The position numbers were made by a program, and so were the translations under genes. Positions 1 through 32,546 of a stretch of 32,546 bases of DNA are shown here, in pieces. The notes below the pieces were generated by a model, which ran no database searches, was not told where the DNA came from, and was given only the letters and a program-made list of their open reading frames with translations. The stretch comes from Klebsormidium nitens (Eukaryota > Plantae > Klebsormidiophyceae): positions 1 to 32,546 of the forward strand of contig DF237770.1 of NCBI GenBank assembly GCA_000708835.1, read 5' to 3'. Positions within the stretch are counted from its first letter, which is position 1. Each line of letters begins with the position of its first letter.

Positions 1-3
1 CCG

Positions 4-339
4 ATGAAAACTGCCAAAAAGTTTGGTCAGCAGGAGTTCGAGTTGCCAAAAAGGCTCTCACACTACATCCAGCGCTCGATCGAGCTAGTTCCCAGGGCCT
101 ACTTTGTGACACTGCTGAGCGACCTTGGCCAGCCCATGGGCGATAATTATTGGACGCAATTCATTCGAGAGATTCCATTTTCCAAGGGCCGTCATCTCAC
201 AACCAATCACTTGAGGCACGTATTCGTAACCGACCGCTACGACAAAGACGCCTCTCTTTCAGATAGACAGTCCGTTGCTGGCCGAATGCTACACAGCGTG
301 TCGACTCAGATGCGAAGCTACGAAAGAAAGCGAAGCTAA
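4..339 (+). CDS. Tyrosine recombinase/integrase-like protein, C-terminal part (probably truncated by the window start)
   Basis: Contains TTNHLRHVFVT (HxLRH-like box) and AGRMLHSVSTQMRSY (LGH...Y-like box ending in the putative catalytic Tyr), with spacing typical of tyrosine recombinases. The frame is open to the window edge. Confidence 0.6.
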   Translation: MKTAKKFGQQEFELPKRLSHYIQRSIELVPRAYFVTLLSDLGQPMGDNYWTQFIREIPFSKGRHLTTNHLRHVFVTDRYDKDASLSDRQSVAGRMLHSVSTQMRSYERKRS

Positions 340-674
340 GCAACCTCGATCGACCCGTCGCTCACGAACCTCATCATGCTTTCTCCTCCCTCCTTCTTGT
401 CAAAGGTTTGAGGAGTCGTGATGGCAAACCCCGCCTCCAGCAATCTCTCGAGAGTGCGTTTCTGCGTCCTGCCTCCGGTCTGATACCTCTCATATGCTTG
501 TGCTAGAAGTATTGAGTCCTTCTTTCGTGCGTAATAGCGTCTGCCGGATCGTTTGTGGGCTTCAGGATCGCGGAAGTAGTTCCTTCTGGCTGTAAGGCAG
601 TGCCTGCACTCGCAAGTGAAGATCTCGTTGTCGTAAGTGTCTTTTAAAGGTTGGTCTGCGGTCGAAGACGACAT
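336..674 (-). CDS. Small basic hypothetical protein (112 aa, CxCxxC motif), virus-like orphan
   Basis: 3' part of the 336..1259 ORF, read from ATG 674 (MSSSTADQPL). It does not overlap the primase, is tail-to-tail with the recombinase (4-nt stop overlap) and is divergent from the primase. Confidence 0.5.
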   Translation of the reverse strand: MSSSTADQPLKDTYDNEIFTCECRHCLTARRNYFRDPEAHKRSGRRYYARKKDSILLAQAYERYQTGGRTQKRTLERLLEAGFAITTPQTFDKKEGGESMMRFVSDGSIEVA

Positions 675-770
675 CACTAATCTGCAGCTAGAAAATATTT
701 TCAGACATCGCCCGCGCCGCGTTTTTTCCTCGTGAAAATTTCCTTCCTCCATTGGAGAGAGAACCTCAGC

Positions 771-3496
771 ATGCAAGCCGCCAACACCCCTTGCTCTCTC
801 GAGCACACCATCGACGTGACTGCAATCGAGGCCCCAGAGGCTCTGCCCCCGGGGGAGGAGGATGCTGCGACCCACGGCGCCCGCGATATCAGGACGGCGC
901 CGTCCAACGTTTTGAGCATCAGAGATGAGATTCTGCGCCTTGCCGACCACGGACTGTATGGAATCCCTGTGCACATCAAGATCGATTCTCGTGGCAAGAA
1001 GCGGAGCCGATTCCCTCCCACCTACGCGCACATCGTCACCGTGGGCGATTGGGAGAAGTATATCGGCGCAGTGCTCGATGCATTTGAAAACCCCAACGGA
1101 GTGGCCATACTGACCGGTACAAGCGGTCTGTTTGTCATAGATATCGACGTGGGAGAGAGCGGCGATAAGAAGTCGGGGATGGAATTCTGGCACGGGCAAG
1201 TGGAGGAGCATGGGGAGCCTGAGAGTCTCTCCGTTCGCACGGGGTCTGGAGGGCTTCACTACTACTTTCGGCTCGATGAAACGACCGGCTTACATGACAC
1301 TGCCAACTTTGCTGGACTCACATTCGATATGCAAAAGTTTGGTGTCAATGCCCGCGGCACCGGAGGGGTGATTTTTGCACCCCCGAGCAGGTACGGGGAA
1401 GGCACGGATACATGTCGCGAGTACACGTGGGTGACCGGAGGCGATGGTAAGATCAACAGTATGCCCCCGTGGCTTGTGAGCTTGATCAACCGAGGGCGCG
1501 CCTCGGAAGGGGTCTCGAGGCATGCAAAAGGCCGAGTGTCTCATGATAAGGAAGTCGATCCTGAACAAATCACGCCAGAGGCCGTCGACGACGCAGAGGC
1601 TGGCGGGCCTGCAGCCAAGGCAGCTCCGGGCTCGGCACACGAGGAAGTGAAGCAATTGGTGAGGGAGAGAGGCAAGGATTGCCATTCATATTATACTGGC
1701 TTAACAGTCCTACCGGACGGCAACAGATCCTTTCAGTTCAGGGTCAAGGGGTCGCGCCAATGCTACCTGGGAAAAACGCACAGAGGGTCCAATAATTTCA
1801 CGGTGATTCAAGGGTGCACCGGTGATTTCCAGGAGTTGTATTACAATTGCTTCGGGTCCGGTTGCTATGGGAGCAAGCCGAAGCTGCTGGGACGTCTCAC
1901 GATAGCCGGTGCTCTTGAGCAAGCTGGGGGTGGTGCTTTTGGACCCAAGGACCATCAGCCGTCGAGCCTCACTAAGCTGGCCGCTAGGTTCTCCGACCCG
2001 TTCATGCTGTCAAACGTGAGTAAGAGCGATTTTGGTAGTGCTTTGATATTCAGCAAACTTTTCGAGCATGACAGGCGGGTGGTGTACGACTCAGGGAGAT
2101 TCTGGACGTGGGATGCGACGAGTTGGGTGCCGTCCGATACGGAAGCAGCTCTGCTGAAGACCTCGTTTATGTACCACATGGGACGAGTCAAATCGTTTTG
2201 GTGCGATCGGCTGGAATGCGCTGTTGCCGAAAAGGTTCAGCCGTTGACGACTCGCAGAGACAATGCTCTGAACGAACTGCAGTCCCGGGCCTCGGAGAGT
2301 GCGGACGAAGAGCGAGAAGGGCGTCTTGAAGGGCATTCAAAAGGCGGAGAAGGCTATCATGGCAGACTTCGACATGGAGATGAAGAAGATACCCGAACCG
2401 GTGTGGCGTGGGGCAGCGGTCGAGTCTGTTCCCATCGCTCAAAGGTGTCTCATTCCTTTGAAAGTGAATCTACGAGTGCGGGATTTTGCAAGCTCGCTGA
2501 ATGCTAATCCGCGACTATCTGAACACCACATGCGGCTCGATCGACCTCCGAACGGGGGAGCTGTATGCTCACCATCCGAGCAACATGCTCTCGAAGGAGA
2601 TTTGTACCCTTTATGAGGGTGCAAGTTATCCATCACCGCTCATCGACCAATTCATGGCTGAGGTGCTGTCCGAGGACATAGTCCCCGTTATGCAAATGAC
2701 GCTTGGGTATGGCATCACAGGCCACAGCAAGGAAAAGCAATTCATCGTCATGCATGGCCCAACGAACAGCGCAAAGACAAAACTCGTCACCATGGTCCGA
2801 GAGTGTACCGGACCGTACTGCGTTTCGATGGCCCGCGACTGCGTCATTGGCGCAGGTCAGCACTCAGAAGGGGCCGCCACGCCGCACCTTCTTATGCTCG
2901 ATGGAGCGCATATTGCAGTCCTCGAAGAGACTGAGGACTCGGATATTTACAATGGAGCATCGGTGAAGGCGATCGCGTCCGGCGATGGGAGCATGACGGT
3001 AAGGGGGTTGCACAAGGACCCCGTCGAGGTCACCATGAGGTGTTTGCCGATCATATGCACCAACTCATCGCCAAAGTTCAACGCAGGAGATACGGGCACC
3101 CTCAATAAGCTGAGGATTTTCCCGTTTGAGCACGAATTCGTTGAGAATCCGAGGCCTGGAACCAACCAGAGATTACGAGACACCGATCTCATGGATAAGA
3201 TCAAAAGCCCCGAATGGAGGAAGCAGATGCTGGCTTGGTTGGTGCGTGGCAGCATGATGTGGTACGAGCGGGGCACTCTACCGACGGTCGAAGAGTTGCC
3301 TGCGGCCATGGGCAAGGCGCTCGAGAGCTATTCGAATGACAACGACCACTTTGGGAACTTCATCCAGGACAGGTGCATCGTACAATGGCAAGCTGTTTAC
3401 TGGAGTTCGTGTCAGCACGTTGGGCCGGGTGGAATCAGATGTGTCGAGGCGAAGTGCAGGGGCGATTGTACACAAGAGGTGCTATTTTCATGGTAG
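771..3496 (+). pseudogene. Bifunctional Prim-Pol / Zn-finger / D5-like SF3 primase-helicase with at least 2 frameshifts and a lost C-terminus
   Basis: Prim-Pol motifs NGVAILTG, FVIDIDV, RTGSGGLHYYF and RGTGGVIFAPPS. Candidate Zn ligands C..H..CxxxxC. D5_N-like SDFGSALIF..FWTWD. Frameshift near 2310 into KGVLKGIQKAEK..., then near 2510 where LNANP|DYLNTTCGSIDLRTGEL restores the D5 motif. Walker A is GPTNSAKT (G replaced by A), Walker B is VLEE, motif C is ICTN. Confidence 0.88.
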
Positions 3497-3850
3497 AGTT
3501 GAGGACGAGAAGAAATCTCTCTCTGTGCGCGTTGTGATGGGACACACATTCTTTGAGCCACATCCGAGCGCCGGACACAGATCGACACTGTTGACCACAT
3601 CAACAGAGATAGCATGGACAACCGGCTTATGAATTTAAGGTGGTCCACACCGACATAGCAGAATCTGAACAGGGGGAATGTCCGCCCAGTCGAGAAGCTC
3701 AATGTGGAGGGACGTGTCCTGTGTTTGTATGGGTCGCTTGCAGAGGCTGCTGAGGCAATCGTGAGGCCGGTTACCGCGATTTATTCAATAAAGCGTGGAA
3801 AATTCATGCAAGGATTCAGGTGGCAAAATCTTGCCAAAGTACCATGCGGG
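3381..3850 (+). pseudogene. HNH homing endonuclease (NUMOD4 - HNH - NUMOD1), frameshifted with an internal stop
   Basis: VRVSTLGRVES (NUMOD4-like) and VRVVMGHTFFEPHP lie in the 3336 frame. After a shift near 3575, TVDHINRDSMDNRLMNLRWSTPT* (TAG 3656-3658) gives the HNH motif. It continues in frame as RPVEKLNVEGRVLCLYGSLAEAA...GFRW (NUMOD1-like). Confidence 0.75.
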
Positions 3851-5185
3851 ACAACATCGTTGCTCTACGTGAAACTTGCAAGGCTTTTGGACTCCGATAA
3901 TAAGCTCACATCTCTCGGACCTTCAAGTAGCCCACTGTTCATGTCCATAAGCGGTCATTCATCACTTGCTGCTCCATGGTGCGAGCGGAAGCATACTTCA
4001 TCTATGTTATTCATACAAACCCATGCTACACAAAATTTAGTGTGATGGCCACAAAGATGGCAACACATACTTTTTAGATTGTCTCTCATCAGCCCGAACA
4101 GCCAACGCAGACCTCGTCGTTGCAAATCACTGCCATCTCGTCTTTGTCCTGCCCGTCATCCTCGCCTTTCTCCTTCTGCTTATCCTTCTTTCCCTTCTTC
4201 AGAGGCGCCGTCACCGCAGTCGGGACCGTCGAAGGATTTGTACGAAGATAGTACAAACTGGTCTTTAGTCCCTTCTTGTGCCCGTAGACGAGCGCAGAGG
4301 ACAAGGCCCCAGGGGTGGGTTTCGGCCAAAAGAGGTTCATGGACTGGGACTGATCGATGAAGATTCCGCGGTCTGCCGCGAGGTCAATTACGACCCGCTG
4401 CTTTATCTGCCATACCGTCTTATACAGCTCCTTCAGATCGTCCGGGATCTCGGGGATGGCCTGAATGGAGCCCCGATTCGCCATGATCTGGTCCTTCATA
4501 TGATCATTCCACAGGCCCAGCCTGACGAGGTCCGCCATGAGGTGGTTGTTTGCCACCACAAACTCCCCTGCGAGAGTACGTCGCACGTACAGGTTGCTGC
4601 TCAACGCCTCTGCCGCCTCGACGTTCCCAAGGAGGTGACCGGTAGACGCGGTGGGCATCACACACGTAAGCAAACTATTGCGCATGCCCGACTTCTTCAC
4701 GCGCTCCTTAAGGCCGGCCCAATCGTAGCCCATCTCGGCTGGCTTCTTCTCCCACAGGTCAAACTGCAGCAGCCCCTTGGACGAGGGAGATCCCTGGAAG
4801 GTCTCATACGCGCCCTTCTCCTCAGCGAGCTCGACGGACGCCTCGACCGCCGCGTAGTAGATGCTCTGGAAGATGGCGCTGTTGAGCGCCCTGGCCCCCG
4901 GGCTGCTGAAGGGCAGCCGGAGCATCATGAAGACGTCCGCCAGCCCCTGCACGCCGAGGCCCAGGGGACGGTGGCGCATATTCGAGCGCTTGGCCTCGGG
5001 AGTCGGGTAGAAGCTCCGGTCGATGCTCAGGTCCAAGTTCCTGATTACCACCTTTGTCACCTCCCGAAGTTTGCGCATGTCAAAGGTCGGCTTGTTCTCA
5101 TCGTCGAGAGCGACAAACTGGGGAAGCGACAGGGACGCCAGGGTGCAGACCGCCGTCTCGTCCTTGGAGGTAAACTCCGTGATCT

Positions 5186-5448
5186 CTGTAAGCAGAGGAG
5201 ACAGAGATGGAAGTGGAACTCGAACTGGCTCTGGCCACGAGCCTCTTGTTGCTGACCCTCATAATAGGAACATGCTGCTGCTATGCCACAAAGATGAAAC
5301 AGGAACGACTCCTTCGGACGCCCGACCAACAATCTGCAAAGCTGACTTGCATGGCAGACACACTGAATCGTCACTCATCACATATCAGTAGCTTACGTAG
5401 TCCGAGCACATATCATGACGCGTCTTCCGATTTCCCCACGCCCCTCAC
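5186..5448 (-). other. Spliceosomal intron 2 of RNR (263 bp, phase 1, inside the catalytic Glu codon)
   Basis: Donor GCAG|GTGAGG at 5448, polypyrimidine tract CATCTCTGTCTCCTCTGCTTACAG| ending at 5186. Removal gives NLCAEI (G|AG = Glu). Confidence 0.92.
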
Positions 5449-5464
5449 CTGCGCAGAGGTTTGA
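5207..5464 (+). CDS. Intron-nested antisense 85-aa ORF with one transmembrane-like helix and a Cys cluster
   Basis: ATG lies ~20 nt inside intron 2. [21 protein letters not shown] is followed by basic [10 protein letters not shown]. The ORF ends 16 nt into the upstream exon. Confidence 0.35.
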
Positions 5465-5875
5465 GCTCTTTATGGTACCAAGATGCTTTTGGTTGCTCTT
5501 GCGGTTGACGGCGTCCTTGTACAGCACGTAAGGCGTCCCTCCCTCCACTTGCGCGGTGAGCATGGCGCTCCAGAGCGCTTTCGCCCGAACCACCTTGCTC
5601 GCGAGTCCGGGTGTCGCCTCGTACCTCTCGTACAGCTCCTCAAACTCCTCCCCGTAGCAGTCCGGGAGACCCCTCGCCTTGTCCGGGTCAAAGAGAGACC
5701 ACGTGCCGTCAGACTCGACGCGCTTGATGAACAGGTCCGGGACCCAGAGAGCCGTGAACAGGTCCCTGCACCTCACCTCCTCGTTGCCAGAGTTCTTGCG
5801 TAGCTCCAGGAACTCGAAGACGTCGGCGTGCCAGGGCTCGAGGTAGATCGCGATCGAACCCTTCCTCTTCCCTCC

Positions 5876-6365
5876 CTGCATTATAAATCACGAAGTCTTA
5901 TCAAACCGCCAGAAATCAAAGCAATGGGACCGCTGCATTCCAGGGGGCTTGATGACCTCTCGTGACACCTCCGGCGGAGGTCTGAGGGCGTGTTTGATGA
6001 CCGCGAAGCTGTGTGTCCTGCAGTCATTGAAGAGGAACCAGTACCTCCGAGGCCTGCTCCTGGAATAGCGGGCCAGACTCTCTACGGTGTGATCGAGATG
6101 CGCCTTGAAGCTGACTTCAAAGGAGGGATTCGGGTCGCTCAGCGACTTCAGCCCGATCAAAGAAACGATGTGTGGGTCCGTATTGGTGGGGTCCATCTCA
6201 GGAAAGTGCTCCATCACCATGGTTTCGCGCCCGTCCTTGCTCTTTGCTTGCAGCGACAGGTGATACAGGATCGGTATCAGCTTGAAACGGTGCAGCCGGA
6301 GCGTCAGATCGACAGTCATCGTTTGCAGATATGGGAACAAATAATGATGGACCAAAAATACTTAC
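5876..6365 (-). other. Spliceosomal intron 1 of RNR (490 bp, phase 0)
   Basis: Donor CAG|GTAAGT at 6365 and acceptor TTTATAATGCAG| at 5876. Removal joins YVNQ to GGKRKG in frame, matching the conserved RNR loop-2 motif. Confidence 0.92.
5888..6319 (-). CDS. Intron-nested 143-aa protein; candidate permuted papain-like (PPPDE/LRAT-type) thiol peptidase
   Basis: ATG lies 46 nt after the donor and the TGA ends 11 nt before the intron end. N-terminal LYHLSL (His) and C-terminal YWFLFNDCRTHS resemble the H...Y-x3-N-C arrangement of permuted NlpC/P60 enzymes. The family call is from motif recognition only. Confidence 0.5.
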   Translation of the reverse strand: MTVDLTLRLHRFKLIPILYHLSLQAKSKDGRETMVMEHFPEMDPTNTDPHIVSLIGLKSLSDPNPSFEVSFKAHLDHTVESLARYSRSRPRRYWFLFNDCRTHSFAVIKHALRPPPEVSREVIKPPGMQRSHCFDFWRFDKTS

Positions 6366-7382
6366 CTGATTGACGTAGCGAGCCAACGCATCAAAGTTCC
6401 TCAGCATCGGCACGAGCCCTGTTGCCTTCCCGTTGGTCCCCCTGATGGTTGCACCGTCTGAACGGATGGAATGCACGTGGACGCCCAGGCCTCCACCCCA
6501 CTTGCTGATGAGTGCGCAGTTCTTGAGCGTGTCGAAAATCCCCTCGATCGAGTCCCCATGCCCAGCAAGAAGCAGGAGTTGTTCTGCTGGTGGTTCGTGC
6601 CCGCGTTGAAGAGCGTCGGCGAAGCGTGCGTGAAGTAGCCGCAGGACAGGAGGTTGTAGGACTCCAGGGTGCGAGCAATTGAATTCGGCGACGAGCCGTC
6701 GGCATCAGGGCCGTGCAGAGACAGGGCGACCCTCATCCACATGTGCTGCGGCCTTTCTGCCGGCTCCCCGTCCTTGGTGAGGAGATACCCCCTGATCAGG
6801 GTCTTGGCCGCAAAGTAGTCGAAGGAGTAGCTTCTGGCGTGGTCCGTGGCGTTTTCCAGCACCTCGCAGAGGCCGTCGTCGCTCATGATGCGCTCGTAGA
6901 GCACTTTGTCCCACCTCTCGGGGCCGAGGAGCCTGACGGACTCTCGCAGGGTGGCGGGGGTCGACTTGTGCAGGTTCGAGATCACGATGCGCGCAGCCAG
7001 GATGCCGTACTCAGGGTGAAGCGTTTTGAGGCTTTCCGAAACTTCTGACGTCAGGACGTCGATCTCCTCTGTCGTGACCCCTTCGTAGAGGGAGACGCTG
7101 ACCCTCTGCACGATCTTCACGGGGTCAGCGTTGAGCAGCGGGGCCCCAGTGACCTGAGCGCTCCGATCCCTGAGCATTTTGGACTGCTTGAAGTGGCCAT
7201 AGGCGGGGCGCTTGGAGTAAGGCTCGTGCACTTTCTTGCAGAGGGCCTCAAGGCGCTGCGTGATCTTGTCGAACCGGACCTTCTCCCGACTTCCGTTGCG
7301 CTTGGTGACCTCCATTGTCACTTTTTCTGATGCAATCTCTCCATTTCTGAGGCTTTATACACCCTGCCACGTCAGCACCGTC

Positions 7383-7720
7383 GGCACTTCTGGCACTGCT
7401 GGCACTGTTGGCGCACTGCTGGCACTGTCGGCACTTCTGGCACTGCTGGCACTGTTGGCGCACTGCTGGCACTGTTGGCACTGCTGGCACTGCTGGCACT
7501 GTACACGCAACGTGGCACCCTGTTACTCACGGCACCACCTGTAACCTGCGGCACCAGATATGGCACCACTTGCCCTGTGGCACCACTTGACCGGTGGCAC
7601 TACTTGACTCTTGACCAGCAGCACACCTGTGGCACCACTTGACATGTGGCACTCAGTAGAGGCACTGGTTGCACCAATTGCCATCGTTATGGCACCAATC
7701 GTTATGGCACCAATTGCCAA
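7383..7720 (+). repeat. Degenerate GGCAC-core repeat field between divergent RNR and F-box/XPA-like genes
   Basis: 22 same-strand GGCAC copies by manual count. 9-mer tandem units (GGCACTGCT/GGCACTGTT/GGCACTTCT) grade into GTGGCACCACTTG and ATCGTTATGGCACCA units. Confidence 0.9.
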
Positions 7721-7780
7721 TCGTATAAAGCCTTCTCCTCACCCCTTTATTTCATTTCCAGACAACACGCCTTTTCAAAC

Positions 7781-8266
7781 ATGAAAGACTTTGTTTCTTT
7801 TATTGACGTCCTCGAGCCCCTCACCTTTTTCCACCCTGCTGTCTTGCTGTACATCGGGGGTCTTTCAAGAGTGTTCAGAGAGGCAGCAAGTGAGCTCTGG
7901 CGGCAAAGACACGATGCTTTCTGCAGGGGAGACTTTGTTCGTGGCAGGGCGTTTACCAGACCACCTGCAAAGCAACTTGGAAAGCGAAAGAGGTGTCAGG
8001 GGTGTGGTGAAAGACTGGCTTTGCAATGGCCGTTCGACCCAGCCTTGCGTGTTTGTAACGAGTGCACCAAGCGGATGCCAGAATTCAGGCTGATCAGTGC
8101 AACTGAAGCCTCTACTCGATTTCGGCTGGACGTGTCTGAACTTTGGAGGATCGATCAGTATCACGCCAGCAAAACCCACGTGATAGACGGGGAACCTTTC
8201 CTGGCTGGCAGAGTCATGTTTAGGAGGGACGACGTGCTTCTGCTGACCATGGACAAGTACGGGTAA
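7781..8266 (+). CDS. F-box-like N-terminus plus XPA-like Zn-finger/winged-helix protein (161 aa)
   Basis: LLYIGGLSRVFREAASELW (F-box-like), CQGC...VCNEC, then FRLISATEASTRFRLDVSEL, which resembles the XPA minimal DNA-binding domain (LITKTEAK..YLL..DL). ATG at 7781 follows an AT-rich leader. Confidence 0.55.
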   Translation: MKDFVSFIDVLEPLTFFHPAVLLYIGGLSRVFREAASELWRQRHDAFCRGDFVRGRAFTRPPAKQLGKRKRCQGCGERLALQWPFDPALRVCNECTKRMPEFRLISATEASTRFRLDVSELWRIDQYHASKTHVIDGEPFLAGRVMFRRDDVLLLTMDKYG

Positions 8267-8468
8267 GCCTGACTTACGGGAAAGTGATTGCCTCTATACC
8301 AACCTAGGAGCCACTTTCAAATGCCTTGTGCTTCTACTTATACAAGACAAGTGATTACAAATGATTCTTCCCAGCATGCTCTGCGCATATACACGGATAA
8401 CAAGCAATTTTCAAAAGGTCTGGTCAGATTAAAAATGCAGAGTTAGCCAACATAGGAACAGCTTTCAA

Positions 8469-8807
8469 ATGCCTTGCGCTTCTGTTCATCCGTGTGGTGC
8501 GGTCGATTACAACGATACTTTTGTATTCCCACTTGGTATGTCTCAGATTTTCCTACTTGCCTTGCTTGCAAGGGGACCACGCGGTATGGCAGCAGTGATG
8601 GGGGGTAGAGCGGAGAAGAAGCGGTTGAGGGCTGCAGCGCACCTGTCAAAAAAGGTACAACTTTTAAAAGAGGAGCTGGGCAGGTATGGTAGAAAGGAGG
8701 AGGAGGTTCGAGCAGCAGTGGAGACTCTTCTGATTACAAGCAAGCCAAGGATTCCAATGGCAGCCCTTTCATATGCCACACAGCATTGGAGACAAAGCAT
8801 CACTTAG
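8469..8807 (+). CDS. Hypothetical protein, charged coiled-coil-like
   Basis: 112-aa ORF with KKVQLLKEELGRYGRKEEEVRAAVETL and no recognisable family. Confidence 0.3.
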   Translation: MPCASVHPCGAVDYNDTFVFPLGMSQIFLLALLARGPRGMAAVMGGRAEKKRLRAAAHLSKKVQLLKEELGRYGRKEEEVRAAVETLLITSKPRIPMAALSYATQHWRQSIT

Positions 8808-8828
8808 GAACTTGTGTATATTTGGGTT

Positions 8829-9145
8829 CGAGGGGCCGTGGAGGGCGGTCCTCCGCCCCTCTGTGGCTTTCCGAAATAGGGGAGACCTAACGTACATACA
8901 TTTTCTTAACCAAGCTACCATCAGGAAACTTTGTACTACTCTACTGTTATAATTTACTCACACGTCTCCCGGTACGCGAGTGCACACTTAGGGACTCGAG
9001 TTCCTCCACTTGAGCCGAGGCCGCGGAGGGTGGTCCGCCCTCTGCGGCTTTCCGAAATAGCCGAGACCGCATGTACATACATTTTCTCCAACCGGGCTGC
9101 CATCCGGAAACTTTGTACTACTCTATTGTTATAATTTTCCCACAC
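8829..9145. repeat. Two ~130-bp direct repeats (period ~185 bp), each starting with a GC-rich hairpin
   Basis: Copies at ~8829-8963 and ~9016-9145 share ...GGCTTTCCGAAATAG..GAGACC..GTACATACATTTTCT..GGAAACTTTGTACTACTCT... Hairpins lie at 8835-8867 and 9020-9048. Confidence 0.9.
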
Positions 9146-9163
9146 AGTTCGTGTGAAATATTT

Positions 9164-9464
9164 ATAACAGTAGACCTAGTAGAAATCCTTTTCCTCCAAA
9201 GAAAGTAGCGAATATGTATATAGCCTTCTTTAGTGTGAGGAAATTATAACAGTAGACCCAATAGATATCTTTCTTCTCCAAAAAAAGTAGCGAATATGTA
9301 TATAGCCTACTTTTGTGTAAAACAATTATAACAGTAGACCCAGTAGAAATCTTTCTTCTCCAAAGAGAGTGGCGAATATGTATATAGCCTACTTTTGTGT
9401 AAGGAAATGATAACAGTAGACCCAGTAGAAATCTTTCTTCTTCAAAGAGAGTGGCGAATATGTA
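9164..9464. repeat. AT-rich 82-bp tandem array, ~3.7 copies
   Basis: ATAACAGTAGACC starts at 9164, 9246, 9328 and 9410 (exact 82-bp period). Each unit contains GCGAATATGTA. Confidence 0.95.
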
Positions 9465-9871
9465 ACATATCAGAGCACGGAGAGGATCGGGGGTATTCTT
9501 GCAGCGGACGTACTTCTTTCTGAGTGCACAGCAGCTCGACGCAATTGCTAGTTACCACGATAATCGTATGTGGCGACCGCAACGATTTATAGAAAGCTTC
9601 GACCAGTTGAGAGAGGAGAGCATGGAAAACAGAAGCGCGATGGATGAAGTCGACAATCATATTGAGGAATGTGCCAAAAAGCTCATGATGCTCTCGCACG
9701 ACGTTGGTACAAATGATGTAGTGCGATTGGTTATCACTGGGAGAATGTAGGTTACCAATTGCCAAGTGTGAAAGAAGCTTTACCACCATAGTTCTCCATG
9801 CTCGGCCTTACACGCAAGGATTTGAACGGACTGCCTAAGAACCTGAAGCGAAAAGTGACGAACGCCCTCCA

Positions 9872-11224
9872 TTAAGGCCGGACCCACGAAGTTACGAAAC
9901 CTGAGGACCTATAGAAGGCGTCTCGCTTTCTGGACTGGGCGATCAACGGTCCCCACTTGTCTACTATGTCGACGATCAGAGGGGAGTGGCAACCTTTACT
10001 GCCTCTGGTGATCCTTCCTACGGTCTGCCGGATGTCGCTCTTGGGGGTCGCCATCACGAGCGAGTTCAGGCGGGGTATGTCCAGGCCCTCTGAAGCGATC
10101 GCGTACGTCCCTACGATGACCTGGCAGCCTTCTGCAACACCGTTGAAGGTCTCCCTATTCGTCCCGCCCAGGAAGAGGCCGGCCTCGAGCCCCCCTTCTT
10201 TGAGAGCCCCCTGCAAGGAGATGCAGTGGCTCCTTCGGTCGGATAGCACCAGGATGCAGCGCCCCTGTGCTGCCAGCTTCCGCACCTTGCCTAATATGAG
10301 GCTGTTCCTCGGGGGATCGTTGCAGAGAATGTCGATCATCTTGCAGATTGCCAGCTGCCCGTTTTTGAAGAGGGGGGGCTTTTCCTTGTAGACAACTTGG
10401 TCGTAACGAACCGCCTCCACGGAGACGCCACTCTCTTCCTTTCTCTCGACCAAGAAGCAGACCTCTCCGAGGTACCAGTTGATGACGTCCGTCAGCCCGT
10501 CCCGTCTGGCGACAAAGGCGCTGAGCCCCAGAGAGTAGGGCGTGCAGAGGTAGCTGAGGGCTCTCGAGAACACCTTTGCGGCCACGTGGTGGCATTCGTC
10601 AAAGATCACGAGGTCAAAGTCGTCAAAAATGGCCCGGTCGTAGCTCCTCATGCTCAGCAACTGCAGCATTCCTATCACAAAGTGGCAGCCCTCCGTGACA
10701 ATGTTTGCCCCCTGTATCCGGCCGACGCGCGCTCCGGGGGCGAAGGTCCCAATGCGCTCCTCCCACTGGGTCAGGAGCACCTCTTTGTGCACGACAATCA
10801 GGGTCTTGACCCGGAGGGTGCACGCGACGCTTATAGCACATAGCGTCTTACCCCAGCCAGTACACAGAGAAAGTATCCCGGCCCCGCGCTCCCGCAAGGC
10901 ATTAAGGGTGGTATTACAGGCACTGATCTGCTTGCGAGACTCGTCCAGTTCGCCCTTAAAAGCTGGGAAATCGTCCAGGACACGGGGTGCACTCCGGTTG
11001 TCAAAGGGCGCGGGCAAGTTGAGCCCCTCTAAGGGGACATGTGGTGGGAACGTGACGCTGCCATCATTGTGTTCTTCGAGGCAGCAGACGGACACCGGGA
11101 CCTTGGTGAAGCCGTCCTCGATTGCGGTCGCCGTGCAGCGAGCTCGGAGATCCGCAAGCGTGGAAGTGCTGAGGGCAGCAACCTGCTCGCTTGACAGCCG
11201 GTAGCCGCATCTGCCTAGTTCCAT
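9872..11224 (-). CDS. Superfamily 2 helicase, A18/XPB-like (nucleocytovirus type), apparently intact
   Basis: Motif I LSLCTGWGKT, Ia LIVVHKEVLLTQW, II IFDECHH, III GLSAF (SAT-like), V IASEGLDIPRL and VI QTVGRITR. ATG at 11224. Confidence 0.9.
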   Translation of the reverse strand: MELGRCGYRLSSEQVAALSTSTLADLRARCTATAIEDGFTKVPVSVCCLEEHNDGSVTFPPHVPLEGLNLPAPFDNRSAPRVLDDFPAFKGELDESRKQISACNTTLNALRERGAGILSLCTGWGKTLCAISVACTLRVKTLIVVHKEVLLTQWEERIGTFAPGARVGRIQGANIVTEGCHFVIGMLQLLSMRSYDRAIFDDFDLVIFDECHHVAAKVFSRALSYLCTPYSLGLSAFVARRDGLTDVINWYLGEVCFLVERKEESGVSVEAVRYDQVVYKEKPPLFKNGQLAICKMIDILCNDPPRNSLILGKVRKLAAQGRCILVLSDRRSHCISLQGALKEGGLEAGLFLGGTNRETFNGVAEGCQVIVGTYAIASEGLDIPRLNSLVMATPKSDIRQTVGRITRGSKGCHSPLIVDIVDKWGPLIAQSRKRDAFYRSSGFVTSWVRP

Positions 11225-11324
11225 GCTTGGCAAACTTTGCAAAAGGCTTTCTTCCTAAGTCATGCCTATTGACACTGGTGCGTTTAGATTGCACGATTTA
11301 TAATGGGCACCTCTTTCAAAAGGC

Positions 11325-12257
11325 ATGTTCAGTATCGATCTTGCAAAGCAATGCATTCAAGCAAATGGCCGTTCAGTACCACTCGTCTTGGTAGGGGAGG
11401 ATAAGCAACCATGGTTCCATGCGAACGAGGCTGCTACCCTCCTTGGTTATGTAAATTTCAAGAAAGCTGTCACAACCCACGTAAAGCCTCACAGAATAAA
11501 GACCCTTGAAGCCCTTGTACAACTGGACCCCGATCTGGGCACCGCCTTACAACCTAATGGTAACGACTTGCGTGCCCGTTACTGTAATGAATCGGGGCTT
11601 TGTCAACTTACACTCCGATCGAAACTCGAGATGGCAGACGCATTCCAAGACTGGATTGTGGATGAAGTCCTTCCTACTATAAGAAAGACAGGGGGGTACT
11701 AGGTGGTGGCCCCAGCAACACCCGAGACTCCAGAGGTAGATCAGTGGAGTCAGAAGCGTGTTGATGGCATCGAATTGCACAAGCTCAAGAACCATGCCTT
11801 GCAGGATGTACTGCAAGGTTGCGTGGGGCAAAATAGTCCCCAATTGTATGCAATTGTAAACAACCTGGTCAATCAGGTCGTGCTCAACTTCCAATGCACA
11901 AGTGGTAGGTTCAAGAAGGACCGTGATATACCGAATTACATGTCCATACCAGACTTCCTGGACTTTCATGGGCAAGTGACTCGTGCCAGCACAGAGATGA
12001 TCTTCCAAAAGTATCTCGCTGATCATAAGCATGAGCTGCAAAACATGCCAACCTCCCAGGTGATTGAGAGACTTCAACGACTCGCTCGTGACATGCAGCA
12101 GAGCAACGACCGTTTTGGAATCGGTGATCTTGCACAGAAGCTACTTGACCGCAAGACTGCTAACCTGCGGAAGAAGCAGCTTAAACTCGACCGGCAGGCA
12201 AACCTCGTTGCACCTTCGATGAATATCACCGACCTTATATCTACAAGTGCAGGCTAA
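11325..12257 (+). pseudogene. BRO-N domain protein interrupted by an in-frame TAG (11700-11702)
   Basis: PWFHANEAATLLGY..., NESGLCQLTLRSKLEMADAFQDWIVDEVLPTIRKTGGY is a classic Bro-N. The frame continues for 184 codons after a single TAG. Confidence 0.85.
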
Positions 12258-12265
12258 TGGTTTTC

Positions 12266-12631
12266 CTACTCGAATATATCTCTAGGGATTTCCTTAGAGT
12301 CCTCTGGCCTCCAAGCGAACTCTTTGCAATCCATCCAGTTCTTCGGCTTATTGTCTAGTCCCAGAATGACGTCCGACCGCTTCCTACGACGCGCTAGAAA
12401 TTGCCACGTAATGCATCTTCCACCCATGTTGAAGAACAACAGGTACAGACCGGTCGGGACCTTCGGGCGCGCAGCTTTTGACGCCGTCTTGTACTTGAGG
12501 ATGCCCACCGTGTACAGCTCCTCGCCGACACTCTCCGGATCTTCGCACTCGTTGTGCTCCCGGGCAATCTGGAGCCACCGAAGCGCGTCCTCGTAGGACC
12601 GGACAAGGACTCCCCACTCGGTGTTCCCCAT
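12266..12631 (-). CDS. Hypothetical protein (121 aa), virus-like orphan
   Basis: ATG-started, compactly packed tail-to-tail with the BRO gene, globular composition. Confidence 0.5.
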   Translation of the reverse strand: MGNTEWGVLVRSYEDALRWLQIAREHNECEDPESVGEELYTVGILKYKTASKAARPKVPTGLYLLFFNMGGRCITWQFLARRRKRSDVILGLDNKPKNWMDCKEFAWRPEDSKEIPRDIFE

Positions 12632-12695
12632 GATGTGCCCGCTCTTCCAATTCTCAAGTCCCTAAGTCACGGCCTGCCCCAGAATTGTATGCTCT

Positions 12696-13259
12696 TCATG
12701 CAGAACGCAAAGTGCCTCTGCCTCTAAAGGTCCTGTACGTAGCACGCTTCCCCGACGCAGCATCGCTCCAGAGGATCTGGCTTATAAGGTCTGTGGCTCT
12801 GTTTGCTGCACGTCTCGCGTCTCCATACTCTTCAGCAGACCCCCGCACTGGAGGCCCGTAACTCTGTGCGGCGGCAAGGGCAACCACACCGATGCTCATA
12901 CCGACTCCGAGGCCACCAAAATAAGCGCTATCGGGGCCACCTCCCAAATTTTCAAGAGCTTGGATGAAGTCGTGCCGCCAGACCACATAGCTTGAGGCTC
13001 CAATGAAGAAGGCGACGTTCGCAGCTGCTGCTTTCAATACATGCTTGAGCATCTTGCGCATGGCCACCTTTTGCTCCTTGCCGGACCTCTCGGCCACAAG
13101 ATGCACGAGTTCGGCACTGAGATCGTCCACCTTGCAGTTGTGGATTGGGTGGCGGAAGAAGTCAACGCCTTCGGAGATCCTCCGGGTCTCCATCCTGATC
13201 AGCAGGAATTTTGCATCCCAGCAGACAGTCTCACCACTGGGCGTGAATTCGAACACCAT
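12696..13259 (-). CDS. Hypothetical protein (187 aa) with two hydrophobic segments
   Basis: ATG start; hydrophobic stretches AAAANVAFFIGASSYVVW and YFGGLGVGMSIGVVALAAA. Confidence 0.5.
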   Translation of the reverse strand: MVFEFTPSGETVCWDAKFLLIRMETRRISEGVDFFRHPIHNCKVDDLSAELVHLVAERSGKEQKVAMRKMLKHVLKAAAANVAFFIGASSYVVWRHDFIQALENLGGGPDSAYFGGLGVGMSIGVVALAAAQSYGPPVRGSAEEYGDARRAANRATDLISQILWSDAASGKRATYRTFRGRGTLRSA

Positions 13260-13527
13260 GACCTTTGGGTTGAGGTGGGGCCTGAACTCATCGAAGGGAG
13301 GGGGGTGTCAAGGGGGTCAAGGTCTTTGTCATTGCCGCACACGACAGGGAACTCGAGCAGGGGGTCAAAGAGCAGGTCGGAACTGCAGTGTGCCTCAACC
13401 ACGTGCACACGAGGAGTCATGATGTGTATTGGGAGCATATTTCATCACCCCTCCCTGATTAGGTCTGGGTGGTACGCGGTGGATGTTTGCAAACGGTAGC
13501 AGGGGCAAAAGACAGATAAAATGAAGA

Positions 13528-14124
13528 GTGTACTGTAGTGAAATGATTCGCTGCAACGACTGGGTCCTCGGCAGCGGGGCCGGTGCAATCATGCTGGGGT
13601 ACACGACCCTACTTGTATACTATGCCATCTCATCGCCCAGTATTGCCGCACAGGCCCCTATTGCAAACCACCTACAGGACGCTACCGTCCAGCGGATCGA
13701 AGACAACATCGAAAACTTTTTAAACGGCTCCAAGTCGCAGATCTCGACCCTGGCAGAGCAGCTGGCATACGAACTCAAGGGAAAGGACGCTTCGTGGTCG
13801 TCGTTAACGGGGGTCCAAGGAGAGCTCTGGGGGGCAGTGGCGCAGAACACAAATATCGGAAACACCATCTTCCAGTCGACGAACAACCTTTCCACTTCAT
13901 TCTTTCGTAACAACACGATCTATGAGTACAGCCGAACCGCAGAGGACTCACCAGGGCTGCAGATCTTTCAGTTGGACGCATTTGGTCACAGAACGGACGC
14001 CCCTCCTTCCTTCGTGGCGTCACCCCCTCTTTCGCCGGCCGGCCATAAGCTTAGTCTAAAAAGCTTATCGGACGGTTCCCAGGCGCGCGGTGCACGTGGG
14101 TCTTATCGGACGGTCACGCGGTGA
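13528..14124 (+). pseudogene. Truncated membrane-anchored sensor domain resembling plant AHK1/CKI1-type histidine kinase ectodomains
   Basis: TM segment (GAGAIMLGYTTLLVYYA), a helical linker, then LWGAV..IGNTIFQSTNNLSTSFFRNNTIYEYS..IFQLDAFG. Coding character is lost after ~14020 where repeat-derived sequence begins. Confidence 0.4.
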
Positions 14125-14245
14125 AGCAGTAACCTGGACACGTGGCGTGTAGTGATTCAATAAGTCGATAGCGTATAATAACGGACGATGCGCGGCCGCG
14201 AGTTCAGCGCGCAGCCGGGAGTCGGTGCGCAGTCGTGCCGTTACA

Positions 14246-14703
14246 CCAGGAGCGAGAACGCGAGCTTCTGAGATGCGCTCGCCAGCGGGAGGGCCGCCGA
14301 GATGGACGCCAGATGGATGAACGGAAGTGCCGAGGTTGTAGGGACGCCGTTCGCCAGCAGAGCGACCATCGTAGGGCTCTCCGGGAGCGAGAACGCGAGC
14401 TCCCGACATGCGCTCGCCAGCAGGAGGGCCGCCGAGATGAGCGCCAGATGGGTGAACGGAAGTCACGAGGTAGTCGGGACGCCGTTCGCCAGCAGAGCGA
14501 CCATCGTAGGGCTCTCCAGGAGCGAGAACGCGAGCTCCTGAGATGCGCTCGCCAGCAGGAGGGCCGCCGAGATGGACGCCAGATGGATGAACGGAAGTGC
14601 TGAGGTTGTCAAGACGCCGTTCGCCAGCAGAGCGACCATCGTAGGGCTCTCCAGGTGCGAGAACGCGAGCTCCTGAGATGCGCTCGCCAGCAGGAGGGCC
14701 GCC
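14246..14703. repeat. 135-bp tandem array, ~3.4 copies
   Basis: Units CC(A/G)GG(A/T)GCGAGAACGCGAGCT... start at 14246, 14381, 14516 and 14651. They read as 45-aa repeats (GGPPAGERISGARVLAPGEPYDGRSAGERR...) on the minus strand. Confidence 0.95.
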
Positions 14704-15279
14704 AACCCCGAGCTGTTCCAACAAACGGACCAGAGTCAGCACTTCCAGGATATGCTCCAGAGTTGGCTGCCTGCCATGCCTCCCACGTCGCCATCCAAAA
14801 GGACCTCGGCTTACCCTTAAGGTAGGAAGACGCAATTCGCAGATACTCTGCATTGGGAGTAGCAACGAGATACTCCTCAATTATAGGCAACCACTGACGA
14901 ATGTCAAGACCACTCTCCTTGTTCTCGAACTTCGAGGGAGCAGAGGCCCTGGCTACCGCGTTAGCGTTCGGAGCAGCAATCTGATTCTGGGCTTGGCCCA
15001 ACGCGTTGTTCAGACGTACAATACGGTTAGCATTGCGCTCGTTCTGATGAGTCAACACAATCAGAGTCACTGGAGCATTTTGAAACGTCAGAGCCAGTGT
15101 TTCTGCCGCAATCCTCTCAGCATCAGTGCCAAGAGCCTGCCAGTACGCCTCAAACTGAGGACCTGTACGATTGGCAAAATTTGGTGCTACTGGTGGCGGT
15201 GGAGCAGCAGCAGCAGCAGCGGCGGCGGCGGCAGCAGCAGCAGCCCCAGGAACAGCAGCCGTAGTGAGTGCGCTGGCAT
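14704..15279 (-). mobile_element. gag: Ty3/gypsy gag relic (N-terminal/capsid part) of an internally deleted LTR retrotransposon
   Basis: APSKFENKESGLDIRQWLPIIEEYL...YLRIASSYLKGKPRSFW is a gag capsid signature. A poly-Ala/Pro leader lies upstream. The likely ATG at 15279 needs a 1-nt correction to join the frame. Confidence 0.75.
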
Positions 15280-15480
15280 GTTACGTAACGGTACACGGTA
15301 TTCACTAGGTATGTACCTGGGTACGGTTCTACGGTACCCGGTACCCGCAATACGGTATACCTAGGTACCTACCTAGCTAAATAGGCCCTAGGGTCAACGT
15401 AGAAATACCGTACGGGTACACAGCTACAGTACGGTACCTACAATAGGTAGTACTACCTAGTAGCCTGAGGCAGTACAGCA
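15280..15480. repeat. GTAC/CTAG palindrome-dense segment upstream of the gag relic
   Basis: 12 GTAC in 15291-15476. Perfect palindromes GTTACGTAAC (15280-15289) and TAGGTAGTACTACCTA (15444-15459). Confidence 0.85.
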
Positions 15481-15687
15481 CCATGCTGGTAGCGCACACT
15501 GGCAGTGGCAGCAATTGGCGCCTTCCTTGTTGCACGCCTCCTATGTCCAAGTCTTTCGACAGTTCTGCTCAGTTGCCAAGAGCCAAACAGCTAAAACTGC
15601 TTCTTGTTCGCTCTGCATGGTCATCCTGAGTCTGATTGCCCTTTTTAGAAGTTGTTTTGGTTGGGGCTTCAGGCAGTTGAGTTGGTC

Positions 15688-16320
15688 ATGGCTGAGCGCA
15701 CCCTCAGTGAAGCGATGCGGCTGAGTGAGGAGAGCACTCAAGAGTTTTTCACTGTTCGCACTCCTCCAGGAACCATTGGCGTGAGAAGTCAATTTAGGGT
15801 AGGCAAGTCCATCACATGGGTGTTTAACGAACCCATTCTGCGGAGGGTAGGAACTAATTTTGTCGATAGCATTGAAGTTGAGGCCCATGTTGTTCTGGAC
15901 ATGCTTCAAGTATATCTCCGTGCAGCGGCCGTGAAGCTGAGGATGCCCTACGGAGACTGGAAAGCACATTTTGTCAGATACTACAAGCAGGAAAAAGATT
16001 TCTTCCCCTCTATGGTTGATCGATTTCCCGGTCTGAAGCTTACCGAGGGTAGAGTTCAAGGCATGTTTCAGAAAGTGAAGAAGGAGTTCACATCGAAGGC
16101 GAGCTATGCGCAGCGGGTAAAAATCCTTACAACCCAGCTGAATGTTGGTGGCCACGGAGCTAGATCGGCGACTTCGTTAGAAAATGCGGCTGACAGCGAT
16201 GACTCATTGTGCCCGGAAATGATGGAGGTCCGACGAAAACATAAGGCACAAGCCCGCTTGGCTTCAAAGAACGCACCCGCACCCGCACACCCATTCGCCA
16301 AGTCCTTAGAGTGCAGGTAA
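15688..16320 (+). CDS. Hypothetical protein (210 aa)
   Basis: Uninterrupted ATG-started ORF with a globular N-terminal two-thirds and a low-complexity basic tail; no family recognised. Confidence 0.5.
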   Translation: MAERTLSEAMRLSEESTQEFFTVRTPPGTIGVRSQFRVGKSITWVFNEPILRRVGTNFVDSIEVEAHVVLDMLQVYLRAAAVKLRMPYGDWKAHFVRYYKQEKDFFPSMVDRFPGLKLTEGRVQGMFQKVKKEFTSKASYAQRVKILTTQLNVGGHGARSATSLENAADSDDSLCPEMMEVRRKHKAQARLASKNAPAPAHPFAKSLECR

Positions 16321-16874
16321 CCAATCCCCCTTATAAAGTAGTGCAGCTTGTGGTTTTAAGTAGACTGTGCGGGCACGTGGTCTTAGCTGACATCTTTTGA
16401 GGTGGGGCTCACGTGACTGCAATGTCTATCCTGGCTATATTATCTGTTCTTACACATAAAGGCCTGCATATTCCTTGCTTGTTGCCGACTTTTGAATGTT
16501 ATTATGTGCGTACAGATTATTGGAGAAGGTGGGGGTAGTGCAAGCGGAAACGTCCGGACAGGGTGCGTCAATAATGGCCGAGGAAGGCTCAGGGGAGTGG
16601 AGCAGGAGTGGGAGCGGGAGTGGGAGCTGGTCTGAAGCGGGGTCTGATGCCGGGGACTCGAGCGGGGCTCCGGGAGGTTGGGGAGGAGGCGATTGCAGCA
16701 AAGAAGACAGCGGTGAAGGAGACACTGTGGGGGGCAGTCGCGCAGTCAACCACCATCAGGCTATAAGTTTCAAAATCTGTTTTAGTATGCTTTTGGCGAT
16801 GGGTCACATCAATTCCCCTCCATGTCATCTTGCTAAAATATGCGTTGTCGGCTTGAGGTTGCCGCAATTTCTAT

Positions 16875-17930
16875 TTGTCAAGTGTCTGGAATGCTGCTTC
16901 AGCAAGAGATGCTTTAGCACAGCAAATGGAGCATCAACAGAATAGAAAGTGGATGTTGCGCGCACTGGTGCCTCTATGCAATCAATTTGATATTCTTTTC
17001 ATGTTCATGCAGTTGCGTGTGCTGTCTGCCGAGGAGCGCGCAAGTTTGCTGCTATCGACTGGCTCAGGCTGCGACGTTGTGTGGAAGGGATCCTGGGCGG
17101 TTGTTTGCCGCGTGCGCGTCTCCGCAGGGACGTCATGGGCTCGTATTTTCCCAGAATGGCTGGGGGCTGATGTTGCCGTCAAAGAGAATGACGATCAGGT
17201 GTCTAAGCTAGAGATCTCTGCCGCTGAGGTCCTTGTTGCGTCGACTTTCCAACACGAGAACATCGTCCGGCCATTCGCGGTCTCTCTAAGTGGTCCTCGG
17301 TCTCTTCTAGCCTTCTTTCATTACTACAACCAGGGCTCGCTGGAGTGAGTGCTGCAAAACCGGCAGTTGAAAGTATTGTCAGGGGCTTTGTATGAACCTC
17401 TTAGTAGGTATTGGTTGTTGGTGAGGGCTTGTTTGGGCCTTCTGAAGGGGATCGAGCACATCCACACACTAGGCTTTGTGCACAACGCTTTGAATCCTAA
17501 GAATCTCCTCGTCAACTTCGATGAGTCGAGTCAGGTGGTAACCATAGCGGTGAACGACTTTCGAAAGGCCACTCGACTTGTCGATAAAAGACGCCACCTG
17601 TGTTTTAGGATGATGAAATATCGGAACGAGTTTCTCCGGTCCAACCCGTTCGCTCCGGTAGAGTTTGGCGATGGGTCCACATTTTCAATAGCGACTGACA
17701 TGTTCTCAGTAGGTTGTCTGCTCGAGGAGATTCTTGGGCTGCAATTATACGTCAACAAGAAGGATCACTGTACATTCGGGGACAGGTTGTCAGAGAGTGA
17801 TGACTGGGAAGCAGTCATAGACCTTATAAAGAGGGCACAAAAAAGAGATCAGAGGTTGAGGCCCCACAGCGCTCAGATTATTGAACAATTCGAAAGACTA
17901 CAGACTTTCTTAGAAAACGACCTTGCATAA
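16875..17930 (+). pseudogene. Protein kinase-like pseudogene (degenerate Ser/Thr kinase fold)
   Basis: WKGSWAVV (Gly loop), DVAVKE, EVLVASTFQHENIVR, in-frame TGA at 17346-17348, GIEHIHTLGFVHNALNPKNLLV (catalytic Asp lost), NDFRKA (DFG altered), APVE and DMFSVGCLL. A Ser/Gly-rich segment at ~16570-16750 may be its N-terminus. Confidence 0.8.
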
Positions 17931-18458
17931 GTCGGTGTGCTATATCATCAAAGCTCAGTGGTGCATTTTGACTCAAATTGCGAAGCCATTACCATGCAGT
18001 CTTACAAAGGGCAAGTTGTTGAATCTAGCACATCTAATTGCCGTCATAAGACGGTGTAATGACAATGTTTATGTTTCTAGATGCTGAGTGGTAATACGAA
18101 GTGTTTATGCATCGTGATTGCTATCGAGCTGTCAATTTTATTTCGCTTATAGATGATGGCGTACATGGTTCATTGAGTAATTTGCGGTTCCCAATCAGTA
18201 CTGCGCTATCGATCTTCAAGCTCCATATATAGCATGAGATTCTATGTACAATCTCATTTGTAGGTAACGGCTGGCCGACGTACGTACGTATGCTCGTTCG
18301 ACCGGAAATTGAAAAGTGTGCTAACCCTTCTAACTTATGTTAGTAAAATCTCCTATGTTATACTCGAAGTACCTGTTGAAAGCATGCGCCAGATTCCTGA
18401 GACACCGAAACGACTTCTTGACTCCACACGTTGTCCTGCAATCTTCGTCCGACGCACC

Positions 18459-19530
18459 CTATAACCACGGACTGAAGCACAGACTCTTCTTCTTTACCTG
18501 CATCAGCAGATTTCCCTGCGCTGAGCTTAAACCGACTAAAGTGAGGACCTCTAAACTCTCCTTTTGGACGAGATTGACCAGAGACGCCATTGCAGCGTGG
18601 CTCAAACGATCGCACTCTTTGATCTCCATATATAGGATCCGCAGCAGGTTCAGGCTGCATAGGCATTCCATTAATTCTGTCGAAATCACCGTCCGCAGAT
18701 CGCCCAGATGAATCATTCCGGCCATGCTGCTTGGCGTCGTAAGACAATCCGTCAAGAACCTGCCAGAGACCCGAGTCGGCGCCATCCATCGGAGAGATAG
18801 ACTCCTGCTTTCCGATAACGAGTTCTCTGAGATTGGGGAAAACGTAGGGCGCGGCCAGCGAGAACATTTCGTCTTCCATTTCGAGACTGAGACTCAGCTT
18901 GCGGACCGTGTCAGCTCCCGCTATGTTGTCTATGGAGTACATAGGGACATGTTTCACTTTGAGCTCGATTACAGAATGGTCTAGCATTCTCGAAGAAGAC
19001 TCAATGTCCTGCCAAACACCGACAGCAGCTTCATGTTCCACGGTGCTCATGCCCACCTCAAACTCCAGCAGCTTTAGGGAACGCCCGCGCGCGCTGGGTA
19101 AAAACGAGCCGTCGCTGAGAGCGATGTCCTCTTGCCAGATATCATACTAGAAAAAGCTGAGGCGGTGCCAATCCTCGCGGCCCAGACCCGCGCGCAAGGT
19201 GATTCCGAAGCAGGGGCAGCTGATGCTCAGCTCCCGCAGGCTGCTGTAGTTTGCGAAAAATGCAAAAGTCCCATCCGACTTGCCAGGGCAGTCGTCTGGG
19301 TTTTGGAGGGTCACTTTGGTGGCGGTGGCTCTGAAGTGCTTGAAACGCTCGTTGGATACGGGCCGCGCGATCCCTCTGTAGTATGCGGACCGGTCTTTCT
19401 TAAGTCTGTCCAGGATGAGCGCGACGATTTCGGAAGGGAGCCGCGCGAACTGGTCCTCCACGGCGCTTTGACAGAAGCTTTCCAAAGATGCTGCTCTGCG
19501 GAATGAAGCATCTGCTGATCTGCGCCGCAT
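18459..19530 (-). pseudogene. F-box/LRR-like pseudogene
   Basis: F-box FARLPSEIVALILDRL, LRR-like YSSLRELSISC and FPNLRELVIG, in-frame TAG at 19147-19149, and a frameshift near 18730 into LRILYMEIKEC...LEVLTLVG. Confidence 0.75.
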
Positions 19531-20153
19531 CGACTTTCTTCAGAGGAAATGTACCCCGTTCGACAGCTCGAGGCCTCCAAGACCTTGATTGTCATCGACC
19601 CGATTTGCATCCACGTGGTCAGACGATGACGATGCTGCATGCAGGGACTCTAACGAGTAGAACGAGCCTGAACCCTCCACTTCGCTCCAACTTAATACAG
19701 GCTTACTACCTCGAAGATTCCAACCAAAGGACGGCTGCGTATGTCTCGTCTCCAAGCGGAGGCCTGTTGACTGGCAGCCGACTCAGATCGCAAATTCCCG
19801 AAAGGCCAACTTTGACTGCACCGGACGGTCAACCACTGGTGTACCATTATTCAAGCCGGCGGCAGCTTTATATCAGATTACTGCTGCATGCGCGACTCCA
19901 GGGCACTGCCATCGAGGAGCTAGTGTCTTCCCGTCTCTCCTATCAAAACACTTCTATCAAAGCATGTTGCGGCAGTGTATCAAAGTTCAATCAGAGGAGC
20001 TCTTGGCATTTGCCACATCCACATACAGCAAGTTGCTTTCGTGCCAAAAAGAAACGTGGGGCGCAATATTGTTCAACTTTGAAGACGTGAAAGGACTCTT
20101 GCGCAAGCTGAAAGGTGAAACCTCTACCTGCAAACAAGTTAAGCGGCCGAAGA

Positions 20154-21461
20154 ATGGCGCCGAGACCGAAGCAGCGGCCCAGAAAGCTGACGGGAGGTGT
20201 GAGTGCGTCGAGCAGCTTTGAGGCTGCAGAGAAGGTTGACTTTACGGAGGTCTTGCCGCCCGAGATTATGGGCGACATCTTTGAAAGAGCGGGTTTTGGG
20301 AGTCTGAAGACACTCGGAAATGCAGCTCGGGTTTCAAAAGGCTGGAGGAGCGCAATCAAGGAATCAATCACAAAGCTGACCTTGCGAAGATACCCTCCTT
20401 ACCTTGACGTCAGCAGTTTGCTCAGCAGGCAAGTTTATCATCTGGCACGGTTTGTTGGTGACTTTCAAAACCTCCGCAGCCTGAAGCTTTCACTCGATGG
20501 AAACTTACACTCCGCTATGCTGAAGTCCCTTGCAGAGGGGGCACCAGTCAACTTAAGGTATTTGACGCTTGATCTCGTGACGCTGACCAAGTGGGAGCTC
20601 CAGACCATCTCCGCCTCACTGGCTTCCTGGGAGAACCTAGAAAGTTTGGAAATTGGGGTGCACACTCTGTTCAACTTACGCAGTTGCTCTGACGTGTCGT
20701 CCTATCCATCAAGTAAGCGCTGCAAAGTTGAAGTGCTGGGCCTTTTTCTCAATGTTCAACTTGACGTCCAGTGGCAGCCTCAGGTTGTGAGCATCCCGCT
20801 TCTGGAATATTTCCCAAAGATCAAGTCTGCCAAGCTGCTGGCGAGCAGCAGTTCAATCATCACCATCTCCTTTCTGATCAAGTCCGAGAATCCTTTGAGA
20901 GACTTAGCAGTGGTCGTTCGTCCAATTAATAATGGAGGGCTGCTTCCTCCCAAGGGCGCACAGGTCACAATAGATTGCCCTTTTCTAAAACATTTTTCCT
21001 ATACGAGGCCCCTGGGCGTCAGATTTGAAAAGTCCTGCCAGTTTCGGGTTCTGAAACTTGCCACGGCGAGTGTGAAAGTTGTGAGGGCGGATCCTGCTGT
21101 TCAGATCACCACTGCAGAGATGTTTCACATTCATCGATTGGCTCGTGGAATAGTAACACCGAGGATGGTGGGAGCAAAGAATGCCACTTTAGATTGCCGT
21201 CTGGGGGCCCAGAGTCGTCCTGGAAAGGCACAGCCTGAAGCGTGGGAAATGGCAGATGGAGCCGAGCACGTCACATTTTCTGTGCCGTTTGTGAATCGCA
21301 ATCTCAAGCAGTGGACCAATACTCGGCTTTGCCATTCGGAGCTGAGCGTACCAAAGGGCATCATTTCCACCGTTTTCCACGTGAAAGCGACGAGATTGCC
21401 CAAGGTTGCGGCAGAATTCCTTAAGACGGTAGCGCAGGCGAGCCACGTCAGCTGCCGGTAA
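20154..21461 (+). CDS. F-box/LRR-like protein, apparently intact
   Basis: F-box FTEVLPPEIMGDIF...AARVSKGWRSAI, then LRR-like FQNLRSLKLSL, NLRYLTLDL, NLESLEIG and FPKIKSAKL. Confidence 0.8.
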   Translation: MAPRPKQRPRKLTGGVSASSSFEAAEKVDFTEVLPPEIMGDIFERAGFGSLKTLGNAARVSKGWRSAIKESITKLTLRRYPPYLDVSSLLSRQVYHLARFVGDFQNLRSLKLSLDGNLHSAMLKSLAEGAPVNLRYLTLDLVTLTKWELQTISASLASWENLESLEIGVHTLFNLRSCSDVSSYPSSKRCKVEVLGLFLNVQLDVQWQPQVVSIPLLEYFPKIKSAKLLASSSSIITISFLIKSENPLRDLAVVVRPINNGGLLPPKGAQVTIDCPFLKHFSYTRPLGVRFEKSCQFRVLKLATASVKVVRADPAVQITTAEMFHIHRLARGIVTPRMVGAKNATLDCRLGAQSRPGKAQPEAWEMADGAEHVTFSVPFVNRNLKQWTNTRLCHSELSVPKGIISTVFHVKATRLPKVAAEFLKTVAQASHVSCR

Positions 21462-22085
21462 GTGTTCTCACATGCCTCTGGTCGCATCCTACCTAGCTGC
21501 AGCAGGCCAGCTTGACACTAGGTGTCTCAGAAGTGTGTTTCAGGACAACACAAGTGCGGACGATCGGTAACCACGAAAACATACCAGAAAGGAGGTTTTA
21601 AACTGACATCCGAGTCTCTGTGCTTGAGGGTATTTGATTTAGAGTGGTACTGACGTAATCAACTCTTCCGGCACCTGTCGCCTTTTCGCGATTTTGGTCG
21701 TAATGCTTCAAATCCCATATCCAGTACGCCGCTGGCGCGCCGATGCAGTGCTTAAGTAGGATAAGCTCAGAGACGTCCACGGAAGCTGTCCCGTAAGTTG
21801 CTCAAATTCGAGATTGACCATCCTTCTTGCTCTCTTGCTGATCAGATGCCGCAAACGCTCATGCCGCGCTCTTGAATAATCCTTCTGATTTGGTGCAGCG
21901 TGATACTCCATTCGTCCGGAGTGAGGAAGCCGAAGCCCTTGGCGTGGTTCCGAAGATACCTCAAGTTGATACGGTAGCTCTGGATCGGACTGTCAAGAAT
22001 GTGCGGAATTGCTCTTGAGGAGATGAACCACTGCTAGCACTGGGCCGGACATCTGTGGCCAAGTATCCTCTTCAAGTAACATGTA

Positions 22086-22634
22086 TGTAACGTCTTGGGC
22101 TTCTTACGGACTCTTCTGAGTATCGTATGAGCTCCGACGGTCGGCTTATGTGGTCATAAACTGGCCGGCGCGAGCATTCAATTCTGGCTCCCGGGGAGCC
22201 AATCATTGAATCCTTGCGCGCACGCTCGCTCGCTCAGTGTAAGTCACATTGAAGGTCAGGTAGGGGTCTACCAAGGGTACTAGGCTGAGGAATGGCTAAC
22301 GATTACTAGCCGTTCGATCTGTTGATCGACGGCCGGAGTTGTCACATCCAAGATAGCCTTATCCCTATTGTGATTGGATCACGGCGTGTGGCGGCGTGTG
22401 TCGCCCCCAAGCCAGCCCTACCTAGTCTCAAACACCTCAATCGTGTCCTGGGGCCGTACCGACTAGGAGGGAGCATTCCAAACATTCCGAGAAGGAGGAT
22501 GTGGAAGGGTTCTCTCTAGCAAGGGCGCTTAGACTTAGACACGACCTTCCTTCGGGAGTTTATCATCTTGTTCATGGGCGCTAGCGCCGAGGGTGCTAGT
22601 GGAATATAACGGTCCTTAAGGAGGATACGTTTCA
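22086..22634 (+). repeat. 5' LTR (549 bp)
   Basis: TGTAACGTC...GATACGTTTCA; matches 29596-29964. Confidence 0.95.
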
Positions 22635-22635
22635 G

Positions 22636-22646
22636 TGGTATCAGAG
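22636..22646 (+). promoter_or_regulatory. Primer-binding site complementary to initiator tRNA-Met
   Basis: TGGTATCAGAG, 1 nt after the LTR-terminal CA. Confidence 0.92.
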
Positions 22647-22675
22647 GGGAACGTTTCTCCTTGTGAGGGTTCACT

Positions 22676-23922
22676 ATGGCTGAAGCGAGCAAGGCCGCAG
22701 AGGGTTCCGGAGAGAACATGGCTGTTGATGGAGCGCCATCCGAGACGCCAAGCGTGGGCGCTGTGGCATCTGGCGTGGAATGGAGCCATGGGCAAAATGC
22801 CTTTGTGGCTAGGCCTCCTCCGGTGGCTTTTGGTAAAATCACTGCTGAGCATCTTGCGGGTGCATTGCCGGGTGCATTGAAGGGCATGCGCATTGGTGGC
22901 TCTGGTGATTCTGATTATGTGCTTAAGATGCCTGAGGGGGATGTCAGCAAGGAGTGGCGTGTTGCATTGGTTGGTAACATGCAGGGTCGCATTTCTCATC
23001 TTGAGGAAGAGCTTGCTAAGGCAAAATATATCTCTTTCCCTAAGGATCATGATGGGCTGAAGCCCCGAAAGCTTGATATTTTCAGTGGATCCCCTGGCAA
23101 GGAGGATGAACTTGATGTGCGTAATTTGGTGGGCGTCCATGGAGGACCAAGCCAAAAGCCTCGCTGGGTGCGGGCAAAACGCAACTTCAAGTTGTCAACA
23201 ATCTTGCCACTTACCTTCGAGGCGCGGCGCGCACTCATTGGAATGCTTGCAAATCCGGTTTGGAGGTGCTAGGCAAGGAGATCACTCTCGATGTGTTCGA
23301 GGAGATCATGATCAATGGCTTTGGCGGCTTGGACCCCGTTCAGGATGGATGGGCTAAGCTCAAGTCTCTCAAGCAGGGCAATCGGTCCGTTCAGGACTAT
23401 GCACAGAAGTTTCGGGCGATCATCTTTGAGATGGGAAACGGGGCTCCCTCCGAGAATGTTTAGATTGAGCGATTCAAGGATGGATTGCATCACTCTCTTG
23501 CCGAGAAGTGCGCTTCGATGTCCAACGGTTCGCGCTGAAGCAAGCTCTCTGAGCTTGTGAATCTCGCGTCGAACGTGTGGAATGTCAAGCAGCGCATCTC
23601 TCCGGCAACGCCTACTTTTGACTCGGGTGTGCCTCGCACTTTTGGGCAGGGAGCTAACAAGAAGAACAAGTTCTTCAAGCGCAAGGGGCCCGATGGGCCG
23701 TCTGGGTCGCAGGGCAGCGGGAGCGGCAATGGGGCAGGCAACGGCAAGAAGGCCAAGACCGGTGGCGGCGGACAGAGCGGTGGGGGTCCCGGCGAGCATG
23801 GCAAGATTAGCAGGGCCGAGCGCGATAGGCGTTTCAAGGAGGGCCTGTGCCTGTATTGCGGGGAAAAGAACCACAAGGCGGCAGGGTGCCCCAAGAAGTC
23901 TAGCCAGGGTCCGGTAAACTAG
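22676..23922 (+). pseudogene. gag: Gag with CCHC zinc knuckle; frameshifts and an internal TAG
   Basis: LKSLKQGNRSVQDYAQKF (gag core), TAG at 23461-23463, CLYCGEKNHKAAGC knuckle, and frame changes near 23125-23260 and ~23530. Confidence 0.9.
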
Positions 23923-24009
23923 CTAGTCAATTTGTTAGTGAGCGGCAAATTGACGATGGCACCACAGAACAAGTAAGCTTGAACGATCTTGTACCAACGG
24001 ATTTTGAGC

Positions 24010-24385
24010 TTGTGGAAAGTTTGACTGGCAAGACGTTTTCTGCCGGAGTCGCCGTTGCGGGCGGATCTCATGCTGCTGGAGCTCACATGATTCTTTTCTC
24101 AAGCGCGATGTTTCGGGTAAACATTGTTGGATCAATGGTCGTGAAGATCGCTTGAGAATGTATCTCGAACACTTCATGGAGTGTCGAAGGAATGCACCGA
24201 CCGAGACTTCAGCGTGTGTGCTGTTGCCTCACTTACATGCGGTCGATCGTCGTCTTCTCAAAGGCTGGAAAGTGGTTCTTAATTTGCCTAAGGGAGCGTG
24301 ATTCGTGTTGGAAACGGCTCCGGAGACGGGTTCTCTGAACAACGGTCTGTTCGCATGATGCAAGTGTTGTATTATGCCCCTTCTC
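24010..24385 (+). pseudogene. Degenerate Dam-like N6-adenine methyltransferase-like domain at the start of pol
   Basis: Manual reconstruction across two 1-nt shifts: ELVESLTGKTFSAGVAVAGG / WSSHDSFLKRDVSGKHCWINGREDRLRMYLEHFMECRRNAPTETSACVLLP...LLKGWKVVLNLPKG / ...MQVLYYAP. WIN sits where the WxNPP motif IV is expected. Confidence 0.5.
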
Positions 24386-27300
24386 CTAGCTCGCGCACGG
24401 TTTCAAATATTGGCCAAGTCGAGGCTGATGTTGGAATCTATGCGCCGGGCGTCCTCGACGGGCCTGAGTCGAGCGAGCGCGGCGCGCGTGCGGCTCAGCG
24501 CGAGCAGTCAAATATTGACCCAAAACGGGCCAGATTTGAATTGATGCGCCCGGACGATTCCGAGGCCGTAGCGTTACCAGAAGCTGTAGCTGGGGTGTTG
24601 CAAGCTTCTAAGAGTCGAGGAACCTCGAAAAGGCTGACGATGTTGTTTGGAGCAAAGGCGGGTGGTGCCGATGCAAACGTGTTGTTTGATTCAGGGGCGA
24701 GTCACAACTACCTATCCAAATCGTTTGTTGCTTTACAGAGGATCTCTGTTGATGACTCTTTGCGCGGTGATGTAGTCTTAAGAGACAATCATCCTGCTGG
24801 TATGGCTGGGACTGCGAGAGTGTTTGTCAAGCTTGGAGCTTTCCAAAAACCTGTCGAGTGCCACTGTCTTGTGATGAACGAGCTCTTGGCTGATGTGGAT
24901 GTGACGAGGCTTTTATGACGTCTCATAAGGTTGTCCTTGATTACCACAAACAAGTGTGCCGTATGAGAAAGGGGAATCGGAGGATCACCGTTTCTCAGAA
25001 GCCTCTTGCAAGAGATATGCCAAATGTGGCACCGTCTGAGAAGTTACTCGGTGCAATGCAGGTTAAAAAGCTAATCAAGAGAGGGAATAAAGCTTTTCTT
25101 GCTGTGGTTCAGCAAGTGAAGCCCGACATTGTCCCCTCGGATTCTGATGACGACCCTTGTCACGTGAAAAGCATTCTAACTGAGTACGTTGATGTTTTCA
25201 GTGACGAGTTACCTGCAGAGCTCCCTCCGAGACAGAATGTGGGTCCATCCCTACTGAGCCTGGACACGTGCCTCCATTTAGACCGATGTATCGGCTAAGC
25301 CCAATGGAAACACGTGGCGAAGGAACAAATCACAAAGCTCCTTGAGAAGGGTCTCATAGAGCCGAGTACAAGTCCGTACGGGGCACCTATCTTGATTGTA
25401 CCAAAGCCTAACGGCAGAGGACTTCGGATGTGCCTAGACTTGCGTGCTCTTAACTCGGTAACGATAAAGAATCGTTATCCGTTGCCAAGGATCGATGACT
25501 TGTTGGACAAGATCACCGGTGCTTCTTACTTTACCAGTCTGGAATTGACTGCAGGGTATCACCAAATCAGGATAACGGATGAGGATATTCCGAAGACTGC
25601 TTTTCGAACGCCGTTCGGACATTTTCAGTTTAAGGTATTGACCTTTGGCTTGACAAACGCGCCGGCAACGTTTCAAGCAGTAATGAACGATATATTCCGT
25701 CCGTACCTTGATGACTTCGTGGTTGTGTACCTCAATGATATCATGATATATAGTAAGTCGGCAGAAGAGCATGAGCGTCATCTTCGATTGTTCTGGATAT
25801 TTTGCGAAGGGAGAAGTTCTTTGTTGCCTTACCAAAATGTGATTTCGCTAAGCAGGAGATCAAGTTCCTTGGACATATCGTTGGAGCCGGCGGTATCAAG
25901 GTGAACCCTGAGAAGGTCGCAGCCGTGGAGCGTTGGGAACCTTCTAAGGATGTACATCAGGTGCGATCTTTCCTTGGTCTCGCAAACTTCTTCCGGCGTT
26001 TCATTCAAGGGTATTCTACACGTGTTGCTCCGTTGACGGATCTAACTAAGTCGGGAAGACCCTGGAGTTGGACTAAAGAGTGTGGGGATGCATTTGAGGG
26101 TGTCAAGTGGGCTTTGACACATACCCCGGTGCTACGCTCTCCGGTTGAGTCAAAGAGATATGAGGTTGTGTCGGACGCCTCAACCCTCGGGATTGGAGCG
26201 GTATTGCTTCAGGAGGGCCAGCCGGTCGCTATCCATTCCAGAAAGCTGAGCGCTGCGGAAGTTAACTATACTACTACGCAGCAAGAACTACTGGGTGTAG
26301 TTGATGCTCTTAGGGTTTGGCGCTGTTACCTTGAGGGGGATGAATTCGATGTAGTGACGGACTACTGCCCGAATACCTTCTTTCAAACACAGCCAAATTT
26401 ATCGAGGCGGCAAGCCCGATTGTCAGAGTTCCTGCAGAGATTCAATTTTAAGTGGCGTTACCGGCCTGGCCGTACTAACGTCGCCGATCATTGAGTCGCA
26501 ATCCTATCGGCGTTGCCTCGGCCGTACTCTTCGAAAGGGAGCTCCGGAATAAGGAGTCGCCTAGGGAGGGCCCGCCCGAAAGCGATGGTACTTCCACTGT
26601 GTTTGCCGGAAGTCGTGGCCCGTCTGATTTGCCTGTCTTGCTTCAAAATCTGATTCGACGTGGTTACGCAGGGGATGCTTGGTTGCGAGATGCAAACAAT
26701 CAAGCTTCCGCTCGACTGGGTGTCAACTCTACCGGTTTGTTCTTGCGTGACGACAAAGTGTACGTGCCTAACGATGTGATCGTTAAACGCCTTATTTGGC
26801 AGGAGGCGCACGACGCTAAGTACAGCGGTCACTTTGGCGTGAGCAAAACGCGGAGAACAGTTGAGCAACTCTTCTGGTGGCCAAAGCTACGGGAGGAGAC
26901 AAAAGACTATGTGCGGAATTGTTTCGTGTGTCAGTACGACAAGGCGCAACAGTTGAGGCCTGCGGGGCTGCTTCAACCGCTACGGATACCTGAGAGGCCT
27001 TGGGATTCGGTGAGTTTCGGCTTTATCGTCGAACTTCCTTTGACCAAGCGAGGGGATGATGCAATCGTGGTTTTTGTTGATCGGCTTACGAAGATGGTTC
27101 ACTTCGCGGCCACAACAACCACTTGCAAAGCTAAGGGCTTTGCGCAGTTGTATTATGACAATGTGTACCGGTTACACGGGCTGCAGCGAGAATTTGTCTC
27201 GGACAGGGATTCGAGATTCACGGGCAAATTTTGGGCTGAGGTGTGCAATCTAATTGGCACTAGATTGGCTACATCAACGGCATTTCATCCTCAGACTGAT

Positions 27301-28461
27301 GGTCAGACTGATCCGAGTAATCGGACTCTTGAGGATTACTTGCGGCACTATGTTGGGNNNNNNNNNNNNNNNNNNNNNNNNNNNNNNNNNNNNNNNNNNN
27401 NNNNNNNNNNNNNNNNNNNNNNNNNNNNNNNNNNNNNNNNNNNNNNNNNNNNNNNNNNNNNNNNNNNNNNNNNNNNNNNNNNNNNNNNNNNNNNNNNNNN
27501 NNNNNNNNNNNNNNNNNNNNNNNNNNNNNNNNNNNNNNNNNNNNNNNNNNNNNNNNNNNNNNNNNNNNNNNNNNNNNNNNNNNNNNNNNNNNNNNNNNNN
27601 NNNNNNNNNNNNNNNNNNNNNNNNNNNNNNNNNNNNNNNNNNNNNNNNNNNNNNNNNNNNNNNNNNNNNNNNNNNNNNNNNNNNNNNNNNNNNNNNNNNN
27701 NNNNNNNNNNNNNNNNNNNNNNNNNNNNNNNNNNNNNNNNNNNNNNNNNNNNNNNNNNNNNNNNNNNNNNNNNNNNNNNNNNNNNNNNNNNNNNNNNNNN
27801 NNNNNNNNNNNNNNNNNNNNATGATGATTGGGATGAACTACTTAGCGGGGCTGAGTTTGCTTACAATGATTCATGGCAAGAATCTATCAAGTGTTCACCA
27901 TTTGAGATGAATTTTGGTCAGCAAGCTCGAACACCCTTGGGGCTTGGCAATGCTCAGATACCTGCTGCTGGGAACTTCCTTCAGCAAATCCAAGAGGTGC
28001 AATCCAGAGCACGGGAACTCTTGCTGCCCGCTCAACAACGTATGAAGTCCTTTGCTGATCAAAGGAGACGCGACGTTGAGTATAACGTTGGCGATCAGTT
28101 GCTTTTGAGTACGAAGCATCTGAAGTTGCAAAATCCTGGGTCGCGCAAGTTGCTTCCCAGATGGATTGGGCCTTTTGAGGTCTTGCAACGGGTAGGCGCG
28201 GTCGCTTACAAGGTGAAGTTGCCAAAGAAAATGAAGATCCATCCGGTCTTTCATGTCTCACTGCTAAAACCTTATTGCAGTGACGGTCGTGTGCAACCTC
28301 CACCACCTCCAGTGGATTTGGATGGGGATCTGGAGTATGAAGTGGAAAGGATCCTTTCTCATAGAGACCGTAAATACGGTAAGCGGTTTAAGAAGGAGTT
28401 CTTAATCCGGTGGCTCGGTTATGGTCCTGAGCATTACTCTTGATAGCCCGAAAAGAACCTC
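24298..28461 (+). pseudogene. pol: Pol: aspartic protease, RT, RNase H, integrase, chromodomain (multiple frameshifts and stops)
   Basis: [39 protein letters not shown] and YLNDIMIYS (YLDD changed to YLND). RH VSDASTLGIGAVL. INT HDAKYSGH...CFVC, IVVFVDRLTK and STAFHPQTDGQ. GPF module, then chromodomain YEVERIL...EFLIRWLGYGPEHYS**PEKNL. Confidence 0.95.
27358..27820. other. Assembly gap (N run) inside integrase
   Basis: Run of N bases. Confidence 1.
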
Positions 28462-29288
28462 NNNNNNNNNNNNNNNNNNNNNNNNNNNNNNNNNNNNNNN
28501 NNNNNNNNNNNNNNNNNNNNNNNNNNNNNNNNNNNNNNNNNNNNNNNNNNNNNNNNNNNNNNNNNNNNNNNNNNNNNNNNNNNNNNNNNNNNNNNNNNNN
28601 NNNNNNNNNNNNNNNNNNNNNNNNNNNNNNNNNNNNNNNNNNNNNNNNNNNNNNNNNNNNNNNNNNNNNNNNNNNNNNNNNNNNNNNNNNNNNNNNNNNN
28701 NNNNNNNNNNNNNNNNNNNNNNNNNNNNNNNNNNNNNNNNNNNNNNNNNNNNNNNNNNNNNNNNNNNNNNNNNNNNNNNNNNNNNNNNNNNNNNNNNNNN
28801 NNNNNNNNNNNNNNNNNNNNNNNNNNNNNNNNNNNNNNNNNNNNNNNNNNNNNNNNNNNNNNNNNNNNNNNNNNNNNNNNNNNNNNNNNNNNNNNNNNNN
28901 NNNNNNNNNNNNNNNNNNNNNNNNNNNNNNNNNNNNNNNNNNNNNNNNNNNNNNNNNNNNNNNNNNNNNNNNNNNNNNNNNNNNNNNNNNNNNNNNNNNN
29001 NNNNNNNNNNNNNNNNNNNNNNNNNNNNNNNNNNNNNNNNNNNNNNNNNNNNNNNNNNNNNNNNNNNNNNNNNNNNNNNNNNNNNNNNNNNNNNNNNNNN
29101 NNNNNNNNNNNNNNNNNNNNNNNNNNNNNNNNNNNNNNNNNNNNNNNNNNNNNNNNNNNNNNNNNNNNNNNNNNNNNNNNNNNNNNNNNNNNNNNNNNNN
29201 NNNNNNNNNNNNNNNNNNNNNNNNNNNNNNNNNNNNNNNNNNNNNNNNNNNNNNNNNNNNNNNNNNNNNNNNNNNNNNNNNNNNNNNN
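28462..29288. other. Assembly gap (N run) in the retrotransposon 3' region
   Basis: Run of N bases. Confidence 1.
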
Positions 29289-29581
29289 AAATTGTTGACA
29301 TTTTTGGGCATTGTTTGAAACGGTGCGCCGTGGGAAAGCGCGCACCGCGCGCGCGCGGCTTTTTCACAGTCGGCGCACAGATTCAATTATGGCTGTTTGG
29401 AAGCCTAAATTTGAAGTGACGCGCGGCTGCAAGCCTCACAGCGAAACGAGTTCGTTTGCTGGACTGCTTGGTAATAGGTGTCGAGTGGTCTCCACATCTG
29501 TTGTTAAGAGATTAAGGGTCTTAACCGTGTTGACGATTGGGGTAACTTTTCTCTCAATCTTGTCGCGGACGAAAAGTACCT

Positions 29582-29595
29582 AAAGGGGGGAGGAA
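29582..29595 (+). promoter_or_regulatory. Polypurine tract
   Basis: AAAGGGGGGAGGAA immediately before the 3' LTR TGTAAC. Confidence 0.92.
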
Positions 29596-29964
29596 TGTAA
29601 CGTCCTGGGCTTCTTACGGAGTCTTTAACGATTCTTAGCCGTTCGATCTATTGATCGACGGCCGGAGTTGTCACATCCAAGATAGCCTTTATCCCTATTG
29701 TGATTGGATCACGGCGTGTGGCGGCGTGTGTCGCCCCCAAGCCAGTCCTACCTAGTCTCAAACACCTCAATCGTGTCCTGGGGCCGTACCTACTAGGAGG
29801 GAGCATTCCAAACATTACGAGAAGGAGGATGTGGAAGGGTTCTCTCTAGCAAGGGCGCTTAGACTTAGACACGACCTTCCTACGGGAGTTTATCATCTTG
29901 TTCATGGGCGCTAGCGCCGAGGGTGCTAGTGGAATATAACGGTCCTTAAGGAGGATACGTTTCA
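29596..29964 (+). repeat. 3' LTR (369 bp; lacks ~180 bp present in the 5' LTR)
   Basis: TGTAACGTCCTGGGCTTCTTACGGA, then it jumps to TAACGATT...GATACGTTTCA and is followed by TSD ATGTA. Confidence 0.95.
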
Positions 29965-30752
29965 ATGTAGATCCAAACAAACAGATAGAAAGTCTGAAGA
30001 TATGATGCAGATTTGCATTCAACGGAACAATTAACGAAAGGCCGCAAACTCATCGCTCAGCGCTGTCCTGGAAGACGCCAAATAGATATGTCCTGCAATG
30101 ATGATTACCAGCAGCCCCTCAACTTATACGCGCGTGTGATATGCGGGGCGTGAAGTTATGCATGTCGCATGAGTTAGATGAGACATTCAGCTTCGAGGCT
30201 GTATGTGCAGATATGTTTGCCTTTAGCTCGATCTTCCAGTATATTTTCGATGCATATTGCCTTCGGGGGGGAAGGGGCCGAAGGACTCTGCAGGATAGAA
30301 ACAGCCTAGCTCTCATGATGAAAGGCCGTCTGATCATATCCACGTCATGCAATCGAATGCAAGATATATACATGATACCGGCATGCTGCTAAAATTTCAC
30401 TTAGTAAAGCAACCAACATGCAAGTATGCATCGATAAACGGAGACTTCATGGTCTTTCCGCAAGCTCCTTCTTCAAGTTACGACTTTGAAGACGCTGAAG
30501 CAGTGATGTTTCAGACAATTGCAGCGGGGTGTCAACAAGCCGGACTATTGCATAGCTTCTTCAAGCTCGACGCTCAGGCGGAGAAGGTTTGCCGAGGACC
30601 ATCAACAGCCGCAATTTGTGTCACAAACGAAGTGGTTCATTGTCGTCCTGCAGGATCACACTCAATGGGTTGAGCCCGGGAAACTTACAATTCCTTAAAT
30701 CTGCGGTAAGCTCGCACTTTGCTTTCGGCCAGTAAGTTGCGGAGCAGTTCTA

Positions 30753-31590
30753 NNNNNNNNNNNNNNNNNNNNNNNNNNNNNNNNNNNNNNNNNNNNNNNN
30801 NNNNNNNNNNNNNNNNNNNNNNNNNNNNNNNNNNNNNNNNNNNNNNNNNNNNNNNNNNNNNNNNNNNNNNNNNNNNNNNNNNNNNNNNNNNNNNNNNNNN
30901 NNNNNNNNNNNNNNNNNNNNNNNNNNNNNNNNNNNNNNNNNNNNNNNNNNNNNNNNNNNNNNNNNNNNNNNNNNNNNNNNNNNNNNNNNNNNNNNNNNNN
31001 NNNNNNNNNNNNNNNNNNNNNNNNNNNNNNNNNNNNNNNNNNNNNNNNNNNNNNNNNNNNNNNNNNNNNNNNNNNNNNNNNNNNNNNNNNNNNNNNNNNN
31101 NNNNNNNNNNNNNNNNNNNNNNNNNNNNNNNNNNNNNNNNNNNNNNNNNNNNNNNNNNNNNNNNNNNNNNNNNNNNNNNNNNNNNNNNNNNNNNNNNNNN
31201 NNNNNNNNNNNNNNNNNNNNNNNNNNNNNNNNNNNNNNNNNNNNNNNNNNNNNNNNNNNNNNNNNNNNNNNNNNNNNNNNNNNNNNNNNNNNNNNNNNNN
31301 NNNNNNNNNNNNNNNNNNNNNNNNNNNNNNNNNNNNNNNNNNNNNNNNNNNNNNNNNNNNNNNNNNNNNNNNNNNNNNNNNNNNNNNNNNNNNNNNNNNN
31401 NNNNNNNNNNNNNNNNNNNNNNNNNNNNNNNNNNNNNNNNNNNNNNNNNNNNNNNNNNNNNNNNNNNNNNNNNNNNNNNNNNNNNNNNNNNNNNNNNNNN
31501 NNNNNNNNNNNNNNNNNNNNNNNNNNNNNNNNNNNNNNNNNNNNNNNNNNNNNNNNNNNNNNNNNNNNNNNNNNNNNNNNNNNNNNNNNN
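30753..31590. other. Assembly gap (N run)
   Basis: Run of N bases. Confidence 1.
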
Positions 31591-32546
31591 ATCGGTGCTT
31601 TTCTAAACAAAGTTCGTCAGTGGTCTGAGGTGAGCAGAAGGGAGCCCCACAGCCACCACATAAAGTCTTGGTCCTTTAAAACAGCCTGGATATCGGCACT
31701 TGATGTGGCTCTCGGCGTAGGACACCCCCTTGTGATGTAGCTCGAAAGCTTCGTTGATCAATCCTTTTCCTACAGACAGGACGAAAAAAGGTGGTAAGAG
31801 AAGAGAGACCATTGCTAGCGACCTTTTTAATCGACTGACCAGCAAGGAGACGCGGAACAGTCTTTGCTTCTCTTAGAAAGCGAATCTGCCTGGCACTTGT
31901 GGGAAATTTTGTGAAATCACCTCTTGAACCAGTCCAACGCTTGGATGCACAGTGCTTCGCCCAGCTAGCATTCCACAATCTATAGATCGCTATCCGTTTA
32001 TCATATTTCTGATCGAAGCAAGCGGTTTTTAGGGTCGTTGGCGTTACCATGACATGTCAGTAACCGCCTCATCAGAAGAATCTAGATAGACCCACCTACT
32101 CCCAGACCTCAGCCCACGTGACTGACTGCTCTCCTTTCGGCCGCTTGGTGCTGACAACCACCTTCTTGGCGTCAGGTTCATCGCCCCTTGTGCTCCGCCG
32201 AGGATTTGGTCGGATCGGATGAGAGTCGTTGTCGTCGCTGGCCGCGTCGTCTGCTCCAACGCGATCGATTGGCAAAGGTATCAAAAGCCATGGTTTCGCT
32301 GGCCAGCGCGCTCGACCCCTGCATAGCCAAATCGCAGATTCTTTTCTTTTGGCTATAGTAGTACTTGAAGAGATTGAGCTCATTCCCTGGACAAATTCCT
32401 CGTGCTGGATCACAACTTTCGCGCTGGAGTATGATTGTACACCGTCTCTGAAGCGGCGCTGAACAGAATCGACTCGGGGTGAGAGAGATACGGGCTGGAG
32501 AGACGATATACGAGGAGTTGAATACAAGCTGAAGATAGCTGTTGAG

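Follow-up and report, generated by a model that had tools for sequence, protein, structure and literature searches.

Introduction

In November 2025, spliceosomal introns of mirusviruses were reported to harbour more than 2,000 genes (PMC12768974). They include the so-called shintrons, which are spliceosomal introns bearing endonucleases, and MING-1, a family of unknown function that is always found at the same site of the mirusvirus terminase gene (PMC12768974). Neither other viruses nor eukaryotes appeared to have an equivalent of these gene-carrying introns (PMC12768974). Spliceosomal introns themselves are known from giant viruses, as described for punuivirus (10.64898/2026.10.09.758095) and Ectocarpus EVEc (PMC13236599). 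Klebsormidium flaccidum/nitens holds Phycodnaviridae-like NCLDV inserts (PMC5294986), and viral genes in K. nitens carry spliceosomal introns (PMC10710043).

The locus described here lies in the K. nitens contig DF237770.1. The window is the whole stretch of DNA analysed, 32,546 nt, and all coordinates refer to it in forward-strand numbering. As in the MING-1 introns (PMC12768974), a conserved gene for a protein of unknown function (here an ORF of more than 100 aa) is enclosed in a GT-AG intron, which interrupts an essential viral gene at an identical site across divergent genomes; inheritance has been long and stable, and no homologues are found outside the virus group. However, the host gene is that of the RNR large subunit and not terminase, the virus looks NCLDV-like and not like one of the Mirusviricota, and His, Cys, Asn and Asp residues are clearly conserved in the RNR-intron family, while MING-1 was described as lacking an obvious active site. 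The RNR-intron family also has a free-standing copy, a difference that comes, like the others, from comparing the two families by description only. By analogy, the RNR intron-gene may be regarded as the NCLDV-side counterpart of the MING-1-type mirusvirus introns. With the shintrons (PMC12768974) it has in common that a conserved core gene of a virus is interrupted by a spliceosomal intron and that a compact ORF nearly fills this intron, but this ORF has no HNH, GIY-YIG, VSR-like or PD-(D/E)XK match, and its pattern is vertical, not patchy. A preliminary description of the locus had raised the possibility of a new class of cargo-bearing intron, a suggestion that was overtaken by the mirusvirus report (PMC12768974), since with that precedent the class is not new. 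What is new is another virus group, another host gene and another cargo family, plus the free-standing copy.

Phage and viral RNR genes host group I introns with homing endonucleases and inteins, and nrdA can be split by mobE. In those genes, as here, conserved RNR sites are the landing place for gene-carrying inserts, and one relative of the present locus (L009) has an intein too; in contrast, the insert described here involves no ribozyme and no protein splicing. Given its GT-AG boundaries, its removal would depend on the host spliceosome. Nested genes also occur in introns of cellular eukaryotic genes, usually long ones with much spare sequence. The likeness is that of an independent gene wholly inside an intron of another gene, but here just 27–54 nt before and 12–40 nt after the ORF are free, and relatives share the position to the exact base. 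GT-AG introns in core genes are shared with the nucleus-using giant viruses punuivirus, Ectocarpus EVEc, chloroviruses and pandoraviruses, and GC content and endogenous setting are comparable to those of nucleus-dependent or endogenous NCLDVs. In the parts searched of the punuivirus (10.64898/2026.10.09.758095) and Ectocarpus EVEc (PMC13236599) reports, an intron-nested protein gene is not mentioned.

Results

The class I RNR large-subunit gene occupies positions 4089–7315 on the reverse strand in three exons, with the first ATG assumed as start at the 5′ limit (7315). The exons, and each reading-frame piece of exon 1, were searched separately and never joined. Pfam matches to these pieces covered the ATP-cone, the all-alpha domain and the ten-stranded barrel domain, and the PDB sequence matches were to the yeast and human large subunits, which together identify a class I large subunit. 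The copy in the window is broken by one frameshift. On the same strand, exon 1 (6366–7315) ends with a Gln codon at position 72 of the Pfam barrel profile, exon 2 (5449–5875) covers profile positions 73–213, and exon 3 (4089–5185, including the stop codon) covers positions 215–523 between 5185 and 4092.

Intron 1 (5876–6365, reverse strand) is 490 bp long, reads GTAAGT...TGCAG and is a phase-0 insertion that separates a Gln from a Gly codon in RNR loop 2. Its removal restores the RNR frame, with the barrel profile running on continuously from 72 to 73. The last residue of exon 1 aligned in the PDB sequence search to residue 288 of yeast Rnr1 and of the human large subunit, a residue that belongs to the specificity cross-talk loop (loop 2). 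The intron is nearly filled by one ORF on the same strand (5888–6319), with its ATG at 6319 and TGA at 5890–5888, that is 432 bp or 143 codons plus the stop, encoding 143 aa. Only 58 nt of intron 1 are outside this ORF: a leader of 46 nt between the 5′ splice site and the ATG (6320–6365, reverse strand), with 35% GC compared with 53% for the whole intron, and a trailer of 12 nt between the stop and the 3′ splice site (5876–5887, reverse strand). The boundaries of both intron and ORF given in the preliminary description were exact to the base, and its short AT-rich leader was also found. Its placement of the insertion exactly in the specificity loop was right as well, since profile and residue-288 alignment agree on it. 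With such a trailer, the branch point would have to fall inside the 3′ end of the ORF. The leader is a candidate promoter or 5′ UTR site of the nested gene, and no promoter motif was common to the leaders of the relatives.

Intron 2 (5186–5448, reverse strand; 263 bp, GTGAGG...TTACAG, phase 1) splits the Glu codon of the catalytic N-x-C-x-E motif, with the barrel profile passing from 213 to 215 across the gap, and no ORF was found within it. Its position is common to four related lineages, where it measures 227–254 bp with GT...AG ends; a fifth copy, the degenerate L006, has a gap of about 700 bp there.

All 5′ junctions of intron 1 that could be read, in the window and in five related lineages, have GT, the 5′ intron ends being GTAAGT, GTGAGT, GTATTT, GTAAAG, GTAAAT and GTGAAC. 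The 3′ junctions, read in the window and seven related lineages, have CAG in every case, with neighbouring bases so diverged that they could not be aligned. CAGG is present at both junctions of the window copy, as had been pointed out, but its interpretation as a duplicated proto-splice site did not hold: a Gln codon followed by GT on one side, and AG followed by a Gly codon on the other, dictate this motif, so that it is uninformative on duplication. In L006, the 5′ junction reads CAAG instead of CAGG. No terminal inverted repeats were found at intron 1 and no second copy of the intron or of the ORF within the 32.5-kb window, and the window, with its codon-dictated CAGG, gave no sign of an introner or another repeated or transposon-derived intron. 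A search with Rfam covariance models was empty across 4000–7500 at E-values up to 1, which indicates that intron 1 is not a group I or II intron. An intein was discarded because the ORF, which gave no Hint match, is not in frame with exon 1 and terminates at a stop codon of its own. An alternative exon was likewise dismissed, since the ORF starts at an ATG and ends at a stop of its own and its frame relation to exon 1 varies by lineage. Indeed, with leaders of 46, 54, 38, 27, 28 and 27 nt, all three frame relations occur, and the nested ORF is thus an autonomous cistron.

Two checks proposed in the preliminary description, on the length of the ORF expected by chance and on dN/dS, were carried out. 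Of 20,000 dinucleotide-preserving shuffles of intron 1, 38 contained a sense ORF of 143 codons or more, i.e., only 0.2% of the shuffled introns reached this length. GC3 is 0.73 in the nested ORF versus 0.80 in RNR exon 3. Pairwise dN/dS of the ORF was 0.07–0.15, for pairs with unsaturated synonymous sites, which corresponds to purifying selection. A chance ORF was ruled out by shuffles, GC3 and dN/dS. No internal stop was found in any of the nine readable DNA copies, eight of which are intact. Judged by its codons and substitutions, the nested ORF is a genuine protein-coding gene under purifying selection.

A protein search, whose scope was proteins of 0.55–1.75 times the query length, gave ten homologues of 100–167 aa with 54–82% identity, and the most distant copy of all, in L009, is about 45% identical. 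An exhaustive HMM search of 1.84 billion representatives returned three clusters, all of them the ORF's own family, which is therefore very small. With the family profile, no member was found in IMG/VR and JGI metagenome contigs.

The preliminary description had also suggested searching for RNRs with an insert at QGG, and such RNRs were found. The same ORF is found at the same RNR codon boundary in seven related lineages (L001/L002, L003, L006, L007, L008, L009/L010 and L011), all on contigs from metagenomic or SRA assemblies. Both junctions of intron 1 are present in five of them (L001/L002, L003, L006, L007 and L009/L010; seven loci), and only the 3′ junction in L008 and L011. In tblastn alignments, the exon ends of the relatives reach the very last and first residues of the window exons (query residues 60 and 1). 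Their intron 1 is 418–510 bp long, with leaders of 27–54 nt that cannot be aligned to each other and trailers of 12–40 nt. L009 is the most divergent, with 75% identity in RNR exon 2; its ORF is in frame with exon 1 by chance and has been annotated as a fusion protein. One related contig is clearly degenerate, with one frame change in RNR and the stop of the ORF lost.

ORF identity tracks RNR exon-2 identity, with a Spearman coefficient of 0.81. The proportion of synonymous differences (pS) was 0.50 for the ORF versus 0.41 and 0.49 for the flanking exons in one unsaturated pair, and 0.40 versus 0.42 in a second one. Equal synonymous divergence of ORF and exons, together with congruent identities, indicates long vertical descent. 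Non-synonymous change was three to four times faster in the ORF than in exon 2, and dN/dS was lower for the exons than for the ORF. On these comparisons, intron 1 with its ORF is a shared, old feature of one clade.

A free-standing homologue, P0005 (L004/L005), with 65% identity, is tightly packed between GH17 and RNase H genes on a giant-virus-like contig that also contains HisRS, TFIIS and kinesin genes. In a neighbor-joining tree rooted on L009 and drawn without support values, P0005 nests inside the intron-borne clade. The preliminary description had spoken of a viral gene sitting inside an essential gene, and the presence of a free-standing homologue in a related virus-like contig makes this a fair description.

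At greater distance, none of 160 RNR loci (65–72% identity; IMG/VR and metagenome contigs) was interrupted at the intron-1 site, and none contained the nested ORF; no close relative was present in these contig collections. The RNR of L012 has short ORF-less introns offset by 1 nt and 2 nt from the two intron sites of the window, that of L014 has a short ORF-less intron about seven codons downstream of the intron-1 site, and that of L013 has no intron near the site. An ancient intron shared with these more distant RNRs was rejected, since the introns of L012 and L014 are near but not at the identical site.

The residues singled out in the preliminary description, a His (in LYHLSL) and an NDC motif, are conserved in the nested family, with H20 in 11 of 11 sequences and N98 and C100 each in 12 of 12. 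H38 is kept in 11 of 12, and D43, H74, H77, R101, H103 and H110 are invariant or nearly so. In the better AlphaFold model (pLDDT 78.7, residues 1–118), three strands at the N-terminus are accompanied by a fourth strand and by three helices, one of which is short, with H20 in strand 2 (19–26) and C100 as the first residue of the last helix (100–111). This modelled order, a His strand and then a Cys helix, is the one expected of permuted papain-like hydrolases of the LRAT/PPPDE type.

Searches of Pfam and NCBIfam (E up to 10) and of PHROGs (E up to 1) gave nothing relevant for the single sequence or for family members, and a PDB profile search with the nested family at E up to 10 was also empty. 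As had been noted from the sequence, endonuclease or RT motifs were absent: no such domain was matched, and for HNH, GIY-YIG, VSR, PD-(D/E)XK and LAGLIDADG in particular there was no match at the same Pfam/NCBIfam and PHROGs thresholds. In Foldseek searches against the PDB with two AlphaFold models (pLDDT 67 and 78.7), the best E-values were 0.2 and 0.43. The weaker model matched human PPPDE1 (3ebq) with a TM-score of 0.42 and an E-value of 0.81, the sole full-length match with TM above 0.4. This match was absent with the better model, which gave only local matches of 32–33 residues, to a papain-like domain and to Aichivirus 2A. Against BFVD, the best match of the better model was an unnamed 220-aa protein (E 4e-3). 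There were no nucleases among the Foldseek matches.

The proposed thiol peptidase or deSUMOylase thus obtained neither a sequence-profile match nor a significant fold match. The nested gene probably encodes an enzyme or a metal-binding protein that relies on its conserved His and Cys residues. A permuted papain-like Cys-His hydrolase of the LRAT/PPPDE type is the leading guess, to be taken as tentative, and the residues may equally form an H-x2-H ... C-x2-H metal site.

The window itself is a scaffold with runs of N at 27358–27820, 28462–29288 and 30753–31590, and the GC content of its non-N part is 0.527. What had looked like an AT-rich right end is in fact these three runs. Among the other genes, that of a Prim-Pol/D5_N/DUF5906 primase-helicase has one frame change and that of an SF2 helicase is intact; there are also a kinase fragment, an F-box gene and a degenerate Ty3/gypsy pol of the chromovirus type, which reads in several frames. 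The only named relatives of the SF2 helicase are K. nitens proteins, with 76% and 54% identity. No capsid or terminase gene was found in the window or in the loci of the relatives. From its gene content the element appears NCLDV-like, as the D5-type primase-helicase and the Klebsormidium-related helicase point in that direction. The scaffold is probably eukaryotic and streptophyte-algal, with the host assignment coming from one helicase search. N gaps and retrotransposon suggest an endogenous copy, and the frameshift in its RNR means that the arrangement in the window may be a fossil. We read the window as a partly decayed endogenous virus copy, in whose viral relatives both RNR and the nested gene stayed under selection. 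The RNR frameshift, the N gaps and the retrotransposon had been missed in the preliminary description.

Discussion

The explanation considered reasonably probable is that intron 1 is a spliceosomal-type intron in the RNR gene of an NCLDV-type element, that it carries an autonomous 143-codon gene, and that it is ancestral to the clade and co-inherited with RNR. Intron and nested gene would already have been present in the common ancestor of the clade of related viruses and would since have been inherited together with RNR, as a stable intron-harboured gene. Host splicing would excise the nested gene and yield RNR mRNA, while the nested gene would be transcribed separately from a short promoter, rich in AT, located either in the leader or at the end of exon 1. 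Intron and cargo would in this way be locked together, since loss of the intron would also mean loss of a useful gene.

The same arrangement could have arisen by homing, in the manner of a shintron. The nested protein would then be, or would once have been, a site-specific nuclease or maturase-like factor with an unrecognised fold that copies the cassette into the loop-2 site, and P0005 would be comparable to a free-standing homing-endonuclease gene. The target is among the most conserved stretches of RNR and of the type used by homing introns and inteins, and a relative's RNR does contain an intein (L009, with the Hint domain elsewhere in the gene). Such an origin would also fit an ORF that fills its intron, invariant His, Asn, Cys and Asp residues that could bind metal, a free-standing copy nested within the intron-borne clade and the endonuclease-carrying spliceosomal introns of mirusviruses (PMC12768974). 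However, no endonuclease family was matched at E up to 10, there is no nuclease among the Foldseek matches, and the window holds no second copy of the ORF or intron. Equal synonymous divergence of ORF and exons, with congruent identities, speaks for long vertical descent instead, and eight intact copies out of nine fit poorly to a cycle of invasion and decay. Homing is considered unlikely on balance. It is distinctly unlikely that intron and gene form a giant-virus element that propagates itself now or did so recently, its His/Cys protein being a new nuclease or intron-maintenance factor for the loop-2 site. If true, shintrons would extend from Mirusviricota to Nucleocytoviricota, and a new protein fold would be added.

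Decay in the host offers another origin, with the intron gained after endogenisation, as in decaying GEVEs, and the ORF accidental or decaying. The state of the window copy agrees with this, given its N gaps, its degenerate Ty3/gypsy element, the RNR frameshift and the frame change in the D5-type gene, and in the literature introns in endogenous NCLDV genes are treated as a sign of assimilation. Yet the same intron and ORF are found in synonymously saturated lineages with dN/dS of 0.07–0.15 for the ORF and lower values for the exons, so that most of the divergence arose under selection on both genes, and only 0.2% of shuffles give such an ORF. A gain after endogenisation is very improbable and already contradicted by the selection data. 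The RNR might also be made without splicing, as separately translated polypeptides that reassemble, and the mobE-split nrdA of phage Aeh1 reportedly works in this way. In three lineages the intron ends in ATGCAG, which places an in-frame ATG two codons before exon 2, but this ATG is absent in the other lineages. Moreover, intron 2 splits a codon of the catalytic motif and holds no ORF, the invariant GT and AG would be left unexplained, and translation in the eukaryotic setting is monocistronic, all of which makes such a gene in pieces hardly credible. Next to no weight can be given to a degenerate self-splicing element, whether an ORF-bearing group I or II intron or an intein, even though RNR genes are classic hosts of such elements and the RNR of one relative has a Hint domain elsewhere. 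Rfam gave no match between 4000 and 7500 at E up to 1, just 58 nt of the intron are outside the ORF, and the 5′ exon ends in G or A and not in U, while an intein is opposed by an ORF that is out of frame with exon 1, ends at its own stop and has no Hint domain.

If the reading as a stable, co-inherited intron-gene is right, an NCLDV-like equivalent linked to a streptophyte alga would show that gene-carrying introns are not peculiar to one phylum. The host gene here serves nucleotide metabolism instead of encoding a virion component, and the nested gene has a free-standing counterpart. The locus would provide a second, independent case in which to study how intron and cargo lock together and how the cargo is expressed. 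As regards annotation, RNR gene models in giant viruses and endogenous viruses need splice-aware calling; in every related contig, prokaryote-style gene callers break up the RNR into three or four "genes".

Loop 2 and the intron 1 site of the RNR gene

In the clade of ribonucleotide reductase (RNR) lineages that share the nested ORF, loop 2 reads Q-G-G-K-R (window 5869-5875 / 6366-6368) and has one residue fewer than in each of the 160 more distant RNR loci examined. The absent residue maps exactly to the intron site. The 3' splice site is ATGCAG in the window (5876-5881) and in the related contigs L002 and L007, and it places an in-frame ATG two codons upstream of exon 2, so that prokaryote-style gene callers report exon 2 as a "gene" of its own. 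This ATG is absent from other lineages. Directly upstream of the RNR start codon, tandem repeats with 9-nt and 47-nt periods, followed by 17-nt and 15-nt units, occupy 7375-7714.

Interruptions of RNR in related loci

In the most divergent relative, L009 (468-5724; the same in L010), the nested ORF shares the reading frame of exon 1. Close to the beginning of the barrel domain, the RNR gene of this relative contains an intein (Hint_2), and it has at least two further interruptions that are absent from the window gene. L006 is a degenerate relative, with one frame change in RNR and loss of the stop of the nested ORF. At the position of intron 2, it has a gap of about 700 nt (L006 1627-2328), and a 138-aa ORF within this gap had no Pfam match. 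A more distant RNR was found in L012 (NCBI GCA_040384245.1, GC 36%), with 68% identity in exon 2. It has two short GT-AG introns without an ORF, at 3944-4030 and 4454-4539, whose positions are 1 nt and 2 nt off the two intron sites of the window.

Gene neighbourhoods and other genes of the window

About 3 kb downstream of RNR, L002 carries two successive ORFs (6665-8544). The first has 488 aa, and the second, of 139 aa, has a Cas12f1-like TNB domain (TnpB/Fanzor-like).

The window encodes an intact SF2 (ResIII/DEAD) helicase at 9872-11242 on the minus strand. Its top match, at 93% identity, comes from an SRA assembly, and the only named proteins related to it, with 76% and 54% identity, are from Klebsormidium nitens. 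Around the closest helicase relative, in L015 (1-7906), the genes encode a hybrid histidine kinase, Bro-N, ThyX, an HNH endonuclease and DUF5901. No RNR adjoins the helicase relative in this stretch, and therefore the gene order differs from that of the window.

An NCLDV-type primase-helicase (Prim-Pol, D5_N, DUF5906) lies at 732-3496 on the plus strand in two adjoining frames, that is, with one apparent frame change, either real or an assembly error. At 16875-17930 (plus strand), the second of two same-frame ORFs encodes a protein-kinase domain of which only the C-lobe was recognised, and this gene may be broken.

Scaffold nature of the window

A Ty3/gypsy chromovirus-type retrotransposon pol is present at 24298-28443 on the plus strand, with aspartyl protease, RT, RNase H and an integrase with SH3 and chromodomain. 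The pol is distributed over several reading frames and spans a run of N. Its presence speaks for the window being genomic DNA of a eukaryote. Three runs of N were located, at 27358-27820 (463 bases), 28462-29288 (827 bases) and 30753-31590 (838 bases). The very low apparent GC at the right end of the window is due to these scaffold gaps rather than to AT-rich DNA.

Two further tandem repeats were detected, one of 82 nt (3.7 copies, 9162-9464) within a low-GC spacer, and one of 135 nt (3.4 copies, 14246-14703) within overlapping ORFs without a family match.
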